A stretch of 64,000 nucleotides of DNA from Escherichia phage BEU50: the sequence record OM632671.1, one strand, 5' to 3'. The translations under genes were made by a program, and so were the position numbers. The notes under the pieces are model-generated. The model had not been told where the DNA came from. It did no database searches and worked only from the letters and a program-made list of their open reading frames with translations. Positions 1 to 64,000 of this stretch are shown here, piece by piece. How positions within the stretch are numbered: position 1 is the first letter of the stretch; the number at the start of each line of letters is the position of its first letter.

Positions 1-1255
1 CTAGGAATATCTCTTCAAATTTATGTTGCAGCTCACGAATAAATTTACCAAATGACAATTCATCTCGTGTAATAGAAGTACCAGCATCAAACTGTATACC
101 ACCTTGGTCACTTGGAATACGGGTAATAGGAATACGTAAAGCCATATAAAGTGCATTACGGAACCAACGTACATCTTCCATATTTCCAGTATTATCTGCA
201 CCTGGTAATGTGTCAACTTCTGTTACTGCTTTACCATCACGTCGTTGTAACCAATAATCTTCGGTCATCGACATAATATGCTGCTGGTTTTTAATCTTGC
301 CTGTAGTAGCATCATATGCAATACGGTTTTTCATCGTATTCATAACATGTTGCATATGTTCTGCTGCTTTTCTTGAAGGCATATTACCTGTATCAACGTA
401 CCATACACGACGATCGGGAGCACGAGTAATACGATAAATTACGACGGCATCTTCAAGAAGTTTTAATTGGTTCGCTGGCTTAATAGCCCGATGCAAATAA
501 CCGATGATATTTTTACCACAACAATCAACTAAACCAGAATGGGCATAAACAATCGCGGCTTTAGGGATTTTTATTTTTGTGCCAGCTTCATATATGCGAC
601 CATCACAAGCATAAGATTCGTGTGATGTGTCATAAATGAAATATTCTTTATAACCCTTGACTATTTTAACACCGGCTTCAGTGGTTGTAATAACTTCACG
701 GACATATTGAACTTGACGTGGGTCTAAACGACGAAGCTCTTTAATACCTTCTTTAGGGCGTTTAGGGTCAATAATTTTATGGAAGAAAATTCGAGAATCC
801 ACATACCAACGTCTAAAATGATCTGAACCTTTACGTTGGAAAGATAAATGATTTAACACTTCGTTAAATTCATCCAACATCATTGATTTGATATTTGGAC
901 TAAATTTTGTGTTGTCTAAATTTATAGAAACGACTTCTGTATCATCTTCATATACGATAGCATCGGAAACTATTTCAGAGACCGCATTGTCTACTTCATA
1001 GTTCGTCATCAAATTTCGATAAGTATCGATTAATTCACGGGTTGATTTGAGCCCTGGTTCTTGACTACCGAACATTCTCTGAAACATAGCATTATATGTT
1101 TGCTGTGCTTCATTTTCAGATACTTCGTATTCTTTAGCGCCGTCGTCTAATTTTGGCGCGGTGATAGATTCTAAATTTTCTTTTTCTTGGTCTTTGTAAT
1201 CACGTTCGTCCATTTTTGCCCATGGAGCAAACAAACTTAAGATATTAAATTTCAT
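1..1255 (-). CDS. 20: portal vertex protein gp20 (partial; C-terminal part lies beyond window start)
   Basis: Minus-strand frame open from ATG at 1253-1255 to window edge; N-terminus [18 protein letters not shown]... matches recalled T4 gp20; conserved position upstream of 19. Confidence 0.9.
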
Positions 1256-1283
1256 TGTATTCTCCGAATGGGAATTATAGTTA

Positions 1284-1291
1284 TATTTATA
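1284..1291 (-). promoter_or_regulatory. T4-type late promoter (TATAAATA) upstream of gene 20
   Basis: Plus-strand tatttata = TATAAATA on minus strand, about 30 nt upstream of gene 20 start. Confidence 0.6.
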
Positions 1292-1339
1292 TGGACTTCT
1301 CCGTCATCACGGGAAGCTGGGGATTTCTCCCCAACCAGA

Positions 1340-1831
1340 TTATTCCCACCAATCAAGAGCAAGAGTTACTTCGAACGTTTCAATCTCGTTATTCGAATCC
1401 CAATCAAGAGATACTTCACCAACGTTAGTAGGCCACAAGCCGACAATTTCAACTTCTTTAGTGACCGTTTTAGCATCACGAGCAAATTGACGAACGATAG
1501 CAGACTTTTTATATTCAGCAGGTTTACCACCGGTAATTTCATTACCTTGTCCTGCTGCAATACCTTGCCAATCAACAAATTTCTGACGAATGCTATGAGC
1601 ATCATCGTTCATTACTGTAATAGTCCAATCATCGAATGTACGATCACCGGCCACGTTAATTTTACGGTTCATATAAGAAACAGGAACCTTTTCAACAATC
1701 GCAGCAGGAAGAGCCGTAGCACGACACTGGAAGCTAAAGTTTTGCCCAAGATAAGAGATTTCTACTTCGAACAGGTTAGGGCGAGCGAAATCACCTGATT
1801 CGAAGGCACGAGTTACGTCATCTACAAACAT
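1340..1831 (-). CDS. 19: tail tube protein gp19
   Basis: 163 aa, same length as T4 gp19; synteny 20-19-18. Confidence 0.93.
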   Translation of the reverse strand: MFVDDVTRAFESGDFARPNLFEVEISYLGQNFSFQCRATALPAAIVEKVPVSYMNRKINVAGDRTFDDWTITVMNDDAHSIRQKFVDWQGIAAGQGNEITGGKPAEYKKSAIVRQFARDAKTVTKEVEIVGLWPTNVGEVSLDWDSNNEIETFEVTLALDWWE

Positions 1832-1903
1832 ATTAGCCTCTGTAGTAATATGGGCTTAGGATTAACCGGATGCCCATAGAATTAATTTTTAAACGATATA
1901 GTA

Positions 1904-1911
1904 TATTTATA
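1904..1911 (-). promoter_or_regulatory. T4-type late promoter (TATAAATA) upstream of gene 19, preceded on the transcript by a hairpin after gene 18
   Basis: tatttata on plus strand; adjacent inverted repeat atgggcta...tagcccat at 1912-1933. Confidence 0.55.
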
Positions 1912-1943
1912 TGGGCTACCGAAATAGCCCATCAGGCGTCTTA

Positions 1944-3926
1944 TTAGGCACCTACAGCACCAATTAGTTCGTCGAAATCGGCACCCGTTGCTGTTGCTAC
2001 AAAGTTCAACGTAATATAATTTATCGATCTCGCAGGTTGTAAGTAGAAAGTAGCTACAAATTCATTACGGTCGATAACTGCTGGGGTGTTATTGGTAGTA
2101 TCACAAACAACTTTAAAGTTATATACACCACCGAGAGCTTTAATACCCTGTAGATATTGAGAAGTCTCTGTACGGAAAGAAGAACGGGTAAATGCGTTGT
2201 TCAATTCAAACAGGCGATATTTAGATGCTGAACCAATGTTCGTTTTAACCATATTGAACAAACGACGAACGTTAATACGGTCAAATGGCGAAGGAACGGA
2301 AGTGGCAGTTTTATCACCGTACAGAACATACCCATCACCACCGGTACCAGTAACAGGGTTAATAGCTTCCTGGTACAAACGATCACGCTGCGCTTGGCGA
2401 GTTTCAATTGCAAGCTTAATAACGTTAAGAATTTGTCCACGGTTATAACCGGCAGGAGACATCCAAGGCTGAGAAATATTGTCTGTGCGAGCACAAAGAC
2501 CAGCAATATCAGCAGCTAATGGAACCCAACGATTCACATCATTATATTTGTCATATTGATATTTATAGTTACCGTCAATAGCAGCATAAGTAGAACTTAC
2601 ATTAAAGTTATTATCAGTGTAAGTTCCTGACGCAGTACGCCAATCAACCAGATTATCAACTGCACGATTAACAGGAATACCGACTATAGTTGCACGTGGT
2701 GGTGAGCAAAGAACCAAACAATCTTGGCGAGAATCACCAATTGCTACAACATGTTTCTGAACTGTAGAAGCAACTTCTAAAGATTCACCTGCACAAGAAC
2801 CAGCAATAAACAACTGCGCATTAACAGATTCACGGTCAGCAAACAAATCCCAAGCTTCCATTAAATCACCAGCGTCAACAGTTTCATTAGATGATAAGCC
2901 ACCACCCAGTTTGATTACGCCAGAGAAACCTTTTGGCCAACCTTGTGCAGTAGCGAAAATATAATTGCTTGCGCCTTTAGCAAAGAAATCATCAATAAAG
3001 ATATTACTACCATAAATATCGCGTTCACCACGTTTAGTAGAAAGAACTACGCTCTGAACTACAGCATCGTTACGACGAACGATAATTGCATATTGGTCAT
3101 CAGTTTGTGGGCCATACCCAAAGATTGCTTTAGCAGTAGATGCACGAGTACCACCATCAGGATAAATTTTTAACTGGGCTGAAGCACCTTTGTCATAGTC
3201 TGCTTTAGATACGATTTCAATTTCGAGCTGGTCGCCAAGTTCACCAGGATAAAGAGCAACTACGCCTGGGACACCATATTTTTTAATAGATTCTTGGAAA
3301 GTTAGAGAAGTAATAGCTTCTTCAGAAGTTTCAACTTCAGTTAACAGAATACCCGAATCGGTTACGATAGAACCAATTGTAATAACGCCAGAGAGACCAG
3401 AAGAAGAACTGGCAACTTCGGCGGTCCAGTTAGAACCCAATGCCGGATATTCATTAATTTCTTTTGCACGAGCAATAATTTTACCGGTTGGGATATAAAT
3501 GTTACGAATTTTACCATCGACATCAACTGAAGTGACATAACCATCTGCTTCAACAGTTTCGGTCAAATACTTAACGATAATTTTATCACCAACTGCATAG
3601 TTACTACCAGCAGCAGAGATTGTGAATTCAATATTGCCTGCTACAGGAGATGAGTTCTTAGCAGCATCACGATCAACTGCGCGTACAACACGAAGGTCAT
3701 TACCATATTGAAGGAAGTTCATAGCAGACATGAAATAATCTGCTGTATCCGTATTAGGAGCACCAAACATATCAACCAATGCAACTTCATCAGTGATTTG
3801 TTTAATCTGGAATGCAGGTCCCCATTGGAATTTTCCAGCCAGGGCAGCAGTACCAGTGGAGTTATTAACTACAGTACTCTGTACGGTAGTTTCTTTGAGC
3901 TCAACGCCCGGAGAGAGAAGTGCCAT
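1944..3926 (-). CDS. 18: tail sheath protein gp18
   Basis: 660 aa; N-terminus MALLSPGVELKETTVQSTVVNNSTGTAALAGKFQWGPAFQ near-identical to recalled T4 gp18. Confidence 0.97.
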   Translation of the reverse strand: MALLSPGVELKETTVQSTVVNNSTGTAALAGKFQWGPAFQIKQITDEVALVDMFGAPNTDTADYFMSAMNFLQYGNDLRVVRAVDRDAAKNSSPVAGNIEFTISAAGSNYAVGDKIIVKYLTETVEADGYVTSVDVDGKIRNIYIPTGKIIARAKEINEYPALGSNWTAEVASSSSGLSGVITIGSIVTDSGILLTEVETSEEAITSLTFQESIKKYGVPGVVALYPGELGDQLEIEIVSKADYDKGASAQLKIYPDGGTRASTAKAIFGYGPQTDDQYAIIVRRNDAVVQSVVLSTKRGERDIYGSNIFIDDFFAKGASNYIFATAQGWPKGFSGVIKLGGGLSSNETVDAGDLMEAWDLFADRESVNAQLFIAGSCAGESLEVASTVQKHVVAIGDSRQDCLVLCSPPRATIVGIPVNRAVDNLVDWRTASGTYTDNNFNVSSTYAAIDGNYKYQYDKYNDVNRWVPLAADIAGLCARTDNISQPWMSPAGYNRGQILNVIKLAIETRQAQRDRLYQEAINPVTGTGGDGYVLYGDKTATSVPSPFDRINVRRLFNMVKTNIGSASKYRLFELNNAFTRSSFRTETSQYLQGIKALGGVYNFKVVCDTTNNTPAVIDRNEFVATFYLQPARSINYITLNFVATATGADFDELIGAVGA

Positions 3927-3953
3927 TTTAATTCCTCTTAATTTGCTTTATTT

Positions 3954-6279
<2,326 letters not shown>

Positions 6280-7101
6280 TTATTGTTTTCTAGGACCAGG
6301 AGGGGTTGGTGGAGTCGGGATTGGAATATCATGAGTATAAGTTTGTTCAACTTCACCATTCCAATCTTGTGCTTCAACGTCTCTCGGTTTAATTTCTGTA
6401 TCAACTGATTCAAAAACGCTGGCGGCTGTTTGAAGGTCTCGTTCATTAGCATGAAAATCAAGATAAGTCGTTTTAATAAGGCCTTCAGCTGCGCCTACCG
6501 GAGGATACATCCATCCATTTACTTCAAATGTTAATGACCACTCTAAACGTCGACGGGATAAATTATCACCGTCTATTTGTTCATCCATTGCTGCTGCCAT
6601 CCATACGACTTTAATATCCCTTTCAAATGGAATATCCTGCCCATATTGTTCAATCATAGTCGTATTAAAATGCGGCTGAAAATATGGAATAATTTGCTCA
6701 ACGATTTGGAACATATCATCTTCATAACGAGTAAAGATGCTCAGTTCAAAAATCATTTTAATTGGTGATGGGTTGTATTGGTCTACAATATCCTTAGTCG
6801 ATTTACTCAAAAGAGAGTTATTCAATATATTCGTTTTAAACGTTGGGTTATAAACGAAATCCACCATTTGGAGATTTATACGTGGTAGAATAGTTTCGAC
6901 TTTAGCCACATCTTCTTGTGAGTTTATAGAGGTCCATTTATTAAGTTTCATCATAAAGTGCTCTTTAGATGCATACGTAATAGGAACTCTAATTAATTTA
7001 TTGCCTGTAGACAATTGACGGTTAACTTGGATATTTGAAAACAAATCGCCCATCATTGTGATATATCGCCTGAACGACGAGTTGTAAAAATAGCCAAACA
7101 T
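6280..7101 (-). CDS. 15: tail sheath stabilizer / tail terminator gp15
   Basis: MFGYFYNSSFRRY... matches recalled T4 gp15 N-terminus; start taken at second Met of the track ORF. Confidence 0.92.
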   Translation of the reverse strand: MFGYFYNSSFRRYITMMGDLFSNIQVNRQLSTGNKLIRVPITYASKEHFMMKLNKWTSINSQEDVAKVETILPRINLQMVDFVYNPTFKTNILNNSLLSKSTKDIVDQYNPSPIKMIFELSIFTRYEDDMFQIVEQIIPYFQPHFNTTMIEQYGQDIPFERDIKVVWMAAAMDEQIDGDNLSRRRLEWSLTFEVNGWMYPPVGAAEGLIKTTYLDFHANERDLQTAASVFESVDTEIKPRDVEAQDWNGEVEQTYTHDIPIPTPPTPPGPRKQ

Positions 7102-7153
7102 CATTTCTCCTAACCGGCCTTTCGACCGGTGTTTGCTTTATCTTATCTATTTA

Positions 7154-7918
7154 TTAATTCATAAACCCATCGTCAAATGGTGAATTTTGTCTACCACGGT
7201 TGTTAACTACTACGTACGGTTCAACGTATTCACTTGCCTCTGAATTGATTTGCTCAACTTCAGAATATTCATCGATATTAATGTCATGGATACCGTCAAG
7301 ATTTCTAACAGGGTTAAGTTCCAAGTCACTAAATTCAGGTATATTGATACCTTCATTTTTCTGAAGCACCGGATTGATTTCTTCGCCAGAGTAAATAAAC
7401 TTGCCTGCAGTAATTTTACGAATCGCATTTTTACCTACTTGATAGAATGGGTCATATGGTTCAACCCAGTTAATCTCAAACAAACTGTTATCCATTGGGA
7501 AGTATATTAAATCACCTTCCTTGGGCTCCTGATTGTTGACCTGGTGTTTGAAAAGACCCGGGTTAATAGATAATGTAACTTCGTCTTGAACTTGCATTCC
7601 GAAGTTGCTGAAGAACGATTTCGCTCCTTCATAACCTTCAAAAGAGTTCAGATATGCAGCAAATTTCCATGCTTTAGTAAATTTATTTTTAAGGTCCTCA
7701 CCAAAGATAAGGTCCACGGCAACATATTCACGTGGAACATAAAAACATTCAATACCGCGCATCTGTATGCTTTCTGCTACTAACACATCAGCTAGGGTTT
7801 GACTATTTTCGTATTTGTTGAAGTTCACGTATTTGTTTAAAATCTCGGTTTCATTAGTTTTAGAATAGCCACCACGATTTTCTAGTTTGGCGAAAAGATT
7901 TTTATCATAAGTTGCCAT
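7154..7918 (-). CDS. 14: neck protein gp14
   Basis: 254 aa; synteny 13-14-15; T4 gp14-like. Confidence 0.9.
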
Positions 7919-7919
7919 A

Positions 7920-8846
7920 TTAACCTACCAAAATACCTGCAGGAGGGTCCAGTAAATATAACTCTTCTCGTAAAGCTTCTTTCTCTAAACGAGCTTCTTC
8001 AATTAATCGAACACCATCAACAGTGACGCCGCCTGGTAACATCATACCTTGATGTTTAGCAAGAATTTGTCCATTAAGCTCTTTAGCTAATGCAGTTGCA
8101 TAATCTTTAACCCAGCGGTTGTTATATGCGCCTTGTTTGGTTGCAGGATCTTCACCAACTCGGCGTCCGACCAAATTATGGTCTGGATTATCATAACGTT
8201 CAGAAATAGTCCATGAATCACGAGGACCAACCTGACCGTACCCTACTGTATTTCCTACCATCTTATGGGTCTCGATATAAGAGCGAACATACGATTCAAC
8301 GATAATGACATCTTTCTGTCTAAAGTTACCCATTACTTTTAATTGCTCGTTTGCAGAGTTAAACCAAAAATCTGGAAGAGGAGCAATCATATCTTGAAGC
8401 ATACCCATATAAGATACTAATTGAGAATAATACCCAAGATCAGCGCCAAAAGCGTTCGGGCCGTAGAATTTACCGCAATTACTACCCATACCACCTGAAA
8501 CACCTGCCATTCCTAAAAGGAAATCAGTGAACCATGGATAAGTTGCATTACCATCCATTGAAGTAATAGAGCCAACGTTTGTTCTTATAATTCTTGTTAC
8601 AGCAAATACGTTAGAACCACGCATATCAAATACGCCGTGACGGTATTTTTCTTCGTCATCAACAAAAAATACATGGAACCCTTTATTCAACCCGTCAAAA
8701 TGGTATTCGCCATAAAGTTCTAACGCTCGTGAAATACAATCATAAATTTGGTCTGTAGTTAATTCAACATTTACAATAGGAGCGCCTAAACGACGTAATA
8801 TTACGTCCTTTAATTCTTTAGGGTTTTGTGCATTATAACCTGACAT
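7920..8846 (-). CDS. 13: neck protein gp13
   Basis: 308 aa; synteny between wac and 14; T4 gp13-like. Confidence 0.9.
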
Positions 8847-8878
8847 ATAAATCCTTTAGGGCCCGAAGGCCCTTTTCA

Positions 8879-10327
8879 TTAAGCTGTAGGAAGTTCAACC
8901 CATGCGCCATCTTTGCGAACATAGAATTTACCGTCTGAAGGAGCATCTTCAATATATCCAGCGTCCTTAAGAGTTTGGATTTCAGCTTCTGCAGCGGCCA
9001 AATCAGTTTCAAGAGTAGCAATTCTAGAAGTTAAACCATTAATTGTCGTATCATGACTTTTAACTGTAGGCAATATACCGCGTTCTTCAACAGTTGAACC
9101 ATTTGGGTTGGTGCCATTTATAAGAGTATTTAATGTGTTTACAGAACCCTTAATTCCTGTGGAATTAGTCCCAACATCAGTTTGAATGTTCTGAATGTCA
9201 TTACTCAGCCCACCGATAGTTCCTTCAAGCTCTCGAGTACGATAAAGCAAAGAGCCGTCTGGTTCCGGTTTCCCACCTGAAGCGTCAACACCAACTACGT
9301 TATTTAACCATGACACATTAAAACGCAATCCTGACGAAGAATCAGAGCCGACAACAGTGTTCAATGCTCCGATAGCATCAGTATTGAGTTTAATACGTCC
9401 TTGGATTGTAGTAGGCAAATCATCAGCGCCAATGGCAGTTTCTACTGTAGTCAAACGAGGTTTAATACCACCGGATTGATTGAGCTCAAGATTAATGTCG
9501 TTTATTGCTGAACTATTCGCATTAGTTGTAGTAATAATAGAAGTCGTATTAGGATACCCAATAGACTGTTTAATGCCATCCAAGTCAGCATTTTGACGCG
9601 ACAAAGTTAAATCAATACTGGAAAGACGACTAAACACTGGAGTAGTGAAAGAAGTACGAGGCCCCATTTCTTCGCGCAAGTGTTCGACTTCAATAGTTAA
9701 AGAGCCGACGTCAGAATCAGCAAATTTAGTTTCTAAATCGGTTAATCGAACACCGTGGTCAACAATTACGGAGCTATTAGTCATAATACGGCGTTTCATA
9801 CCAGTGCTATCATTTCCTGGAGTAGGAACCCCATTAATATCTTGACCAGTATATTGTCCTAATTCATTTTTAATCCAAAGCAGGTCATTACGAACCGTTC
9901 TATAAACTGAATCCGTTTCCTGATTATAAACACCAATATCATCAGTATTCGCATCAATATGTTCATTCAAATCATTCAATTCACTGGCATGGGTTTGAAC
10001 TGTGACTTTAATGACATCGATATCTTGGGTGTTCTGACCTATCTGTGAAAGAGCATCAACATCCCCAGAAACATCTAAAATACCTTGAATAACTTTGATA
10101 TCTTCATTGGCCGTATTCAAAGAAGATGCTATAGTTTTAATATTAACATCTAACGCTTCTACGTTACGTTGAACTTCAACAATAGGACGGTTCATTACAC
10201 CTTCAGAACCGTATTTTGTGTCAGCACCTGTTATTTCTTCATCGTTTTTAATCCATTCAATACGACTCTGACCCGCGTCTGGCGGGCCGTCAACATATGG
10301 TAAATCTACCAGAGTTATATCAGCCAT
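8879..10327 (-). CDS. wac: fibritin (whisker protein) with C-terminal foldon
   Basis: 482 aa; C-terminus GYIEDAPSDGKFYVRKDGAWVELPTA resembles the T4 foldon; position between 12 and 13. Confidence 0.9.
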   Translation of the reverse strand: MADITLVDLPYVDGPPDAGQSRIEWIKNDEEITGADTKYGSEGVMNRPIVEVQRNVEALDVNIKTIASSLNTANEDIKVIQGILDVSGDVDALSQIGQNTQDIDVIKVTVQTHASELNDLNEHIDANTDDIGVYNQETDSVYRTVRNDLLWIKNELGQYTGQDINGVPTPGNDSTGMKRRIMTNSSVIVDHGVRLTDLETKFADSDVGSLTIEVEHLREEMGPRTSFTTPVFSRLSSIDLTLSRQNADLDGIKQSIGYPNTTSIITTTNANSSAINDINLELNQSGGIKPRLTTVETAIGADDLPTTIQGRIKLNTDAIGALNTVVGSDSSSGLRFNVSWLNNVVGVDASGGKPEPDGSLLYRTRELEGTIGGLSNDIQNIQTDVGTNSTGIKGSVNTLNTLINGTNPNGSTVEERGILPTVKSHDTTINGLTSRIATLETDLAAAEAEIQTLKDAGYIEDAPSDGKFYVRKDGAWVELPTA

Positions 10328-11910
10328 TATTTTACCTTAATGATATAGTTTAAAGAAATATTCCATGGACGTGTTTCATTTCCAATTAATTCAGGACGAT
10401 TCATGGTATATTTAGAGTTACGCTGAGACGCTGGATCAATTTCATATCCTTCGTTAGTAAAATATGAACGGTTATCCCAGTCAAGTCCTTTACGAGTACC
10501 AACAAAGTTTGAACGACGAGTATTACCAAATGCACCGGAATCGTCATGTTCGCCAAAACCGCCAGCATGCTTATGATATGACATCTGTTGTTTTTGCACT
10601 TCACCGACATATCCACCAGTACAACCTACACCTAATCTAGGCTTACCAAACTGGTCATTACCATTAACATTAGGGTTAGTTAAATGGTTACCACGACCTG
10701 AGCCGCGAACAAATAATCCACGCATATCAGGCAAGCCTGGGTTAGAAGAACTACCACCATATCGTGTCCCAATTCTGGAAGCATATACCGGACATTCTGA
10801 AGCAGAAACGGTCCCACCGTGACAGAAGCGCCAGTCAGAACTCGGTAAACTATCTGCAGCCCACATTGTAATAGCGCCAACTGGAAGAATTCGGTCTAAT
10901 TCATTTTGAGTCACAATACGATTGCCTTGAATATAACCACCAGTCATATTGACATTACCAGTTATATTAGCTCCACCAGAACCAACCGTCAACGTATTAT
11001 TAATGCGAAGCGTGCCATTAATAGTTTGTCCGCCTCGTTGGTGGATAACATCAGCATTCCAAGCAAGGGCAGAAGAACCATCACCGCCTGATTGGCTACC
11101 CGCTTGTGTAGTTAAACGAACAACTCCACGTAAAGAAGTTGTAGCCCCACGCCCGTTTAATGTTGCGCCGGTCACTACAACTGAAGAGTTGTTACTATTT
11201 ACTTCAGTCTGTGTCCCTAGTTTAACGACACCTTTATTAGTTTCTGATGCTACTGAATTCATAAAGGTATAAGGTGAAATTGCATAGCCTTCACGCAGGG
11301 TGCCTTGTTGTGCTTGAGCAACTGTAGCCAAACGAACAACACCGGTAATAGATTCGCTGGCGTCACTATTATTTGGAGCAATTTGTGAAATAAGTTTAAT
11401 TGCTAATTGTTGTGTTTTTAACGGGGTCATTGCCGTTGTATCGTCAGAACCAGCTAATGCCGCAGCAGAAGTTGAAATTTTAATTACACCATTTGTTGCT
11501 TCTGTTGATACTTTTGTCTGGAATACATTGTCTATTTTTTGATTCAATTTAAGCGGAGTAATTGATGCATCGTCAATAGCTCCGGCTACTGCTTCATCTT
11601 CAGTAGCATAACGAGTTAAACCATATTGAGTTTCGGTTGCATTAGGATATTGTAGACGAGCATTCAGTGATGCCGGAGTAACAGCTTTACTATTATCTAA
11701 TCCATCAATAACTTCTTGTGGAGTGGCTATTTGAATAATTCCAGGTGTAGTAGTTGTTGCTTCCGGGACGCCGTTAACACCTGAAGGAGAAATAGCAGCT
11801 AATGCGGCTTGGACATTAGTGACTGTATCTGGAAAATTCGACCCAGTAGGGTCGAATTCAACGTAAATAGATTCATTTGAAACGTGTTGGTATGTATTGT
11901 TATTACTCAT
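10327..11910 (-). CDS. 12: short tail fiber gp12
   Basis: 527 aa; [23 protein letters not shown]... and C-terminal receptor-binding region match recalled T4 gp12. Confidence 0.95.
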
Positions 11911-12566
11911 GAGGCTCTCACAAAGTGGTAGAAAACGGTAGGAGTATCATGGTTATCAAGAGTAACCGTTTGGGCACCTAATAAATTCCATGTTCCGTAT
12001 CCGGATTTTGCTTCAGACAAAATTTCTTGCGAAATTGTTACACCAAACGAAGCATATGTTGGCAACACATGACGTTGGTTATCTAAATATGTCACCTGAA
12101 GTTTATTACCTTCGGATGGATGGTCTTTATAAGAAGAAATAGCGATTTGATTAGCAATGGCTTCTTGTAAAGCTATACGAACTTGTGCCGTTAATTCGTT
12201 ATCAGTCATACCGATTGTTGCTTTAACAGCAAGTCCAAATACGTTAATAACGACTGGCGTTCCAGTGGTCAAAGTATCGTCGAGAACATCACCAGAAAAA
12301 GTCCAATAATCAACTTGTGCTGTACCTTCAGGCGATACGCCTGAAGTGTTTGTGACAACAGTACCAATATCAGCTCGTGCCATATTATGGACATCATTTA
12401 TTGCAGATTCTACGTTAGCATCATAAAAACCGCGAGCTAACTGAGAAATAGTCACGGAACCTACAGCTTGGTTGTTTAAAACATCAATTTGAGCTGGATT
12501 TTTTCTGTAATTCAAAAAATCAGCATGACGGGAAATAACTCCCGCCTTTGTATTAAGTACAGTCAT
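11907..12566 (-). CDS. 11: baseplate wedge / short tail fiber attachment protein gp11
   Basis: Start set at [13 protein letters not shown] (T4 gp11-like N-terminus), overlapping gp10 stop. Confidence 0.88.
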
Positions 12567-14371
12567 TATGCAATCCTTACCCAACGGTATACAGTTATAG
12601 ATGGCTGAATATTAGTTATAGAACGCGCTGGAACATGAGATCCATTAGTCTTTGCATGGTCTTCACGATATTTAGTGTAAATAGGACCTTCTTCATCCGG
12701 GTCATATTGGCAACCGCCTATAATTACTGTACCATTATCATCAGAAATAAGAACCTTTTCATCGGTTTGTGTAGCTGGTAAATCAGCATTTTCTAATGTG
12801 ATGGTTGTTACACCAACGGTACCACCTGCGGTATGAGTAGGGTTACCATTGACGTCAAGGTCATTATTATTTAATGCAAAATTAGGATCGGATGCGTCGT
12901 CATTCCAACCTGCTAATACTTTGCCTTGTCCCCAAATTTTCCACAAACCAAAACCTAAATAAGTTGCCGGATTATTAGGGTTAACCGCATTTTCGTAAAT
13001 AGTCCCGACAGGATAAATTGTATCAAATATTGCTGAGATAGTCGAGAATTCACGTTCATACTTAGGAACAGGTTCTACATTAGGCCATCCAATTTTATCG
13101 AAATCGGTTAATGCAACGTCACCAGTAATTTCAATGTTAGACCCTTGAGAAACATATTTCTCATCAGCGACATCAAGGATTTCTTCCATTTCAAGAAGAG
13201 TTCCTAAATCGTTATTAAACCATGTGATGGTAATAATGTCTTGGTCTTCAAATTGACGGTCAAACAGAATTGCGCTAGGGATATTATCAGTATATTCAAT
13301 CGCATAATCTGTATACGATTGAGTCCATGTCCCACCGAGATTAGCGCATGACTCTTCAGAATCAGCATCCACACCTTCACAACGGAAAATAGGAGTTCCA
13401 ACAGTACCAGCTAATTCTTGGAGAATACCATTGAAGCGAACTTCTAACGAATTAGGGTTAGGTGGTTCCGTAGGATTAATACCAAATGCTGTAAATGGAA
13501 TAGACCGGAACGTACTCAAATCAGTGACGTAAATACTTCCGTCAATAGACTTTTTAGCAGTCAATTTACTATCTAAAATGCGAACTTGGCGACGAGTATA
13601 TGAACTACGCCACTGAGAAACACCATCTAGGAATGTCTCAATTTGTACAGTGTCCCCAACATTACACGGTTGGCGTAATCTAATATTAAATCCATCGAGT
13701 GCAACCAGTTCACCAGGATTAGCGCCTGGAGAACCAAAATCACTATTATCACTGAATACATCACCATAGTACAATTCGTTGCCACGATGTTTTACGCGAA
13801 TGTTGTTAACATTATAAGAGGTCCCGTTAAAAACATCCATGAAATCGGTCTGACCTTGGGTTTCAACCAGATATTCTCTACGAGCAACGTTACTAATGTC
13901 AGAGCTAACTATTTTGTCAATTTGTTTGTTCTTGATGTATTCCCAACGTCCAGGAGCACAATAAACTAATTCTAAATCAGAGAACTGAACGTTAATTTCC
14001 ACCGGAGATGAAGAACCTTTAATCGTGTCTCCGTTTGCCGGAATTAAAGTAACAGGGTTAATGTTCCAAGTTGCAAATACGTCACGGGCACGAATAACTT
14101 TATTATAGTCTGCAATTGTCCCTTTAGGAAGATTTACCGAAACTCGTCCAGAAGTAGTATTAATTGCATAAGATTTACCCCAAGCAGCCTTAAGATTAAG
14201 ACCATCAGCCGCATCATAAGTCTTCCATGCGCCAGCGGCATAAGGAACTTCACCGTCACCTAATTCATAATAGATTTCGTCAAAGTTCTCATTTATTTTT
14301 TCACCACCTCGACGAAGGTAATCGCCTTGTCCGTCATCAACGACGTTACCAATTTTAATATTTTGTTTCAT
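12566..14371 (-). CDS. 10: baseplate wedge protein gp10
   Basis: 601 aa; synteny 9-10-11. Confidence 0.93.
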
Positions 14372-15243
14372 TATTGAGCGACCCCAATTTTCTGAGTTGA
14401 GATAATTTTAACTGCTGAACGTAATCCAATAATATCGGATGTAATCGTCATAGTAGCAAAGTTGTTAATAATACTAAAGCTAATATTAGCAATCTCGTCG
14501 GTTTCATCTACATTACCAACTCGCATTACTGCAAATTCGGTAGAAAGAACTTCTGAGTTAATTGTATCTATTAGAATATTTATTTCACATGTTTTTATTT
14601 TTCTACCGTCTGCGGATTGGCATGTAACAAGCAATTTAGCCATGTTATAATCTGTGCGATAAAACAGAGGAATAGAAACTGAGTTTCCTGTAAGACTCCA
14701 AGTCCCATCGACAGGAGATTCTTTCTGCCCAAACATGCTATCGGTAGAATAATTCCATACTGAAGTTGGCCCATTAATTTCAACACAGCGAAGAACAACA
14801 TGGGTATAAGGGGTTGAAATAACAAGATTATTAAGAACACCTTTAATCGAACCGTCGGTTACTTGGATACTTAAAGGATTGTTAACAGAAATAGACCCAT
14901 TAGAGTTTATGAATTCTACAGAGTCACCTAATTCAGGACGGTCAATAATAACAATCACACCACCATCAGAAGCATCAATATCATGCATAGTGCCTGGTTT
15001 AATAGGAGTTTGATAATCGACCGCCTTTCCTTTTTGATAATAACCTGTGGCATGAATAGTTTGACCTGTAGGTCCGGTTCCATCTGCTACGGCCATTTTA
15101 CGTTGATCGCCAAATGCATTGTAAATAGCGTTGATATCGTCATTTATTTTATTACCACCGTCGAATAAGATATCACCTGTTGAGGCATTACCAATTTCGC
15201 CGGTATCGATTAATTGTTTAGGAGTTTGCTTAAAAAATGCCAT
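14371..15243 (-). CDS. 9: baseplate wedge / long tail fiber socket protein gp9
   Basis: 290 aa; synteny 8-9-10. Confidence 0.92.
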   Translation of the reverse strand: MAFFKQTPKQLIDTGEIGNASTGDILFDGGNKINDDINAIYNAFGDQRKMAVADGTGPTGQTIHATGYYQKGKAVDYQTPIKPGTMHDIDASDGGVIVIIDRPELGDSVEFINSNGSISVNNPLSIQVTDGSIKGVLNNLVISTPYTHVVLRCVEINGPTSVWNYSTDSMFGQKESPVDGTWSLTGNSVSIPLFYRTDYNMAKLLVTCQSADGRKIKTCEINILIDTINSEVLSTEFAVMRVGNVDETDEIANISFSIINNFATMTITSDIIGLRSAVKIISTQKIGVAQ

Positions 15244-15275
15244 AATTCTGCCTTTTGTTGTCCGATATTATATTC

Positions 15276-15283
15276 TATTTATA
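15276..15283 (-). promoter_or_regulatory. T4-type late promoter (TATAAATA) upstream of gene 9
   Basis: tatttata on plus strand between gene 8 terminator hairpin and gene 9 start. Confidence 0.6.
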
Positions 15284-15287
15284 GACA

Positions 15288-15312
15288 CAAAAATGGGAGC
15301 CCGAAGGCTCCC
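15288..15312 (-). terminator. hairpin with U-run downstream of gene 8 (minus strand)
   Basis: Inverted repeat gggagcc-cgaa-ggctccc followed on the minus strand by AUUUUUG. Confidence 0.6.
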
Positions 15313-15315
15313 TAA

Positions 15316-16320
15316 TTAAAACATAAACAAAATGTTAATTTCTTCTGTTTGGTCCATTGCCATAATAACAGGTGGTCGGTTTTCCATATAAATCATTTCA
15401 CCAGAATGACGTTGCAGGTCTCTAGGGTCGTAATAATCCTTTTCTGCTTTAACATTAGGGTCATTTGGATTTTTCTTAGCTTCTAACGGGTTTGCGATAA
15501 TTGATATCTGTCTAAAACCCTTGTTACCAGGCAAAGCTGCCTCAGGGAAATAAACAGAATCAAAATATGCTTTAAACCGCATCGTATTAGCTTTAACACG
15601 GTAAATCAAACCGTAGTCATCTTGTTGCCAAGTTAAGTTATTTTCATATCCCCAACGGGTGGGGTCTTCTTTAATTTCTTCGGGCCATGGAACTACAAGA
15701 TATTCGTTAGTGCAACGGTTAATTGACACATCGGCAGGAATCTCATAAAGATATTCCCAAATATATCCATCACCGGTTTCGATAACCCCATTAGCATCGC
15801 CTCTGCCTTCAGGAGGAGACATAGAACGAACAGACGGAGTCCATTTACCACCTAATTTAAGACATTCATCTTTATTATCTAAAGATTCTATTGAACAGAG
15901 CCCTACGTCAGGGACATCTAAACAACGGTAAATTAACCAACCGGCTCCAACTTCTGTCGCGTTGTACGGAGCAGTATTACATGCGACTATATCGTTAATT
16001 CTAAACGTGTAAGGGTCTGGATATCGCACATCTCCCCAATCACGTCTAGGAATAACAGAATCTAACATTGAAGGTAAAACTTTAACGGTACCCATCATAT
16101 GGGTCCACATATCAGTAACACCAAGAACAGAATCTGTAGGATAAGGTGGGGCGAAGCCCACCTCATTTTCATTTGACGCCCAAGGCTCTGAACGTCCAAA
16201 CGTAATATAAATGGAGTTCTTATCATCTCCATCCCCAACTGAATTGTAAAAATTCAGCATTTTCTCTGTTCTAAATTTTGATGTAACTATTGCACGATAG
16301 ATAACACTTGAATCATTCAT
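15316..16320 (-). CDS. 8: baseplate wedge protein gp8
   Basis: 334 aa, same as T4 gp8; sequence T4 gp8-like. Confidence 0.95.
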   Translation of the reverse strand: MNDSSVIYRAIVTSKFRTEKMLNFYNSVGDGDDKNSIYITFGRSEPWASNENEVGFAPPYPTDSVLGVTDMWTHMMGTVKVLPSMLDSVIPRRDWGDVRYPDPYTFRINDIVACNTAPYNATEVGAGWLIYRCLDVPDVGLCSIESLDNKDECLKLGGKWTPSVRSMSPPEGRGDANGVIETGDGYIWEYLYEIPADVSINRCTNEYLVVPWPEEIKEDPTRWGYENNLTWQQDDYGLIYRVKANTMRFKAYFDSVYFPEAALPGNKGFRQISIIANPLEAKKNPNDPNVKAEKDYYDPRDLQRHSGEMIYMENRPPVIMAMDQTEEINILFMF

Positions 16321-19300
16321 CTAATTTAACCTGTGGTGGATTCACGGGGTCTCTTGGATTTCCTACATTATCGATTAACCGTTGTTCAACCAAATCTCTA
16401 AATCTAGAGAATGTTGTTCCGGACGCATCAAATAATGGGCTCATCAGTTTACGTCGTTCCGATGGAAGTTGACCTTGAAATATGGAGTTATTGTTTTCAG
16501 CGTTATAATCTTCAGGCAATGGATAATCTTGTCCAGCCATAGGGCCTATTTCATATATCGCTTCACCTGTAATAGGGTTAAACTCAACATTTCCTTGTGG
16601 GTCTAATTTAGCCACTCGGTCTGCATATTTAGTCGGTAATCCAGAATCCCACTTATAGTTTTTGTATTTATTAATAATGGTTTCAACATGTTTAAGTGTT
16701 AATCCGGTGTTAATAAACATTGTGAGAAGGGTAATTGCGATAAATCCAAATCCAACCGGATGAACAAAACGTAATACGTCTGATTTCCAACGAGATGATG
16801 GAAGTTTAGATTTAATCTTCATTACGTAGTATGCTCTACCACGATTTATGTAATCGATGTTGTTCTGAGAAAGCTCTTTACCTTTAATACCACGAACAAT
16901 TTCACCTTCAAAACCAGGGAGTCTTTCAGCTTTAACTTCCTGTCCTTGGATTAAACGTCCTAAGAGGTTGTGAATTGTTACAGTCCATTGTAATTTACCT
17001 TTAGAGTAACTTCTCTCGATATACGTCACATTACAACGTCCTGTAGCAGTGTATATGGTTTGTCCGACCAAATCTTCTGTCAACGAATCAGATTCAATGA
17101 TGATATCATATTCGGTCCCGGAACTAGATTCAATTTCAATTTCAACATCTTCGTTATAGAGCACTTTAAACAAGAATTTATATGATGCTTCAGTTCCTTT
17201 AGTTGAATAGAAGTCATAACTTCTTGATTCAAAGAAACGAGACACTAAATCGCGTTTTTCGGCGTTTAAGTAAATGTTTCGTTTATAAATCTCAGACCAT
17301 AAGTATTCCCACGCATGTTCTTCGCGCGGATATTGATTTTTAATAAGATTCAAAAGGTTGTTATAATGGGTCCCATAACCGTCAGAAAGATACTGAATAT
17401 AAGCCTCGCAGAATGCTTCGAAGTTTGTATTGTCTAAAAGATAAGACTCTGGCATCATTGTAGTGAGCAATGGTCGTAAATCTGGGTCTGCAATACCGTT
17501 CTCTTCTACAGGAGTCCATGTGGTATCTTTTTCTTGGTTTTGTAACGATGCTGTTAAGAATATATTAGTAGGCTTCCAAATTATAGAAACATTATCTCTA
17601 ACACGATAACTAAAATCATAATAAGAAATAATCTCACCTGATGATTTATAGAAAATCATGCCGGATGCATATTTTTTAAATCCGGTGAAATCTACGTTAG
17701 GCATCACTATTGTACAGTCACCATCCTTCCAATATTCATGAACTTCACGGTCTGAAGAACTAAGTGGATGATTCTCAATAACCTTAGTGTAAAGTAAATC
17801 AGAATAAATTACAACGGCCTTGTCTGAGTTATTAATCCAACATCGGGTACCAGACTTTCTAGAATAACTAAAGAATGGCTCGGCATAGTATTCCATCGGT
17901 TGAGGAGTGAACGATTCCCATTGAGAGTCTTCAGTTGAAATAAATGCCATCATATGATAATGTTTATCAGCCAACCATTCGCGAGGATACTCATATTTAA
18001 CAGCACCGATTAAACCGTACTTGATTTGTGTTTTTGGGTCATCAACAATATCCGATTCTAAAAATTTAAAATTACTGGATGAAATAGATAACTCAACACC
18101 ATCAGTAGACATACTGGTGTACCCAGGTTCAATACGACGGCGTTCTTCTTCAGTATTACCAAACACACGTTTAAATGTGCCAGCATCATGGTCTAGAACG
18201 TAAACACCCTTATCAGCAGAATCAACAATAGGAGTAGTCCTCGGGTCATCGTTAAGATTAACAACTTCACCGATAATCAGTGCAAATATTTTACCACCGA
18301 CAGAATCCATTTTATAGCAAACTGCCTTAGGGTTACCTGTGATGTTAAATGTTTCTTGTTCAAACAAACGTTCGGAATATGTCGGAGATAACGGATCTGA
18401 ATCAATAGGGGCATTACTAGTTTTAATAAAACGAACTTTATCTCGAGCAGCAACATATACATAATCGTCATTGCAAACGATAGCTTCTGCAATACGTGAT
18501 ACGTTAGCAGGTAATGATGCATAGTTACCAAATATTTCTACATCATATCCTAAATTTAACTGGTCACCAACTTTAGCAAATGTTATATCTTGAGAACTAA
18601 ATCTCACATCATCAGCAGACCAACGAACGTCAGTTGATTTACGGCCGTAAAATAATTTATCATACCCAAGAACATACGTGGTGTAATCTGTCTGGTAATA
18701 CACTGTTCTTGATACAGGGTACCCTACACGGTCATTAAACAATTTAACCGATTTCCAGGTTTGTCCCTTATCATTAGAGACTTTAACCACAGGCTGATAC
18801 CGTTCAAACAAATAAAGAATTCCTTCGGATTCCATCAAATAAACACGGTTTATATCATTACACACCTGTTGAATCGAACCTTGAATTTCATGATACTCAT
18901 TTTCGCCAATAATGAAATTTTTAATAGATGAAATATCCGCATAAGCAGGGCTAAATTGGAACGATTCATTCATTAGAGCTGCCATTATAGTGTCGTTATT
19001 AAAATCGACATAAGCCGTGTTGTTATTTGTAAATTTTTCTCTAATAAAAGTGTTAGCCAATTGCATTTCAATCATATGTTGAAATGTATACGCGTTAGTC
19101 TGAAATGATTCAAATATTTCGGTATATACCCAATCAGATCTCTCGAAGCCTTCGGCGGCAGTTGATACACGAATAATATAAGAAGTTAATGGGTCTAAGC
19201 TACTTTCGAACCAGTTGCTATTAGGAGTATATCCTAAATTTATCCATCTGTAGCTGGCAGGGGGAATTATTTCCCCGTCTGCCGTTTTAGTCTCAGCGAT

Positions 19301-19411
19301 TTCTACGAAATAGTAGAAATTAGCACCAACGTCATCCCAGCGTATTTGAACTTGGTTAGCGGACAACTTGGATATTCTGAGACTTGTGACTGCTGGCGCT
19401 TTTACTGTCAT
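16313..19411 (-). CDS. 7: baseplate wedge protein gp7
   Basis: 1032 aa, same as T4 gp7; synteny. Confidence 0.95.
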   Translation of the reverse strand: MTVKAPAVTSLRISKLSANQVQIRWDDVGANFYYFVEIAETKTADGEIIPPASYRWINLGYTPNSNWFESSLDPLTSYIIRVSTAAEGFERSDWVYTEIFESFQTNAYTFQHMIEMQLANTFIREKFTNNNTAYVDFNNDTIMAALMNESFQFSPAYADISSIKNFIIGENEYHEIQGSIQQVCNDINRVYLMESEGILYLFERYQPVVKVSNDKGQTWKSVKLFNDRVGYPVSRTVYYQTDYTTYVLGYDKLFYGRKSTDVRWSADDVRFSSQDITFAKVGDQLNLGYDVEIFGNYASLPANVSRIAEAIVCNDDYVYVAARDKVRFIKTSNAPIDSDPLSPTYSERLFEQETFNITGNPKAVCYKMDSVGGKIFALIIGEVVNLNDDPRTTPIVDSADKGVYVLDHDAGTFKRVFGNTEEERRRIEPGYTSMSTDGVELSISSSNFKFLESDIVDDPKTQIKYGLIGAVKYEYPREWLADKHYHMMAFISTEDSQWESFTPQPMEYYAEPFFSYSRKSGTRCWINNSDKAVVIYSDLLYTKVIENHPLSSSDREVHEYWKDGDCTIVMPNVDFTGFKKYASGMIFYKSSGEIISYYDFSYRVRDNVSIIWKPTNIFLTASLQNQEKDTTWTPVEENGIADPDLRPLLTTMMPESYLLDNTNFEAFCEAYIQYLSDGYGTHYNNLLNLIKNQYPREEHAWEYLWSEIYKRNIYLNAEKRDLVSRFFESRSYDFYSTKGTEASYKFLFKVLYNEDVEIEIESSSGTEYDIIIESDSLTEDLVGQTIYTATGRCNVTYIERSYSKGKLQWTVTIHNLLGRLIQGQEVKAERLPGFEGEIVRGIKGKELSQNNIDYINRGRAYYVMKIKSKLPSSRWKSDVLRFVHPVGFGFIAITLLTMFINTGLTLKHVETIINKYKNYKWDSGLPTKYADRVAKLDPQGNVEFNPITGEAIYEIGPMAGQDYPLPEDYNAENNNSIFQGQLPSERRKLMSPLFDASGTTFSRFRDLVEQRLIDNVGNPRDPVNPPQVKLDE

Positions 19412-21381
19412 TGTGAAATAGGCTCCAAATCTATAGTTAAGTACTGAGGACGTAAGTCGTTTTCGAATACGATTAAAGAACCATCCTTTGTAAAAATAAT
19501 ATCATCTGCAGGGTCGGAATAAAGTTCAATTGTTTGAACTTCAAAACGGTCTGAAGTGAGGTCAATTTTAGCAATGTTCCAATAAATCGAATCGGCAGGA
19601 TAATTCACTTCACCAATTGAATAGTATTTGTTTCGTCCGTCAGTAACAGTAAGTTTATTAAAATCATTACCTGTATAAGGTTGTATATTTTCGTTTTCAA
19701 CAACATCGCCGTCGGCAAATGGACCAATAATAACTTGACCTATGCCACGGTCATTACGGTCAGAAGATACTATGCGAACACCATATTTAATAGTTTCGTT
19801 TGCATTTTCTGGATTAGGTCTGTGCGAATCAAACGAGAATATATTAGATTCCAACGATCTATCTTTAATCTGATTATTGTATTTAATACCGGCCTCAGGC
19901 GTTTTATAGAAGTTTTGTACTTCGCGAACCATTTGAATAGTAGCTGAAGAACCAATAATAGAAATATCTGCATCATCGACATAAGTTAGCATTTTAGATT
20001 TTGCAAACGATGAGTTAAAAATTTCTACATCTTCAATATAATATCGGTCAATTTTATTAATAATTTGCCCTTCAAGATATTGTTCTGATTCTTGGAGTTT
20101 ATTCAACGCGTATGTAACTTTGATATTCATTTTGATAAACAAATAATCAGGCGAAATAACAACAGGTGTAATAGTCCCTAAGTTATAATCATTTAAATAG
20201 TTTTTGATATCATCGCGTTGGACAGAAGTCAAATACAATCCAGATTTAGGCTTAGCAGCAATATATGCGTACCCTGGTTTAGATGAATCTGTGAATGTTT
20301 GAACCGCTTGAATAATAGAACCAAACCGCTCAGAGACGAATGTGTCATAGTCGGAAGCGGTTACACAACGTTGTTGAGTTTCGCGTTTAATTGTGCCTAA
20401 TTCGCGGATACGTTCAATATCTTCAGGGTCACCACCACCATCGGCCCCAACAAAGTCTGGGTTATTGCTAGGGTTCTCGTTAATACCGATTACAGTGATA
20501 TTAGCTAATGTATCAGCATAAGAAAATCCTACAGCACCGTTAGCATCTGCGCCATTAGTAGAAATATACTCAATTACGATTTTAGAACCCTGAACAGGTT
20601 TAAGGCCACCAATATAGTTAGACGTTAACGCACCTTCTGACGTGTTAATAGAGATTTCGCCTTCACCAAAATAAAATTCGGTGTTCCCGTCAACTGTTTC
20701 ACGCATATAATAGATTGTTGACGTAGAACCAGCGTGAACCATCGACTTACGAGTCCAGTTAATCCATTCTGCTCCGTCAACATACAACTTAACCAAATTA
20801 CGGTCAATATTCTTATCACGAATAATGATAGGTTTTAATTTATCAAATGTTAATTCAGTGCGAACAATACGTCCTTGAGCTAATCGAAGACGTGGAAAAT
20901 ATTGGTTATTTTTGTCTTTAACTACAATGACATCTTCAGTAGAAACAAAGTTATACGGGTTAACAGAAGTATCTTTAGCGTATGCTAAGAAACGAGTGCC
21001 ACGTGGAATGGTGATATAGTTTCTATTTAATGCATCCGTACATGTGAGCATAATTTCTGTTTGTGCTGCTGATTTAGATGAAGGCAGATATCCGTTATCT
21101 TGAGCCGCTTGTACAACAGAACTACGCAAGTTTGCAGTACGCATAAAACTTTCATACACTGCACTATTACTGAACTGTTGGATGTAAAGAGTGTTATATG
21201 CTAAAAGGTCGCACAATACGTTTAAACGCGAACCTTCAAAATCATAATCAAGAAATTCATTCTGTCCATTGAGCCATTCGATAATGTTTTGTTTGATTTC
21301 GGCAAATGTGCCCCCGATAAAAATCTCGGGAATAGCATTCGCTGTTCGGGTTAATTGATAATTTACAGGAGTGTTTGCCAT
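19408..21381 (-). CDS. 6: baseplate wedge protein gp6
   Basis: Start set at MANTPVNYQLTRTANAIPEIF (T4 gp6 N-terminus); the track ORF begins 19 codons earlier. Confidence 0.93.
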   Translation of the reverse strand: MANTPVNYQLTRTANAIPEIFIGGTFAEIKQNIIEWLNGQNEFLDYDFEGSRLNVLCDLLAYNTLYIQQFSNSAVYESFMRTANLRSSVVQAAQDNGYLPSSKSAAQTEIMLTCTDALNRNYITIPRGTRFLAYAKDTSVNPYNFVSTEDVIVVKDKNNQYFPRLRLAQGRIVRTELTFDKLKPIIIRDKNIDRNLVKLYVDGAEWINWTRKSMVHAGSTSTIYYMRETVDGNTEFYFGEGEISINTSEGALTSNYIGGLKPVQGSKIVIEYISTNGADANGAVGFSYADTLANITVIGINENPSNNPDFVGADGGGDPEDIERIRELGTIKRETQQRCVTASDYDTFVSERFGSIIQAVQTFTDSSKPGYAYIAAKPKSGLYLTSVQRDDIKNYLNDYNLGTITPVVISPDYLFIKMNIKVTYALNKLQESEQYLEGQIINKIDRYYIEDVEIFNSSFAKSKMLTYVDDADISIIGSSATIQMVREVQNFYKTPEAGIKYNNQIKDRSLESNIFSFDSHRPNPENANETIKYGVRIVSSDRNDRGIGQVIIGPFADGDVVENENIQPYTGNDFNKLTVTDGRNKYYSIGEVNYPADSIYWNIAKIDLTSDRFEVQTIELYSDPADDIIFTKDGSLIVFENDLRPQYLTIDLEPISQ

Positions 21382-21389
21382 TTTAATTC

Positions 21390-21683
21390 CTATTTTATAA
21401 AGACTTTTGACGAGGCCTGAGAAACAGTATCCCCGCATGAAATTGGGTCAGCCATTTGAACGGCCTTTTTACCGGTGACGTATACTTTAGATGTACGAGG
21501 TTCAGTAACACCTCCATGAGTCTCGTATGGTTTTTTAATTTCTGTATGAGGTGTTATTTGGTCTCCTGCTACAAGAACAGGAATACCGCCGGTGAACACT
21601 TTAGATTGGGAAGCATTTATTACAGTAGGAGGCCATGCTTCATGACCTGTTGTAACGCACTTGTCGTAACTTAAGCCAGACAT
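21390..21683 (-). CDS. 5.4: PAAR-repeat tail spike tip protein gp5.4
   Basis: 97 aa from [30 protein letters not shown]..., near-identical to recalled T4 gp5.4. Confidence 0.88.
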
Positions 21684-21685
21684 TT

Positions 21686-22201
21686 TCACGGCCTCACATA
21701 AACATAGTTTCGTAATTGATGAGCCCATTTGCTCCAATTTCCTACTATAGTTTTTGTATAAACCTTAGTAAGAGTTTTTTGTACTGGAGCCGGTGGAGGT
21801 TCTGTACCAGAGTCACTTCTAGAACCGCCTGATGAACTTTCTTCTTGGTAGTTATAAATCATTTCAACCGTATAACTAAACACTTTACGAAGATTCTGAG
21901 GAGCTCTCCACAAATATAACTGTGTGGACTCATCTTTTGGTAAATCATCCCATGAAGATGCGGTTTCAAAATCATCATTTAATCGGTATTTCAATGCGTC
22001 CGAAGAAAAGCTAAACACACTTTCATATGTTCCATATAAACGATTACCATCTACCGTAATGCCTTGTGTCGGTTCATAATCTGTTATATTTATTGACACT
22101 AAAGTTTCGGTTGTTTCTAACTGTGGAGTAAAAAGGACGTCAATAGACGCCCCTTCCATGTCTTCTCCTAAGTCGGTATTTAAAGGAAGTATTTGTGCCA
22201 T
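21686..22201 (-). CDS. 5.1: gp5.1-like protein
   Basis: 171 aa ORF immediately downstream of gene 5, in the 5.1 position. Confidence 0.6.
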
Positions 22202-22204
22202 ATA

Positions 22205-23938
22205 TTACCCAATATCAATACGAGATCCGTCAACAGTGTATTGTCCTGAAGCTACTGAGCTCATTGTAGACATTGTTTCTGCCCAATCCCCGGCAACAGT
22301 CATATCAACATTACCATTAACAGTCCATTTAACGTTTCCGTTGACGGTGTAATCATGATTCCCTTCGACCTGAGTTTTAGCATCACCTTTAACAAGAATA
22401 TCTGCATTTCCGTCAACAACTATTTTGATATTACCCTTAACGTAAAGAGTTCCATCGCCTTCAACAGTTTTAGTTTGGTTACCACGAATAAAGATTGTGT
22501 CATTGCCGTCTATTTGATGGAGGCGGTCTGCCATGTTATAATATATTTCATTAGCACCAACGTTAACAAGCTTATCGCCAGAAATCAAGAAGTTCCCATC
22601 GCCATTAGTGATGTCAAAAAGGTCTTCTACAGTTTTACGAGTACGACGCCCAGACGGAGAAACTTCCTCATATGACCCTGTTGGATGAACTAAGCGATAA
22701 CGTTCATTACCTGGAGTATCGTCAAATTCTTGGATATGACCACTTTCTGTTTCCATAGCATGAACATATGGGTACTCACCACGATAACTTGATTCCGGTT
22801 CTTTAAAAAGGATGCGTGAATCTAATGGAACAGGAGGACCAGCCGGGTCTTCTGAATCGGTATTTCTAGTAACTAAATCGGCACCAACTCCTGGTGAAGG
22901 CGGTGTTTTAACAGGAACACCGTATGATTCCATGTTACCGGTTAAAATAATTGTTGTTACACGTGAAGCGCGTCCTTTAGTCTGTTGGAACCATAATGAA
23001 TCGCGCCCGGATTTGTATGCAGTTTTCCAATCACCTTCGGCCATTGCTTTAAGCATAGTATTGAATTTTGCTACACCACCAACGCCCATTTGGAAGCACA
23101 TGTTTTCTAATGCCATTTGGCGAGATCTGTTCATTTTAGCATAAACAGGACCTACTTTAGAATTAGAACGAATGTCTTTCTGCATCTTAGCAAGGTCCTT
23201 CTCAAATAACGCTGTTGCTTCTTCTAATGTAATAGTTCCCGGATTTCCTGTTACTTCACGCCCTACTTGATCAGATAACAATTTATTAATTCGAGACATA
23301 TCTCGGGTCTTTTCCATTACGATAAGGTGTCCAATACCTACTGTAGGATACCCGAGATGGTCCCAATACACTTTATCACGAAGACCTTCGTCACGACGTA
23401 ACATTTCTGTTATTGTAAAATTAGGGTCATCATCTTCTGGAATATTTGCTAAATCTGTATCATCTGGGTTTATACCATAATCCAAGTTGTTATCTTGAAT
23501 TACGTTAGAGTTCGAATAATAACCAGCTTCACCACCTTGGTTTAATACGTTCGTATCATTACCTAAACGTCGCGGATACTGGCCTGTCGGGTCTGAAAAA
23601 CCTTCAAGTCTATTAGGCTTTTCACGTACGATTCCGCCATATGTACCAAGTACAATACCGTTTGTTTTCCATTTGTCTAAGAAATGACCATATACTCGAG
23701 TTCCTTCAACAGGACCTGTAACAGAACCACCAATACCTGACATTGATGCAGACGTAATAGGTTGAATAACAGTCATCCATGGAAGTTTTTCTGTAGGAAT
23801 ACCTTGTACGTCACCTTGTGCTCTCTGCGCTGGATGAAGACCAACGACTCGAACTCGAACTCGCCCTTGTTTTAATGGGTCCATTCTGTCCTCGACAACA
23901 CCCACGAACCAATTAAGGCTACTGCTAATCATTTCCAT
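22205..23938 (-). CDS. 5: baseplate hub subunit and tail lysozyme gp5
   Basis: 577 aa; central lysozyme domain; C-terminal VxGxxxxx beta-helix repeats. Confidence 0.95.
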   Translation of the reverse strand: MEMISSSLNWFVGVVEDRMDPLKQGRVRVRVVGLHPAQRAQGDVQGIPTEKLPWMTVIQPITSASMSGIGGSVTGPVEGTRVYGHFLDKWKTNGIVLGTYGGIVREKPNRLEGFSDPTGQYPRRLGNDTNVLNQGGEAGYYSNSNVIQDNNLDYGINPDDTDLANIPEDDDPNFTITEMLRRDEGLRDKVYWDHLGYPTVGIGHLIVMEKTRDMSRINKLLSDQVGREVTGNPGTITLEEATALFEKDLAKMQKDIRSNSKVGPVYAKMNRSRQMALENMCFQMGVGGVAKFNTMLKAMAEGDWKTAYKSGRDSLWFQQTKGRASRVTTIILTGNMESYGVPVKTPPSPGVGADLVTRNTDSEDPAGPPVPLDSRILFKEPESSYRGEYPYVHAMETESGHIQEFDDTPGNERYRLVHPTGSYEEVSPSGRRTRKTVEDLFDITNGDGNFLISGDKLVNVGANEIYYNMADRLHQIDGNDTIFIRGNQTKTVEGDGTLYVKGNIKIVVDGNADILVKGDAKTQVEGNHDYTVNGNVKWTVNGNVDMTVAGDWAETMSTMSSVASGQYTVDGSRIDIG

Positions 23939-24513
23939 TATGCAATCTCCATCTCACGAATCAAATCAGTAATAAACGAGTTTATATCTTCTTTTGCAAC
24001 AATTTTTATTTTACGAAGTTTTTCATTATCTAATACTGCCGCTTCATAAGTATCTACTGCAGCTAAAGGTCCTTTATATTGTGGATACTTACGAGCTTCA
24101 TCACCTTTATCGTACCACACTAAAGGCTCGTCTGGATATGAAACCAAATTGTAAAATTTCTCACGGTTCTCGTTAATATGATAAAGAATTTGGTCTCCGC
24201 CGGCATTTGCATATTTCTGAATAGAAGCTTGATACGCTGCTTCCTGAGATGTAATCCAACCATAATACGGATCATAGTTGTCATTACACATCAAAAGGAC
24301 CCAGTATAATTGAGGGTTGCCATAAATTATGTTTGCTAGTTCTTCAGGACGTGGAGAGCCTTTAATGTAATAAGAACGTAATCTATAATTGGCAGCCACA
24401 CGCTTAAAGTACTCTTTATAATTACGAAATATGTCCGTCATAGGAATAGTAGGTGCGTTCTTATTAACTGTTTTAGCACTATATCCTATCGGGTCGAAGA
24501 ATGTAAATAACAA
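23938..24513 (-). CDS. 53: baseplate wedge protein gp53
   Basis: 191 aa; position between 5 and divergently transcribed gene 4. Confidence 0.9.
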   Translation of the reverse strand: MLFTFFDPIGYSAKTVNKNAPTIPMTDIFRNYKEYFKRVAANYRLRSYYIKGSPRPEELANIIYGNPQLYWVLLMCNDNYDPYYGWITSQEAAYQASIQKYANAGGDQILYHINENREKFYNLVSYPDEPLVWYDKGDEARKYPQYKGPLAAVDTYEAAVLDNEKLRKIKIVAKEDINSFITDLIREMEIA

Positions 24514-24540
24514 GATAGTCTCCTTCCAATATGAAATTGG

Positions 24541-24548
24541 TATAAATA
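24541..24548 (+). promoter_or_regulatory. T4-type late promoter (TATAAATA) for gene 4
   Basis: tataaata 27 nt upstream of gp4 ATG, followed by SD aaggagg. Confidence 0.65.
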
Positions 24549-24555
24549 ATAATAC

Positions 24556-24563
24556 TATTTATA
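24556..24563 (-). promoter_or_regulatory. T4-type late promoter (TATAAATA) for gene 53, divergent from the gene 4 promoter
   Basis: tatttata on plus strand, about 45 nt upstream of gp53 start. Confidence 0.55.
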
Positions 24564-24574
24564 AGGAGGACAAC

Positions 24575-25024
24575 ATGGCCTACTCTGGTAAATGGGTCCC
24601 AAAAAATTTAAAAAAATACCGTGGAGACCATACCAAAATAACGTATCGTTCAAACTGGGAAAAATTCTTTTTCGAATGGTTGGATAAAAATCCAGAAATT
24701 ATTGCATGGGGTAGTGAAACAGCAGTAATTCCATATTTTTGTAATGCTGAAGGTAAGAAACGTCGATACTATATGGACATATGGATGAAAGATGCATCAG
24801 GTCAAGAGTTCTTTGTAGAAATAAAACCAAAGAAAGAAACTCAACCACCTATTAAGCCTGCAAATCTTACGACTGCAGCAAAGAAACGTTATATGAACGA
24901 GATCTACGTGTGGTCTGTGAACTGTGATAAATGGAAAGCTGCGTCAGCTGTTGCTGAAAAGAGAAATATAAAATTTCGAGTTCTAACCGAAGATGGTCTT
25001 AGAAAACTCGGATACAAGGGGTAA
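24575..25024 (+). CDS. 4: head completion protein gp4
   Basis: [48 protein letters not shown]... near-identical to recalled T4 gp4; start set at ATG after the SD. Confidence 0.93.
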
Positions 25025-25026
25025 TT

Positions 25027-25848
25027 ATGAGCATATTCCAAATTATATCTGAAGGCGTACAAGCCCCTAAGATTGCTCAGTCTATGAATGAAAGAAAATG
25101 GATTGAGATAGGATTAGAATACAAGAAAGCTAAAGAGAAAGGAATCACTGCAAAAGCATTTGCAGAATCAAAAGGAATAAAATACTCGTCGTTTACATCT
25201 GCAATGTCTAGATATGCATCATCTATTAAGACTGCACAGAAAATTGAAACGCTTGAATCTAAACCTAAAAATAAACTCAATAAACAAGAACGTCAACTTC
25301 TGATGATAAACTCGTTTCGCAGTTCAATACGAGAAAAGATTAGAAATGAAGGCGCAGCAGTAAACAACAAATCATCTAAGTGGTTTGTTGAAACAATTAA
25401 GAAAAGTGTAAAAGGTCATAAAGTAGTCAAGCCTACGCCAGGCAAAATTTATACTTACGTGTATGATGCTAAACATAAAGATACTCTGCCGTATTGGGAC
25501 CGATATCCTTTGATTATTTATTTAGGATTAGGTAAACATAATTTGATGTACGGGTTAAACTTGCACTATATCCCACCTAAAGCACGTCAACAGTTTCTTG
25601 AAGAATTGCTGAAGCAATATGCTAGCACAACTACTATTACTAATAACACAAAGTTGAAGATAGACTGGAGCAAGGTGAAAGGATTTCAAGGTGCGGACAA
25701 AATGATTAAAGCATACCTGCCAGGCCACATTAGAGGAACAATAACAGAAATAGCTCCTAAAGACTGGGCTAACATAATCATGTTACCTACTCAGCAATTT
25801 ATGTCAAAAGGAAAACGTTTCTCTGCGAATACTGTTTGGAAATCTTAA
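25027..25848 (+). CDS. 2: DNA end protector protein gp2
   Basis: 273 aa (T4 gp2 about 274 aa); synteny 4-2-3-1. Confidence 0.75.
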
Positions 25849-25950
25849 TTCTATTCTCTTCCGTTCTTCTGATATTCTGTTGAACCAGATTAATGGAAGA
25901 GACCTAAAACCATTATACTGCATTTTTATTAAAGCGTTTTTGAGGTGCTT

Positions 25951-26535
25951 ATGACTCGTCCAACGAGACAGATTTTTAACCAAACAAATATAACAAACTT
26001 TGTTGTGGATATCCCGGATAGTACACGAACTTCAGGTTTTGTGCTCAATGCCCAAACGGCTCCATTGCCAGGTGTGAGAATTCCTGTTGTTGAAACTGTG
26101 ACAGGCACAATGGGGTTAGGACGTGCAATGCGTGCAGGCACCACATTTGAATATGACCCTTTTGTTGTACGATTTATAGTTGATGAAGACATGACGTCCT
26201 GGATGAACATGTATAAATGGATGCTCAGCACTAATAACTATATAACCGGACATAATACGGCCCACTCCGATGGTCCTGAGTTTGTTACTTTGCACATTTT
26301 AAACAACAATAAGACTGAAGTAGTTTTGACGGCAAATTTCTATAAACCATGGATTTCCGATCTGAGCGAAATTGAATTTAGTTACACTGAAGATTCTGAC
26401 CCTGCCGTTACGTGCGTAGCAACTATTCACTATGCGTATATGACGATAGAAAAGGATGGTGAAGTCATTGTATCTCAACAACCGCGTCAAGCGGTCGAAT
26501 CTAAATCCATTTCTAGACACCCTTCCTTGCGTTAA
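25951..26535 (+). CDS. 3: tail completion / tube terminator protein gp3
   Basis: Synteny between 2 and 1; ATG at 25951 preceded by gagg; the track ORF starts at GTG 25945. Confidence 0.7.
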   Translation: MTRPTRQIFNQTNITNFVVDIPDSTRTSGFVLNAQTAPLPGVRIPVVETVTGTMGLGRAMRAGTTFEYDPFVVRFIVDEDMTSWMNMYKWMLSTNNYITGHNTAHSDGPEFVTLHILNNNKTEVVLTANFYKPWISDLSEIEFSYTEDSDPAVTCVATIHYAYMTIEKDGEVIVSQQPRQAVESKSISRHPSLR

Positions 26536-26588
26536 TCGCTTCTAGCTCCGTATGTTATAATCACTCATAAATTATATGAGGAAAACCT

Positions 26589-27323
26589 ATGGAGCTAATC
26601 TTTTTAAGTGGCATCAAACGTAGTGGTAAAGACACTACTGCTGATTACATCAATTCAAACTTTAAATCCGTAAAATACCAATTGGCATATCCGATTAAAG
26701 ACGCTCTAGCAATAGCCTGGGGACGTAAACATGCTGAAGATCCTGATGTATTCACAGAGTTGAAATACGAATACTTTGAAGGTGTCGGATATGACCGTGA
26801 AACACCATTAAATCTCAATAAGTTGGATGTTATTGAATTAATGGAAGAAGCGCTAATTTATTTACAAAGTCAATATTTACCAATTAATAATGTTAAAGTA
26901 TTATCATCATTAGAAGGTGGATATTCATATCTAGATATTAAACCATATGAAGCCCTGCGTGAAGCTATAAATAATATCAACGACACATGGTCAATCCGCC
27001 GTCTTATGCAAGCCCTCGGTACGGATGTTGTCGTTAATTTATTTGACCGTATGTATTGGGTTAAACTTTTTGCATTAAACTATATGGATTATATTGGAAG
27101 TGATTTCGATTACTATGTTGTAACCGATACACGCCAAGTCCATGAAATGGAAACCGCCAGAGCGATGGGTGCTACAGTTATTCATGTGGTTCGCTCTGGT
27201 ACGGAATCCACTGATAAACATATTACAGAAGCTGGGTTGCCTATTGAAGAAGGCGATTTAGTTATTACAAACGACGGCTCTTTAGAAGAGCTTTATTCTA
27301 AAATTGAAACAATCTTAAGGTAA
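26589..27323 (+). CDS. 1: deoxynucleoside monophosphate kinase gp1
   Basis: MELIFLSGIKRSGKDTTADYI... P-loop; C-terminal IHVVRSGTESTDKHITEAGLPIEEGDLVITNDGSLEEL matches recalled T4 gp1. Confidence 0.92.
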   Translation: MELIFLSGIKRSGKDTTADYINSNFKSVKYQLAYPIKDALAIAWGRKHAEDPDVFTELKYEYFEGVGYDRETPLNLNKLDVIELMEEALIYLQSQYLPINNVKVLSSLEGGYSYLDIKPYEALREAINNINDTWSIRRLMQALGTDVVVNLFDRMYWVKLFALNYMDYIGSDFDYYVVTDTRQVHEMETARAMGATVIHVVRSGTESTDKHITEAGLPIEEGDLVITNDGSLEELYSKIETILR

Positions 27324-27327
27324 TAAA

Positions 27328-28013
<686 letters not shown>

Positions 28014-28089
28014 TTTCACAAAACAGTTTACATAAGGATGATGGCGTGTTACTATCATCCTATCAAATAAACGACCTCAAGGAAATAAA

Positions 28090-28377
28090 ATGAAAACCTA
28101 TAAAGAATTTATATCACCTGATGCTAACGTTTCTACTCTAACCGAAGCAACCCTTACTTCCGAAGTTATTAAAGCAAATAAAGGACGTGAGGGTAAACCA
28201 ATGATTGGCCTGGTTGACGGCGAAGAAGTAAAAGGTACTGTTTACTTAGGGGATGGATGGTCTGCTAAGAAAGATGGCGCTACTATTGTTATCTCTCCGG
28301 CTGAAGAGACTGCACTGTTTAAAGCTAAGCATATTTCTGTAGCTCAGCTTAAAATTATTGCAAAAACTCTTCTGTAA
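28090..28377 (+). CDS. internal protein (IPI-like) with N-terminal capsid-targeting sequence
   Basis: 95 aa; begins MKTYKEFI (CTS-like); occupies the ipI position after 57B. Confidence 0.65.
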   Translation: MKTYKEFISPDANVSTLTEATLTSEVIKANKGREGKPMIGLVDGEEVKGTVYLGDGWSAKKDGATIVISPAEETALFKAKHISVAQLKIIAKTLL

Positions 28378-28380
28378 GTA

Positions 28381-28412
28381 GTTTACATGCTGATAGGACT
28401 ATGTTATAGTAG
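28381..28412 (+). promoter_or_regulatory. early promoter (GTTTAC -35, TATAGT -10) inside a 10-bp inverted repeat (PeSL family A)
   Basis: GTTTAC at 28381-28386; IR gataggacta / tagtcctatc flanks the -10. Confidence 0.6.
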
Positions 28413-28447
28413 TCCTATCAAAACAAATGAGTAAATGGAGAAATAAA

Positions 28448-28633
28448 ATGAAACGCGCTGAACTGATTCGTAATGTTGCTGTAGTAATTGCTTCAATGGC
28501 TTTTAGTTTTTCGATGTTTGTAGGATTCATTTGTGGACTACTGACAACAACAGAAAATTCTATCTCATTGGTAGTAGCATTTCTAATCGGCTTAATCGCT
28601 ATCGTTATGGATAAAATTGCAAAAGGTGAGTAA
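28448..28633 (+). CDS. small membrane protein (two predicted TM helices)
   Basis: ATG after SD ggag; hydrophobic stretches. Confidence 0.55.
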   Translation: MKRAELIRNVAVVIASMAFSFSMFVGFICGLLTTTENSISLVVAFLIGLIAIVMDKIAKGE

Positions 28634-28634
28634 A

Positions 28635-28997
28635 ATGAAATATCACGTATATGCGGATTTTGAAGCAAATCCTTCTAAAGACCCTGATTGTCGTTTGATA
28701 CGCAGACCATTTGATTCAGCAGCTCAAGCATGGGCTTGGATTAAAACTTGTACTCCTTCTTACACTTTCTTTGAAGTGGTAGACGATAACGGTGTTCTGC
28801 ATCCAGAACCTACAGAAACTATTAATTTCCTTCTGTTTGCTGGTTACGACTGTTATCCTCTTGGCGGTATTGATGATCTTGTTGCTACAGGAAAAACTGT
28901 TGAAGCTCTTCGCGAAATTTATAAAAACGCGGAAGAAAATTTTGACTGGTATCATATTGTTGATGCTCATACCTTTGAAATGGTGGAACATTCATGA
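28635..28997 (+). CDS. hypothetical protein
   Basis: ORF with SD aaggtgag; tightly packed early-gene arrangement. Confidence 0.55.
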   Translation: MKYHVYADFEANPSKDPDCRLIRRPFDSAAQAWAWIKTCTPSYTFFEVVDDNGVLHPEPTETINFLLFAGYDCYPLGGIDDLVATGKTVEALREIYKNAEENFDWYHIVDAHTFEMVEHS

Positions 28998-29284
28998 TTC
29001 TTTATGCTAAAGTATCGTCCATTGAGAACGGATATGAAAGCGACCAACGAGCAGCTAAAGCGTTAGTTGATGACTATGGTATTTTGACTAATTTTGAAGT
29101 TGAAAAGGTTTACATCGACCGTTCGTCTTCACAGGTTAAATTACTCTGTGAAGACGATAAATTTAACACAGTTAACTTTGATTTCTTTATTGAAACAGAA
29201 AAAGGCCCTCTTGAATATGATATTTTCAAGAATCCTTTGAAATTACGTTGCATTGAATATAATTACATTAATATGGTACGGTGA
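28994..29284 (+). CDS. hypothetical protein
   Basis: ORF overlapping upstream stop (ATGA coupling). Confidence 0.55.
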   Translation: MILYAKVSSIENGYESDQRAAKALVDDYGILTNFEVEKVYIDRSSSQVKLLCEDDKFNTVNFDFFIETEKGPLEYDIFKNPLKLRCIEYNYINMVR

Positions 29285-29288
29285 GTAA

Positions 29289-29804
29289 ATGAATATTTGT
29301 TTAGGCAGTACAATTCCTAAGGGTTACGTAATTGATGTCACTACTTGGGAAAATGACGGCGACAACTATAAAACCAAAACATTATTTGGTGTGGAAGAGC
29401 ATGAGCTCCAACAGTTTAAATATCTCTTGAAGAAATTTAAGAGTCGTCATTCCAGCACTAAAGCTGAACGTTACTGTGGTAATACACCATTCAGTGATTG
29501 CTCGCTTTTAATCTATGAATACTTGGTTGAAGGGCTGTTCTCAGACCAGCTTTATCCAGAATTCATTAAAAAGGTCTTTGATATTGAAGTCGACCTTGGT
29601 AATAAATCTGAAGAAGACGAATCGCGTGTATTCGACCTGTTCCATGAGAATGGATATTTGGTATCAGAAGGTCTCATTGATATTCTTGGTCATGCTTCTG
29701 AATATTATGATTATGATTTCTTGCGTGTAGTTGAATGTGTTGAATTTGCTTATATTGAAGAAGAAATCGTTTTGCCAACTGTTAAAATGATTGATTTGCT
29801 TTAA
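29289..29804 (+). CDS. hypothetical acidic protein
   Basis: 171 aa ORF. Confidence 0.55.
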   Translation: MNICLGSTIPKGYVIDVTTWENDGDNYKTKTLFGVEEHELQQFKYLLKKFKSRHSSTKAERYCGNTPFSDCSLLIYEYLVEGLFSDQLYPEFIKKVFDIEVDLGNKSEEDESRVFDLFHENGYLVSEGLIDILGHASEYYDYDFLRVVECVEFAYIEEEIVLPTVKMIDLL

Positions 29805-29883
29805 GAATTATGTGTTATTATTAATTCGTACCCTCTATTACCAAAGGTGCTCTAAAGTGCCTTTCATAATAGAAAGTTATTTA

Positions 29884-29957
29884 GGCCCTGTAGCTCAATG
29901 GTTAGCAGCAGTCCCCTCATAAGGGAAAGGTTACCAGTTCGAATCTGGTCTGGGTCA
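29884..29957 (+). tRNA. tRNA with anticodon CAU (Met, or Ile if lysidine-modified)
   Basis: Manually folded cloverleaf: acceptor GGCCCTG / CTGGGTC, anticodon loop CTCATAA, T-arm ACCAG-TTCGAAT-CTGGT; D-stem imperfect. Confidence 0.7.
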
Positions 29958-29963
29958 TATATT

Positions 29964-30040
29964 CGAGGCATAGCTCAATTGTATGGAGCAACGGACTTCT
30001 AATCCGTAGGTTGAAGGTTAGAATCCTTCTGTCTCGACCA
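29964..30040 (+). tRNA. tRNA-Arg (anticodon UCU), CCA encoded
   Basis: Acceptor CGAGGCA / TGTCTCG, anticodon arm ACGGA-CTTCTAA-TCCGT, T-arm GAAGG-TTAGAAT-CCTTC, 3' ACCA; 6 nt after the previous tRNA. Confidence 0.85.
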
Positions 30041-30058
30041 ACTTTAAGTGAGGAAAAT

Positions 30059-30403
30059 ATGAAAGGCAATATTTATCTGGTAGTTCATGATTTAACGTTT
30101 TATTTTAACGAATATGATACAGTTATTTCTCATCGATTGATTAATTCGCTGTATCAGCATGCCGATTACATTTATGTTCAAAATGAATTTGGACATTGGA
30201 AGTTCATTAAAAATCGTTACGGGTTAACTAGTTTTGAATACTTTGACCGTAAAGACCTTTTAAACGAAATCCCATTGCAACATCGATTCCAGAAACGCGA
30301 ATCATTATATTATTGCCGTCATATACCAAACGCCGAATGTGTTAATGAAGCGATTAATCTATGGCGTCGGCGTCGAGAGCAAATTGATGATATGCCAAAA
30401 TAA
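30059..30403 (+). CDS. hypothetical protein
   Basis: ATG after SD gaggaaa; the track ORF 30011 would overlap tRNA-Arg, so the downstream start is used. Confidence 0.5.
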   Translation: MKGNIYLVVHDLTFYFNEYDTVISHRLINSLYQHADYIYVQNEFGHWKFIKNRYGLTSFEYFDRKDLLNEIPLQHRFQKRESLYYCRHIPNAECVNEAINLWRRRREQIDDMPK

Positions 30404-30715
30404 GAAGCCGGGTCGCTACCGGTAAGTCGTCGGACTGATGTTCCCTGAGTAAGGACTGGTCTTAATAAATCTTTACGATTTGTTAATATCCCCTTACATC
30501 ACAGCAGAAACGGCGCACAGAATTATCGATTCGAGGAAATATCTTTGCCGTAAGCCGAGTAGCGTTTTTGACGGAACGTTCGGATATGGTCGAGATATGG
30601 CCTTTTAAAAATATTGAGTAGCGTCAACTGCTTAATAACCGGGTTCGAATCCCGGCGTTTCGTACAAACACTTGCCTTAGCAGGTGGAAACCCCGACAAG
30701 GTTGCCGCAAGGCTT
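30404..30715 (+). ncRNA. non-coding region with tRNA-like T-arm; possible stable small RNA(s) analogous to T4 tRNA-cluster species
   Basis: About 310 nt with no convincing ORF; ACCGGG-TTCGAAT-CCCGG T-arm-like element near 30640-30660; ends at a rho-independent terminator. Confidence 0.3.
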
Positions 30716-30745
30716 AGCCCCTTCCGAAAGGTTGGGGCTTTTTGG
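30716..30745 (+). terminator. rho-independent terminator (repeated element, copy 1)
   Basis: agcccc-ttcc-gaaa-gg-ttggggct hairpin followed by TTTTTGG. Confidence 0.65.
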
Positions 30746-30788
30746 CATAATAATAAATAGATAAGTTAATTAACTTAGGAAAAGCAAC

Positions 30789-31253
30789 ATGAAATCATAC
30801 GCTGAATTTTTGACTGAACAATCTAGTTCAGATGTAAAAGCCGCTGCGATTGCAGCAATTCAAGCAGGTAAATATTCTTACAAAGACGCCTCTGATGAAG
30901 AACGTTTCCGTTTTATTAGAGATTTTAAAGCCGAAGGTTTTACTAATGCTAATACTGTTAGCCGAGTTTTTAAAAGCCTAGCTGCATCAGGTGAATTGTT
31001 CCAGAAAGCTACAGGTAAAGCACCTGCGCCAAAAGCGGACCCTAAAGCAGCTCAAGAAAAAAATATCGCCAAAGGAATTATTTCTAAGTATGAAGCAATT
31101 CTTAAAGAGCTTTTAGTAATCAAAACAGAAGGACAGAAACTGGCACGAGCACATAGCTTCAAAGATAATCCTCACGCTCATAGCCTTGAGTATGTTGAAG
31201 ATATCCAAAAACTTATTAAAGACCGTATCTGGTCTGCTAAACAAATTAAATAA
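30789..31253 (+). CDS. internal-protein-like protein with N-terminal capsid-targeting sequence
   Basis: 154 aa; begins MKSYAEFLTE (CTS with L-x-E); flanked by terminator copies 1 and 2. Confidence 0.6.
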   Translation: MKSYAEFLTEQSSSDVKAAAIAAIQAGKYSYKDASDEERFRFIRDFKAEGFTNANTVSRVFKSLAASGELFQKATGKAPAPKADPKAAQEKNIAKGIISKYEAILKELLVIKTEGQKLARAHSFKDNPHAHSLEYVEDIQKLIKDRIWSAKQIK

Positions 31254-31258
31254 TAGAA

Positions 31259-31290
31259 TGCCCCTTCCTTATGGTTGGGGCTTTTTGGCA
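31259..31290 (+). terminator. rho-independent terminator (repeated element, copy 2, loop variant)
   Basis: gcccc-ttcc-ttat-gg-ttggggc plus T-run; same stem as copy 1. Confidence 0.65.
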
Positions 31291-31319
31291 TCTAGGGCAT
31301 AAAAATATTTCATAAAGAT

Positions 31320-31350
31320 GTTTACTTCTTCTAAGGACATGATACTATAG
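31320..31350 (+). promoter_or_regulatory. early promoter (GTTTAC, 17 nt, TACTAT), PeSL family B
   Basis: GTTTAC 31320-31325, TACTAT 31343-31348; downstream SD agaggag. Confidence 0.6.
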
Positions 31351-31376
31351 ACTTATCAACCACAGAGGAGAATATT

Positions 31377-31682
31377 ATGAGTCTTTACACTGAACTGAAT
31401 AAAAAATCTGAAGAATCTGCTGAAACTATTTTTAAAAACGTGCAAAAGCGTATTTTAGAAAAGATGTATAACACTGCAGCTAAAGGTGAAAAATCTTGCC
31501 GGTTCCCGATGAGGTGTTCTTCCGATTTATGCGCAAATACTATTGAATGGCTGGAAAGTGAAGGTCTTACGGTAGAGAAAAACCCGGCGATTTCTATTGA
31601 CAGTGAATCATATATTAGTATTTCTTGGGATAAACCACGTATGAATGAAGGACACTACAAGTTGTTAAGTTGGAAAAATTAA
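31377..31682 (+). CDS. hypothetical protein
   Basis: 101 aa ORF downstream of an early promoter. Confidence 0.55.
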   Translation: MSLYTELNKKSEESAETIFKNVQKRILEKMYNTAAKGEKSCRFPMRCSSDLCANTIEWLESEGLTVEKNPAISIDSESYISISWDKPRMNEGHYKLLSWKN

Positions 31683-31689
31683 AAATAAT

Positions 31690-31722
31690 GATGTACAAGC
31701 ACCAAGGATGGTGATACTATAG
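31690..31722 (+). promoter_or_regulatory. early promoter, PeSL family C (ccaaggatgg core)
   Basis: atgtacaagcaccaaggatggtgaTACTAT; related to the promoters at 48061, 49117 and 50137. Confidence 0.5.
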
Positions 31723-31750
31723 ACTTATCAACTACAGAGGAGTAAACAAA

Positions 31751-31915
31751 ATGACTACTTTAATTATTTGGTTCGATGAAAATGAAGAAACATACTGTGT
31801 GAATATTGGTGAAAGTCCAATGCCTGAATTTGAATCCTCAGATAAAAACTCTGTTGTATCTTGGGCTGAAGGTTATAAAGCAGCTAAAGGTGACGTTGAA
31901 ATAATTTACATCTAA
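31751..31915 (+). CDS. hypothetical small protein (54 aa)
   Basis: Manually translated ORF MTTLIIWFDENEETY...; SD gaggag; not in the track (<60 aa). Confidence 0.45.
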   Translation: MTTLIIWFDENEETYCVNIGESPMPEFESSDKNSVVSWAEGYKAAKGDVEIIYI

Positions 31916-31961
31916 GTAAGTTTATGTTATAGTAGTCCTATCAAATCAAGAGGAAAACAAA

Positions 31962-32189
31962 ATGGCTAAAGTTAGTATTGATGTCGTTGATTATGAATAC
32001 ACCGAAGAAGTTATTCGCAACCGCCACCCTGAAGTTCGTATCGATTCAGTACAAGATTCCAAGTTCTGGACAACTGAGCTTAATCTGAGCGGCCCTTATG
32101 AAGCTGTTAAGAAGTTCATGGTTGAAGAATACTGCGAAGGCATGCACCCCGAAGACGCCAAGTTTTATGTCAATTTGATTAAAAAATAA
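31962..32189 (+). CDS. hypothetical protein
   Basis: 75 aa ORF after SD agaggaaa. Confidence 0.55.
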   Translation: MAKVSIDVVDYEYTEEVIRNRHPEVRIDSVQDSKFWTTELNLSGPYEAVKKFMVEEYCEGMHPEDAKFYVNLIKK

Positions 32190-32220
32190 TTTACAAACTC
32201 TTGAGAGCAGAGTATAATGC
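32189..32220 (+). promoter_or_regulatory. early promoter with IR around the -10 (PeSL family D)
   Basis: ATTTAC ... gagagca-gagTATAATgctctc; about 50-nt element repeated at 58353-58405. Confidence 0.55.
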
Positions 32221-32259
32221 TCTCGTTGGATAATAAACCACCAATTGAAAGGTAATAAT

Positions 32260-32853
32260 ATGAACACACTGAAGAAACTTGTTGAATTCATCCGCACTAA
32301 ACTGGGTACTGCTATGGCTAAAAATCTGACTGTCGAAGAACAGTATAACGCAGCTGCAGATAAGTTGATTACCCAAATCAAAGAACTAAAAACGGCTTCT
32401 GTTAAATCTATTAATGAAGAAAAACGTATTCGCGAACTTGTTAATGAAAAGAACAAGCAAGCCGCTTCTAAGGAACGTGAAATTCGTAAGCTCCTTGCTG
32501 AAGGACAAGATGTTACTATGCATGCTAAGCTTGGTCTTCTGTATCGTCGAACTGCCGAACAACTTAATACAAAGGCTGACGGGTATGCCGCTATGCGAAT
32601 TGAAATTGCTCGTAAGGTGGTTGAACTTGACGATGCTCGTCAGAACCTGGCAATCAAACTCGAATACATTCGTGAAACTCGAGCAGCCAATGCCCTTGGT
32701 ATCTCTACGGCCGATGATGTAATTGAAATAGCTGCACTGACTAAGGTTGATATCGAAGACACTCTGACTCGTGTTGAAACGTTCAATGGCACTCCAGCCG
32801 GCGTCGAAACCACTTCTGCTGATGTACAAGAATATATTAACTCTTTGAAATAA
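32260..32853 (+). CDS. hypothetical coiled-coil protein
   Basis: 197 aa from ATG after SD aaggtaa; predicted long alpha-helical/coiled-coil sequence. Confidence 0.55.
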
Positions 32854-32902
32854 AATAATACGGAGGACTCCGGTCCTCCTTTTGGATAATAAAGGAGTTA
32901 AC

Positions 32903-33385
32903 ATGCGAAACCAAAATAATGATATTGACTCAATGTTCGAAGAGTTCCGAGATAAGGTAAATCCACCTACGTCTTTAGTTGATTCATTACGATATGTTGC
33001 AACTGGACGTAAATGGTACTGGTCGTCTTCTTATGAGACCACCGAGAAAACGGCTAGCCATAGCAGAAAATCTTTATTAGCCCCAGGTATTATGATTCAT
33101 GATATCGGAGCTATTGCTAAACTAGTTGCAGACCATGATATTAGATTCACCGATTTCGTTGCTCCTACATGGTCTGTTTGTTGTTTAAACACTGAATGGG
33201 AAGCTCCAGATCGTACTCTTCTTCAGTTTGATTGGCAAACATGGCACACTGGTTCTCGTGCAATTAGTAACGGATGGCGTTGGTTCGGACGTGTATCTCG
33301 TAATACAGACCGAGTTAAAAAGATTACCAATGAAATTCGTGTCAATGCCCAAGTTTATCTGGAATTCCCTATGGAAGGTTGGTAA
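32903..33385 (+). CDS. hypothetical protein
   Basis: ATG after SD aaaggag; the track ORF starts at an upstream TTG. Confidence 0.55.
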   Translation: MRNQNNDIDSMFEEFRDKVNPPTSLVDSLRYVATGRKWYWSSSYETTEKTASHSRKSLLAPGIMIHDIGAIAKLVADHDIRFTDFVAPTWSVCCLNTEWEAPDRTLLQFDWQTWHTGSRAISNGWRWFGRVSRNTDRVKKITNEIRVNAQVYLEFPMEGW

Positions 33386-33876
33386 TGATTAACAAAACAT
33401 ATTGGTCTAATATAGACGATGGCGACGAAGGTATTTCGTATTATTCGGTAGATTGGACAGGATGTCCATCCTACTTAGTGAAACATATTTGCCAAGAATT
33501 TAAAATCGACCAGCCAGCAGGTATTATTGTGAACAGATACATTAATGGATATCAACCTATCGATGAAGTAATACGAACAACTCAAGCTGAGCTTGAAAAG
33601 TTTTTCAATAAGTGTCAATGGATAACAGGATGGATTATATTTGTACCGTCGGTATGGTTTTTTAGTACTAAAGTAAGTGCCTTTGCTGTACTAGATATTA
33701 TCGCTATCTTATTAGCATCTACTATCGTAAGTATTATTGGTGGTATTATTGGTGGAGGTACTATAGGCATCATTATTAATCTTGTTAAAAGTAGTTTACA
33801 AGAACATAAAGACAAGATAAAAGCCAAGAATAATGAAGTTGAACGTTTTATTACCGAATGCAGGAATTTGAGATGA
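33385..33876 (+). CDS. hypothetical membrane protein (Gly-rich TM segment IIGGIIGGGTIGIII)
   Basis: ATG overlapping the upstream stop (TAATG); hydrophobic core. Confidence 0.55.
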   Translation: MINKTYWSNIDDGDEGISYYSVDWTGCPSYLVKHICQEFKIDQPAGIIVNRYINGYQPIDEVIRTTQAELEKFFNKCQWITGWIIFVPSVWFFSTKVSAFAVLDIIAILLASTIVSIIGGIIGGGTIGIIINLVKSSLQEHKDKIKAKNNEVERFITECRNLR

Positions 33877-34109
33877 GTATAGCAATTTACATTAAATCAG
33901 AATCATGTGATAGTTATCTGTACACATATGATAAAGATGTGTCAGAAGAAAAAATCAAAGACGACCTTAATATGGACCTTGATATGTTCTGTCCTATTGC
34001 AGATTACAAACTTGCGGTCTCTAATAGTGAAAGTCCATCTAAAGAAACGCGCATTGAAGAATTTATGTCCGAATTAATGGCCAAATCATGGGACCGAGAT
34101 GATGAGTAA
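33873..34109 (+). CDS. hypothetical acidic protein
   Basis: ATGA overlap with the upstream stop; alternative start at 33858. Confidence 0.5.
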   Translation: MSIAIYIKSESCDSYLYTYDKDVSEEKIKDDLNMDLDMFCPIADYKLAVSNSESPSKETRIEEFMSELMAKSWDRDDE

Positions 34110-34557
34110 GAAAAATAAAGTGAAAGAACTATCAGCCGGTATTATTTTCCTTACCGAAGATAAAGAATTATTCATGGGGCGTGTAACTGGTTCTCGTCCT
34201 AAAGGTGCATTAGCTCATCGGTGGGATATTCCTAAAGGCCGTGTCGAACCTGGCGAATCTCCTATCGAAGCCGCTATTCGTGAATGCGAAGAAGAAACTG
34301 GGTTTACACAATATGACCCTGCCTTCCTGAAAGACCTAGGCGAACATCATTACTCAGACAATAAGAATATTCATCTGTTCCTATATACCATCCCTGTAGA
34401 GCACGAGCAATTCAGAAACAGTGTTTGTAATTCCTATCATACATTCCCAGACGGACGACAGATTCCTGAATTTGATGCATTCGCTTTAATTAAACCTTCT
34501 CAATGGGAATATGTAATGGGCAAATCATTATATAAGGTGCTCACCACCCTCCTATAA
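34099..34557 (+). CDS. nudE: Nudix hydrolase NudE (e.1)
   Basis: Nudix box GRVEPGESPIEAAIRECEEETG; 152 aa; immediately upstream of lysozyme e as in T4. Confidence 0.9.
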   Translation: MMSKKNKVKELSAGIIFLTEDKELFMGRVTGSRPKGALAHRWDIPKGRVEPGESPIEAAIRECEEETGFTQYDPAFLKDLGEHHYSDNKNIHLFLYTIPVEHEQFRNSVCNSYHTFPDGRQIPEFDAFALIKPSQWEYVMGKSLYKVLTTLL

Positions 34558-34591
34558 GTAATAAATACCTCCTATAAACGTGGGAGGTATT

Positions 34592-35080
34592 ATGAATATA
34601 TTTGAAATGCTTCGTAATGACGAAGGTCTTAGACTGACTTTATACAAAGACACCGAAGGCTTTTGGACGATTGGCATAGGCCATTTAGTAACAAAGAACC
34701 CGTCTTTAGCCGTAGCTAAAGCTGAACTTGACAGAATGATCGGACGTAAATGCAACGGTACAATTACCCTTGATGAGGCTGAAAAGCTATTTAATGAAGA
34801 CGTTGATAAAGCCGTTCGCGGAATCTTGGGTAATGCTAAACTTAAACCGGTATATGATTCTTTAGATGCGGTTCGTCGTTGTGCATTGGTCAATATGGTC
34901 TTCCAAATGGGTGTAGCAGGCGTCGCCGGTTTTACTAATTCTCTTCGTATGCTTCAACAGAAACGTTGGGATGAAGCGGCAGTAAATCTAGCCCAATCTA
35001 AATGGTATCGTCAGACACCTAATCGCGCGAAACGTGTAATCTCAACATTTAAAACAGGAACTTGGAAAGCGTATATATGA
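34592..35080 (+). CDS. e: endolysin (T4 lysozyme)
   Basis: [32 protein letters not shown]... near-identical to recalled T4 lysozyme. Confidence 0.97.
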
Positions 35081-35358
35081 AAACATATAGTGAATTTTTA
35101 TCAGAATCTATTCTTAACGAAGCTACTGACACATTTGCAACTAAGCTAGGTGCAGCTTTGGTTGAAGCTGAAAGTCTATTAGCACGTATTTCTGAACTTG
35201 CTAGTAAGATAGATACTCGCAAATTTGAACGTACCAGCGATATCGCTAAGCTTGAAGCTTTGTTACGTATGTGCGATAAACCGGAAGAAATCGCTAAGAA
35301 CGGCTCGTTAATGAAACAACGTCTTGAAAAATATATTTCAGGCGCTTCAGAAAAATAG
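35077..35358 (+). CDS. internal-protein-like protein with capsid-targeting sequence
   Basis: 93 aa; begins [10 protein letters not shown]; ATGA overlap with e stop; sits between e and denV where T4 carries ipIII/ipII. Confidence 0.6.
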
Positions 35359-35359
35359 T

Positions 35360-35390
35360 GTTTACTTCCTCCAAGGACTTTGATACTATA
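35360..35390 (+). promoter_or_regulatory. early promoter (GTTTAC, 18 nt, TACTAT), PeSL family B, with IR cctccaag / cttggagg
   Basis: GTTTAC 35360-35365; right IR arm contains the denV SD ggagg. Confidence 0.6.
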
Positions 35391-35416
35391 CATTCATCAA
35401 CTACTTGGAGGAAATT

Positions 35417-35830
35417 ATGACTCGTATCAATTTAACACTTGTTTCTGAACTGACTGACCAACATCTTATGGCTGAGTATCGTGAATTACCACGCGTATTT
35501 GGTGCAGTCCGTAAACATGTTCAAAACGGTAAACGTGTAAAGGATTTTAAAATCTCTCCAACATTTATCTTAGGCACAGGTCACGTAACATTCTTTTACG
35601 ACAAACTCGAATTTTTACGTTTACGTCAAATCGAGCTAATCGCTGAATGTTTGAAACGTGGTTTCAAAATCAAGGACACGACAGTCCAGGATATTTCCGA
35701 CATCCCTGCCGAATTTCGTAATAATTATGTCCCGTCCGAAGCGTCCATTGCGATAAGTCAAGCACGCTTAGATGAAAAAATTGCTCAACGTCCGACTTGG
35801 TACAAATACTATGGTAAATCAATTTACTAA
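35417..35830 (+). CDS. denV: endonuclease V (pyrimidine dimer DNA glycosylase)
   Basis: [35 protein letters not shown]... near-identical to recalled T4 DenV. Confidence 0.95.
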
Positions 35831-35836
35831 GGAAAA

Positions 35837-36097
35837 ATGAAAATGTATCAAGAATTTATCATTGAAGCAGATGCCAAAGGTCCTAAATTTAAAGTTAAAG
35901 CTTTCATTGGTGATGCGGAAGACTTTGGCTCATTAAAACGTAATGGGTATTCTTTCTTAGGTGGCGATGGTAAAGAAATCAACACCTATGCAAAACGTAG
36001 TGAAATTGCTTATGTTGTAGCAAGTCCTAAAGTAGATGTTGACGATATTGGATATGATTTTAACAACTTCGGAATTATTTCTGGCGGTAAAGCTTAA
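35837..36097 (+). CDS. internal-protein-like protein with capsid-targeting sequence
   Basis: 86 aa; begins MKMYQEFIIE. Confidence 0.55.
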   Translation: MKMYQEFIIEADAKGPKFKVKAFIGDAEDFGSLKRNGYSFLGGDGKEINTYAKRSEIAYVVASPKVDVDDIGYDFNNFGIISGGKA

Positions 36098-36100
36098 ATT

Positions 36101-36131
36101 GTTTACGCTTAAGTATTAATATGGTATAATT
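36101..36131 (+). promoter_or_regulatory. early promoter (GTTTAC, 18 nt, extended -10 TGgTATAAT)
   Basis: GTTTAC 36101-36106, TATAAT 36125-36130. Confidence 0.65.
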
Positions 36132-36160
36132 ACTCTATCAAAACAAACAAGGAAACAAAA

Positions 36161-36475
36161 ATGAAAACGTATAAAGAATTTATTGCAGAATCCGCCAACC
36201 AACGCGTTGAAGGTGGTTATATTTGGATTGAACAAGTTGAGCCACCGAGCCGCACTTCTACAGGTAAATGGAAAATTACTGTTGACGGTCCTGGTGGTAA
36301 ACGTAGGACTCTTAAAGAAATTAATGGGTACTATGAAGAAGCTCTTTCGGATGCAGGAACTTACATGATGCAAATCATGATTAAAAACCCTGAAAACCGT
36401 TTTGCAGCTAAAGTCTTCCGTCGTATTGGTAATAAACTTTATGATGCATACTCTAAAAACTTCCCTAAAGAATAA
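36161..36475 (+). CDS. internal-protein-like protein with capsid-targeting sequence
   Basis: 104 aa; begins MKTYKEFIAE. Confidence 0.6.
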   Translation: MKTYKEFIAESANQRVEGGYIWIEQVEPPSRTSTGKWKITVDGPGGKRRTLKEINGYYEEALSDAGTYMMQIMIKNPENRFAAKVFRRIGNKLYDAYSKNFPKE

Positions 36476-36500
36476 CATAAATTAAAACAATAGGAACAAA

Positions 36501-36830
36501 ATGAAAACATATCAGGAGTTTATCACTGAAGTTACATTATCTGCGGAACAGAAAGCTGCTATCGAAGAAGGTAAAAATCCCAAAGTAACATACAAAGTAA
36601 ATAGTAAAGGCGTTTTTGATGGCTTGGTTCAAGACCCTGAATTGAAAAAAGCTCTTTCTAAAACTAATGCGTACTTTGCTCCTAAATTTAACACAGCCGG
36701 TGTACTTATTGGATTGGATGTATTCAACTCTAAAGGTGTTCTATCTAATGCCTTTGGTTATGCCGCTAACAAAATTACCAAAGCCGCATGGGAATCCAAT
36801 ACCAAACAAGCTCAAAAGCCTAGAGTATAA
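36501..36830 (+). CDS. internal-protein-like protein with capsid-targeting sequence
   Basis: 109 aa; begins MKTYQEFITE. Confidence 0.6.
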   Translation: MKTYQEFITEVTLSAEQKAAIEEGKNPKVTYKVNSKGVFDGLVQDPELKKALSKTNAYFAPKFNTAGVLIGLDVFNSKGVLSNAFGYAANKITKAAWESNTKQAQKPRV

Positions 36831-37003
36831 TTCTTGCCTAATAAAGGGAAACGCAACCTCTCCTCATGAACGTCGAGTCCTCTGAGTGATGTACCTTTTC
36901 CAACCTGTAATAAGGTCGAGCGCAATGCGGTAATGGGTTTACATAGCGAGTCGAAGGACCTAACATGTGCCACGGAATGGCCCCAACCTAAAAGAGAAAC
37001 TAA

Positions 37004-37543
37004 ATGAGAACATTTTTAACTGGACCTTATCTATCCCTGATGAATGCTTTTACACACCATTCTGATGCTAGAGTAGAAGAAATTTGTAAGAACGGTTATA
37101 TCCCACCGTTTGAAGACGTACTCAAGCAGTACTGTACACTTCGTTTAGACGGCGGCAGACAATCAGGTAAATCGACCGCAGTAACTAATTTTGCTGCTAA
37201 TTGGCTGTATGACGGTGGAACAGTTATTGTTCTTTCTAATACTTCAGCTTACGCTAAAATTTCTGCAAATAACATTAAAAAGGAATTTTCTCGTTATTCT
37301 AGCGATGATATTCGATTCCGTTTATTTACTGATTCTGTTCGTAGTTTTATTGGCAATGAAGGTTCTAAATTCCGTGGATTAACGCTTTCTCGTATTCTGT
37401 ATATAATTGACGAGCCTATTAAAGCTCCTGATATGGATAAGATTTACAATGTCCACATTAAAACAGTACAGCACTGCTGCAAAAGCAAATATTGCATCGG
37501 CGGTAATGCTCGTCCTCAATTTTTTGTGATTGGAATGCAATGA
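37004..37543 (+). CDS. hypothetical P-loop NTPase
   Basis: Walker A GGRQSGKST, Walker B-like ILYIIDEP; preceded by about 165 nt without an ORF. Confidence 0.55.
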   Translation: MRTFLTGPYLSLMNAFTHHSDARVEEICKNGYIPPFEDVLKQYCTLRLDGGRQSGKSTAVTNFAANWLYDGGTVIVLSNTSAYAKISANNIKKEFSRYSSDDIRFRLFTDSVRSFIGNEGSKFRGLTLSRILYIIDEPIKAPDMDKIYNVHIKTVQHCCKSKYCIGGNARPQFFVIGMQ

Positions 37544-37848
37544 TGACCACTATTGAAGTTTTTGAGTATTGTTATAACAGCCCAGTATGCAATAAAAGGG
37601 CTCTTGTAGAAAATTATGAGATTTACCATTTTAAACCTAAACGATATCGTTTGACTAAAGGTCCGTTCGCAGGGCAGCAGGTTCTTTGTACTGCTCCTAA
37701 TGCACGGTTGATGACTAGTATTCCGCATTTCAAAATGGAATTTATTGATGGGCCATTTAAGGGATTAATCACTCAAAGTTTAATGGCGTTTAATTCCGAC
37801 CCATTTTTGATTAAAGAAAAATCTTGGATAAATTTATTTTCTAATTGA
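37540..37848 (+). CDS. hypothetical protein
   Basis: 102 aa ORF, start overlaps the upstream stop. Confidence 0.5.
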   Translation: MMTTIEVFEYCYNSPVCNKRALVENYEIYHFKPKRYRLTKGPFAGQQVLCTAPNARLMTSIPHFKMEFIDGPFKGLITQSLMAFNSDPFLIKEKSWINLFSN

Positions 37849-37854
37849 GGTTAT

Positions 37855-38217
37855 ATGAAAGCATATCAAATTCTTGAAGGTGCACATAAAGGCACTATTT
37901 ATTTTGAAGACAGTACTCAAGCCCGGATTATTGTCTCTAAGACTTTTAAAGAAGACGCTATTGTAGACCCGGAAATTTTCTACGGTTTGCATGCTCGTGA
38001 AATTGAAATTGAACATCAACCTAAAGTTAAAATTGAAGGTGGTCAACACCTGAACGTTAACGTTCTGCGTCGTGAAACTCTGGAAGATGCAGTTAAGCAT
38101 CCGGAAAAATATCCGCAGCTGACCATCCGTGTATCCGGATATGCAGTTCGCTTTAACTCTCTGACTCCGGAACAGCAGCGCGACGTTATCGCTCGTACCT
38201 TTACTGAGAGTCTATAA
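37855..38217 (+). CDS. grcA: autonomous glycyl radical cofactor (GrcA/YfiD-like; T4 Y06I-type)
   Basis: C-terminal glycyl-radical motif [29 protein letters not shown]; C-terminal about 60 aa match recalled E. coli GrcA; CTG/CGT-rich codons in 38040-38217. Confidence 0.85.
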
Positions 38218-38441
38218 TGGCTAAATTGATTATAGAAGGGTCTGAAGATGTTTTAAAATGTTTTGCCGCCTGGTTTAGTTGCTCAGGCGAGCAATCATTC
38301 ATTGAAGCATTTAGAATGGGTGATATTACTGGAAACTATCCGACAACTGATATCACTGTACATGGATATGGTATTAATGAGCCTATCCAATTGGTCGAAT
38401 ATGACCTTGCCACCGATGAGGAAATTCCTTATGTCGATTGA
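38217..38441 (+). CDS. hypothetical protein
   Basis: 74 aa ORF, ATGA-coupled to the grcA stop. Confidence 0.5.
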   Translation: MAKLIIEGSEDVLKCFAAWFSCSGEQSFIEAFRMGDITGNYPTTDITVHGYGINEPIQLVEYDLATDEEIPYVD

Positions 38442-38697
38442 AGACATCAAAGGCTACAAGCCGCATACCGATGATAAAATCGGTAAAGTGAACGCTATTA
38501 AAGATGCTGAAGTCCGTCTTGGATTGATGTTTGATGCTCTGATTGAAGAAGCATATATCTTGAAAGAAAATGAAACAGAGCAACAAACCAAAGAAGATAT
38601 GGATGCAGTGCAGGCTCTTAAGTATGCTAAGCAACATCTAAAAGAAGCCAGCATGTGGGCATGTCGTGCGGTATTTCGACCTGAGGAAAAATACTAA
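38431..38697 (+). CDS. hypothetical protein
   Basis: ATG at 38431 in frame with the track ORF 38263..38697; overlaps the upstream ORF end. Confidence 0.45.
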   Translation: MSIEDIKGYKPHTDDKIGKVNAIKDAEVRLGLMFDALIEEAYILKENETEQQTKEDMDAVQALKYAKQHLKEASMWACRAVFRPEEKY

Positions 38698-38912
38698 TGG
38701 CTTCTACTATTACTGGGTTATTGGACTTCCAAGAAAAGGTCAACAAAATTTGTAGTGAATACTTAAAGTATCTTGAAGAAGACCTTGAAGATTGTAAGGA
38801 AGAAGGCGAAGAAGACTATGCTGACCAGCGTCGCCGCCAAATCGAAGAGATGAGGCATTTCGCCAATATGGTATCTAAAGAATCTTGGGCTTTAACTCCG
38901 TTTTATCAATAA
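38697..38912 (+). CDS. hypothetical acidic protein
   Basis: 71 aa ORF. Confidence 0.5.
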   Translation: MASTITGLLDFQEKVNKICSEYLKYLEEDLEDCKEEGEEDYADQRRRQIEEMRHFANMVSKESWALTPFYQ

Positions 38913-38916
38913 AGTA

Positions 38917-38946
38917 GTTTACTTCTCCTCTAGTTGTGTTACTATA
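38917..38946 (+). promoter_or_regulatory. early promoter (GTTTAC, 17 nt, TACTAT), PeSL family B, with 12-bp perfect IR whose right arm carries the regB SD
   Basis: IR ctcctctagttg ... caactagaggag flanks the -10. Confidence 0.65.
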
Positions 38947-38973
38947 GACCTGTCAACTAGAGGAGAAATCAAA

Positions 38974-39432
38974 ATGACTATCAATTCGGAAGTTTTTATC
39001 CGCCGTAATAAACTCCGTCGAATCTTTGAAACGGAGTTCCGCAAAATAAATGCCAGTATAAAAGACGCTGCAAAGTCTCTTGGACTACCAGGCTTTCATA
39101 TCAAGTATTCTCAACATCTCTTAGATCGTGCTATCCAGAGAGAAATAGATGAGAATTACGTTTTTGAATTATTTCGTAAAGTAAAAAATCATGTTAAAGA
39201 AGTTGCAGAATTTTTATCAATGCCGGCACGTCCAGATGTTGATGAAGATTTTGTCGAAGGTGTCGAATATCGCCCGGGCCGTTTAGAAATAACTGATGGA
39301 AATCTTTGGTTGGGACTTACAGTTTGTCGCGAAAATCCGGCATTCAAAATGAAGACTCTTCAATGCAGAATGGCTATTATTAACAGTAAACGACTACCAG
39401 GAAAAGCTTCTAAAGCAGTGATTAAAATCTAG
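38974..39432 (+). CDS. regB: endoribonuclease RegB
   Basis: MTINSEVFIRRNKLRR...HIKYSQHLLDRAIQREIDENYVFELF...QCRMAIINSKRLPGKASKAVIK matches recalled T4 RegB. Confidence 0.88.
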   Translation: MTINSEVFIRRNKLRRIFETEFRKINASIKDAAKSLGLPGFHIKYSQHLLDRAIQREIDENYVFELFRKVKNHVKEVAEFLSMPARPDVDEDFVEGVEYRPGRLEITDGNLWLGLTVCRENPAFKMKTLQCRMAIINSKRLPGKASKAVIKI

Positions 39433-39440
39433 AGGTAAAC

Positions 39441-39983
39441 ATGAGAAAAGCACTACTCGCTGGTCTATTTGCTCTTTCATTATCAGCACATAGCTCCGAG
39501 CATACTTTTAGTAATGTCCAACTCGATAACTTGAATTATGCTTATCAGTTTGGGGAACAGTTTTCTAAGGACGGAAAATTTAAAACGCATGAAAATATGC
39601 ATAAGAAAGGACTTGGATACATAATGGCCGCAATACTATGGCAGGAATCATCTGCCGGTATTAATCTTAAAGATAAGAAAGGTCACCATGCGTATGGAAT
39701 GTTCCAAAATTATCTACCAACAATGAGGGCAAGAATTAACCAGCTTGGTTATAATATGACTGATGCCCAAATTAAGAAAATGCTATCTAAGCGGTCTAAT
39801 TCAACCAGATGGGCTTATATCGAATTTTCTTATTGGTTAAATATACATAACGGGGATATAAGAAAAGCTATATCCTCATATAATGCGGGATGGAAGACAA
39901 GCGCTGGAAGTAAATATGCTTCTGAAGTCCTAGAAAAGGCTAATTACCTTAAATCAAATAAACTACTGGAAATAAAAGAATGA
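39441..39983 (+). CDS. predicted periplasmic lytic-transglycosylase-like protein
   Basis: N-terminal signal peptide MRKALLAGLFALSLSAHS; SLT-like motifs WQESSAG, GMFQ, SYNAGW. Confidence 0.6.
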   Translation: MRKALLAGLFALSLSAHSSEHTFSNVQLDNLNYAYQFGEQFSKDGKFKTHENMHKKGLGYIMAAILWQESSAGINLKDKKGHHAYGMFQNYLPTMRARINQLGYNMTDAQIKKMLSKRSNSTRWAYIEFSYWLNIHNGDIRKAISSYNAGWKTSAGSKYASEVLEKANYLKSNKLLEIKE

Positions 39984-40327
39984 CCAAAATGTTGGCTTTA
40001 ATAGTTGGCTTGGTTTCATTTAACGCTCTTGCTAATACTACATATACTGATGTAACGGAGTATACAAACAGAACGGCGTCTGATTATTGTGGTAAAAGTC
40101 AAGAGTGTAAAGTAGATTTTTCACAAAAATTGTTATATGCGTATAAAGACGGAGAAAAAGATGGGGCGTCTAGTAGGTTCAAGGCGTCTACCTTAATTAA
40201 AAGATACTATAAAAAATGGCAAATATTAGAATGCTCTGTGGCGGAACCTAAAGATAAGGCAGCATGCAATTCTATGGTGGACCGTCTAGTTGACTCTTAT
40301 ACTAGAGGACTTGCAGCAAGTGATTAA
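39980..40327 (+). CDS. predicted secreted protein (signal peptide, 4 Cys)
   Basis: MTKMLALIVGLVSFNALA signal-like N-terminus. Confidence 0.55.
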   Translation: MTKMLALIVGLVSFNALANTTYTDVTEYTNRTASDYCGKSQECKVDFSQKLLYAYKDGEKDGASSRFKASTLIKRYYKKWQILECSVAEPKDKAACNSMVDRLVDSYTRGLAASD

Positions 40328-40784
40328 AAACTATATCAAGGGCGATATTGTCGCCCTGTTTTCTAAAGGTAATAATATTGCTCATGGGTGTAATTGTTTT
40401 CATACAATGGGCGCCGGTGTAGCAGGCCAATTAGCAAAGGCTTATCCAAAAATTCTGGAAGCCGATAAACTTCAAACCGAATTCGGAGACAAGTCTAAAC
40501 TCGGGACTTATTCGGTTTATGAAAAATATTTTAAGACCCATAAAGCTTATTGCTTTAATCTTTATACACAGTTTGAGCCGGGACCTAATTTTGAGTACTC
40601 TGCTTTAATGAATTGTATAATAGAATTAAATGAATTCGGAAAGAATAAGATAATAAAGCCTGTAATTTATATGCCTAGAATTGGTGCAGGTATTGGTGGT
40701 GGAAACTGGGATATCATCGAAGAGATTTTAGATACGTATTCCACTAAACTAGAAATTGTGATTGTTGATTGGGAACCTAAATGA
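40320..40784 (+). CDS. macrodomain protein, TARG1/DarG-like (predicted ADP-ribose processing)
   Basis: Motifs YIKGDIVALFSKGNNIAHGCNCFHTMGAGVAGQL and MPRIGAGIGGGNWDIIEEI align with recalled human TARG1/OARD1; start uncertain (GTG 40320 after SD gagga, or TTG 40290). Confidence 0.7.
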   Translation: MIKNYIKGDIVALFSKGNNIAHGCNCFHTMGAGVAGQLAKAYPKILEADKLQTEFGDKSKLGTYSVYEKYFKTHKAYCFNLYTQFEPGPNFEYSALMNCIIELNEFGKNKIIKPVIYMPRIGAGIGGGNWDIIEEILDTYSTKLEIVIVDWEPK

Positions 40785-40963
40785 AATTAACTAAAGAAGA
40801 GAAAGCTAAATTGTTCGAACTTATCCATGACCTATTGGATGAGCAAGCAGCCACCAATGCGTATGATGAATATGCTCCTTTAACAGATGAAGAATATCAA
40901 GCATTGATGGAATCATTTGACAGGAAAGAACAAGAACTCATTGACTACGTGAATTCACTATAA
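40781..40963 (+). CDS. hypothetical acidic protein
   Basis: 60 aa ORF. Confidence 0.5.
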   Translation: MKLTKEEKAKLFELIHDLLDEQAATNAYDEYAPLTDEEYQALMESFDRKEQELIDYVNSL

Positions 40964-40972
40964 GGGGCTCTT

Positions 40973-41554
40973 ATGGCTAGTTTAATTTTTACATATGCCG
41001 CTATGAACGCCGGTAAGTCTGCTTCATTACTTACTGCCGCACATAACTATAAAGAACGTGGCATGGGTGTATTAGTTCTTAAACCGGCTATTGATACTCG
41101 TGATTCAAAAGGTGAAATAGTCTCTCGTATTGGTATTCGTCAGGATGCCAATATAATTACAAAAGACATGGATATCTTTGAATTCTATAAATGGGCTGCA
41201 GCACAAAAGGATATTCACTGTGTATTTGTTGACGAAGCTCAGTTCTTAACTACTGAAAAGGTGTATCAACTTAGTCGTATTGTTGACGTATACAATGTGC
41301 CGGTAATGGCATATGGACTACGAACAGATTTTAAAGGTAATCTATTTGAAGGTTCTCAAGCATTAATGGCTATTGCCGATAAGCTTGTTGAACTTAAAGG
41401 TGTCTGTCATTGTGGTAAAAAGGCCACAATGGTAGCTAGAGTCACGGAAGACGGACTTCCAATTACAGATGGCAGTCAAATTGAAATTGGTGATACTGAT
41501 AGATATGTGTCATTATGCCGGAAGCATTGGAATGATTTGACAGGATTGTTATAA
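40973..41554 (+). CDS. tk: thymidine kinase
   Basis: P-loop AMNAGKS; VDEAQF; C-terminal Zn-binding cysteines; 193 aa as in T4 Tk. Confidence 0.93.
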   Translation: MASLIFTYAAMNAGKSASLLTAAHNYKERGMGVLVLKPAIDTRDSKGEIVSRIGIRQDANIITKDMDIFEFYKWAAAQKDIHCVFVDEAQFLTTEKVYQLSRIVDVYNVPVMAYGLRTDFKGNLFEGSQALMAIADKLVELKGVCHCGKKATMVARVTEDGLPITDGSQIEIGDTDRYVSLCRKHWNDLTGLL

Positions 41555-41581
41555 ATACTAATATCTAACCAAGAGGTATAT

Positions 41582-41794
41582 ATGCAGCAATTAAACGAAA
41601 GACAACTTCGTAATCTTACTGTAACCCAATTGGATGAAATCCGAAGAGAATTAGGACATTCTATTTCTCATTTAAACGAGGATATCCGTCAAACTGGTTC
41701 TAAAGCTGATTATACACGCAAGCGCAAGCTGGAAAAATACCTCACAGATGTTAAGGCCGTCCAAAGGCGAAAAATAAATACTGGCCAAAATTAA
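41582..41794 (+). CDS. hypothetical protein (rI.-1 position)
   Basis: 70 aa ORF between tk and rI. Confidence 0.5.
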
Positions 41795-41806
41795 CAGGAG
41801 GCCTAT

Positions 41807-42109
41807 ATGGCCTTAAGAGCGATAGCTGTCATGGCGATGCTGGGGTTTTTTGCAGCAACAACTCCTATCGTTGGTACTGCATATGTTGACCCATATTTTG
41901 ATAACTTTATGGAATCAGGGATTAAAAACGTATATACTTTGTTTGAAATTCAAAATGTCGAGAATTCTGAAAAATTCTATAAGTATATGGCAAAGCATTA
42001 CAAAAATAGCCCCTGTGATGATGCATTTGAATGTCACGAACAAGGCATAAAAACTGCCAGACAATTTGCCGAGTTCATGAAAATAAAATTAGAGCCTACA
42101 TCTATCTAA
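41807..42109 (+). CDS. rI: lysis inhibition regulator RI (antiholin)
   Basis: Signal-anchor plus VDPYFDNFMESGIKNVYTLFE...SPCDDAFEC... matches recalled T4 RI. Confidence 0.85.
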   Translation: MALRAIAVMAMLGFFAATTPIVGTAYVDPYFDNFMESGIKNVYTLFEIQNVENSEKFYKYMAKHYKNSPCDDAFECHEQGIKTARQFAEFMKIKLEPTSI

Positions 42110-42115
42110 TTTACT

Positions 42116-42148
42116 AGCCCCTTCCGAAAGGTTGGGGCTTTTTGGCAT
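42116..42148 (+). terminator. rho-independent terminator (repeated element, copy 3; identical to copy 1)
   Basis: tagccccttccgaaaggttggggctttttggcat identical to 30715-30748. Confidence 0.65.
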
Positions 42149-42154
42149 CTATCA

Positions 42155-42184
42155 GTTTACTTCTCCTCAGGTTGTGTTATAGTA
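42155..42184 (+). promoter_or_regulatory. early promoter (GTTTAC, 17 nt, TATAGT), PeSL family B
   Basis: GTTTAC 42155-42160; IR tctcctc ... gaggaga with the right arm as SD. Confidence 0.6.
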
Positions 42185-42210
42185 AACCTTACTTACTAGA
42201 GGAGAACGTT

Positions 42211-42390
42211 ATGACACGTAAAGAAAAAATTTCTAAGTTAATGTTTTTGATTGAAGAGTACGCTAATGCGGTATCTGATTGGGAAAATGCTCATGGTTGC
42301 GAAGATGGAGACATCGACATTAACAGAGCTATGAAAAAGATGGCTGATGCCCACACCGAATTGCAAATGTATGTTAACGAGATTATGTGA
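42211..42390 (+). CDS. hypothetical small protein
   Basis: 59 aa from ATG after SD gaggag. Confidence 0.5.
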   Translation: MTRKEKISKLMFLIEEYANAVSDWENAHGCEDGDIDINRAMKKMADAHTELQMYVNEIM

Positions 42391-42397
42391 GGATATT

Positions 42398-42604
42398 ATG
42401 CTTTACGATTATACTGGAAAATCTGAAGACGGTGTACTTGAACTTTTACCTGAAAGCGCTGAAGATGATGATATGGTGGCGATGTTTTGTAAAAATGGCC
42501 CTGGGGATAAGGGATGGATTTATCTTCGTCAAGAAAATGACTTAATTGTTTTGGACCCTAAACAAGTTGAAGAACTTTATCAACATTTAAAACACAATCG
42601 GTAG
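42398..42604 (+). CDS. hypothetical small acidic protein
   Basis: 68 aa from ATG after SD gagga. Confidence 0.5.
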   Translation: MLYDYTGKSEDGVLELLPESAEDDDMVAMFCKNGPGDKGWIYLRQENDLIVLDPKQVEELYQHLKHNR

Positions 42605-42645
42605 TTTACAACTTGGTAGGACTATGTTATAGTAGTCCTACCAAA
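42604..42645 (+). promoter_or_regulatory. early promoter inside a 10-bp inverted repeat (PeSL family A)
   Basis: GTTTAC 42604-42609; IR ggtaggacta / tagtcctacc around TATAGT; near-copy of the 28381 element. Confidence 0.6.
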
Positions 42646-42869
42646 ACAAATGGAGAACAAAATGAAACTTTTGCTTATCGCTTATGTTGTAGTACAATAC
42701 AATTATCCGATGTTTACGTATAACATGGTAAATGGTGTAATGAATCTTATTGAAGCGAGTATGGTAAAATGACCTGTGAAATGGATCTTATTTAATTTTT
42801 ATAGAAATCAGGTTGATGCTCGTCAGAATGATTTGGTGAATTTTGTTGAAACTTTAATTGGTGAATAAT

Positions 42870-43400
42870 ATGAAAACTGTAATTGAAACGACTGAGTTGT
42901 TTGGTGATTTATGTATCGAAAAACGTGGTTATGCGTACGTTCTGACGCAAGAAGATGATGTTGTTACTATTCTTCCTATGGAACTAGACAAGATTTTGAA
43001 ACTCAATCCACCAGGTCATGCATCTGTAATTAACATTGATGAAGACCTCCAAGTTCGTTTTTATCACGGACTTTATAGTGGGGTTAATATCGAAACCGAA
43101 GACGAATGTTTTTCTATTAATAATTGGAAAACATTTGTCACTAAGGTGAAAGAATTCATGGAATCTGAAACAGCCAAAAAGGCCAAACTTCAATGGGCTA
43201 AATGCCGTAATGCTTTTATTACAAATCAGGACCGCCCTGACTATACAACAGTCCTAGGCGTTAATCCTTCTTATGAAGATGGTGATGTCGTAGTTATTCG
43301 CCAAATTGATGACCTTCGTCAACATATCATTACATTAGACAAAGATGAAGCAGTTGCTCTTAAAGCTTATCTCGATTCTATTATCCCAACTTTGAAATAA
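42870..43400 (+). CDS. hypothetical protein
   Basis: 176 aa from ATG; the track ORF starts at GTG 42858. Confidence 0.55.
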   Translation: MKTVIETTELFGDLCIEKRGYAYVLTQEDDVVTILPMELDKILKLNPPGHASVINIDEDLQVRFYHGLYSGVNIETEDECFSINNWKTFVTKVKEFMESETAKKAKLQWAKCRNAFITNQDRPDYTTVLGVNPSYEDGDVVVIRQIDDLRQHIITLDKDEAVALKAYLDSIIPTLK

Positions 43401-43409
43401 GGAATTATT

Positions 43410-43886
43410 ATGATTATCAATGAAAACTCTTGGCACTTTAAAATTTATGCCGCGTTCAATAGTACATGGAATCGTCCGAAAACGTTATGTGCTTATTTTT
43501 GGAAAACGTTTCTCCCGGTATTGGCTGCTTCAATTATTGGATTTGCGATTTTAGCAGCAGTCACAATCATTGGCCAGGAAATTTTAACTAAATTCTTTGT
43601 TTTTAGCAGTCTATGGACATTAGTTCTGGCTTCAATTGGTGTAGGCATTTTAATGGTAGCAGTCATGGCTTTTATTGCTACCGGGTTGGTAATTGGTCCG
43701 TCTTGGTTGTTAGACAAATATAACGACAGAAAATATTATAAAGAAATTGAGCTCATTGCACAAAACCAAGAACGAATTAAAAATGGACTTGAGCCTATTG
43801 AACGTAAGAAATCGATTATCGTTGAATTTTTAAAAGCTCGTAAAGCTAAAGTGTGTCCTACTCTTGAATACAAGCCAGGCAAATGA
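43410..43886 (+). CDS. hypothetical membrane protein
   Basis: Hydrophobic TM segments; 158 aa. Confidence 0.55.
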   Translation: MIINENSWHFKIYAAFNSTWNRPKTLCAYFWKTFLPVLAASIIGFAILAAVTIIGQEILTKFFVFSSLWTLVLASIGVGILMVAVMAFIATGLVIGPSWLLDKYNDRKYYKEIELIAQNQERIKNGLEPIERKKSIIVEFLKARKAKVCPTLEYKPGK

Positions 43887-44665
43887 ATTATATCAAATGT
43901 TATGATGCAATAATTCAACGAGGAAAACTTAGAGGCAGTGATAAGTCTGAGTTGAATTATTATACTGAATCCCATCACATAATCCCTTCATGTATTGGAG
44001 GGAGTGATGACCCGAGTAATAAAGTTTTATTGACTGCCAGGGAACATTTTATCGCTCATTGGTTATTATCAAAAATTCACCCAAACTCTGAAGGATTGAT
44101 TTACGCTTACTGGGCGTTCTATAATTTAGGCGAAGATGCTTTAGGACGAAATCTTAAATTAACCTCAAGAGGCTATAAAGACGTAAGGGAAAAGTTTTCA
44201 GAAATTCACTCTAATAGAATGAAAGATATATGGGAATCACAAGAATATCGTGATAAGCGTTCAGCGACCATGAGCCTCCCTGAGATAAAGGCTAAAATGT
44301 CAGATTCTCAAATAGAGGCACAGAATAGACCTGAAGTTAAAGCAAAAATATCTACTGCTATCAAAGAGGCCTTTAAGAGAGATGATGTTAAAGAACGGCA
44401 TTCAAGAGCTGTTAAAAAGGCCCTAGATAATCCAGAAACTAAAAAGAGACAGTCTGAAGCGTCTAAAGCTAGACAACGAACTGGTAAACACTGGGAAGAT
44501 TATGATATGCTTTACGAACTTTGGATTAAATTGAATCGACCTAAGCGTGGGGCTTTCGGAACCCATATTAGTAAAATGGGTTATCCTAAATCAAATTACC
44601 AACGCTTAATATTACAGTTCATTGAAGATTATGAAAGGAAAGTGAATAATGAAAACGATTGTTAA
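43883..44665 (+). mobile_element. free-standing HNH homing endonuclease (Mob-like) with C-terminal repeated DNA-binding motifs
   Basis: HNH core ESHHIIPSCIGGSDDPSNKVLLTAREHFIAHWLL; C-terminus LYELWIKLNRPK...GYP shared with the HEG at 62324. Confidence 0.8.
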
Positions 44666-45635
44666 GGCTTACTTTGGTAGCCACCTTTATGGAACGTCTA
44701 CCCCTGAATCTGACGTTGATTTTAAAGAAATTTATGTCCCTCATGCTCGTGATATCTTGACCGGTAACGTTAAAGAACATATGAGCAAGAACACGAATAA
44801 CACATCTTCTAAGAACACAAAAGACGACGTGGACCATGAGTTATATAGTCTCAAATATTTCTTTAAACTAGCTGCAGATGGTGAAACTGTCGCATTAGAT
44901 ATGCTTCACACTCCACCAAGTCTAGTAGTTAAATCTGATTTGCCTGATGTATGGAAGTATATTCAAGATAACAGGTCTCGTTTCTATACCACTAACATGA
45001 AATCTTATTTAGGGTATGTCCGTAAGCAAGCTTCTAAATACGGTGTCAAGGGTTCTCGACTGGCTGTTCTTCGTCAAGCCCTTAAACGTTCTAATGAATG
45101 GGGACAATACTTTGATAATGGTGCAGTAATTCGTTTATCACATATGAAGAATGTTCTGCCTGTAGGTGAATTTGCTTCATGGGTTGAAACCGAAAACGAG
45201 AAAACAGGTAAGCAAACATTCTATAATCTGTTAGACCGTAAATTCCAAGATACGTTAACCAATAAAGAGTTCAATGCCATCCTGGTTAAACTGGAAGAGA
45301 ACTACGGTGAACGTGCTCGTAAGGCGGAAGCCAACGAAGGTATTGACTGGAAAGCATTGAGTCATGCATGCCGTGGTGGACTTCAACTATTGGAAATTTA
45401 CAAAACCGGCGACCTGGTTTACCCACTTCAGGATGCTCCATTTATTCTCGATGTTAAGCTTGGTAAACATACGTTTAAAACTGTACAAGAATTCCTAGAA
45501 GATATCGTTGACCAAGTTGAACAAGCATCAGAACAAGCCGCTAAGAACGGTATGCAACAAAAAGTAGATATGAGTTTCTGGGATGACTTCCTTGAACAAG
45601 TCTATCTCGAAAATCATAATTCTTACTATAAATAA
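44649..45635 (+). CDS. predicted Pol-beta-superfamily nucleotidyltransferase-fold protein
   Basis: N-terminal motif YFGSHLYGTSTPESDVDF (GS...SDxD); 328 aa; start overlaps the HEG end. Confidence 0.55.
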   Translation: MKTIVKAYFGSHLYGTSTPESDVDFKEIYVPHARDILTGNVKEHMSKNTNNTSSKNTKDDVDHELYSLKYFFKLAADGETVALDMLHTPPSLVVKSDLPDVWKYIQDNRSRFYTTNMKSYLGYVRKQASKYGVKGSRLAVLRQALKRSNEWGQYFDNGAVIRLSHMKNVLPVGEFASWVETENEKTGKQTFYNLLDRKFQDTLTNKEFNAILVKLEENYGERARKAEANEGIDWKALSHACRGGLQLLEIYKTGDLVYPLQDAPFILDVKLGKHTFKTVQEFLEDIVDQVEQASEQAAKNGMQQKVDMSFWDDFLEQVYLENHNSYYK

Positions 45636-45666
45636 GTAGATAAATAACCATTAACTTGAGGTAAAT

Positions 45667-45948
45667 ATGAAAAAATTAGTAATTGGTTTATTCGCAGTAA
45701 TGATGGCATTCTCTGTTGGTGCTACCACAGGTGCTGCTGGCGGTAGTGCAGGAGCTGGTGGTAACCAGTCTTCTGGGCCTTCCAATGGTTCGGTAAATGC
45801 ATCACATTCTCAGGGTATTGAGAACATTAAATCAAGCTATATTAATAGCACGGCAGGTCAAGCAACTGAAGCATGGTCAAAGGGCCGAGTAGTTACTCGC
45901 TCCGTATTCTGTGATATGCCTAATTATGTTGCTAAGTGCGATAAGTAA
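45667..45948 (+). CDS. small secreted Gly/Ser-rich protein with C-terminal Cys-x8-Cys loop
   Basis: Signal peptide MKKLVIGLFAVMMAFSVGA; AGGSAGAGGNQSSGPSNGS; C-terminal CDMPNYVAKC. Confidence 0.55.
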   Translation: MKKLVIGLFAVMMAFSVGATTGAAGGSAGAGGNQSSGPSNGSVNASHSQGIENIKSSYINSTAGQATEAWSKGRVVTRSVFCDMPNYVAKCDK

Positions 45949-45952
45949 ATGT

Positions 45953-45973
45953 GGGGACCTTCGGGTCCCTTTA
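45953..45973 (+). terminator. rho-independent terminator
   Basis: gggacc-ttcg-ggtccc followed by TTT. Confidence 0.6.
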
Positions 45974-45999
45974 GGGGGTTAAAATATTTTTAAAAAGTA

Positions 46000-46029
46000 G
46001 TGTACATGCTTTTAGGATATGTTATTATA
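46000..46029 (+). promoter_or_regulatory. early promoter (GTGTAC -35, TATTAT -10), PeSL family A variant
   Basis: Downstream 5' UTR aaacgaaatgagtaaattggag resembles the 28420 copy. Confidence 0.5.
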
Positions 46030-46066
46030 GACCTATCGAAACGAAATGAGTAAATTGGAGAATAAA

Positions 46067-47047
46067 ATGTTCAACGTTCAAATCAAAAAAGGTATCTATC
46101 GTAATAACGAAATCTCTGGTTCTTATGTTGCCACAAAGACATGGTTCCCGGCAAAGCTTAATCCTGAATGTTCCCACTTAGGTGATGGTAAAATTTTCGT
46201 TATGATTGATGGTTCTGAACGTGGAGTATGGGTCTTCAAATCAGACATCGTAATGGAAGGAGTTGAGACATCTCCAGTTTCAGTTGTTGAAAGCACTGAA
46301 GATATGAAAACTCGTATCAACAAACGCTTTAAAGTAATGAACATGATGACGAATGGCATTATCGATGGCAAAATTCGTTCACTCATTATTTCAGGTGCAG
46401 CCGGTATTGGTAAGACGTATTCTCTGGATAAAGCACTTAATAATGCTAATGATAATGGTTTCATCAAATACAAAAGCATTAATGGTAAAATCTCTGGTAT
46501 TGGCCTTTACGAACAACTTTGGCTCAACCGTGATGCATACAGCGTTCTCTTAATCGACGACGTTGATGTATTCTCAGATATGGACATCTTGAACCTTCTT
46601 AAAGCAGCATTAGATACCGGAGATAAACGCAAAGTTTGTTGGAGCACTGCGTCATCTTATCTCGATGATAAGGGTATTGATAAAGAATTTGAGTTTGAAG
46701 GTACTATCGTTTTCATTACAAACGTTGATATCGATAAAGAGTTAGAACGCGGTTCGAAACTTGCTCCGCACCTTCAAGCTTTAGTATCTCGTTCAGTGTA
46801 TTTGGACCTTGGAGTACACTCTAATGAAGAGATTATGGTTCGAGTTGAAGATGTAATATTATCTACTGACATGATGCAGAAACGTGGCCTGACGGATGCA
46901 GAAACGTATAAAGCATTGTCCTGGATGAAGGCTAACGTATCTCGTCTTCGCAATGTATCATTACGTACGGCTCTTTATGTAGCGGATTTTATTTCAACTG
47001 ATAAAGATGGTTGGGAGGAAATCTCTGAAGTAACTTTACTGAAATAA
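46067..47047 (+). CDS. predicted P-loop ATPase
   Basis: Walker A SGAAGIGKTY, Walker B LLIDDVD; 326 aa from the second ATG after SD ggag. Confidence 0.6.
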   Translation: MFNVQIKKGIYRNNEISGSYVATKTWFPAKLNPECSHLGDGKIFVMIDGSERGVWVFKSDIVMEGVETSPVSVVESTEDMKTRINKRFKVMNMMTNGIIDGKIRSLIISGAAGIGKTYSLDKALNNANDNGFIKYKSINGKISGIGLYEQLWLNRDAYSVLLIDDVDVFSDMDILNLLKAALDTGDKRKVCWSTASSYLDDKGIDKEFEFEGTIVFITNVDIDKELERGSKLAPHLQALVSRSVYLDLGVHSNEEIMVRVEDVILSTDMMQKRGLTDAETYKALSWMKANVSRLRNVSLRTALYVADFISTDKDGWEEISEVTLLK

Positions 47048-47185
47048 GCTTATAGGAAGTTCTGAGGTAACAAAAGCCATAAAGATGAATAATCATATGG
47101 CTTACCTCAAAGAAGGACACCAGGAACCTACTGAGGGCATAGAAATATTTAAAAATAATGATGTACAAATCAAAGAGGATATGTT

Positions 47186-47473
47186 ATGGATTTTATGCAA
47201 AAAATTAAAGCCGCAGTCGAACTCTATGCTCATCGTATGGTTAGTTCTACAATGCAATATAGCGAGGAGGTTCGCCAGGACTCTTCCTTGAAAGGAAAAA
47301 CTAGAGCCTTAATTACCTTAGACCGTCTACAAAAGAATGCCATAGAGATGCTCCAGTACGACAAGGGTGTATATAAGAAAGAACAGGAAGAGAAACTTAA
47401 ATCTGAAAAATTACAAAAAATCCCGAAGTCTGTTTGGTTCAGTGGAAAAAATACCGAAAAAAGTTTCTTTTAG
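47186..47473 (+). CDS. hypothetical protein
   Basis: 95 aa from ATG after SD agagga. Confidence 0.5.
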   Translation: MDFMQKIKAAVELYAHRMVSSTMQYSEEVRQDSSLKGKTRALITLDRLQKNAIEMLQYDKGVYKKEQEEKLKSEKLQKIPKSVWFSGKNTEKSFF

Positions 47474-47475
47474 TT

Positions 47476-47505
47476 GTTTACAAGGTCTATGGTTATGTTA
47501 TTATA
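47476..47505 (+). promoter_or_regulatory. early promoter (GTTTAC, 17 nt, TATTAT) with IR aggtctat / atagacct
   Basis: GTTTAC 47476-47481. Confidence 0.6.
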
Positions 47506-47531
47506 GACCTATCAACTACTGGAGGTAAAAC

Positions 47532-48059
47532 ATGAACGCTAAAGATATTTTCAACCTGGTAAATTATAACGACGGTAAATTTAAATCTGAAGCACAAAGC
47601 AAGTTCTTTAATGACGTTGCTTATGGTAACGAGATTACCGTGGACGGAGGTCAGATTTTCAAATCTCGCTGGAATTGGATTGTTATCATCGATTCAGTTG
47701 GAATTGTGGAAGTCTACAAAAACACTAACAAAAAACGTACATTATTCTGGTCTCGTGAAACTAACGAGCAGTACAAAAAGGATAAAGCATCTCGTTTATC
47801 CAAAGTAACCCAGGAAGATATCGAGTTTATCAAGAAAGATATCGAGATGTACGAAAATTTAATCGCTGAAGACCAGGCAGTACTCGATAAGTTTGATGAA
47901 ATTAAAGCTTCTCGTGAAATCCCTGACTTCATGAAAGAAACAGTAAACGAACGATACGCTCTCACTTCAGAACGTATTGCAAACTATACAAAACAGAAAG
48001 CAGAACGTATTAGTACTCTTCGGAAATTTGAAGAACGTTTAAAGACGGTTCACGCATAA
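47532..48059 (+). CDS. hypothetical protein
   Basis: 175 aa ORF after SD ggagg. Confidence 0.55.
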   Translation: MNAKDIFNLVNYNDGKFKSEAQSKFFNDVAYGNEITVDGGQIFKSRWNWIVIIDSVGIVEVYKNTNKKRTLFWSRETNEQYKKDKASRLSKVTQEDIEFIKKDIEMYENLIAEDQAVLDKFDEIKASREIPDFMKETVNERYALTSERIANYTKQKAERISTLRKFEERLKTVHA

Positions 48060-48060
48060 A

Positions 48061-48086
48061 CGCTTTACCCAAGGACGGGTTATAAT
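48061..48086 (+). promoter_or_regulatory. promoter-like element, degenerate PeSL family C (ccaaggacgg, TATAAT)
   Basis: gctttacccaaggacgggttataat upstream of the ORF at 48122; -35/-10 spacing is irregular. Confidence 0.35.
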
Positions 48087-48121
48087 GGTTTTGAGTTCCA
48101 ATTCAATCTGAGGAAATAGTT

Positions 48122-49117
48122 ATGAGCATTACATCTGATGCGGTAAAACATGAAATTAACGGTTTATGTGCTTCACAGATTAAAGTGTGGTTTAAAGACC
48201 ATAATGATCGCAGAGCACTTAATTATGAGCAAATTGCTATCCAAGTTCATCAATTACTGACTAGTAAATTTGATTTTCATATGCCGTCTGAAATCTATAC
48301 TAATCTGCCGCGAGCGCTTATTAAAGCGTGTAAAGGTTACGGAAAATCAATGGCTGATGGAATCTTCAGCGCGCTGAATAAACTTAACGTTCTGTCGATG
48401 ATTAACTCTAACAACATCCTGCGTAATCTAGGACGTACTGATTTGTTCGGTCGTGAACAGTGTAAAATGCCTTTGAAATGGATTGTTGCTCATCTTAACG
48501 AGAACCAAACACGTTTTATGGCCGTATCAGCACGCTTACAAATGGGTCTAGATCGTCAGATGAACTTTAAAACTCATCCATGTTATTCAGGTTCAACAGA
48601 CTTTTATAAATGTGAGCTTCAAAAGGTTGGTGGCAAAACTGTCTTAGTAGTTCGTGTAACGTTTGAAGGACGACGTCAAGGATATTTTAACCTAATCGGC
48701 TCTGGTCTTAAACATTGTGGATTTATCGACGAAGTTGATATCAAGCGAGACGGCACTGGATATCGTATTGGATATGTTTGTACTCTTAAAGAAGAGATTT
48801 CAGGACCAGCTCCAGGACTAAAAGATGTTAGATATAAAGATGAGCTCGTTGAAGAAATAAAAGAAGTTGAATATGATATCAACCAAGAAGATGCTCTTAA
48901 AGACCTTATTGATGAACTAAACCAAGACGTTATTCCGGTTCAGAAATTTGAATCAAAACATGCTGAGCAAATCAAATACTTTGAAGCTTTGATTAACGAA
49001 CTTAATGTAACTATTCAACAGACCGACGATGAAATCTCACGATTAGCAGGCTTAAACGGTAAAAATAAAACAGAACGAGCTAATCTTATTCAAGTAGTAA
49101 AACTTCTTAAGGAATGA
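48122..49117 (+). CDS. hypothetical protein with C-terminal coiled coil (tandem cassette, 1 of 3)
   Basis: 331 aa; no recognised domain. Confidence 0.6.
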   Translation: MSITSDAVKHEINGLCASQIKVWFKDHNDRRALNYEQIAIQVHQLLTSKFDFHMPSEIYTNLPRALIKACKGYGKSMADGIFSALNKLNVLSMINSNNILRNLGRTDLFGREQCKMPLKWIVAHLNENQTRFMAVSARLQMGLDRQMNFKTHPCYSGSTDFYKCELQKVGGKTVLVVRVTFEGRRQGYFNLIGSGLKHCGFIDEVDIKRDGTGYRIGYVCTLKEEISGPAPGLKDVRYKDELVEEIKEVEYDINQEDALKDLIDELNQDVIPVQKFESKHAEQIKYFEALINELNVTIQQTDDEISRLAGLNGKNKTERANLIQVVKLLKE

Positions 49118-49147
49118 TGTACAACCAAGGATGGTTGGAGTATAATA
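49117..49147 (+). promoter_or_regulatory. early promoter, PeSL family C
   Basis: atgtacaaccaaggatggttggagTATAAT; 27 nt identical to the 50137 copy. Confidence 0.6.
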
Positions 49148-49172
49148 AATTTTTCAACATGAGGAATATAAA

Positions 49173-50132
49173 ATGGCTTTTATTACACGTAGAGAACTTA
49201 TCAAAGAATTTACCTCGAACGCATATACTCCAGGACCTAATCCTATCCGTATGCCTGTAAAGACTCCTGAAGAGATTGAGGAAATCTGTTCATATTATGG
49301 GATTACTTCTCGTAAGTTTACTCAATTTGAATGCGTTACTAACACACCCGTTAAAGAGTTCATTAAAAATGGTGAGTTCAGCCGTTTATTAGCCAAACAG
49401 AAACTTCGTAATTTTTGTATTGGTGGTGAAGGACAATATTTCGCTAAGCAGTTCCGGAATAACCTTAACAATCTGATGGCCATTGCTTCTCGTATTCGTC
49501 CTCAAGCAATTAACATGAAACATTTGAAATATACTTACGATAAGTTAGAAATCATGGTTATCGGTGAGAACGAGTTCACTCTTACGTATAAACCTAAGAA
49601 TGATAACGTTGCTCGTGTATTCCACCAAGCGTTGGAAGTTTTAGGTGATAATATCCACCAGATTAAAGCAATTTATTCTCGTGAGCTTAATATTATCGAC
49701 CCTATCAAGAATAAGGGCCATATCGCTATCCAGGCTCGTGTATCTATTGGTAAAAAGGTTCCTGCGCCATGGTGGCACAAAGACTCTGAATACTATCAAA
49801 ATCTTAAAAAGGAAAATGCATTGTTTGAAGCATCGCTTACTGGGACCCCAATTGAACAGGCCGAAGTCCTAAGTGCTTATTCTACTTCGGGTAAATCAAT
49901 GTTTAAAGGTTTGCCAAATGTGTGCAAACTGTCTGCAGTAAAACTAAATGTTTCTAATGACCTTCTTCCGGCCGAAGATTACCGTTACAATCAAATCAAG
50001 GCCACTATGGACCAACTGTCTGTTGAACTTGACAAAGCACAAGCTAAGCTTCGTGATGCTCAAAGTGTTGTAACGAATCTCCAGTTGCAGTATTCTAAAC
50101 TTTTTAACGCAATGAATGCATTAAAATCATAA
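49173..50132 (+). CDS. hypothetical protein with C-terminal coiled coil (tandem cassette, 2 of 3)
   Basis: 319 aa; no recognised domain. Confidence 0.6.
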   Translation: MAFITRRELIKEFTSNAYTPGPNPIRMPVKTPEEIEEICSYYGITSRKFTQFECVTNTPVKEFIKNGEFSRLLAKQKLRNFCIGGEGQYFAKQFRNNLNNLMAIASRIRPQAINMKHLKYTYDKLEIMVIGENEFTLTYKPKNDNVARVFHQALEVLGDNIHQIKAIYSRELNIIDPIKNKGHIAIQARVSIGKKVPAPWWHKDSEYYQNLKKENALFEASLTGTPIEQAEVLSAYSTSGKSMFKGLPNVCKLSAVKLNVSNDLLPAEDYRYNQIKATMDQLSVELDKAQAKLRDAQSVVTNLQLQYSKLFNAMNALKS

Positions 50133-50136
50133 AATA

Positions 50137-50167
50137 GTTTACAACCAAGGATGGTTGGAGTATAATG
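50137..50167 (+). promoter_or_regulatory. early promoter, PeSL family C
   Basis: GTTTACaaccaaggatggttggagTATAAT. Confidence 0.65.
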
Positions 50168-50194
50168 AATCTATCTTAACGAGAGGAAAATATT

Positions 50195-51145
50195 ATGACA
50201 CGTTCACATTACATTGAATACTTTGCAGGTCTTATCGCTAACGTTCATGCCCAACGTGCTTCTGGTTCATTAGGATTTGATGTTCCACACCGAGATGTAG
50301 TAAGTGGTATTCTTCGAGATTTTGGTACATACATAGGCCAAGAAAATCATATCTGTAAAGATACTCAAAATGCGTATTCTCATTCGTTAGGGACGTTGCT
50401 TCAATGGTTCAAACGTTCTCGTTTATTATCTTCTACTGTAGCTCGCGATAACATTAAAAACTTTATGAAGCCGAGCTTTATTAAATCTGTGACATCTAAA
50501 ACCGATTTGGTTGAATTCACTATTGTTAATGATGTTAAAAAGACTCATTTGGCTGATTGGTTAACTACCATTCCTGAAACTAAATTTGCTGATAAATTTG
50601 CTTGTGAATTCAATAACCAAGTGAATATGCTTTTTAAACATTCTCGTAAATTATTCACAGGCGGCGATGATCGTACAAATAAAGTTCATGCTAAAGATTG
50701 GGTTACTGCAGTGTTCAAACCAACCGGTAATGGTACCGCATCATTATCAATTGATATTCAGGTTCCTTATTATTACTCACGTAATCTCGGCACCATGAAA
50801 GCTGAAGAAATTAAGAAGCACAATAAAACCATTCGTTCGCTGTCTTATAAACTTCGCATGATGTTAAGAATCATGGACGTGGTAGAAATGTATGATGAAA
50901 CCGAAGATAATGGTTCAATGTTATACAGTTCTCGCATTCAAATTAAGTTGAAGAACCCTAACGAGTATAAGCCTAAGCCTATTAAAGAGCCTAAAGCAGA
51001 AAAAGTTGATAACTTAAGAGAAGAACGCGAATATCTCAAATCTCGTCTGAAAGAAGTCGAAGCCCAGATTGCAGAACAAACTAAATCATTAAAAGCTCTG
51101 AATGCAAAAGCGGATGGTTTACGAAATGCCATTGAGGTTTTATAA
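50195..51145 (+). CDS. hypothetical protein with C-terminal coiled coil (tandem cassette, 3 of 3)
   Basis: 316 aa; no recognised domain. Confidence 0.6.
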   Translation: MTRSHYIEYFAGLIANVHAQRASGSLGFDVPHRDVVSGILRDFGTYIGQENHICKDTQNAYSHSLGTLLQWFKRSRLLSSTVARDNIKNFMKPSFIKSVTSKTDLVEFTIVNDVKKTHLADWLTTIPETKFADKFACEFNNQVNMLFKHSRKLFTGGDDRTNKVHAKDWVTAVFKPTGNGTASLSIDIQVPYYYSRNLGTMKAEEIKKHNKTIRSLSYKLRMMLRIMDVVEMYDETEDNGSMLYSSRIQIKLKNPNEYKPKPIKEPKAEKVDNLREEREYLKSRLKEVEAQIAEQTKSLKALNAKADGLRNAIEVL

Positions 51146-51450
51146 TGAAACTACGTCTTTTAGAGGATATTGATATGAGCACTAATCATGACTTGGTTAA
51201 GTTTATTGACGATAGTTCAAAGATTGAATTTGTTCAGCGAGATAAAATCCACGGTGAAGAAGAGTTCGTTCCTCCGGCATGGAACGAAATCATGAAAATG
51301 GTTGAACGACGTGAAAATGCTGCCAAATCGGCAGCAAAACATCCATGTCCGGAATGTGGAACTATCCAAGTCCAACTGGTTAACTGGACCACTGATAACT
51401 TGAAATTGAAATGCCGTAAATGCTTCCACAAATTTGAGAGAACATTATAA
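51145..51450 (+). CDS. hypothetical zinc-ribbon protein
   Basis: CPECG ... CRKC; ATG overlaps the upstream stop. Confidence 0.55.
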   Translation: MKLRLLEDIDMSTNHDLVKFIDDSSKIEFVQRDKIHGEEEFVPPAWNEIMKMVERRENAAKSAAKHPCPECGTIQVQLVNWTTDNLKLKCRKCFHKFERTL

Positions 51451-51863
51451 TGAGATATAGCCTTCGTTGTTTTATTGCAGCTTTAGTTTTTGCCATCATT
51501 CCATTCATTTGGAACAGCCAGAATACTTACATGGAAACTAAAGTAATTCCTGTGGAGGTAGTGGAATTAATTTCAGGTCAATCTACAGGAAAATATTCTA
51601 AATTAGAATTTATTGCCGTCTATAAAGATGAGCAAGGACGAGTTTTTGACAGGCGTGTATCACCGTCGTTTTATACGCTTCTGAATAAAGGTGATACGAT
51701 AGCTATAGAAATTCGTGAGATGGATATCAAACAAACTACTAAAGATAACCTGATTTGGTTCTTTGGTACAGTGTTGATGTTCTCTATCGGTATCACAGGT
51801 TTTATTACATGTATTGTATTTGGTGTTGCATATTTAATCGATGAAAGGAAAAATAATGTTTAA
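51450..51863 (+). CDS. hypothetical membrane protein
   Basis: N- and C-terminal hydrophobic helices. Confidence 0.55.
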   Translation: MRYSLRCFIAALVFAIIPFIWNSQNTYMETKVIPVEVVELISGQSTGKYSKLEFIAVYKDEQGRVFDRRVSPSFYTLLNKGDTIAIEIREMDIKQTTKDNLIWFFGTVLMFSIGITGFITCIVFGVAYLIDERKNNV

Positions 51864-52119
51864 AGTGTACGGGTATGACTCTACTATTCACCGTTGTGTT
51901 TTCTGTGATAATGCGAAAAGATTGCTGACTGTTAAGAAACAGCCATTCGAATTCATTAATGTTATGCCAGAAAAAGGTGTGTTCGATGATGAGAAAATTG
52001 CTGAGCTTCTGGTTAAGCTTGGTCGTGAATCACAAGTCGGATTGACTATGCCTCAAGTGTTTGCTCCTGACGGAAGTCACATTGGTGGATTTGACCAACT
52101 GCGAGAATATTTTAAATGA
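51856..52119 (+). CDS. nrdC: glutaredoxin/thioredoxin NrdC
   Basis: MFKVYGYDSTIHRCVFCDNAKRLLTVKKQPFEFINVMPEKG... near-identical to recalled T4 NrdC; CVFC redox motif. Confidence 0.93.
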   Translation: MFKVYGYDSTIHRCVFCDNAKRLLTVKKQPFEFINVMPEKGVFDDEKIAELLVKLGRESQVGLTMPQVFAPDGSHIGGFDQLREYFK

Positions 52120-52451
52120 ACAATATTGATTTCGCCAAAGCATATAAATTTGTAGCAACTCTTCTCGGCCCTGACGCTCCTACTAAGCTTGAAGTTTTAA
52201 ATTTGATTCCGACTTCATTGGTTCGAGATGCTGAAATATGGACATGGGACGACCCAGCTGTTTGTGAAGACCTGTACATTCTGATGAATGACATGATGGT
52301 TAAAAAGCCTGAAACAATGGTTACTATTACTGTTGAAGAATATAATCGCCTACAAGCCATCGAAGAGCTTCTGTGGAATGTTGAATCTGATTTGCCGTCC
52401 GGACTAGAATCCTGGATTGATTATGAAGAGCTCGATAAGCTCCGCGGTTAA
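52116..52451 (+). CDS. hypothetical acidic protein
   Basis: 111 aa ORF. Confidence 0.5.
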   Translation: MNNIDFAKAYKFVATLLGPDAPTKLEVLNLIPTSLVRDAEIWTWDDPAVCEDLYILMNDMMVKKPETMVTITVEEYNRLQAIEELLWNVESDLPSGLESWIDYEELDKLRG

Positions 52452-52579
52452 ACCGTGGTATTCGGCTCGATGGGAGACAGTCGAGCCAGACGTCGAAACA
52501 GTTTACAACGACGAAGAAACGTGTTATGATGAACCTTCAATAAATGAATTAATTAATATGGAAATGGGAAGAGATTATT

Positions 52580-52750
52580 ATGCAAGTTAAATTATTGTAC
52601 CGTTTATTAAAAAATGGCAAGCATGATTGGTATTTGCTTATTAAAACCGATCCGAATTTTTTCTCCGGACAACCATTTACAGTTCGTCCTACTAAACGTC
52701 AGCTTCGCAAAGCTAAACGTTCTCATCGTAACTTTTATAACGTTTACTAA
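52580..52750 (+). CDS. hypothetical small basic protein (56 aa)
   Basis: Manually translated ORF MQVKLLYRLLKNGKHDWYLL...; not in the track. Confidence 0.4.
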   Translation: MQVKLLYRLLKNGKHDWYLLIKTDPNFFSGQPFTVRPTKRQLRKAKRSHRNFYNVY

Positions 52751-52790
52751 ATAATAAATACCCTTATCTATTTAAGGTAAGGGTTTTATC

Positions 52791-53262
52791 ATGTTATTAT
52801 CAGGCAAAATATAAAGAAGAAAAACAAAAATTTTATGATGCACAGAATGGTAAGTGTCCTATTTGCCACCGTGAATTAGACCCTGATGTTCAAGGTAACC
52901 ATCTTGACCACGACCACGAATTAAACGGGCCAAAAGCCGGTAGAGTTCGTGGATTACTCTGTAATCTGTGCAACGCAGCAGAAGGTCAAATGAAGCATAA
53001 GTTCAACCGTTCCGGTCTTAAAGGACGTGATGTTGACTACCTCGAATGGCTTGAAGCTCTTCTTGCTTATTTGAAACAAGATTATTCTTATAATAATATC
53101 CATCCTAATTTTGTTCCAGACAAAACTAAAGAGTTCTCAAGACTAGGTAAAGAGGAAATGATGGCTGAGATGCTTCAAAGAGGATTTGAATATAATGAAT
53201 CTGACACCAAAACACAGTTAATAGCTTCATTTAAGAAGCAACTTAGAAAGAGTTTAAAATGA
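52791..53262 (+). pseudogene. 49: endonuclease VII (gene 49) interrupted by a frameshift at codon 7; internal-start ORF 52990-53262 intact
   Basis: ATG 52791 gives MLLSGKI then stop; the +1 frame from 52810 encodes YKEEKQKFYDAQNGKCPICHRE...CNLCNAAEGQMKHKFNRSGLKG..., matching recalled T4 EndoVII; apparent 2-nt loss in aaaatat(at)aaag. Confidence 0.7.
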
Positions 53263-55076
53263 CAATTGAAAAAGAAATTGAAGGATTGATTCATAAAACT
53301 AATAAAGACCTTTTAAACGAGAATGCTAATAAAGATTCTCGTGTTTTTCCAACTCAACGGGACCTTATGGCTGGTATTGTGTCTAAACACATTGCCAAAA
53401 ATATGGTCCCGTCTTTTATTATGAAAGCGCATGAAAGCGGAATTATCCATTTCCACGATATTGATTATTCCCCTGCTCTTCCATTTACTAATTGCTGTTT
53501 AGTAGATTTAAAAGGAATGCTTGAGAACGGGTTTAAGCTCGGTAATGCACAGATTGAAACTCCTAAATCAATCGGTGTTGCTACTGCAATTATGGCACAA
53601 ATTACTGCACAAGTTGCTTCACACCAGTATGGCGGAACGACTTTTGCTAATGTAGATAAAGTACTTTCTCCTTATGTTAAACGCACCTATGCAAAACATA
53701 TTGAGGATGCAGAAAAATGGCAAATCGCTGATGCGTTGAATTATGCTCAATCCAAAACAGAAAAAGATGTCTATGACGCATTCCAAGCTTATGAATATGA
53801 AGTAAACACTCTCTTTAGTTCAAACGGACAAACGCCTTTTGTAACAATTACATTTGGTACGGGAACTGACTGGACTGAACGAATGATTCAGAAAGCAATT
53901 CTGAAAAATCGTATTAAAGGTCTTGGTCGTGATGGGATAACTCCTATTTTCCCTAAGCTTGTTATGTTCATTGAAGAAGGTGTTAATCTTTATAAAGACG
54001 ATCCGAACTATGATATTAAGCAGCTTGCGTTAGAATGTGCAAGCAAAAGAATGTATCCTGACATTATTTCGGTTAAGAATAATAAAGCTATTACCGGTTC
54101 ATCTGTTCCTGTTTCTCCAATGGGTTGCCGTAGTTTCTTGAGTGTATGGAAAGATTCAACCGGTAATGAAATTCTTGATGGTCGCAATAATCTTGGTGTT
54201 GTAACATTGAATCTTCCTCGCATCGCGTTAGATTCTTATATTGGAACGCAATTTAACGAACAGAAATTTGTTGAATTATTCAATGAACGAATGGATTTAT
54301 GTTTTGAAGCTTTGATGTGTAGAATTAGTTCCTTAAAAGGAGTTAAAGCGACTGTTGCTCCTATTCTTTACCAAGAAGGTGCATTCGGGGTTCGTCTTAA
54401 ACCTGATGACGATATAATTGAGTTATTTAAAAATGGTAGAAGTTCAGTGTCCCTAGGATACATTGGTATTCACGAATTGAATATTCTTGTCGGTCGTGAT
54501 ATTGGACAAGAAATTTTAACTAAAATGAATGCTCATCTTAAACAGTGGACTGAAAGAACTGGATTTGCTTTTAGTTTATATTCGACTCCTGCTGAAAACC
54601 TTTGTTATCGCTTCTGTAAACTTGATACAGAAAAATATGGAAGTGTAAAAGATGTTACCGATAAAGGCTGGTACACTAACAGTTTCCACGTTTCAGTAGA
54701 AGAAAATATTACTCCGTTTGAAAAGATTTCTCGTGAAGCGCCATATCATTTCATTGCGACAGGTGGTCACATTTCTTATGTTGAACTTCCTGATATGAAA
54801 AATAACTTAAAGGGTCTTGAGGCCGTATGGGATTATGCTGCACAACATTTAGATTATTTTGGTGTTAATATGCCAGTAGATAAATGTTTTACATGCGGAA
54901 GTACCCATGAAATGACTCCTACTGAAAACGGATTTGTTTGTTCTATTTGTGGAGAAACTGATCCTAAAAAGATGAATACCATAAGAAGAACATGCGGCTA
55001 TCTTGGAACTCCTAGCGTTGTTCCATGGAATTTAGGTAAAATGAAAGAAATGGTAAAACGAGTAAAACATGCATAG
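53259..55076 (+). CDS. nrdD: anaerobic ribonucleoside-triphosphate reductase NrdD (no intron)
   Basis: 605 aa uninterrupted; C-terminal Zn Cys cluster and glycyl radical motif RRTCGYLG. Confidence 0.95.
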   Translation: MTIEKEIEGLIHKTNKDLLNENANKDSRVFPTQRDLMAGIVSKHIAKNMVPSFIMKAHESGIIHFHDIDYSPALPFTNCCLVDLKGMLENGFKLGNAQIETPKSIGVATAIMAQITAQVASHQYGGTTFANVDKVLSPYVKRTYAKHIEDAEKWQIADALNYAQSKTEKDVYDAFQAYEYEVNTLFSSNGQTPFVTITFGTGTDWTERMIQKAILKNRIKGLGRDGITPIFPKLVMFIEEGVNLYKDDPNYDIKQLALECASKRMYPDIISVKNNKAITGSSVPVSPMGCRSFLSVWKDSTGNEILDGRNNLGVVTLNLPRIALDSYIGTQFNEQKFVELFNERMDLCFEALMCRISSLKGVKATVAPILYQEGAFGVRLKPDDDIIELFKNGRSSVSLGYIGIHELNILVGRDIGQEILTKMNAHLKQWTERTGFAFSLYSTPAENLCYRFCKLDTEKYGSVKDVTDKGWYTNSFHVSVEENITPFEKISREAPYHFIATGGHISYVELPDMKNNLKGLEAVWDYAAQHLDYFGVNMPVDKCFTCGSTHEMTPTENGFVCSICGETDPKKMNTIRRTCGYLGTPSVVPWNLGKMKEMVKRVKHA

Positions 55077-55088
55077 GGTTAAACACCA

Positions 55089-55721
55089 ATGAATTATGAC
55101 AGAATCTATTCAAATCTAGTTAATTCTGCTGAACACCCATCTAAGCCCCGTCAAACTAAAGCCGGGTATGAACTTCATCATATAATTCCAAGAAGCATGG
55201 GTGGTCCAGATGATTTAGACAACTTAGTATTTTTAACTTATAAGGCCCACTATACTGCTCACCATTTATTGGCTAAAATATATGGTGGAAAGATGTATGA
55301 TGCATATTGGATAATGAGTAATAGTAAGCATAGAAAAGTTACTTCTTCACAATACGCGTATGCAAAAGCTAAGAAATTTGAAAATCAGCGTGGCGCAAAA
55401 AGAAGCGATAAAACTAAGAAGCTAATGAGCATAGCTAGGTCTAAAGTAACTCTTCCTGATGATTTTGGAAAAAGGATATCTGATGGGCTAACAGGAAGAA
55501 CTTTGTCTACTAGTCATAAAGAGCATATCAAAAATAGTTCTAGAAATCGCTTTAACACCAAAACGGTTATTGGCTATTCACCAGACGGAAATACAATAGA
55601 ACTAACTGGAGCAACTGAAATAAGAAATGCAGGATTTTTTCATTCTGCTGTTTATAAATGTTGCAAAGGAATTCAATCTATTCATAAGGGATATACTTGG
55701 AAATATAAAGATGAATTATGA
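55089..55721 (+). mobile_element. free-standing HNH homing endonuclease between nrdD and nrdG
   Basis: HNH core YELHHIIPRSMGGPDDLDNLVFLTYKAHYTAHHLL; first 7 codons (MNYDRIY) match nrdG; stop overlaps the nrdG start. Confidence 0.8.
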
Positions 55722-56181
55722 TAGAATATACCCGTGCTGCTTTGTTAATGGTCCTGGATGCAGGGTCGTTCTCTTCGTCACTGGATGTTTGCATAAATGC
55801 GAAGGTTGTTATAATCGTAGTACTTGGAATGCTCGTAACGGACAGTTATTCACTATGAATACCGTTAAAGAACTTGCGTCCCATTTAAGCAAATCGTATA
55901 TCCAAGGCCTTACCTTAACCGGTGGTGACCCACTTTATCCACAGAACCGAGAAGAGATTTCAAATTTAGTTTCTTGGGTTAAAGCAAGATTTCCGGAGAA
56001 AGATATCTGGTTGTGGACAGGATATAAGTTTGAAGATATTAAACAGCTAGAAATGCTTAAATATGTTGATGTTATTATTGATGGGAAGTATGAGAAAAAT
56101 CTTCCGACTAAAAAGCTGTGGCGAGGATCAGATAATCAGCGACTTTGGTCAAATACCGATGGGGTGTGGAAACATGATTAA
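55711..56181 (+). CDS. nrdG: anaerobic ribonucleotide reductase activating protein NrdG
   Basis: MNYDRIYPCCFVNGPGCRVVLFVTGCLHKCEGCYN (radical-SAM CxxxCxxC); 156 aa. Confidence 0.93.
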   Translation: MNYDRIYPCCFVNGPGCRVVLFVTGCLHKCEGCYNRSTWNARNGQLFTMNTVKELASHLSKSYIQGLTLTGGDPLYPQNREEISNLVSWVKARFPEKDIWLWTGYKFEDIKQLEMLKYVDVIIDGKYEKNLPTKKLWRGSDNQRLWSNTDGVWKHD

Positions 56182-56291
56182 ATTGAATTACATTATGGAT
56201 ACTATAAATGATATGATTTTTCGTTTTGGTCCAGAATTTTATTCGCAATATAGTTTAGTGCTTATCAATGCTTAGTTAATTAAGGGTAAAT

Positions 56292-56504
56292 ATGTATAAA
56301 TTTCGTAAAGGTTTAGCTGATTTTCTTACAACTGTAACATTCTTTTTGTTTATGGCAGTTGGAGCTATTTTTCTTATTCCTTTTACTGCTGTATTTTTCG
56401 TGATTAGTTTAATTTCTCCGGAAAAGGGTTTATCCTCCAGCGAATTCAATGAACGTTTGGACAAAATTACTAATAAACTGAATTCTGTTCTTGGCAAGGA
56501 ATAA
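56292..56504 (+). CDS. hypothetical small membrane protein
   Basis: Two hydrophobic helices; 70 aa. Confidence 0.5.
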   Translation: MYKFRKGLADFLTTVTFFLFMAVGAIFLIPFTAVFFVISLISPEKGLSSSEFNERLDKITNKLNSVLGKE

Positions 56505-56506
56505 TT

Positions 56507-56815
56507 GTGGAACACAACAAGATTGAAATTTATGGCATCCCTGAAGAAGTAGGACGTTGTCCAGGATGTTATACTGTTACAAAACTTTTAAAGGAGCTCA
56601 ATGCTCCTTATACATTTTATAAAGTCCTCACTAATAATGGTAAGATTGAATATGACCGTCCTTTAATCGTATCTCTTGCTAAACGTGCAGGATTCACTTC
56701 ACTTAATATTCGTTATCCTGTCATATTTTTAAATGATAAGAAACAAAAGAATATTGCAGAGTTTAAAAAGTCCTTGATTTCATTAGGATATGACTCTGAT
56801 ATCATAGAAGATTGA
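56507..56815 (+). CDS. nrdH: glutaredoxin-like protein (NrdH-like)
   Basis: CPGC redox motif in a thioredoxin-like context; GTG start after SD aagga; adjacent to nrdG. Confidence 0.65.
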   Translation: MEHNKIEIYGIPEEVGRCPGCYTVTKLLKELNAPYTFYKVLTNNGKIEYDRPLIVSLAKRAGFTSLNIRYPVIFLNDKKQKNIAEFKKSLISLGYDSDIIED

Positions 56816-56838
56816 CCAGGTGCCGCCTGGTCTTCTTT
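56814..56838 (+). terminator. rho-independent terminator
   Basis: gaccagg-tgccg-cctggtc followed by TTCTTT. Confidence 0.6.
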
Positions 56839-56923
56839 ATCTCATTTCTAATATAATCCATTGGAATCTTCACTTCACTATCTCCTTGTGCCCCTCTCAA
56901 ATCGAAAATATTTTCATAAAACA

Positions 56924-56953
56924 GTTTACATCCTCAATAGACGTGTTAAGATT
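56924..56953 (+). promoter_or_regulatory. early promoter (GTTTAC, 17 nt, TAAGAT)
   Basis: GTTTAC 56924-56929. Confidence 0.45.
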
Positions 56954-56980
56954 AAACCATCTACTATAGAGGAAAATAAA

Positions 56981-57163
56981 ATGACAATTGAAGATAAAGA
57001 AATTAAGGTTGACCAGTACTATTCTGTCAACGGTAATGCAGTACAGATAACCAGAGTTTCAAGCCTGGATGTTTGGTACCGTTTAATCAAATATCCAGAA
57101 ATTGGCGAAATGCTTTGTGACCGTGGTATCTTCTGTTCAATTGCGAAGGAAATTAAGCCATGA
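56981..57163 (+). CDS. hypothetical small protein
   Basis: 60 aa from ATG after SD agagga. Confidence 0.5.
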   Translation: MTIEDKEIKVDQYYSVNGNAVQITRVSSLDVWYRLIKYPEIGEMLCDRGIFCSIAKEIKP

Positions 57164-57408
57164 TTAGTTTAGATTCAAAGAAAGTTGTTCTAACCCTTAA
57201 AGTTAATGACGAGCGACCGGTATTCGTTACCATTTCCGATTTGCATGTTGAAATTGCTAATGGCGTTCGTACTTATCAAGCAAATAAAACTCAATGGGAT
57301 TATATCCCGATGTTGACGCTTACTCAGCGTTTAGAAGCAATTGGCCTTAAAGACCTTTCAGTAAGTGAAGTGAATTTTATCAAACGCATTGTATCAATCA
57401 ACCTCTGA
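57160..57408 (+). CDS. hypothetical protein
   Basis: 82 aa ORF, ATGA-coupled. Confidence 0.5.
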   Translation: MISLDSKKVVLTLKVNDERPVFVTISDLHVEIANGVRTYQANKTQWDYIPMLTLTQRLEAIGLKDLSVSEVNFIKRIVSINL

Positions 57409-57415
57409 GGTACTT

Positions 57416-57709
57416 ATGGGTAAAACATATCGTCGTAAAGATTTGAAAGTTCGCGATTACGACTATTTTGGTAAGCGTAAAGCTCCTGATGGTGTTAGCC
57501 ACAAAGACATGGTTGAAAACATTTTCCGCTCAGATAAATGGAAACGTATGAAAGGCGTTGATTCTGAAGTCAAGAATGAAATGAATCGACAACTCCGCAA
57601 AGAAGTTCGTAAGTTGAAAAAAGATGTTTACAGTAAAGAAGAGTATGATTATAATACTTCTCATACTGAAGCCAAACGTAAAGCTAACGAATGTTATCGT
57701 TACAGTTGA
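57416..57709 (+). CDS. hypothetical basic protein
   Basis: ATG after SD gagg; lysine/arginine rich. Confidence 0.5.
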   Translation: MGKTYRRKDLKVRDYDYFGKRKAPDGVSHKDMVENIFRSDKWKRMKGVDSEVKNEMNRQLRKEVRKLKKDVYSKEEYDYNTSHTEAKRKANECYRYS

Positions 57710-57848
57710 GGAAATTATGAATATCAAACGCTGGCTTTTTAAGCAAGGGTTCTACACTTTAAATGCTACTCCAAAAGGCGATACAACTAAGTGGTCAGTA
57801 ACTGACTGGATTAAATTTATTGATGAAAATGGCAATTGGGAAATTTAA

Positions 57849-58049
57849 ATGAATCCTGAATCTATGTTATCTCAAAAACTTCGTGAAGAACGTGCCGAAT
57901 TCTTTGCCAATATGAAACTCAACGGTGTTGAGGATGAAGACTTCTTACGCTGGTTCTGGATTTACAAATACAAAGAATGCCAGCACGCTGTACTACTGAC
58001 TTGTGCAGTTATGTACGAAGGCTGGAAAGGCGCTAAAAAGTTCGGTTAA
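57849..58049 (+). CDS. hypothetical protein
   Basis: 66 aa ORF. Confidence 0.45.
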   Translation: MNPESMLSQKLREERAEFFANMKLNGVEDEDFLRWFWIYKYKECQHAVLLTCAVMYEGWKGAKKFG

Positions 58050-58113
58050 TAATGTACAACGATAGGAAGACATGTTATTATCTTTCCTATCGTCTTAAAA
58101 TGAGGAAAATATC

Positions 58114-58353
58114 GTGGCCCAAGAATTAGATTTTATCAAATTCAAAAAACACCTCGACGTTAAAATTGGGGATTCAATTGTTAGGATTGAGTATGACATT
58201 TTAACAGATGCTATTACTGTTAGTTGTGATGGAAATAGTTTCAGCTTCGATACAACCGAAAACAAGTACCCAATCTATAAAGGCATCTTTGATATGGGTG
58301 TTGATATTACTCCACGTGATACAAATTACTTACTTTTCATGCTTAAAAAATAG
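58114..58353 (+). CDS. hypothetical protein
   Basis: GTG start after SD gaggaaa; 79 aa. Confidence 0.45.
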   Translation: MAQELDFIKFKKHLDVKIGDSIVRIEYDILTDAITVSCDGNSFSFDTTENKYPIYKGIFDMGVDITPRDTNYLLFMLKK

Positions 58354-58383
58354 TATACAAACTCTTGAGAGATGAGTATAATT
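58353..58383 (+). promoter_or_regulatory. early promoter with IR around the -10 (PeSL family D, second copy)
   Basis: GTATAC ... gagaga-tgagTATAATtctctc; about 50 nt near-identical to 32191-32240. Confidence 0.55.
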
Positions 58384-58419
58384 CTCTCGTTGGATAATAA
58401 AATAACCGAGGAAAATAAT

Positions 58420-58752
58420 ATGTCTACTAAAATCAAAAACGTAGTTAATTCTTTCGCTTTCGATAAAGTTGTTGCTCTTCTGGAATCCGGCAATATTGTT
58501 ACTCCTCAAGTTCTTGACGCGTGGGAATTCCGTCTTTATGAAATCATGCAAAAACACGACCAGAAAATTGGACGTAATTCTATTCGTGAAATTCTAGTAC
58601 AATATATTCTTTCTGAATTTGACGTTGCTGCATTTGGTGTTGAATCTAAAGCTTATCAGAAACATGAAATCTCTGAAAAGACTATCCGTCGTATGAAAAA
58701 TCAACGTAAGAAAAAATTCGTTGACCTGAAAATTGTTAAGGCGGTAAAATGA
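58420..58752 (+). CDS. hypothetical protein
   Basis: 111 aa from ATG after SD gaggaaa. Confidence 0.55.
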   Translation: MSTKIKNVVNSFAFDKVVALLESGNIVTPQVLDAWEFRLYEIMQKHDQKIGRNSIREILVQYILSEFDVAAFGVESKAYQKHEISEKTIRRMKNQRKKKFVDLKIVKAVK

Positions 58753-58976
58753 GCGTATTAACAGAAACTTTGATTAATGACCTGCGTCTAGCTGGTTACG
58801 AAGTTGGTACAAATAGCCTAGGTCTTCCTCAGATTGAAGGGCCTGGATTTATCCTAGAATATGAATTCAAACAATGGTGGTTATATGCTACGGTTGACGA
58901 TGCGTTGAATATTGATTTTGTTGACCAATTTGATTCGTTGGATGCTGCTCTTGAAGCAGCAAAGGAACTAGAATGA
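58749..58976 (+). CDS. hypothetical acidic protein
   Basis: 75 aa ORF, ATGA-coupled. Confidence 0.5.
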   Translation: MSVLTETLINDLRLAGYEVGTNSLGLPQIEGPGFILEYEFKQWWLYATVDDALNIDFVDQFDSLDAALEAAKELE

Positions 58977-59242
58977 AATTAACTCGAATCAGTATAACTG
59001 AAGAAAAGCTGGGCGAATTTTATGTTGACGAATACATGAAAGTCACGTATTTTCCATTCGTTAAAGGTGTTGGTTTTTGGGAAACTCATGTATCTCAATT
59101 AAACGAAGGCGACTATAACGAAACACATGAGAACTTTTTAGATTTTCTTTATAATGCCGGTCTTACTGAGCTTTATATCGATATCCATGAGTTCAAACGT
59201 TTAATGGAAAAAGTGTTTCAGGCTTATTGTTTGCTCCGATAG
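58973..59242 (+). CDS. hypothetical protein
   Basis: 89 aa ORF, ATGA-coupled. Confidence 0.5.
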   Translation: MKLTRISITEEKLGEFYVDEYMKVTYFPFVKGVGFWETHVSQLNEGDYNETHENFLDFLYNAGLTELYIDIHEFKRLMEKVFQAYCLLR

Positions 59243-59314
59243 TATCTCGTGCTTTAAGATAGGTCTCTAAATATTATGATATAATAGACCTATGAATTGA
59301 GCCAAGAGGTACTT

Positions 59315-59872
59315 ATGACTGAACAAAAACCTAAAAATAACTATGTGAATAATAAAGAGCTTCTCGCTGCTATAATCGAGTGGAAAAAGGAGCTCTTAAA
59401 TAATAAAGACCCAAACAAAATTATTCGTCAGAATGATACCATCGGATTAGCAATTATGCTTATCGCCGAAGGCCTGTCCAAACGTTTCAACTTTTCAGGA
59501 TATACCCAGTCTTGGAAGCAGGAGATGATTGCAGATGGGATTGAAGCCTCTATTAAAGGTCTTCATAATTTCGACGAAACTAAGTACAATAACCCACATG
59601 CATACATAACTCGAGCTTGTTTTAATGCTTTTGTCCAACGTATCAAAAAAGAACGTAAGGAAGTTGCAAAGAAATATAGTTACTTCGTTCATAATGTCTA
59701 CGACAGTCATGACGATGATATGGTAGCGTTGGTAGATGAAACGTTTATTCAAGACATCTACGATAAAATGACGCATTATGAAGAATCCGCTTATAAAGCT
59801 CCTGGGGCTGAAAAGAAGGAAGTTGTTAGCGATTCGCCTAGTTTGGATTTTTTATATGAGGATGACAATTGA
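59315..59872 (+). CDS. 55: late transcription sigma factor gp55
   Basis: [63 protein letters not shown]... near-identical to recalled T4 gp55; ATG after SD gagg. Confidence 0.95.
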
Positions 59873-60071
59873 CATCTCTAACTATTTAGAAGAACCTTTT
59901 GACGAAGCAATCCCTTATTTGGTAAAACTGTTGGGTCGTGAATTTAAAATTAATTTTGACATCGACCCTTTGAACCCACATGACGTGTCATTTTCGATAA
60001 ATGGGACTCCGGTTGAGTATGAGTTCTGTATTGAAGAGGATGGGCGTTTTTATTTTAATTTAATGAGATAA
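59862..60071 (+). CDS. hypothetical protein
   Basis: 69 aa from ATG after SD gagg, overlapping the gene 55 stop. Confidence 0.5.
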
Positions 60072-60072
60072 T

Positions 60073-60396
60073 ATGACTACCGAGATTATTGAAAATAAAG
60101 AAGCAGAAGATGCAGTAGCTAAAATGCTACAAGAAATCCAAAAGAAAAATGAAGCTGAAGCACGTAAAAAATCCGAAAAGATTCTTAAAAAGAATCGTTT
60201 TGAACTAAACCGTCTTTATGCTCATGCTCAAGAAGCAGCAATTCAAAACAACTTCGAAGCTTACGAATATGCTATTAAGAAATCTCGGGATATTCTACGA
60301 CAACCATATAATGACAAGTTAATTAAAATCCAGTGGGTTACTACTCGTCAGGCTATTGAGGACATCATTAATGGCGCTAGTTCAAACAAAGTTTAA
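60073..60396 (+). CDS. hypothetical protein
   Basis: 107 aa ORF. Confidence 0.5.
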   Translation: MTTEIIENKEAEDAVAKMLQEIQKKNEAEARKKSEKILKKNRFELNRLYAHAQEAAIQNNFEAYEYAIKKSRDILRQPYNDKLIKIQWVTTRQAIEDIINGASSNKV

Positions 60397-60577
60397 ACGT
60401 CTGAAGCTGAACGCAGGGTTCACCCTTAAATTGGGAGGTCCTCTTTGTGTTAAAATTTCTGAAAAGGAATATCACGACGGTTCTATTACAGAAATTTGTC
60501 CGCCTATTGTAAAGGCAGACCCAAAACAACTCGTGTGGGTCGATTCATTTCAAGTTAAGAAATGGTGGAAACGATGA
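60371..60577 (+). CDS. hypothetical protein
   Basis: 68 aa from internal ATG of the track ORF 60356. Confidence 0.4.
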   Translation: MALVQTKFKRLKLNAGFTLKLGGPLCVKISEKEYHDGSITEICPPIVKADPKQLVWVDSFQVKKWWKR

Positions 60578-60789
60578 GAGAAATTGATTTAGGCATTTTC
60601 TGAGAGGTGCTTATGCATGACGAACGACCTGACCTCTGAAAATTTCGATAAAATCCGTAAAGGCAAAGCAGAAAGAATGAGACGTTTTAAAGAGTCTTAT
60701 GATAAAGCTAAAGCCGAAGGAACTATTACATACAAGCCCATTAGATTTAAAAGTTCAAATGAGCCTCTGTACGGTGTACTATGTGGATA

Positions 60790-60814
60790 GGAACTCTTCG
60801 GAGTTCCTTTTTTT
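60790..60814 (+). terminator. rho-independent terminator
   Basis: ggaactc-ttcg-gagttcc followed by TTTTTTT. Confidence 0.7.
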
Positions 60815-60840
60815 GCTTTATAAACGGATGATAAAATGAA
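60813..60840 (+). promoter_or_regulatory. candidate MotA-dependent middle promoter upstream of gene 47
   Basis: MotA-box-like TTTGCTTTA followed about 12 nt later by TAAAAT; T4 genes 46/47 are middle genes. Confidence 0.4.
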
Positions 60841-60860
60841 TTAACTAATGAGGAAATAAT

Positions 60861-61880
60861 ATGAAAATTTTGCACTTAGGCGACTTCCATATCGGAGTCA
60901 AACAAGACGACCCATGGGTTCAAGATATTCAACGTGATGGTATTCGTCAAGCAATTGAATACTCTAAGAAACACGGGATTAAAACTTGGATTCAGTACGG
61001 TGATTGGTTCGACGTCCGTAAAGCAATAACACATCGTACAATGGAATTCAATCGTGAAATCGTTGATATGATTTCTAAAGCAGGCATTCACGTTCATGTC
61101 ACGATAGGAAACCATGACATGGCGTTTAAGAATACAATAACACCCAACACTGTTTCTGAATTGTTAACTCAATTTGAAAATTTTACTATTTACGAGCATC
61201 CAACTACTGTAGATTTTGACGGATGTCTTATTGATATCATTCCATGGATGTGTGAAGAAAATACAGGTGAAATCTTAGAGCACATCAAGACTTCTTCTGC
61301 AGCGTATTGTGTTGGGCACTGGGAACTGAACGGCTTTTATTTCTATAAAGGGATGAAGTCTCATGGGCTTGAACCTGATTTCTTAAAGACCTATAAACAA
61401 GTCTGGTCCGGCCACTTCCACACAATCTCTGAAGCTGCTAACGTCAAATATATTGGGACACCATGGACCCTTACTGCAGGTGATGAGAACGACCCACGCG
61501 GATTCTGGGTATTTGACACTGATGTTGAACGTATGGAATTTATTCCTAATGAAACAACATGGCATCGACGAATCACTTATCCGTTTAAAGGCAAAATCAA
61601 TTATTCTGATTATACTAATCTAGCCGTACGTGTTATAGTATCAGAAATTGATTCAGAGTTGACTAAGTTTGAATCTGAACTTGAAAAAGTAGTTCACTCT
61701 CTTCGTATGGTTTCTAAAGTTGATAACAGTGTTGAATCTGATGACGACCAGGAAATCGAGATTAAATCACTTCAAGATATCATTAAAGAATATATTGACG
61801 CGATTCCAGATATCTCAGACGAAGACAGAGAAGCGCTGGTCAAATATTCCAACGAACTTTATATTGAGGCAACACAATGA
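60861..61880 (+). CDS. 47: recombination endonuclease subunit gp47 (Mre11-like)
   Basis: Phosphoesterase motifs LHLGDFH, GNHD, GHWE; 339 aa as in T4 gp47. Confidence 0.95.
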   Translation: MKILHLGDFHIGVKQDDPWVQDIQRDGIRQAIEYSKKHGIKTWIQYGDWFDVRKAITHRTMEFNREIVDMISKAGIHVHVTIGNHDMAFKNTITPNTVSELLTQFENFTIYEHPTTVDFDGCLIDIIPWMCEENTGEILEHIKTSSAAYCVGHWELNGFYFYKGMKSHGLEPDFLKTYKQVWSGHFHTISEAANVKYIGTPWTLTAGDENDPRGFWVFDTDVERMEFIPNETTWHRRITYPFKGKINYSDYTNLAVRVIVSEIDSELTKFESELEKVVHSLRMVSKVDNSVESDDDQEIEIKSLQDIIKEYIDAIPDISDEDREALVKYSNELYIEATQ

Positions 61881-62140
61881 CTTTAGATGAATTTAACAAT
61901 GCTGGACTCAGGCTTGAAGTTGAAATGGACGTTAAAGATGATGATGGATTCGAGAACACTATCAAGTATTGGATTGAGCCATTACGCGTTGAAGGCAATG
62001 AAGTTAAAGCAGTTCATGTCTGCACCGACTGGGCTGTATCCTTTAACTTCAACATTTTAGATAATGACACACCTAAATCATTGCGAGATATGGCTGTATC
62101 TTGTATTAAGGATGCATACTGTGAAGTTTTCGACATTTGA
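61877..62140 (+). CDS. hypothetical protein (46.1/46.2 position)
   Basis: 87 aa ORF between 47 and 46. Confidence 0.5.
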   Translation: MTLDEFNNAGLRLEVEMDVKDDDGFENTIKYWIEPLRVEGNEVKAVHVCTDWAVSFNFNILDNDTPKSLRDMAVSCIKDAYCEVFDI

Positions 62141-62323
62141 CATTAATGATGAATTCATAGCAAACATTGATTATACCGAAGAAGATTCTAGATATGTTGG
62201 AATAATTTATATTACATCAAAAACAGCACAAGGCGTTGTTTGCATGGCTGAATTTGATGAATACTTTTTAGATTATGATGATATGATAGAATGGTCTAAA
62301 AGATACATTAAAAGGAATCTTTT

Positions 62324-63178
62324 GTGAAGAATTTTAAACTTGATATTAATGACGAATTTTTAATAAAGGAATTAGTTGAAAAATTAGTGTTGAGCGAAGA
62401 AGACGCCAAGTCTTACATTAATTTTATTTCTATGAATTCAACTGTTAAAACTCCGGGTAAAACGGAAGCACATCACGTGCTTCCTAAATCAATATTTCCT
62501 GAATATTTAAAATCTACATGGAATTTAGTTAATTTAAGTCATTTTAATCATTTCAAAGCACATTTCTTATTAGCAAAAGGTAAAAATGGAAAAATGCTAA
62601 ATGCTTTAAATAGAATGATGTCAGGAAAAACATATAAAAATTTATCTTTAGCCGAAGTTGATTTAATAGCTGCTGAATATAGTTTTATAAGACAAGATGT
62701 AAGTGACACAATATCAAAAAGGCTTCAACAATATTATTCAAATCCGCAAAATAGAAATGCTGCTAGAGAAAGGGCATTAAAATATTTTTCAGTAGCAAAA
62801 AATAGGAAAGATAACAAAGAAAGATTAAATAATTTTAAAACAAAACAAAAAATTTCAATGGCTTCAAGGGAATGGTTTAATAACGAAGAAAATAAAATTA
62901 AACACCAAAAGGCTGTTCGTGCTGCTTTATCAAAACCTGAATATAAAATAGCTATATCAAATTCAGTAGCTGCTAGTTGGAAAAATCCGGAGATTAGAAA
63001 AGCTCATATAGCATCTCGACGAAAAGGCTATCATTGGGATAATAAAGATAAATTGTATGAATTGTGGATATCATATAATCGTCCTAAACATGTGATGTTT
63101 AGGAAAATGTTAGTTAAGAATGGATATCCAATAGAGGCTTCATTACAGGCTTTAGTTAAAGAATTTTCTTCATTGTGA
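62324..63178 (+). mobile_element. free-standing HNH homing endonuclease (Mob-like) between genes 47 and 46
   Basis: HNH core TEAHHVLPKSIF...NLVNLSHFNHFKAHFLL; C-terminus paralogous to the HEG at 43883; very AT-rich; GTG start after SD aaagga. Confidence 0.75.
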
Positions 63179-63193
63179 ACAATTGGATACAAA

Positions 63194-64000
63194 ATGAAAT
63201 CATTTAAACTTAATAGAGTAAAATATAAAAATATAATGTCAGTTGGTCAAAATGGAGTTGACATTCAATTAGATAAAGTCCAAAAGACATTAATCACTGG
63301 TAAAAATGGCGGTGGTAAATCTACGATGTTAGAAGCCATCACTTTTGGACTTTTCGGCAAACCATTTCGTGATGTTAAGAAAGGACAAATCATTAATAGC
63401 ACGAACAAGAAAGAGCTCTTAGTTGAGCTTTGGATGGAATTCGATGATAAAAAATACTTCATTAGACGTGGCCAAAAGCCCAATATTTTCGAAATCTCCG
63501 TTGACGGTGTTCGTCTTGATGAATCTGCCAGCAGTCGTGACTTCCAAGAAGAATTTGAACGTAGCATCGGAATGTCATACGCGTCTTTTAAACAAATCGT
63601 TGTGCTTGGGACGGCAGGGTATACCCCTTTCATGGCTCTTAGCACCCCTGCTCGTAGAAAACTTGTCGAAGACCTTTTAGAAGTCGGCACACTCGCTGAA
63701 ATGGATAAAATCAATAAGTCTCAAGTTCGAGAACTTAATTCCCAGGGACAAGTTCTCGATGCCAAGAAAGATGGTGTTATCCAACAAATTAAGATTTATA
63801 ACGAGAATATCGAACGTCAAAAGAAATTATCTGGTGATAATGTAGCGCGTCTACAGAATATGTATGACGACCTAGCCAAAGAAGCTCGTTCATTAAAAGC
63901 AGAAATCGAAGAAGCTAATGAGCGACTACTTAATATCGTTCTTGATGAAGACCCTACTGAGGCATTCAACAAGATCGGACAAGAAGCATTCTTGATTAAA
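63194..64000 (+). CDS. 46: recombination endonuclease subunit gp46 (Rad50/SbcC-like), partial (continues beyond window end)
   Basis: Walker A GKNGGGKST at the N-terminus; coiled coil begins; open to the window edge. Confidence 0.9.
   Translation, partial: MKSFKLNRVKYKNIMSVGQNGVDIQLDKVQKTLITGKNGGGKSTMLEAITFGLFGKPFRDVKKGQIINSTNKKELLVELWMEFDDKKYFIRRGQKPNIFEISVDGVRLDESASSRDFQEEFERSIGMSYASFKQIVVLGTAGYTPFMALSTPARRKLVEDLLEVGTLAEMDKINKSQVRELNSQGQVLDAKKDGVIQQIKIYNENIERQKKLSGDNVARLQNMYDDLAKEARSLKAEIEEANERLLNIVLDEDPTEAFNKIGQEAFLIK

Follow-up and report, generated by a model that had tools for sequence, protein, structure and literature searches.

The question raised by this locus is what kind of protein is encoded by the 93-codon reading frame found between the homologues of nrdC.11 and nrdC.10, and whether its Gly-rich, disulfide-looped appearance makes it a relative of the microcins. 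The window, that is the whole stretch of 64,000 nucleotides that was analysed, is part of a Mosigvirus genome (RB69 group, T4-like), and the 1.6 kb around the gene are 98-99% identical to many Mosigvirus records. The local gene order is tk, rI, y05I/mobD.1, a membrane protein gene, the nrdC.11 nucleotidyltransferase gene, the 93-aa gene and the nrdC.10 AAA ATPase gene. Pfam and PHROGs assign the neighbours at 42.8-49.1 kb to a y05I-like protein, a membrane protein, an HNH endonuclease, an RlaP nucleotidyltransferase, an AAA ATPase and proteins of unknown function. The reading frame starts with ATG, and the Shine-Dalgarno motif read from the sequence ends 5 nt before it. The full product consists of three parts, MKKLVIGLFAVMMAFSVGA, TTGAAGGSAGAGGNQSSGP and SNGSVNASHSQGIENIKSSYINSTAGQATEAWSKGRVVTRSVFCDMPNYVAKCDK, which are treated separately below. 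The positions of the features are collected in the table.

Features of the 93-aa gene and its flanks; positions are those of the window.
Feature	Position	Strand	Basis
CDS, 93-aa pre-protein, phrog_2243 family	45667..45948	+	ORF, family HMM, conservation
Signal peptide (predicted), residues 1-19	45667..45723	+	hydropathy; V17 and A19 invariant; sister-clade motifs
Gly/Ser/Ala-rich segment of variable length, residues 20-38	45724..45780	+	indels, dN/dS, pLDDT, tolerated inversion
Conserved C-terminal module, residues 39-93	45781..45945	+	most columns invariant; dN/dS; identity
Cys82-Cys91 loop, C-D-M-P-N-Y-V-A-K-C	45910..45939	+	both Cys invariant
TATAAATA, T4 late-promoter consensus octamer	45627..45634	+	overlaps nrdC.11 stop, 33 nt before ATG
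Shine-Dalgarno GAGG	45658..45661	+	read from sequence; invariant in 4 carriers
GC-rich hairpin, UUCG tetraloop	45953..45970	+	7-bp stem in MFE structure; begins 5 nt past stop
Sigma-70 / T4 early-type promoter-like site, TGTACA-16-TATTAT, extended TG	46001..46028	+	kept in RB69 and G2469

The reading frame is confirmed as a real gene and not a chance ORF, since the protein is conserved in about 100 genomes, the residues V17, A19, C82 and C91 are invariant and dN/dS is low in the C-terminal part. A 44-aa antisense ORF (45651-45785, minus strand, beginning with MEGPEDWLPPAPALPPAAPVV) overlaps the part coding for the signal peptide and the Gly-rich segment; it results from the high GC content of the Gly/Ala codons and is no separate gene. 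Upstream, an HNH/homing-endonuclease gene of 260 codons (43883-44665, plus strand; phrog_655, E = 7e-56) is flanked by the membrane-protein gene and nrdC.11, and its 3' end overlaps the nrdC.11 start. The HNH gene is missing from the same position in 348Ecol098PP, G2469 and RB69, and is therefore a free-standing homing endonuclease insertion specific to the source phage lineage.

The protein matches the phrog_2243 HMM with E = 4e-38 and 130.6 bits (all 93 residues aligned to positions 2-87 of an 87-position profile), a family annotated as function unknown. With tblastn the gene was found in 102 phage records. The carriers are Mosigvirus together with a few members of Gaprivervirus (VR7, VR25, DCP80) and Dhakavirus (04086, ESCO10). 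The gene is missing from the Mosigviruses RB69, PhAPEC2 and LF82-2 and from T4, and close relatives, RB69 among them, can do without it. When 1.84 billion representative proteins were searched with a profile HMM, nothing beyond the family itself was obtained, and no relative was found in 185,579 bacterial and archaeal species genomes, one for each species. IMG/VR contained two loci, both from T-even phages, and a divergent metagenomic member of the family has the same position downstream of nrdC.11. Between genera the identity is 66-73% for the small protein, 70% for nrdC.11 and 82% for nrdC.10. The small gene thus diverges in step with its neighbours, which suggests that it has long resided at the locus and was lost in particular lineages, and that it was not captured recently. 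Literature searches on this gene, on the genes beside it and on secreted proteins of Mosigvirus yielded no characterisation. About 100 genome records already list the gene as "hypothetical protein", and its cluster phrog_2243 exists as well.

The N-terminus consists of MKK, followed by LVIGLFAVMMAF and then by S-V-G-A/T, the slash marking the predicted cleavage point. Nine-residue Kyte-Doolittle means reach up to 2.96 in this leader, the hydrophobic core of which is 12-16 residues long. Residues 17-19 form a V-x-A motif, with V17 and A19 invariant in the 18-sequence alignment. The basic n-region, the hydrophobic h-region of 7-15 residues and the small residues at -3 and -1 that characterize substrates of Sec and signal peptidase I are accordingly recognisable in the leader. 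Neither a lipobox cysteine nor a twin-arginine motif is found in it, there being no cysteine before residue 82 and no RR. In the other clades (VR7, 04086, ESCO10) the leaders end in V-L-A/T and V-M-A/T, on the plan MK(LKL)K, hydrophobic core, V-L-A or V-M-A and then T-E-G. The K-rich n-region, the hydrophobic core and V-x-A/T are therefore features retained across three genera despite sequence divergence. The signal-peptide call is based on this n/h/c anatomy and on the conserved -3/-1 rule, and the product is very probably a secreted periplasmic protein. The preliminary description had proposed a leader of Sec type and not of double-glycine type, and both points are borne out, the former by MKK, the hydrophobic core and the invariant V-x-A, and the latter by the G-A end, which becomes LA or MA in the sister clades.

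The segment that follows (TTGAAGGSAGAGGNQSSGP, residues 20-38) contains 7 Gly, 4 Ala and 3 Ser, so that the Gly/Ser/Ala-rich composition seen at the outset accounts for 14 of its 19 residues. Its DNA has 61% GC, compared with 37.5% in the window, and no tandem repeats were found in it. Within Mosigvirus the indels in this tail amount to 0-7 residues, and in the sister clade the tail is Gly/Ser/Pro-rich. The dN/dS ratio of the segment (0.25-0.88, Nei-Gojobori) is the highest in the protein. AlphaFold2 gives a pLDDT below 50 over residues 18-36, and the segment is presumably disordered. One variant of the family has GDWLPPAPA in place of GAGGNQSSG, in the equivalent of about 45735-45775. This variant (P0016) is obtained, apart from two mismatches, when about 30-37 bp of the Gly-rich DNA are inverted in frame; the change may be a genuine micro-inversion or may be an artefact of assembly. 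Because the Gly-rich part is the least conserved, is prone to indels and tolerates inversion, it is taken as a spacer and not as the active module.

The remaining 55 residues follow the pattern SNGS..ASHSQGIENIKSSY.N.T.G.A.EAW.KGRVVT.SVFC.MP.YV..C.K and are 76% identical between genera, most of residues 39-93 being invariant in the 18-sequence alignment. The module has a dN/dS ratio (Nei-Gojobori) of 0.14-0.21 when Mosigvirus is compared with the other genera and of 0.02 for VR7 against 04086; dS between clades is about 0.8-1.4 and thus near-saturated. The gene is under purifying selection in this module, which on the pattern of conservation is likely to be the functional part of the protein. 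The C-terminal C-x8-C of the preliminary description stands: C82 and C91 are the only two cysteines, both are invariant in the same alignment, and C91 is located two residues from the C-terminus. In the VR7/04086/ESCO10 clade the loop is C-x7-C (C-H-M-P-K-Y-V-G-C), so that C-x-M-P-x-Y-V is retained while the loop length shifts from 8 to 7 residues. A C82-C91 disulfide, presumed to be made by DsbA, is proposed because of the periplasmic location. AlphaFold2 gave a mean pLDDT of 51 with the 18-sequence family alignment and of 55 with the mature sequence alone; the models are unreliable and contain no confident fold.

The gene has the structure of a cassette. In the carriers the gene and a 31-nt leader are found exactly between the nrdC.11 stop codon and the hairpin. 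In the non-carriers RB69, PhAPEC2, LF82-2 and T4 the nrdC.11 stop (TATAAATGA) directly abuts the GC-rich UUCG hairpin, which is thus kept directly 3' of nrdC.11 in phages without the gene. The flanking genes of RB69, PhAPEC2 and LF82-2 are 98% identical to those of the window, and in T4 the spacer between nrdC.11 and nrdC.10 is 114 bp and does not contain the gene. The nrdC.11 stop is TAA in four of four carriers, giving TATAAATA, and TGA in all four of the non-carriers, giving TATAAATG. The octamer TATAAATA is possibly a late promoter as well as the left junction of the cassette. The late octamer has four plus-strand matches in the window and ten in total against 8.5 expected, which is not above chance, and for this reason the late-promoter function is kept as a working hypothesis.

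The predicted UUCG hairpin is an mRNA-stabilising or terminator element; in VR7 and 04086 the homologous hairpins have U-runs after them and are scored as intrinsic terminators. The early-type promoter-like site downstream of it, with the counterpart TTTACA-16-TATTAT in 04086, would serve the nrdC.10 homologue and mark the right-hand limit of the cassette. In Gaprivervirus and Dhakavirus the gene stands apart from nrdC.11, and a canonical hairpin-plus-U-run terminator is situated directly 3' of it. The MotA-box pattern TGCTTYA-N11-13-TANNNT is found exactly once per locus in four of four non-Mosigvirus copies (loci of 6-8 kb), about 40 nt 5' of the small gene in Gaprivervirus and Dhakavirus. 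The same pattern has 11 matches in the window, compared with 1.76 expected from shuffling, and most of them are on the plus (early-gene) strand. With a promoter and a terminator of its own and a clean presence or absence, the gene is therefore an autonomous, moron-like unit, and expression before late times can be inferred for at least two of the three genera.

Some further observations were made on the same signals. Plus-strand examples of the MotA-box pattern in the window are found at 29797, 40601, 44137, 44508, 53171 and 60814, two of them inside the homing endonuclease gene. The hairpin and the early promoter element (45953-46045 in the window) are kept even without the 93-aa gene. G2469 and RB69 have an extra gene of 219 bp (RB69ORF102c-like; L008 2558-2776, L011 1612-1830) between the hairpin/promoter element and nrdC.10. 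This gene is absent from the window, and therefore constitutes a second presence/absence cassette in the same short interval.

Taken together, the gene would be an accessory cassette, self-contained and located in the hyperplastic tk-nrdC region of T-even-type coliphages. The product would be exported by Sec, and a cut by signal peptidase I after V17-G18-A19 would free a soluble periplasmic protein with a predicted size of about 74 aa and 7.4 kDa and a predicted pI of about 8.7. The mature protein would then comprise a disordered, length-tolerant Gly/Ser/Ala tail at its N-terminus and the conserved 55-aa module, ending in a C-x-M-P-x-Y-V-x(1-2)-C loop presumably closed by a DsbA disulfide. It would be made from early or middle infection, in Gaprivervirus and Dhakavirus from the MotA-box middle promoter and in Mosigvirus by read-through from nrdC.11, perhaps with a contribution from a late promoter. 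In the infected cell's periplasm the module and the loop may let the protein bind, stoichiometrically, an envelope component of phage or host origin, with the outcome that the cell is shielded from secondary infection or lysis from without, or that the timing of lysis is tuned. The exclusion or lysis role is proposed because the T4 proteins Spackle (Sp) and RI, both small periplasmic proteins with cleaved signals, bind stoichiometrically; RI binds the holin T. A soluble, disulfide-looped periplasmic binder acting in superinfection exclusion or lysis control is the best explanation by this analogy, given somewhat less than an even chance as a whole. The role in exclusion or lysis, taken alone, is tentative, and the chances lean against it. 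As a kind of function, a periplasmic exclusion or envelope-directed factor, as first suggested for this product, appears the most plausible.

Among the other explanations, three concern the identity of the protein itself. The N-terminal segment could stay uncleaved as an inner-membrane type II signal anchor or a SAR-like domain, with the Gly-rich segment as a flexible tether by which the C-terminal module is shown at the membrane (e.g. to the holin, Imm or the injection site). The layout of hydrophobic segment, flexible linker and small domain would suit this, as would an h-region rich in Gly, Ala and Ser like that of SAR domains, and rI is only 3.5 kb from the gene. An anchor is nevertheless quite unlikely: the hydrophobic run has just about 16 residues, which fits the h-region of a signal peptide better than a transmembrane helix, and the V at -3 and the A at -1 are invariant across the clades, a sign that a signal peptidase site has been maintained. 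There is also the precedent of T4 RI, which has a cleavable signal peptide and was once thought to be anchored, and which was shown to be cleaved and not SAR-anchored (PMC8385771). Because of the short hydrophobic run, the invariant -3/-1 residues and the RI precedent, cleavage by signal peptidase I is predicted most probably after A19.

A microcin-like, Gly-rich and disulfide-looped toxin, released for example at lysis and killing neighbouring bacteria, would have about the right mature size. At 74 aa and 7.4 kDa with two cysteines, the protein is within the microcin range (about 5-10 kDa, disulfide optional), a property which does not discriminate. The Gly-rich stretch, the C-terminal Cys loop, which is like the C-x10-C of MccV, and the leader, which happens to end in G-A, also recall the class IIa microcins (MccV/colicin V, MccL), which are below 10 kDa and Gly-rich and have a disulfide-closed loop at the C-terminal end. 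Class II microcins have a double-glycine leader of 15-18 aa (GG/GA), PCAT and MFP exporters and an adjacent immunity gene (PMC10233263). The leader here has instead a contiguous hydrophobic core of Sec type and no conserved GG/GA, with LA or MA in the sister clades; class IIa microcins differ further in that their GG leader is cut by PCAT and in their plasmid or bacterial chromosomal location, next to immunity and export genes. Pfam and PHROGs gave no PCAT, MFP, C39 peptidase, ABC transporter or HlyD within about 5 kb, and no small membrane ORF is adjacent to or overlaps the gene as a possible immunity gene. The membrane protein gene closest to it (43410-43886) occurs in RB69 as well, a phage without the 93-aa gene. 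BLASTP against colicin V gave E = 8.5 (the colicin V sequence being 100% identical to annotated cvaC on plasmids), so that the likeness of "EAW...GR...C...PN...C" to the C-terminus of colicin V/MccL was rejected as homology. The NCBIfam bacteriocin-type match scores 13 bits where the cut-off is 40, constraint is weakest in the Gly-rich part, and a virulent phage has little to gain from killing potential hosts. A microcin is thus very improbable, and the resemblance to Gly-rich class II microcins that had been noted is superficial.

Capture of the host periplasmic protein YbgS (PF13985) is the most improbable of these three and is practically refuted. The Pfam match covers residues 1-69 (E = 0.0049, 17.5 bits), and E. 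coli YbgS combines a Sec signal peptide with a low-complexity region rich in G, A, S and N and with two cysteines close to each other; it too is periplasmic and of unknown function. The match is nevertheless below the gathering cut-off of 27 bits, it was not obtained with five other members of the family (the VR7, 04086 and ESCO10 homologues and shorter Mosigvirus variants) or with the mature sequence, and BLASTP against E. coli YbgS gave E = 0.21. YbgS moreover has no counterpart of the conserved C-terminal module. Since the match is not reproduced and no bacterial relative exists among the 185,579 species genomes or the 1.84 billion representative proteins, it is attributed to the signal peptide and composition. 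Several other candidates were rejected. The NCBIfam models JUQZ_fam_ocin (13 bits, cut-off 40) and NprX (11 bits, cut-off 33) match just the signal peptide and the Gly run. Matches to AFF4_CHD and to an ABC transporter in Pfam and PDB sequences have E >= 0.008, involve low-complexity or short stretches and are biologically irrelevant. Likenesses to a TonB box, a TolB box and a protease-inhibitor loop, judged by inspection, consist of the tripeptide VVT and the loop Met and are too weak to count as more than speculation. A PADLOC scan of the protein gave nothing.

The remaining readings concern the target. The protein could instead inhibit, from the periplasm, an envelope enzyme or a receptor of the host, with the disulfide-constrained Met-Pro-x-Tyr-Val loop as the reactive or binding element. 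Its target would then be a periplasmic protease (e.g. DegP), a phage receptor of the outer membrane or a defence system acting at the envelope, and not a component of an infecting phage. Periplasmic inhibitors, Ivy and ecotin for instance, make use of small loops closed by a disulfide, and the loop is the most distinctive conserved feature of the protein, kept through a change in length; the carriers, furthermore, already have Sp. This reading is pure analogy, however, and no similarity to inhibitor families was found in Pfam, NCBIfam, PADLOC or PDB sequences. It is considered unlikely, and it overlaps in spirit with the periplasmic binder preferred here. A wider reading, rather doubtful, is that the protein is the founder of an unrecognised family of T-even periplasmic effectors whose loop would bind a specific envelope target, the candidates being the holin/antiholin machinery, a component of an incoming phage, a receptor and a protease of the host. 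If true, superinfection exclusion or lysis control would have a further, new mechanism operating next to Imm, Sp and RI, encoded by a presence/absence cassette traded among Mosigvirus, Gaprivervirus and Dhakavirus.

The T-even phages are a model system in which most small genes of the hyperplastic regions have no known function, and the few known secreted T-even proteins (Imm, Sp, RI) govern competition between phages and the timing of lysis. The 93-aa gene is found in some Mosigviruses that are therapeutic candidates and is cleanly absent from near-identical relatives, e.g. RB69. Pairs of carrier and non-carrier (ST0-like versus RB69) are thus convenient natural knockouts. Their comparison could reveal a new mechanism of exclusion or lysis control, and could explain differences in cross-exclusion in phage cocktails. 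The present result is a refinement of the annotation, by which the comparison with microcins is to be dropped: the gene is a lineage-restricted ORFan and one more small Sec-exported accessory protein of T-even phages.

Among the known systems, T4 Sp (gp61.3) has 97 aa, a cleaved signal of 22 aa, a periplasmic location and one disulfide, and inhibits the gp5 tail lysozyme (PMC7650644). Both genes are T-even accessory genes with a precursor of about 95 aa, the signal being 22 aa in Sp and about 19 in the 93-aa protein. Both products would have about 75 aa when mature, a periplasmic location and two cysteines with one disulfide (putative in the 93-aa protein), and expression before late times is a feature of Sp that is inferred here. 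Sp differs in having no Gly-rich tail, and similarity to it was not detected (hhalign probability 1.7%). A true homologue of Sp, with 66% identity to the T4 protein, is encoded elsewhere in carriers, e.g. ST0, and the 93-aa protein is therefore no replacement for Sp. As a separate observation, NYVAKCDK (residues 86-93 of the product) resembles NYVLYCDK (T4 Sp residues 76-83; L014 2762-3052, minus strand). The Cys of this NYVxxCDK is a disulfide partner in both, taking the putative disulfide of the 93-aa protein as given, and the VR7 clade has the weaker KYVGCKK; the resemblance is probably due to chance.

T4 RI, too, is small and periplasmic and has a signal peptide that can be cleaved, and is encoded in the same tk-nrdC early region, with rI 3.5 kb upstream of the gene in the window (41807-42109). 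RI is near-universal in T-even phages whereas the 93-aa gene is sporadic, and no similarity was found to the RI of the window itself (hhalign probability 1.1%). As regards genome organisation, the likeness is to the moron/PeSL cassettes of the hyperplastic regions of T4-type phages, a comparison made with these cassettes as generally described. There too a single small gene has its own promoter, a stem-loop and the early promoter of the next gene, and is present or absent between near-identical flanks.

Follow-up and report, generated by a model that had tools for sequence, protein, structure and literature searches.

The window, that is, the whole stretch of 64,000 nt analysed in this study, is DNA of a T4-type, Mosigvirus-like phage. 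Three tandem genes on the + strand, called A, B and C here, are real open reading frames (ORFs). Gene A (48122..49117) encodes a protein of the NrdC.6 family (PF26899), gene B (49173..50132) one of the NrdC.5 family (DUF7235, Pfam PF23882), and gene C (50195..51145) one of the NrdC.3 family (PF26897). Their lengths of 331, 319 and 316 aa bear out an earlier reading made from the letters alone (the sequence-only reading), which had described similar-sized tandem ORFs starting at 48122, 49173 and 50195. The array is flanked upstream by a conserved nrdC.8 homologue (47532..48059, + strand), which was found in 745 phage records and whose product shows 83% aa identity to T4 NrdC.8. Downstream, the start codon of an nrdC.2 homologue (51145..51450, + strand; 51% identity to T4 NrdC.2) overlaps the stop codon of C. 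A Shine–Dalgarno sequence and a promoter precede each of A, B and C.

The comparison of orthology and synteny showed that the gene order in the window matches the T4 nrdC.11-through-nrdC block, with B located downstream of nrdC.6 inside this block. By homology and position, A, B and C are the Mosigvirus versions of the T4 early genes nrdC.6, nrdC.5 and nrdC.3, respectively. The flanking proteins share 77–91% identity with those of T4, and A, B and C share 30%, 25% and 56%. Sequence comparison marks the three genes as hypervariable within a conserved gene frame. Homologues of A, B and C occur in 650–740 phage records. The proteins had been called orphans with no recognisable motif. Neither description holds, since B matches DUF7235 over its full length, A and C are members of PF26899 and PF26897, respectively, and homologues exist in hundreds of phage records. 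The "thioredoxin" labels in GenBank are propagated names, and the thioredoxin domain was absent in the Pfam search. No defence-related domain was found in A, B or C in the domain and family searches (Pfam, PHROG and NCBIfam). The NCBIfam search gave no match, nor did the Rfam search of 44–53 kb.

Three NrdC families

Gene A shares 30–33% identity with T4-type NrdC.6, and tblastn aligned it to T4T nrdC.6 with 33% identity, 92% query coverage and an E value of 7e-27. The PF26899 assignment was read from the precomputed domains on near-identical cluster representatives (P0034–P0037), and A belongs to phrog_2257. The exhaustive representative search of 1.84 billion proteins returned only 6 cluster representatives for the A family, and no bridge to other NrdC families was found among those 6 clusters. 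In the T4 reference, a frameshift has removed the tail of NrdC.6.

Gene B matched PF23882 with 410 bits (cut-off 30, E 8e-123), its residues 15–318 corresponding to profile positions 1–307. The NrdC.5 proteins of T4 and VR7 matched the same profile over the full length with 420 bits. The IMG/VR scan with B returned only 2 loci, both close relatives. Expression of T4 nrdC.5 restores plating on dsr1-carrying cells (PMC9391042; Srikant, Guegler and Laub 2022). By analogy with T4 NrdC.5, B most likely acts on Dsr1-type sirtuin NADases. At an identity of only about 25% to the T4 protein, B can only be inferred to have this activity. Gene C aligned to T4 NrdC.3 with an E value of 1e-120 at its 56% identity. 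PF26897 was present on all 33 C homologues, and the IMG/VR scan with C returned only 5 loci, all close relatives.

The array most likely sits in a counter-defence island upstream of nrdC. The neighbouring genes NrdC.1, Gp49.2 and Pin are likewise counter-defence factors. Septu is inhibited by NrdC.1 (bioRxiv 10.1101/2025.11.20.689424), and OLD is inhibited by Gp49.2 (PMC13096335).

Bodies and conserved tails

BLASTP gave no match for any of the three protein pairs, in agreement with the earlier remark that the globular parts of A, B and C share no obvious similarity. By profile comparison, the bodies of NrdC.3, NrdC.4 and NrdC.5 are nevertheless not unrelated. In hhalign, NrdC.4 matched NrdC.3 at 98.2% (E 6e-14, 230 columns), and NrdC.5 matched NrdC.4 at 87.7%. 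In profile–profile comparison, the merged NrdC.3/.4 profile matched NrdC.5 at 90.6% over 308 columns, and the merged NrdC.3/.4/.5 profile matched NrdC.6 with 61% probability. By these profiles, NrdC.3, NrdC.4 and NrdC.5 are distant paralogues, and the link of NrdC.6 to them is only suggestive. No Pfam assignment was found for NrdC.4.

The AlphaFold2 models of C (pLDDT 55, 25 sequences) and A (pLDDT 46, 5 sequences) were both of low confidence. The order of secondary-structure elements was parallel in these two low-confidence models, which were not used for fold assignment because the family alignments were too shallow. Searched with Foldseek against BFVD and PDB, the C model gave no hits other than its sequence orthologue and noise, and phmmer and profile searches against PDB sequences returned nothing significant. 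With no fold or solved-structure relative found, the assignment of target recognition to the body and of oligomerisation to the tail is our inference.

The tails, taken as the last 45 codons, are located on the + strand at 48980..49114 in A, 49995..50129 in B and 51008..51142 in C. Each protein had been said to end in a heptad-rich helix of about 50 residues, which is strong in B and C and weak and broken in A. Hydrophobic residues occupy 86% of the a/d positions in the B and C tails, with z scores against shuffles of 5.5 and 5.7, respectively. Both have the hydrophobic periodicity over at least five heptads within a helix by which a coiled coil was recognised, and that of A is weaker. The C tail was modelled by AlphaFold2 as one long helix (residues 275–315, pLDDT 68–81). 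The helical tail segment of A has a heptad z of 2.4 and a G-L-N-G break, and was modelled, at low confidence, as three short helices (residues 281–297, 302–312 and 316–330).

In each of the 8 comparisons made within families, conservation was higher in the tail than in the body. The tail and body identities were 58% and 28% for A against T4-type NrdC.6, and 40% and 21% for B against T4 NrdC.5. Between families, the sequence similarity of the tails is weak. The tails of all four families share the form ...R-x-x-L-x-x-A/V-h-x-h-L-K, and, in favour of some similarity, the register test ranked the right-justified alignment first among 29 registers for 5 of the 6 family pairs. Leave-one-family-out HMMs of the last 45 residues never retrieved the omitted family, so a common sequence-homologous tail is not claimed.

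Promoter repeats and exchange of genes

A 43-nt direct repeat with 86% identity lies on both sides of B, its copies 1020 nt apart. It encloses the 27 nt TACAACCAAGGATGGTTGGAGTATAAT, identical at 49120–49146 and 50140–50166; this identity between two promoter copies had been noted before and is correct, within the larger repeat. The sequence CCAAGGATGG occurs exactly at 49125 and 50145. Allowing one mismatch gives a total of six sites in the 64 kb, compared with an expected 2.2. Repeat copy 1 (49113..49155, + strand) contains the early promoter TGTACA-N17-TATAAT at 49118–49146; its −35 hexamer directly follows the A stop codon, and its spacer contains a hairpin (49122–49137). Repeat copy 2 (50133..50175, + strand) contains the early promoter TTTACA-N17-TATAAT at 50138–50166, with 11 of 12 consensus matches and a spacer hairpin at 50142–50157. 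The site equivalent to copy 2 is annotated as "promoter" in GenBank MH243438. The published PST/T4 early promoter consensus is TTTACW-N17-TAYWAT (PMC4122927). Both repeat copies match this consensus, and the element upstream of A does not. Judged by this match, the "family-C promoter" of the sequence-only reading is the T4-type early promoter.

The promoter-like element upstream of A (48062..48086, + strand) consists of GCTTTA, a 13-nt spacer containing ccaaggacgg, and TATAAT. Relatives in Mosigvirus, Gaprivervirus and Dhakavirus have it conserved at the corresponding junction. Its layout resembles that of a MotA-box middle promoter. The MotA box, (a/t)(a/t)(a/t)TGCTT(t/c)A, lies about 12 bp upstream of the −10 sequence TAnnnT. 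The element reads aaaCGCTTTA, with C for T at the first box position, and is followed by 13 nt to TATAAT. The Mot box of T4-type phages is TGCTT (PMC4122927). A ccaaggatgg element had been reported before each gene; this applies to B and C, and not to A, which has ccaaggaCgg in the GCTTTA-N13 layout.

Gene B is an excisable cassette. Exactly the 1020 nt between the repeats are absent from phage p000v, whose flanking genes are 97–99% identical to those of the window. The B-less junction was found in 21 of 153 Mosigvirus-type records, and B was present in 132. The loss in p000v and these 21 records bear out the proposal of a cassette array bounded by promoter repeats. ESCO47 has a hybrid junction. 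In moha, B lies between longer duplicated repeats, and an extra ORF is inserted.

Divergent alleles of A and B have been exchanged, with boundaries at the tail and the promoter. Comparison of the window with moha showed a divergent patch in B that stops at 50007, no more than 12 nt from the tail start; the next 260 nt are identical, and dS is 0 in the tail and 0.80 in the body. Phage Manna encodes an intact in-frame fusion of an NrdC.6 body and an NrdC.4 tail, which is a singleton (1 of 502 records). The suggestion that bodies are swapped on a common tail stands in so far as the moha boundary and the Manna fusion favour it, but the weak tail similarity across families does not.

The omega values of the array genes (0.12–0.22) indicate that the genes are under purifying selection and functional. 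The dS of A and B was 0.4–1.3. In the same pairs of genomes the flanks gave about 0.1, and this difference points to imported alleles. Divergence by positive selection alone was ruled out, since dS is also raised and omega is less than 1; with overall omega below 1, positive selection was not demonstrated. Pseudogenes occur in the arrays of Pinarejo, ACG-C40, RB69 and L011, and in nrdC.6 of the T4 reference.

Proposed role and comparison with known systems

We propose, with a little more confidence than doubt, that the array belongs to a T4-type superfamily of counter-defence proteins with variable bodies and conserved tails, recombined at promoter repeats and tail DNA. This reading is based on the homology, the paralogy of NrdC.3, NrdC.4 and NrdC.5, the conservation pattern and the recombination products shown here. 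The superfamily would be small and confined to T4-type phages. Each protein would have two parts, an alpha+beta body (about 270 residues) that diverges fast and an amphipathic C-terminal helix (about 45 residues) that evolves more slowly. Each gene would be transcribed early in infection from its own promoter. The most likely function is the neutralisation of host anti-phage systems, with A and C directed against targets other than that of B. The variable body may recognise the target, and the function of the tail may be the same throughout, the simplest being that it self-associates as a coiled coil. Short homologies for the phage recombination system would be provided by the promoter repeats and the conserved tail-coding DNA. 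Through them, whole genes or only their bodies would be deleted, inserted or exchanged, which would leave related phages with different repertoires.

The sequence-only reading had expected effectors that dock to a shared partner. In that case the proteins could instead be unrelated N-terminal effector domains swapped on a common C-terminal module, and this module would dock all of them to a single partner, which might be a host hub or a protein of the phage. The similar tail form in four families, the right-justified register in 5 of 6 pairs, the intact in-frame Manna fusion and the allele boundaries at the tail start would all fit such a module. However, the bodies of NrdC.3, NrdC.4 and NrdC.5 are homologous, the tail HMMs miss any omitted family, the fusion occurs in 1 of 502 records, and no candidate partner was identified. 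Self-association is also a simpler explanation of the heptad helix, and we regard shared docking as unlikely. Somewhat less likely still is that the proteins serve host takeover or are metabolic accessories outside immunity, their variation reflecting relaxed constraint in a recombination-prone region. The omega values without demonstrated positive selection, the frequent decay of the array (in the five phages named above) and the failure to find a defence-related domain agree with this. Against it, T4 NrdC.5, the only member of the family that has been tested, acts specifically against Dsr1 (PMC9391042), the neighbouring genes are counter-defence factors, and presence or absence varying between near-identical phages is typical of host-range genes. 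The frameshifted or truncated copies in some relatives might even suggest chance frames or decaying remnants between repeated promoters. This has almost no probability and is effectively refuted by conservation and purifying selection: full-length copies are kept in 550–740 phage records at the low omega values given above, each gene has its Shine–Dalgarno sequence and promoter, and curated Pfam and PHROG families exist.

A stronger version of the counter-defence reading is possible but rather doubtful. NrdC.3, NrdC.4, NrdC.5 and NrdC.6 would then form one modular platform with a constant C-terminal coiled-coil tail, used for oligomerisation or docking, and a rapidly exchangeable recognition body. 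Each paralogue or allele would be aimed at a different immune protein of the host, Dsr1-type NADases being one example, and the tail DNA and hairpin promoter would also be the recombination joint by which phages trade bodies. If this were true, the array would parallel, in phages, the modular diversification of immune receptors.

T4-type phages rank among the leading candidates for phage therapy, with a host range that depends on their accessory counter-defence genes. One family in this block is known for its anti-Dsr1 activity, and two to three of its relatives there are uncharacterised. If these form one paralogous, recombining family, NrdC.3, NrdC.4 and NrdC.6 become candidate inhibitors of further defences. 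The array is also a sequence-level example of promoter repeats reshuffling repertoires between near-identical phages (B present in 132 and absent in 21, n = 153). This biology extends published work and is not a new kind of system.

T4 NrdC.5 and B both match PF23882 over the full length, are encoded between nrdC.6 and nrdC.4/.3, are of similar size and have the heptad tail and signals for early expression in common, but they are only about 25% identical, and the anti-Dsr1 effect is that of the T4 protein. Of the T4 early proteins NrdC.6, NrdC.4 and NrdC.3, the first is the orthologue of A, the last that of C, and NrdC.4 a paralogue of C; T4 has nrdC.4, whereas the window does not. DSAD1 is a phage inhibitor of DSR2 that acts by direct binding (PMC10973363, PMC10981675). 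No sequence relationship was detected between DSAD1 and NrdC.5, and the likeness is only the analogy of a phage protein blocking a defence-associated sirtuin: DSAD1 targets DSR2, T4 NrdC.5 overcomes Dsr1, and direct binding is a feature of DSAD1.

PeSL and PmSL are regulatory cassettes of T4-type phages (Arbiol et al. 2010, PMC2839356; Comeau et al. 2014, PMC4122927). Like them, the array has repeated early promoters followed by a Shine–Dalgarno sequence and ATG, located between accessory genes in a hyperplastic region, and recombination between neighbouring copies removes or inserts the intervening gene. The promoter consensus of PeSLs, TTTACW-N17-TAYWAT, is also shared, and indels between close relatives with the crossover inside the repeat were found in p000v, ESCO47 and the 21 of 153 records. 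A canonical PeSL unit is located at 45964–46028, upstream of nrdC.10. PeSLs have an upstream terminator stem-loop, whereas no terminator-like site was found on the + strand at the A, B and C junctions, and their assignment as canonical PeSLs was rejected. The array junctions instead carry a small covarying hairpin in the −35/−10 spacer, and, unlike in PeSLs, the conserved tail-coding DNA lengthens the region of homology.

Identity and predicted function of the array

The 3.1-kb region matched 514 phage records, the best at 98–99% identity, and all of them were T4-type myoviruses (Straboviridae, mostly Mosigvirus). Comparison with annotated T4 showed that 44.6–52.1 kb is colinear with T4 nrdC.11, nrdC.10,.9,.8 ... 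nrdC, with the glutaredoxin-like nrdC at 51841–52119. Three ORFs of similar size are present, as the sequence-only reading had proposed, and all lie on the + strand: A (48122–49117, 331 aa), B (49173–50132, 319 aa) and C (50195–51145, 316 aa). The same reading called them orphans, a label that has to be dropped. A is the counterpart of T4 NrdC.6 (30–33% identity, PF26899), B of NrdC.5 (approximately 25% identity) and C of NrdC.3 (56% identity, PF26897). B matched DUF7235 over its full length (410 bits), as did the NrdC.5 proteins of T4 and VR7. A fourth T4 member, NrdC.4, has no counterpart in the window. The NrdC.3/.4/.5/.6 families are restricted to T4-type phages of enterobacteria, and an exhaustive search of 1.84 billion proteins returned only 6 cluster representatives of the A family.

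In many GenBank records every nrdC.x gene is labelled thioredoxin. This is apparently a propagated annotation error, because a thioredoxin domain is absent from A, B, C and their T4 counterparts. An nrdC.7-like membrane ORF (51450–51863) lies between nrdC.2 and nrdC in the window, and the T4 copy lies between nrdC.8 and nrdC.6. The gene nrdC.1 is missing from the window.

On E. coli with the ECOR17 Dsr1 sirtuin defence, a deletion phage plated again once T4 nrdC.5 was expressed (Srikant et al. 2022, PMC9391042). The same block also encodes inhibitors of Septu (NrdC.1; bioRxiv 10.1101/2025.11.20.689424) and of OLD (Gp49.2; PMC13096335), as well as Pin, which its annotation lists as an inhibitor of Lon. 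The literature search turned up nothing on what NrdC.3,.4 or.6 do, nor any paper naming the Pfam accessions of these families. The best-supported reading is that the array encodes early-expressed, paralogous counter-defence proteins. Our analysis directly shows the homology, the pattern of conservation and the products of recombination. On this reading, B belongs to the anti-Dsr1 NrdC.5 family as a divergent member, and A and C are uncharacterised relatives. Anti-Dsr1 activity is reported for the T4 protein only; we infer that of B, as well as the functions of A and C and the role of the tail (the last 45 residues). The variable body, N-terminal of the tail, is likely the recognition part, the tail may be a constant coiled-coil module, and the promoter repeats and tail-coding DNA may act as recombination joints. 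The array points to candidate anti-defence genes and is a clear-cut case of cassette exchange mediated by promoters.

Relatedness of the proteins and their tails

Pairwise BLASTP detected similarity in none of the pairs among A, B and C. Family profiles built from the window, T4, VR7, IME281, moha and other sequences were then compared by hhalign. NrdC.4 matched NrdC.3 (98.2% probability, E = 6e-14, 230 columns), NrdC.5 matched NrdC.4 (87.7%, E = 3e-6, 150 columns), and the merged.3/.4 profile matched.5 (90.6%, E = 1e-6, 308 columns). These matches identify B and C as distant paralogues, against the earlier view of unrelated domains. The merged.3/.4/.5 profile matched.6 at 61% (E = 8e-5, 69 columns), so that the kinship of A to B and C is only suggestive. 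The AlphaFold2 models of C and A (pLDDT 55 and 46) were too poor for assigning a fold; the order of secondary structure in these low-pLDDT models was parallel, with six N-terminal helices at nearly matching positions, a beta-hairpin from residue 162, a helix, another hairpin, a linker and C-terminal helices. Searches for a solved-structure or predicted-fold relative found none.

C-terminal coiled coils had been proposed for all three proteins. Heptad periodicity was strong in the tails of B and C (z = 5.5 and 5.7), and residues 275–315 of C were modelled as one helix, whereas the tail of A was weaker (z = 2.4) and was modelled as three short helices. Conservation was higher in the tail than in the body in each of the eight within-family comparisons (for example, A 58% vs. 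28%, B 40% vs. 21%, C 70% vs. 53%). Tails of different families look similar by eye (…ERANLIQVVKLLKE, …QYSKLFNAMNALKS, …KADGLRNAIEVL, …NRLDRLEQALQLIK), and among 29 registers, right-justified alignment came out best in 5 of 6 family pairs, ahead of shifts by 7, 14 and 21. Despite this, leave-one-family-out tail HMMs did not retrieve the omitted family, so a tail common to different families is plausible but not demonstrated.

NrdC.8 (47532–48059, 175 aa) likewise has a long, charged, helix-like tail at its C-terminus. An ORF running off the window end (63179–64000) weakly matched a mixed tail HMM (E = 7e-4), probably through generic coiled-coil similarity. The T4 reference nrdC.6 (locus L003, 6650–6790) encodes 275 aa and its relatives 295 aa; its tail coding sequence (…SGLSSKAKSEREKLIKIVDLLKS*) lies within the 70 nt that are annotated as an intergenic gap ahead of nrdC.5, and the conserved tail appears to have been lost through a frameshift.

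Divergence and allele import

Between the window and T4, the flanking proteins are 77–91% identical, against 30% for A, 25% for B and 56% for C. The array region is a mosaic among close relatives. Nucleotide identity to moha was 98–100% in the flanks and C, 88% in A and 84% in B. In the ESCO47 comparison, a divergent, imported patch extends from mid-nrdC.8 through A (73%), ESCO47 lacks B, and C is 97% identical. By the Nei–Gojobori method, omega was 0.12–0.22 for A, B and C and 0.03–0.14 for nrdC.10 and nrdC.11, and dS was 0.4–1.3 for A and B, compared with about 0.1 in the flanks of the same genome pairs. These values show that A, B and C are under purifying selection and that the divergent versions are imported alleles, not merely fast-evolving ones. 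Between the window and moha, B had a dS of 0.80 across its body and of 0 across the last 45 codons. The final mismatch is at 50007, 12 nt inside the tail, followed by 260 identical nt that run through the tail and the promoter into the start of C. The pattern in A is the same.

Promoter repeats and cassette exchange

The 27-nt identity noted between two promoter copies is exact (49120–49146 and 50140–50166) and lies within a 43-nt repeat (86% identity, 1020-nt spacing). The copies read TGTACA-N17-TATAAT and TTTACA-N17-TATAAT, agreeing with the sigma-70/T4-early promoter at 10 and 11 of 12 positions; both fit the PST/T4-lineage consensus TTTACW-N17-TAYWAT (PMC4122927), and GenBank MH243438 annotates the equivalent site as a promoter. 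The + strand of the window has about 12 promoters of this kind, several with AAGGA in the spacer. The promoter element claimed before each gene is present before B and C, and the element before A differs, consisting of GCTTTA, a 13-nt spacer including ccaaggaCgg, and TATAAT. This element resembles a MotA-box middle promoter in layout and is kept at the corresponding junction in three genera.

A hairpin with a 5–6 bp stem and an AGGA loop lies in the spacer at 49122–49137 and 50142–50157, and also at 48067–48080, 31692–31720 and in the junction promoters of T4, VR7, IME281 and locus L019. The stem covaries (AACCA/TGGTT, CCACA/TGTGG, AGCCA/TGGCT, TACCA/TGGTA). In a set of ten distinct junction promoters drawn from four genera, 86.7% of cells were paired, compared with 63% in shuffles (0/500 as high); both sides changed in 4 of 6 pairs, and slid controls were low. 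Stability was modest (−6.9 kcal/mol, z about −2.2 to −2.7). The covarying hairpin should be taken as a lead and not as a result, because the structure was derived from sequences that we had selected ourselves.

The proposed cassette array with module swapping was largely borne out, apart from its unrelated domains; its shared docking partner is putative. At the nucleotide level, phage p000v is 97.9% identical to the window in A, 96.6% in C and 99.1% in nrdC.8, and lacks exactly 1020 nt; its A-to-C junction follows the window A–B junction through the 27-nt repeat and then the B–C junction. ESCO47 shares this hybrid junction. The B-less junction was found in 21 of 153 Mosigvirus-type records, the other 132 having B. 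In moha, 24 nt of the B 3′-end are duplicated upstream of the B promoter, and A is followed by an inserted 66-codon ORF. Array content is.6/.5/.4/.3 in T4,.6/.5/.4 in VR7 and IME281, and.6/.5/.3 in the window. The phage collection held 745 records with the nrdC.8 flank, 741 with.6, 653 with.3, 554 with.4, and 548 (T4-type) plus 132 (Mosigvirus-type) with.5. Short homologies inside genes also yield losses. Manna carries an in-frame fusion of the NrdC.6 body to the NrdC.4 tail at a 12–21 nt microhomology (…GATGATGAAATT), a singleton among 502 records. Out-of-frame products are an internal nrdC.6 deletion in Pinarejo (microhomology of approximately 1 nt) and nrdC.5 joined to nrdC.3 in ACG-C40 (microhomology of 9 nt).

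Further copies have decayed: RB69 nrdC.5 (L017, 6001–7025) is frameshifted, matching in 3 pieces with identity only up to residue 237, and nrdC.4 of an IMG/VR phage (L011, 4910–5942) is split into ORFs of 193 and 158 aa. Small ORFs of 56–71 codons lie between nrdC.6 and nrdC.5 in moha (L016, 5699–5899; hydrophobic and membrane-like in appearance), VR7 (L005, 6674–6889) and IME281 (L018, 6799–6969); the window lacks them.

A unit resembling the canonical promoter-early stem-loop (PeSL) cassette lies upstream of nrdC.10 (45964–46028), with a GC-rich hairpin and T run (45964–45980) and an early promoter, TGTACA-N16-TATTAT (46001–46028). Canonical PeSLs have a terminator hairpin upstream of the promoter, whereas no terminator stem-loop lies upstream of the repeat promoters, whose hairpin lies inside the −35/−10 spacer instead. 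Published work proposes that modules in the hyperplastic regions of T4-type phages are shuffled through repeated promoter cassettes (PMC2839356, PMC4122927), and our findings agree with this.

Follow-up and report, generated by a model that had tools for sequence, protein, structure and literature searches.

Gene 49 of phage T4 encodes recombination endonuclease VII (EndoVII), and T4 gene 49 mutants are conditional lethals. Heteroduplex repair in T4 works in very short patches, and EndoVII takes part in it. Barth et al. reportedly set out in 1988 a scheme for the expression of T4 gene 49 comprising a hairpin-sequestered ribosome binding site, a late promoter and a nested product, gp49′. In PMC2988022 the ribosome binding site of long transcripts is concealed by the hairpin, inside which a late promoter starts. 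T4 is described as keeping the EndoVII nuclease under tight translational control (PMC2988022). The resolvase function has been called 'probably essential in vivo' (PMC9958956), and the main-text passages of the CRISPRi-ART and transposon screens hold no mention of gene 49. Here we describe a gene 49 in which no single reading frame encodes the enzyme.

The window analysed is the whole 64,000-nucleotide stretch of Escherichia phage BEU50 (OM632671.1). It belongs to a Mosigvirus, i.e. an RB69-like T-even phage, with a20 and NRG-P0074 as the closest records. The gene order (nrdC, small ORFs, gene 49, nrdD, nrdG, gene 55, gene 47, gene 46) is the same as in RB69. The features of the locus are collected in Table 1.

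Table 1. Features at and near gene 49, with positions in the window and the analyses on which each assignment is based.
Feature	Position	Strand	Basis
T4-type late-promoter-like box, AATAAATA in the window	52753..52760	+	alignments
Hairpin with 10-bp stem and 5-nt loop (ACCCTTATCT ATTTA AGGTAAGGGT), followed by a T run	52760..52784	+	fold, terminator scan
Gene 49 start remnant in frame 0, MLLSGKI then TAA	52791..52814	+	reading-frame analysis
Deletion junction GGC/AAAA (Mosigviruses GGC GC AAAA, T4-likes GGC AAA TT A)	52803..52809	+	alignments
Gene 49 remainder in the +1 frame (EndoVII residues 8-157, a20 numbering)	52810..53262	+	alignment, Pfam
First ORF in the EndoVII frame with a start of its own (GAAGG 52981-52985, 4-nt spacer, ATG 52990, 90 aa)	52981..53262	+	ORF list, Pfam
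Tequatrovirus-origin tract with mobC, the nrdD 3′ end and the nrdG 5′ end	54977..56007	+	identity, site-by-site comparison

Gene 49 begins ATG TTA TTA TCA GGC AAA ATA TAA (52791-52814), so that frame 0 yields MLLSGKI before a TAA stop at 52812-52814. The rest of EndoVII (YKEEKQKFYDAQNGKCPICHRE...KSLK, beginning YKEEKQ) lies in the +1 frame from 52810 and ends with the TGA at 53260-53262, which overlaps the ATG of nrdD (53259). Both halves of this arrangement had been reported in an earlier note made from the letters alone, namely the heptapeptide with its stop and the continuation of the protein in the +1 frame with no start codon of its own, and both were reproduced here. The +1 frame is uninterrupted between a TAA at 52738-52740 and the TGA, and between 52741 and 52989 it contains no ATG, GTG or TTG; the first start codon is ATG 52990. 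No near-cognate CTG, ATT, ATC or ATA was seen in this frame 5′ of 52810. An alternative start, or reinitiation, for the catalytic part is ruled out by the lack of ATG, GTG and TTG upstream of 52990. Two ATG codons at 52835 and 52838 were rejected as starts, being in the third frame and followed by a stop after 14 codons. The deletion therefore cuts the catalytic body off from the one start codon that could serve it, and no single ORF encodes EndoVII: with TAA as codon 8 of frame 0, a single ORF holding a start codon and both domains is not found.

The 156-aa conceptual product obtained by joining MLLSGK to the +1 frame matches T4 EndoVII from end to end (PDB 1E7D/1EN7, E 1e-92). It scores 71 bits against PF02945 (Endonuclease_7, cut-off 23.6) and 112 bits against PF09124 (EndoVII dimerisation domain). 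Residues C23, C26, C58, C61, D40, H41, H43, N62 and E65 are all conserved in the alignment to 1E7D, and the remainder of the gene in the +1 frame contains Cys23/26/58/61 together with the H-N-H catalytic region and, at the C-terminus, the dimerisation domain. Judged by these matches, the broken gene is gene 49, a well-known gene for a Holliday-junction resolvase, recombination endonuclease VII. The same identification had been offered in the earlier note, and the structural alignment and the two Pfam domains bear it out.

ATG 52990 corresponds to Met68, and the 90-aa ORF that it opens (52990-53262) carries PF09124 only. A product from this start had been predicted to lack the catalytic residues, which agrees with the Pfam result; the zinc ligands are missing as well. 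ATG68 and the preceding GAAGGTCAA, with its GAAGG, are invariant in 10 genomes, and the dimerisation domain alone could be made from here. What the earlier note called an internal-start product is simply the first ORF that opens with an ATG, and not the internal start annotated in T4, where gp49′ begins at the GTG of codon 53 and is 105 aa long (AF158101, 583-900). The equivalent codon (52947-52949) is GTT in the window and in 4/4 Mosigviruses checked, GTG in T4 and T2, and GTA in a further four Tequatroviruses that were compared (P8, a48, BCPEco_001 and SHFML-11). A T4-type nested gp49′ was accordingly rejected for the window, since GTT stands in place of GTG at codon 53. To judge from these codons, the T-even phages probably do not all share the nested 12-kDa gp49′ that has been described in T4.

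The lesion itself is the loss of one GC dinucleotide. In five Mosigviruses (a20, ECO111 5-P, JM10, RB69 and NRG-P0074) gene 49 starts ATG TTA TTA TCA GGC GCA AAA TAT AAA, which gives MLLSGAKYKEEKQ and a 157-aa protein. Compared with these five, GGCGCA has lost one GC in the window, at the 52805/52806 junction (codons 5-6); the intact allele reads GGCGCAAAA and that of the window GGCAAAATATAA. When the GC is put back, gene 49 is identical to that of a20 over 474/474 nt and one base off that of NRG-P0074, and a chance feature is excluded because of this identity. T4 reads GGC AAA TTA TAC at the same place, and the T4-like (Tequatrovirus) group considered below as donor reads GGC AAA TTA TAT AAA. 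In the earlier note 2 nt appeared to be missing from a short TA repeat. The size of the loss is correct, but against its own genus the site is the GC of GCGC; the loss takes on the look of an A/T-tract event because the comparison was made with T4-type sequence. Both descriptions are true, which proves informative. The further suggestion of a real pseudogene, in the sense of decay, is unsupported because the gene carries no other change, with 0 further differences from a20 over its 474 nt. The lesion is a unique 2-nt deletion, either a very recent disabling mutation or an assembly error, and involves no new biological mechanism.

A 48-nt probe across the junction matched 115 phage records with a Mosigvirus-type leader, none of them (0/115) at 100% identity. 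Among the probe matches listed the matched span is 50 nt, meaning that the GC is present. With a 91-nt region the best full-length match was 95.7%. The exact allele pattern was absent from IMG/VR, where a single contig holds even the intact allele (a weak denominator), from metagenome contigs, from GTDB genome contigs and from complete E. coli genomes. In each of the ten T-even genomes inspected directly (10/10), gp49 is encoded in one frame. With the allele missing from all the related records searched, conserved recoding is not supported, and recoding, which the earlier note had listed among its options, found no backing in either the related records or the contig sets.

A closer look at the surroundings reveals that the GC loss does not stand alone. 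Between 52580 and 53300 (721 nt) just three differences separate the window from a20, and they fall inside 55 nt: a T>A change at 52753, by which TATAAATA becomes AATAAATA, one additional T in the run at 52784-52787, and the GC loss. All three window states are states found in T4-like phages. The Tequatrovirus group carries the A, and SHFML-11 has the four-T state also. Aligned with gaps, the Mosigviruses read GGC GC AAA -- ATATAAAG, the donor group GGC -- AAA TT ATATAAAG, and the window GGC -- AAA -- ATATAAAG. Mosigvirus and donor are hence set apart by a pair of compensating 2-nt indels, GC and TT, that lie 3 nt apart and exchange Ala-Lys for Lys-Leu, and the window has neither dinucleotide.

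We therefore favour, with a probability of about 0.55, a real allele of recombinational origin, i.e. a mosaic scar left by a T4-like exchange that disables full-length EndoVII. A Mosigvirus gene 49 would have recombined with that of a T4-like phage (Tequatrovirus) at the compensating indel pair. The end-point of the exchange, or a separate repair of heteroduplex loops, would have fallen between the two indels, taking the donor state at the first and the recipient state at the second. The outcome would be GGC AAA ATA TAA, a net change of -2 nt, with full-length EndoVII disabled. By a rough estimate, the chance that three random changes all match the donor lineage is <1e-3. Both this origin and the presence of the allele in phage DNA, beyond the consensus, are what we infer from the deposited sequence. 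Several observations weigh against recombination, particularly as a single event. The body of gene 49 (52807-53148) is Mosigvirus-type at 72/72 informative sites, so the gene is purely recipient-type beyond a T4-like 5′ patch of just ~55 nt, and the next donor-type site is ~730 nt away. Donor and recipient states that alternate within <10 nt require either very short repair patches or independent events. Moreover, the A at 52753 also occurs in the Mosigvirus NRG-P0074 and the length of the T run varies among the T4-likes, so these two may be ordinary polymorphisms, whilst the GC loss could be plain slippage in GCGC.

A likely source for the T4-like alleles at the 5′ end of gene 49, judged from allele states, is a tract centred on mobC that lies 2.2 kb downstream. 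mobC encodes a 210-aa HNH protein (55089-55721, HNH domain match) between nrdD and nrdG, and is absent from a20, NRG-P0074 and RB69. The segment 54900-56100 is 99.9% identical to Tequatrovirus vB_Eco_BCPEco_001 (PV295200.1), 99.8% to SHFML-11 and 95.9% to T4, and its close matches, among those inspected, are all Tequatroviruses. Within the tract given in Table 1 the donor state is present at all but one of 741-742 informative columns; the Mosigvirus state prevails from 56248 rightwards and from 53148 leftwards. The locus thus has what homing-endonuclease co-conversion would leave behind, a homing endonuclease gene with foreign-like flanks in a native backbone. In nrdD (53540-54740) donor and recipient sites are interleaved, in places 3 nt apart, part of which may be explained by an imperfect donor proxy, BCPEco_001 and SHFML-11 themselves differing at several nrdD sites. 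Such interleaving would fit either a patchy tract of co-conversion or polymorphism common to both genera. The one observation that suggests that the lesion shares the mobC conversion event is the match in allele states.

Some further features of this part of the genome were recorded. The portions of nrdD (3′) and nrdG (5′) that fall within the mobC tract diverge strongly from their counterparts in other Mosigviruses, and the start of mobC repeats the first seven codons of nrdG (MNYDRIY). At 57769-57846, about 14 sites match T2 and a48 (Tequatrovirus) as opposed to a20, NRG-P0074 and RB69, and include a 1-nt indel that gives a 44-aa hypothetical ORF (a20_185, gp55.4-like) a different C-terminus. 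Genes 47 and 46 have between them an ORF of 284 aa (62324-63178) with the HNH-like motif AHHVLPKS...NLVNLSHFNHFKAH. This ORF is missing from a20, is listed in the NRG-P0074 annotation as a homing endonuclease, and gave no Pfam match at E<=0.001.

The leader of gene 49 holds the other two differences from a20. The box upstream is TATAAATA in a20, RB69 and JM10, and AATAAATA in T4, T2, P8, a48, SHFML-11, BCPEco_001 and the Mosigvirus NRG-P0074. The T4 late-promoter consensus, together with the scheme in PMC2988022, suggests a promoter role for it. The hairpin that follows is invariant in all aligned genomes of both genera, holds the gene 49 Shine-Dalgarno AAGGG (52779-52783), and has a fold centroid of -12.9 kcal/mol; the annotations of NRG-P0074, PhAPEC2 and ATK47 list it as a terminator. 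It scores as terminator-like and, as folded, is predicted to sequester the ribosome binding site. The T run after it (52784-52787) has 4 T in the window versus 3 in a20 and RB69; four are found also in P8, a48 and SHFML-11, and the run length varies among T4-likes. In P8 (Tequatrovirus) pairing between an upstream A-containing tract and the downstream U-run adds a lower stem extending as far as the AUG, and the fold energies are -18.2 kcal/mol for P8, -15.1 for the window and -12.9 for a20. These folds fit the T4 scheme of a hairpin-hidden ribosome binding site. A coordinated inactivation of late expression by the three changes was considered and rejected, as both AATAAATA and the four-T run are normal in phages with an intact gene 49. 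Directly 5′ of the hairpin, a 56-aa ORF (52580-52750) matches DUF7279 (PF23945, E 1e-14). A pin gene lies upstream of gene 49 in RB69 and NRG-P0074, adjoining the hairpin in the latter, and is absent from the window and from a20.

The allele could instead be an artefact, in which case gene 49 of the phage is intact and the 2-nt loss is confined to the deposited consensus. Such a loss could arise if the consensus was called site by site on a lysate shared with a T4-like phage, or as a lone indel error. A frameshift in a gene held to be essential, with no other change in that gene, is the classic signature of an error. Indeed, the conditional lethality of T4 mutants and the view that the function is probably essential make a plaque-purified carrier of the allele unexpected. 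The allele is, moreover, unmatched in all sequence sets searched, and the three local differences mimic T4-like states, as the mixing of Tequatrovirus reads at a near-identical block would.

The quality of the rest of the window speaks against an error. The ~60 kb alignment to a20, at ~99% identity, contains some ten indels not divisible by three, and those other than the GC loss fall in intergenic DNA, where BLAST alignments end or, in one case, at the C-terminus of the 44-aa ORF. We compared frames over 138 a20 ORFs of at least 70 aa for which both ends could be mapped, and found a broken frame in one real gene, gene 49. The remaining discrepancies were antisense ORFs, start-codon differences and in-frame insertions. 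Random indel errors would mostly hit coding DNA, and so the other indels look like genuine selected variation. An assembly prone to indels was therefore rejected, gene 49 being the sole real gene with a broken frame in the 64 kb, and the lesion is either the single error of the window or a real mutation. Loss of a GC dinucleotide is also atypical of homopolymer error. The proposal of the earlier note, an error in a low-complexity tract, had misplaced the site, which is the GC of GCGC, and other signs of indel error were not found in the window. Furthermore, the T4-like states each lie within 2-10 nt of Mosigvirus-specific bases. Such close interleaving could not be produced by path switching in a k-mer assembler, and calls for real molecules or reads, or else for three per-site miscalls. 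On this evidence an artefact is possible, if not what we expect, and the allele, all origins taken together, is probably real.

A real allele need not have come from recombination. A spontaneous slippage deletion in GCGC during propagation would leave a gene 49 hypomorph or null in the stock. Leakiness, complementation at high multiplicity or suppressors at other loci might then sustain it. The tandem GC repeat in GGCGCA is a standard substrate for replication slippage, and the neighbouring A and four-T states are natural polymorphisms that need no linkage to the deletion. However, the three differences cluster in 55 nt and each is the state of the donor lineage, a coincidence that we put, as above, at <1e-3. 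We regard simple slippage as unlikely.

The reading frames allow for one further route to EndoVII. The AAAA at 52806-52809 is the only site that permits perfect +1 re-pairing of a P-site tRNA-Lys, the next frame-0 codons being AUA and UAA (candidate slip site TCAGGCAAAATATAAAGAA), which suggests a potential for slippage at AAA-A. Full-length EndoVII would need this rare +1 slip inside the first seven codons, with tRNA-Lys on AAA-A ahead of AUA UAA; the resulting MLLSGK-YKEEK... would fall one residue short of wild-type length. Without the slip, only the 7-residue peptide would be made, perhaps along with the 90-aa dimerisation fragment that starts at ATG 52990. Any such residual expression is again something we infer: if the allele is real, the yield of slippage would be low and incidental.

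Programmed +1 frameshifting, or a short hop, evolved for the control of EndoVII dosage could appeal to the perfect re-pairing of tRNA-Lys, to the rare AUA and then UAA next in frame 0, to a weak AGG just upstream and to the translational control that EndoVII is already under in T4 (PMC2988022). A search for stimulatory elements found only that AGG, 1 nt upstream; the fold shows no structure downstream of the hairpin, and an Rfam scan of the region gave chance-level matches only. Two tRNA genes, with anticodons CAT and TCT, lie at 29884-30040. The former may be an AUA-reading tRNA-Ile, as in T4, rather than a tRNA-Met. Since the slip site in its +1 arrangement is conserved in none of the relatives (0/115 records, no environmental contig, ten relatives all single-frame), since neither an Rfam element nor a special downstream structure is present, and since an AUA-decoding CAT tRNA, if that is what it is, would abolish the slow codon, programmed frameshifting is very improbable.

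Taken together, these data leave the recombinational allele as the preferred reading, and its consequences depend on whether the phage carries it. If the lesion is an error, the matter is one of annotation only and gene 49 should be flagged. If it is real, it would be a natural example of mosaic exchange between diverged T-even phages breaking a gene at compensating indels, and one would have to ask what amount of EndoVII a T-even phage requires. The boldest form of this, a real and plaque-forming allele in a T-even phage that is nearly without resolvase, or reliant on an unprogrammed slip at GGC AAA-A AUA UAA, with the lesion as collateral of a homing exchange, seems to us unlikely. Either outcome leaves the current understanding of EndoVII and of recoding unchanged. 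The most informative outcome is the likely origin of the lesion, as a mosaic junction of two phage genera at a compensating indel pair.

Set beside known systems, the locus resembles each of them in part. It shares with the +1 frameshifting of prfB (RF2) a potentially re-pairing P-site codon, here AAA-A, and a nearby frame-0 stop. It differs in that the stop is one codon further on and not in the A site, in having no strong Shine-Dalgarno stimulator at the proper spacing, and in having no conservation among relatives. With mobC homing and co-conversion in T-even phages (PMC2988022) it has in common mobC with diverged Tequatrovirus-like flanks, here in a Mosigvirus backbone; a tie to the gene 49 lesion would, in contrast, have to span 2.2 kb, and the gene body between the two is recipient-type. 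With regard to the expression scheme of T4 gene 49, the hairpin holding the Shine-Dalgarno and the upstream TATAAATA-like box are present and conserved, whereas the GTG of gp49′ is missing, leaving ATG68 (90 aa) as the sole, putative, internal start. Lastly, T4 gp49 (PDB 1E7D, 1EN7, 2QNC) and its orthologues in a20 (WBF82755.1) and RB69 (NP_861776.1) are each one ORF, whereas the frame in the window is broken at codon 6. Shared with them are the two Pfam domains, the full-length alignment to T4 EndoVII, the place between the hairpin/terminator and nrdD, and the ATGA overlap.

Follow-up and report, generated by a model that had tools for sequence, protein, structure and literature searches.

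The mobC and nrdG genes of a T4-like Tequatrovirus lie next to each other and begin with the same seven amino acids. The shared codons appear to reflect family conservation on both sides and not a recent copy of nrdG. Two independently conserved N-termini probably meet at this locus, with mobC set in register at the nrdG start, and the resulting 21-nt repeat then acted as the left limit of homology during transfer. The gene is already known and its shared codons are of ordinary origin; the recombination anatomy is the part that goes beyond the ordinary.

The sequence compared was a 64-kb window, the whole stretch of DNA analysed, in which nrdD, an HNH ORF and nrdG follow one another on the + strand (Table 1). 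The DNA of the locus is ~99% identical to that of Shigella phage SHFML-11 and 96% identical to that of T4. The initial annotation, made from the sequence alone, had placed an HNH homing endonuclease directly upstream of nrdG, and the Pfam matches to HNH (26.8 bits against a cutoff of 21.4) and Fer4_12 bear this out. Its remark that nrdD has no intron, unlike T4, also holds: the ORF spans the full NRDD profile, whereas T4 nrdD is annotated as joined from two pieces around the I-TevII intron. The overlap that it noted between the endonuclease stop and the nrdG start measures 11 nt, the TGA at 55719-55721 lying inside nrdG.

Table 1. Features of the nrdD-mobC-nrdG locus and related genes. Positions are those of the window unless another record is named.
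Feature	Positions	Strand	Description
nrdD, anaerobic ribonucleotide reductase large subunit	53259-55076	+	single uninterrupted 605-aa ORF; Pfam NRDD 9.7e-172
Relic of ancestral nrdD C-terminal codons	55069-55092	+	ATGCATAGGGTTAAACACCAATGA, MHRVKHQ and stop; out of frame with nrdD in the window, in-frame nrdD end in T4, HP3, G2540-3 and HEG-less phages
mobC, free-standing HNH homing endonuclease gene	55089-55721	+	210 aa; Pfam HNH; identified by identity to T4 mobC
Left copy of the shared 21 nt	55089-55109	+	mobC codons 1-7, MNYDRIY, ATGAATTATGACAGAATCTAT
nrdG, radical-SAM activase of NrdD	55711-56181	+	156 aa; Pfam Fer4_12 2e-50
Right copy of the shared 21 nt	55711-55731	+	nrdG codons 1-7, MNYDRIY, ATGAATTATGATAGAATATAC
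nrdG tract, window	nrdG nt 1-60		'PCCF' type seen beside segH/HEG2
nrdG tract, window	nrdG nt ~60-110		mobC-linked type (T4 and window taken together: nt 1-110 mobC-linked)
nrdG tract, T4 and window	nrdG nt 111-330 (55821-56040)		near-identical to Jiaodavirus nrdG
nrdG tract, T4 and window	nrdG nt 331-471		Tequatrovirus type
Recoded patch in nrdG, nt 90-114	55800-55824	+	at the radical-SAM CxxxCxxC-Y-N-[K/R]-S site
MobD-like Mob-type HNH gene	43883-44665		starts MNYIKCY; ATG overlaps upstream stop as ATGA
MobB-like Mob-type HNH gene	62324-63178		GTG start; without MNY start
HEG2 copy, Yersinia phage PST	L130 901-1740
HEG2 copy	L131 901-1740
HEG2 copy, SmallBear_ER8	L129 709-1545	-

The 210-aa ORF is 99% identical in amino acids and 99.5% in DNA to T4 mobC, and 99% identical in amino acids to RB55 MobC. 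All residues that are invariant in a 40-sequence family alignment (H30, H31, G39, N45, H54, H58) are present. By this identity and by its place between nrdD and nrdG, we regard the ORF as the orthologue of the known phage T4 gene mobC. T4 MobC (formerly ORF 55.10), a putative free-standing HNH homing endonuclease, has the same neighbours, orientation and 11-nt nrdG overlap, and the two proteins are separated by two amino acid changes, S40P and N142S. Apart from the nrdD intron, the loci differ in that the window nrdD stops 12 nt short of mobC whereas the T4 nrdD stop overlaps it, and in that nt 18-51 of the window nrdG are of a variant type, 'PCCF'. The activity of MobC was given as "not determined" and its target as "unknown" in a 2010 review (Table 1 of PMC2988022), and the consulted papers that mention mobC contain no discussion of the MobC N-terminus. 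An AlphaFold model of MobC (pLDDT 93) shows residues 3-15 as an N-terminal helix (pLDDT ~97). Its best PDB fold match is I-HmuI (E=2e-3, TM 0.26-0.31), and the I-HmuI_NUMOD-like profile gives a weak match below cutoff (E=0.043). The C-terminal GYTWKY motif and the fold model are compatible with an I-HmuI-type layout, which would comprise a nuclease, a NUMOD-type linker and a DNA-binding domain.

Among the 835 phage records matching the locus, 31 carry mobC. The gene is 98.6-100% identical in DNA among four Tequatrovirus and three Klebsiella Jiaodavirus genomes, and about one third of the nucleotides in the 3' part of nrdG (~47 of 141) differ between the two genera. Being sporadic among close relatives and near-identical across divergent genomes, mobC behaves as a mobile element.

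Direct comparison of the two starts confirmed the observation that had drawn attention to the locus, namely that both genes begin MNYDRIY, 622 nt apart, with 18 of 21 nucleotides identical. The three mismatches are all synonymous and fall at third codon positions. With up to three mismatches allowed, the 21-mer occurs at just these two sites in the whole window, where 0.02 would be expected by chance. Two independent stretches encoding MNYDRIY at the codon usage of this phage are expected to agree at 17.85 of 21 positions. The match is far above that of random sequence, yet not above the codon-usage expectation. Among ORFs of at least 50 aa in the window, nrdG is the only one starting MNY that does not encode an endonuclease.

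Both N-termini are conserved in their own families. An exhaustive HMMER search for MobC homologues gave 12,897 representatives; the 156 proteins examined are the best 150 of these plus those of a separate homologue search, which found seven. Most of the best 150 align from residue 1. The start M[ND]Y..[IVH]Y is found in 109 of the 156, most commonly as MNYQRIY (13), MNYQKIY (7), MNYKKIY (6) and MNYERIY (6), and M1, Y3 and Y7 are invariant in the 40-sequence alignment, in which the family helix runs on in register through residues 8-15 of MobC. At unrelated loci, Mob-type HNH endonucleases can be described as starting MNY[QKE][KR]IY, the beginning of a conserved helix. Asp is rare at position 4 (2/109), and the closest relatives of MobC, in KP27 and P0008, carry QK or HK at positions 4-5, where MobC carries DR. 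On the other side, bacterial NrdG proteins (Chromobacterium, Chitinibacter, Deefgea) begin MNYDRYY. A start of the form MNYDR[I/Y/F]Y, found in phages and bacteria, is an old feature of NrdG itself.

Nucleotide comparison with family genes elsewhere gave the same picture. A locus search of IMG/VR with the single MobC protein returned no mobC, and an alignment-based search was used for the family loci. We assembled 71 unlinked family genes from viral contigs whose flanks lack nrdG and nrdD. Their first 21 nt match the window nrdG start at 15.3 positions on average, and 11 of the 71 reach at least 18. One family gene (P0074), located between the baseplate genes gp5 and gp6, itself begins MNYDRIY (ATGAATTACGATAGGATATAT) and matches the nrdG start at 18 of 21 nt. 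The initial annotation had named this very finding, the same N-terminal nucleotides in homologues at other loci, as the one that would point to family conservation rather than local duplication. The first codons of mobC are not host sequence that its relatives elsewhere lack, since relatives at other loci share the N-terminus. None of 80 other family loci adjoins nrdG. Given two conserved N-termini and the codon-usage expectation, the shared codons would therefore not represent a fresh duplication. The rare Asp4 was considered as proof of conversion from nrdG and set aside, being weakened by the MNYDRIY of the baseplate-locus gene.

The insertion point was located by alignment with HEG-less relatives, the check proposed initially, and it coincides with the position of the nrdG ATG. 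In HEG-less phages (SQ17 and nine IMG/VR T-even contigs), nrdD ends ATG CAT AGG GTT AAA CAC CAA TGA and its stop overlaps the nrdG ATG (...CACCAATGAATTATGATAGA). T4, HP3 and G2540-3 have an identical junction, with the mobC ATG standing where the nrdG ATG stands in HEG-less relatives (ATGA overlap). A new nrdG start lies where mobC ends; in the mobC frame, nt 2-11 of this nrdG encode the last MobC residues and the stop (..KDEL and stop). Copies of the 21-nt nrdG start thus stand as a direct repeat on either side of the mobC body. Of the two origins first envisaged, the N-terminus shared by the family is supported by the unlinked loci; the insertion at the 5' end of nrdG stands as to position, and the duplicated initiation region is not demonstrable for mobC. 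The KP27-type MobC homologue also lies upstream of nrdG and keeps a 35-nt leader of its own with a native start, MNYQKIY, which shows that the nrdG start need not be replaced in register.

The window junction has a further layer. The relic TGA overlaps the mobC ATG as ATGA, and the apparent 12-nt 'intergenic' segment at 55077-55088 is part of the relic. The last ~80 nt of the window nrdD (54990-55076) form a variant tail, ...GTPSVVPWNLGKMKEMVKRVKHA followed by the stop, that is identical to that of PM123 and unlike those of T4 and HEG-less phages; this tail is otherwise found in phages with a segH-type GIY-YIG gene. The window is thus a patchwork of segH-type nrdD tail, out-of-frame relic, T4-type mobC and 'PCCF' nrdG nt 18-51. 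The tail and relic together suggest that segH-type and mobC-type genomes once exchanged sequence, crossing over at CATGCATAGG.

The Klebsiella Jiaodaviruses provide natural recombinants at the left junction. In Jiaodaviruses an additional ORF separates nrdD from nrdG, and the sequence upstream of the nrdG ATG is without similarity to T4. In the HEG-less members (K65, L006, L031), nrdG starts ATGAATTTCGACAGAATCTAC, encoding MNFDRIY. In the mobC+ members (Shark_ER15, Boboto, Wolf_ER13), the 45 nt upstream and mobC nt 1-20 are of the resident nrdG type (ATGAATTTCGACAGAATCTA), so that MobC begins MNF, and the gene is of T4 type from nt 21 onward; the nrdG that follows starts with the T4-type ATGAATTATGATAGAAT. 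The change from resident codons to T4-type mobC therefore places the left crossover within nt 10-20 of the shared segment. The Phe in place of the family-invariant Tyr3 is a direct footprint of nrdG sequence inside Jiaodavirus mobC. This junction is documented by three genomes that possibly record one event. The identity of mobC nt 10-20 (GACAGAATCTA) with Jiaodavirus nrdG was also tried as proof of an nrdG origin, and it was rejected, as it involves two informative synonymous sites with a chance probability of ~1 in 6.

Downstream of mobC, nrdG is itself a mosaic (Table 1). In nt 111-330, T4 and the window differ from K65 at 0-1 positions per 30 nt, and nt 181-300 are 100% identical to it, whereas HEG-less Tequatroviruses differ at up to 19 per 30 nt (up to 60% per bin). 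This Jiaodavirus-like tract suggests a passage of the mobC region through a Jiaodavirus-like genome before it reached the T4 lineage. In Boboto and Shark the mosaic tracts extend to nt ~113-136, and in T4 and the window to ~330; the T4-type tract of Boboto stops between nt 113 and 136.

Within this mosaic, one patch is linked to mobC. Its core, CGTAG at 55816-55820, results from AAT CGT AGT (N R S) replacing AAT AAA TCN (N K S) at codons 35-37, immediately behind the radical-SAM CxxxCxxC, which amounts to five changes in six nt with a single replacement, K to R. All mobC+ genomes examined have the CGTAG form, and unexposed genomes have AAT AAA TCN. It also occurs as an isolated short patch (nt 90-114) in the HEG-less Tequatroviruses Pu-Krd-SF3 and ERS-1, and in the HEG-less Jiaodavirus Klebsiella phage 5N (nt 90-110, with one more difference at nt 136). 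In Slopekvirus KP27, beside the 44%-identical MobC homologue, the same nrdG codons are recoded (AAT CGC AGT vs AAC AAA TCG) and nrdG is otherwise identical to that of HEG-less relatives. We infer that this motif, ~100 nt from the insertion site, is recognised by enzymes of the MobC clade, the recoded patch being a candidate MobC recognition or cleavage site in resistant form. The mobC+ genomes combine co-converted flanking markers with a candidate resistant allele, the patch being the presumptive site of cleavage. Signs that mobC had been excised precisely through recombination of the 21-nt repeats were sought; the HEG-less CGTAG carriers Pu-Krd-SF3 and 5N have short patches only, and no deletion scars.

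Two other variants in nrdG were observed. A HEG-less Slopekvirus-like IMG/VR contig (L025, 2001-2492) has CGT AGT at nrdG codons 36-37 and may carry a resistant allele without the endonuclease. At codons 8-11, PCCF (CCG TGC TGC TTT; nt 18-51, window 55728-55761) replaces the PCDF of T4. The PCCF variant is common to PM123 (segH-type), PST-type genomes, mobC+ Shark_ER15 and HEG-less ERS-1, and may be a further patch, either conferring resistance to another endonuclease or co-converted with it.

Comparison of the records marks the nrdD|nrdG junction as a hot spot, with no fewer than three different endonuclease genes as its occupants. HEG2, a MobB-like HNH gene of 278-279 aa, occupies the site in 32 records, among them EcMI02 and UFV-AREG1 as well as those in Table 1, and is annotated 'mobC' in PST though weakly similar to T4 MobC; it is ~35% identical to the MobB-like ORF of the window. 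Like mobC, it uses nrdG nt 2-11 for its C-terminus, which ends within the next nrdG start (...WKYINEL and stop, vs WKYKDEL and stop in MobC), and at its N-terminus it follows whichever nrdG is resident, in Tequatrovirus as in Jiaodavirus. In PST, EcMI02 and SmallBear_ER8, HEG2 codons 1-13 (40 nt) equal the 5' end of the resident nrdG (MNYDRFYPCDFVN in Tequatrovirus, MNFDRIYPSDFVN in Jiaodavirus) and precede a body that begins DKLS.... Unlike the start of mobC, these nrdG-derived codons are absent from paralogues elsewhere, which align from residue 22 only. The Tequatrovirus carriers of HEG2 differ from those of mobC in keeping the AAATC form of nrdG. HEG2 thus carries a genuine duplication of the nrdG initiation region, the first of the two origins envisaged initially, at the site of mobC but in another gene.

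The third gene encodes a GIY-YIG protein, of a fold unrelated to MobC, and is found at the site in ~71 phage records. The PM123 gene is segH-like. The segH-like gene is also grafted onto a neighbour's codons, and it borrows the nrdD end, not the nrdG start: its start is the ATGCATAGG (MHR) in the ancestral tail of nrdD, for which it carries in a substitute (...MVKRVKHA and stop). The GIY-YIG homing endonuclease SegH is reported to take the place of mobC in certain phages of the T4 type (Sandegren, Nord & Sjoberg 2005, cited in PMC2988022). In the segH-carrying phage PM123 (L004, 2497-2968), nrdG is annotated as two ORFs, with a frameshift or stop after codon ~95 that may reflect either an error in sequencing or damage to the gene. 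The nrdD|nrdG junctions may have been described already by Sandegren and colleagues in 2005.

T4 MobE, with the intronless homing model for free-standing endonucleases (Wilson & Edgell 2009; PMC2988022), offers a further close comparison. MobE is of the HNH family with an MNY..IY type of start that overlaps the upstream stop, and it adjoins the ribonucleotide reductase gene carrying its target, with co-conversion of flanking sequence. Its activity and its target in nrdB have been demonstrated, whereas for MobC both are inferred.

HEG2 raises the question of whether mobC arose in the same way, its body inserted after nrdG codon 7, so that its first seven codons are physically those of nrdG and a second nrdG start was made downstream. 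Family resemblance would then have made the fusion functional without being the source of the codons. Such a local duplication would match the 13 resident codons of HEG2 in each genus, and it would account for Jiaodavirus mobC, whose codons 1-7 are those of the resident nrdG including Phe3, as well as for the rare Asp4 and for the absence of DR from the closest relatives of MobC. We nevertheless consider it unlikely, as MNYDRIY is present in the baseplate-locus gene, MNYQRIY and MNYERIY are among the commonest family starts, residues 8-15 continue the family helix, and with three synonymous differences the two starts are exactly as similar as independent sequences should be; in the first 21 nt of T4-type mobC, no nucleotide separates an nrdG from a family origin. 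At the opposite extreme, mobC might stand beside nrdG only for a target in that gene, the matching starts being irrelevant to insertion, transfer and expression. The isolation of this locus among the 80 others, the leader and start retained by the KP27-type homologue and a nucleotide identity no higher than predicted from codon usage all agree with pure coincidence. It seems very improbable all the same, given that nrdG is the sole non-endonuclease MNY ORF of the window, that the junction is exactly in register with the nrdD stop/nrdG start overlap, and that in Jiaodavirus the homology to the left of mobC is confined to the 21-nt segment, with the junction within it.

The meeting of two conserved N-termini followed by homologous transfer would proceed as follows. 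Chance similarity of the starts would have favoured or permitted in-register insertion, the mobC ATG taking the place of the nrdG ATG and a second nrdG start supplying the last mobC codons and stop. That the coincidence of starts promoted insertion is plausible, on the basis of a single locus; the KP27-type homologue does without it, and no other family locus adjoins nrdG. MobC would then cut at the radical-SAM motif of nrdG, ~100 nt further downstream, the site of the recoded and presumably resistant patch in mobC-linked genomes. Repair from a mobC+ genome would copy mobC together with a variable stretch of nrdG. In transfer between Tequatrovirus and Jiaodavirus, with no shared sequence upstream, the crossover fell inside the 21-nt repeat, and the first codons of mobC are therefore always those of the resident nrdG.

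More tentatively, the 21-nt match may be a portable minimal left homology arm and a borrowed translation start, with which cassettes at the hot spot (mobC, and the PST-type HNH gene with its 40 nt) could cross between genera unlike each other upstream of nrdG; the right nrdG copy would give the stop and a cleavage-resistant radical-SAM motif, and the MobC target would be nrdG codons 30-38. If so, each of these elements would be a cassette that lacks start and stop codons proper to it and resides within a gene start that has been duplicated.

MobC is an orphan among T4 homing endonucleases, and the comparative anatomy makes its activity and target testable. A 25-nt stretch in the radical-SAM motif of nrdG now stands as a specific candidate target, of which natural alleles, presumably sensitive and resistant, are available. 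The natural recombinants show that ~20 nt of shared coding sequence sufficed to fix the left junction when mobC passed between genera, and the comparison shows that hot-spot endonuclease genes can draw start and stop codons from copies of a neighbour's 5' end. For annotation, adjacent genes with identical first codons need not mean duplication.

Promoters for the downstream gene have been described as embedded in mobC (PMC2988022). A sigma-70 promoter scan found nothing above shuffled expectation. A terminator-like hairpin with a T-run lies inside the 3' end of mobC (55629-55648). It is followed at 55653-55660, ~50 nt upstream of nrdG, by TATAAATG, which agrees at 7 of 8 positions with the T4 late-promoter consensus.
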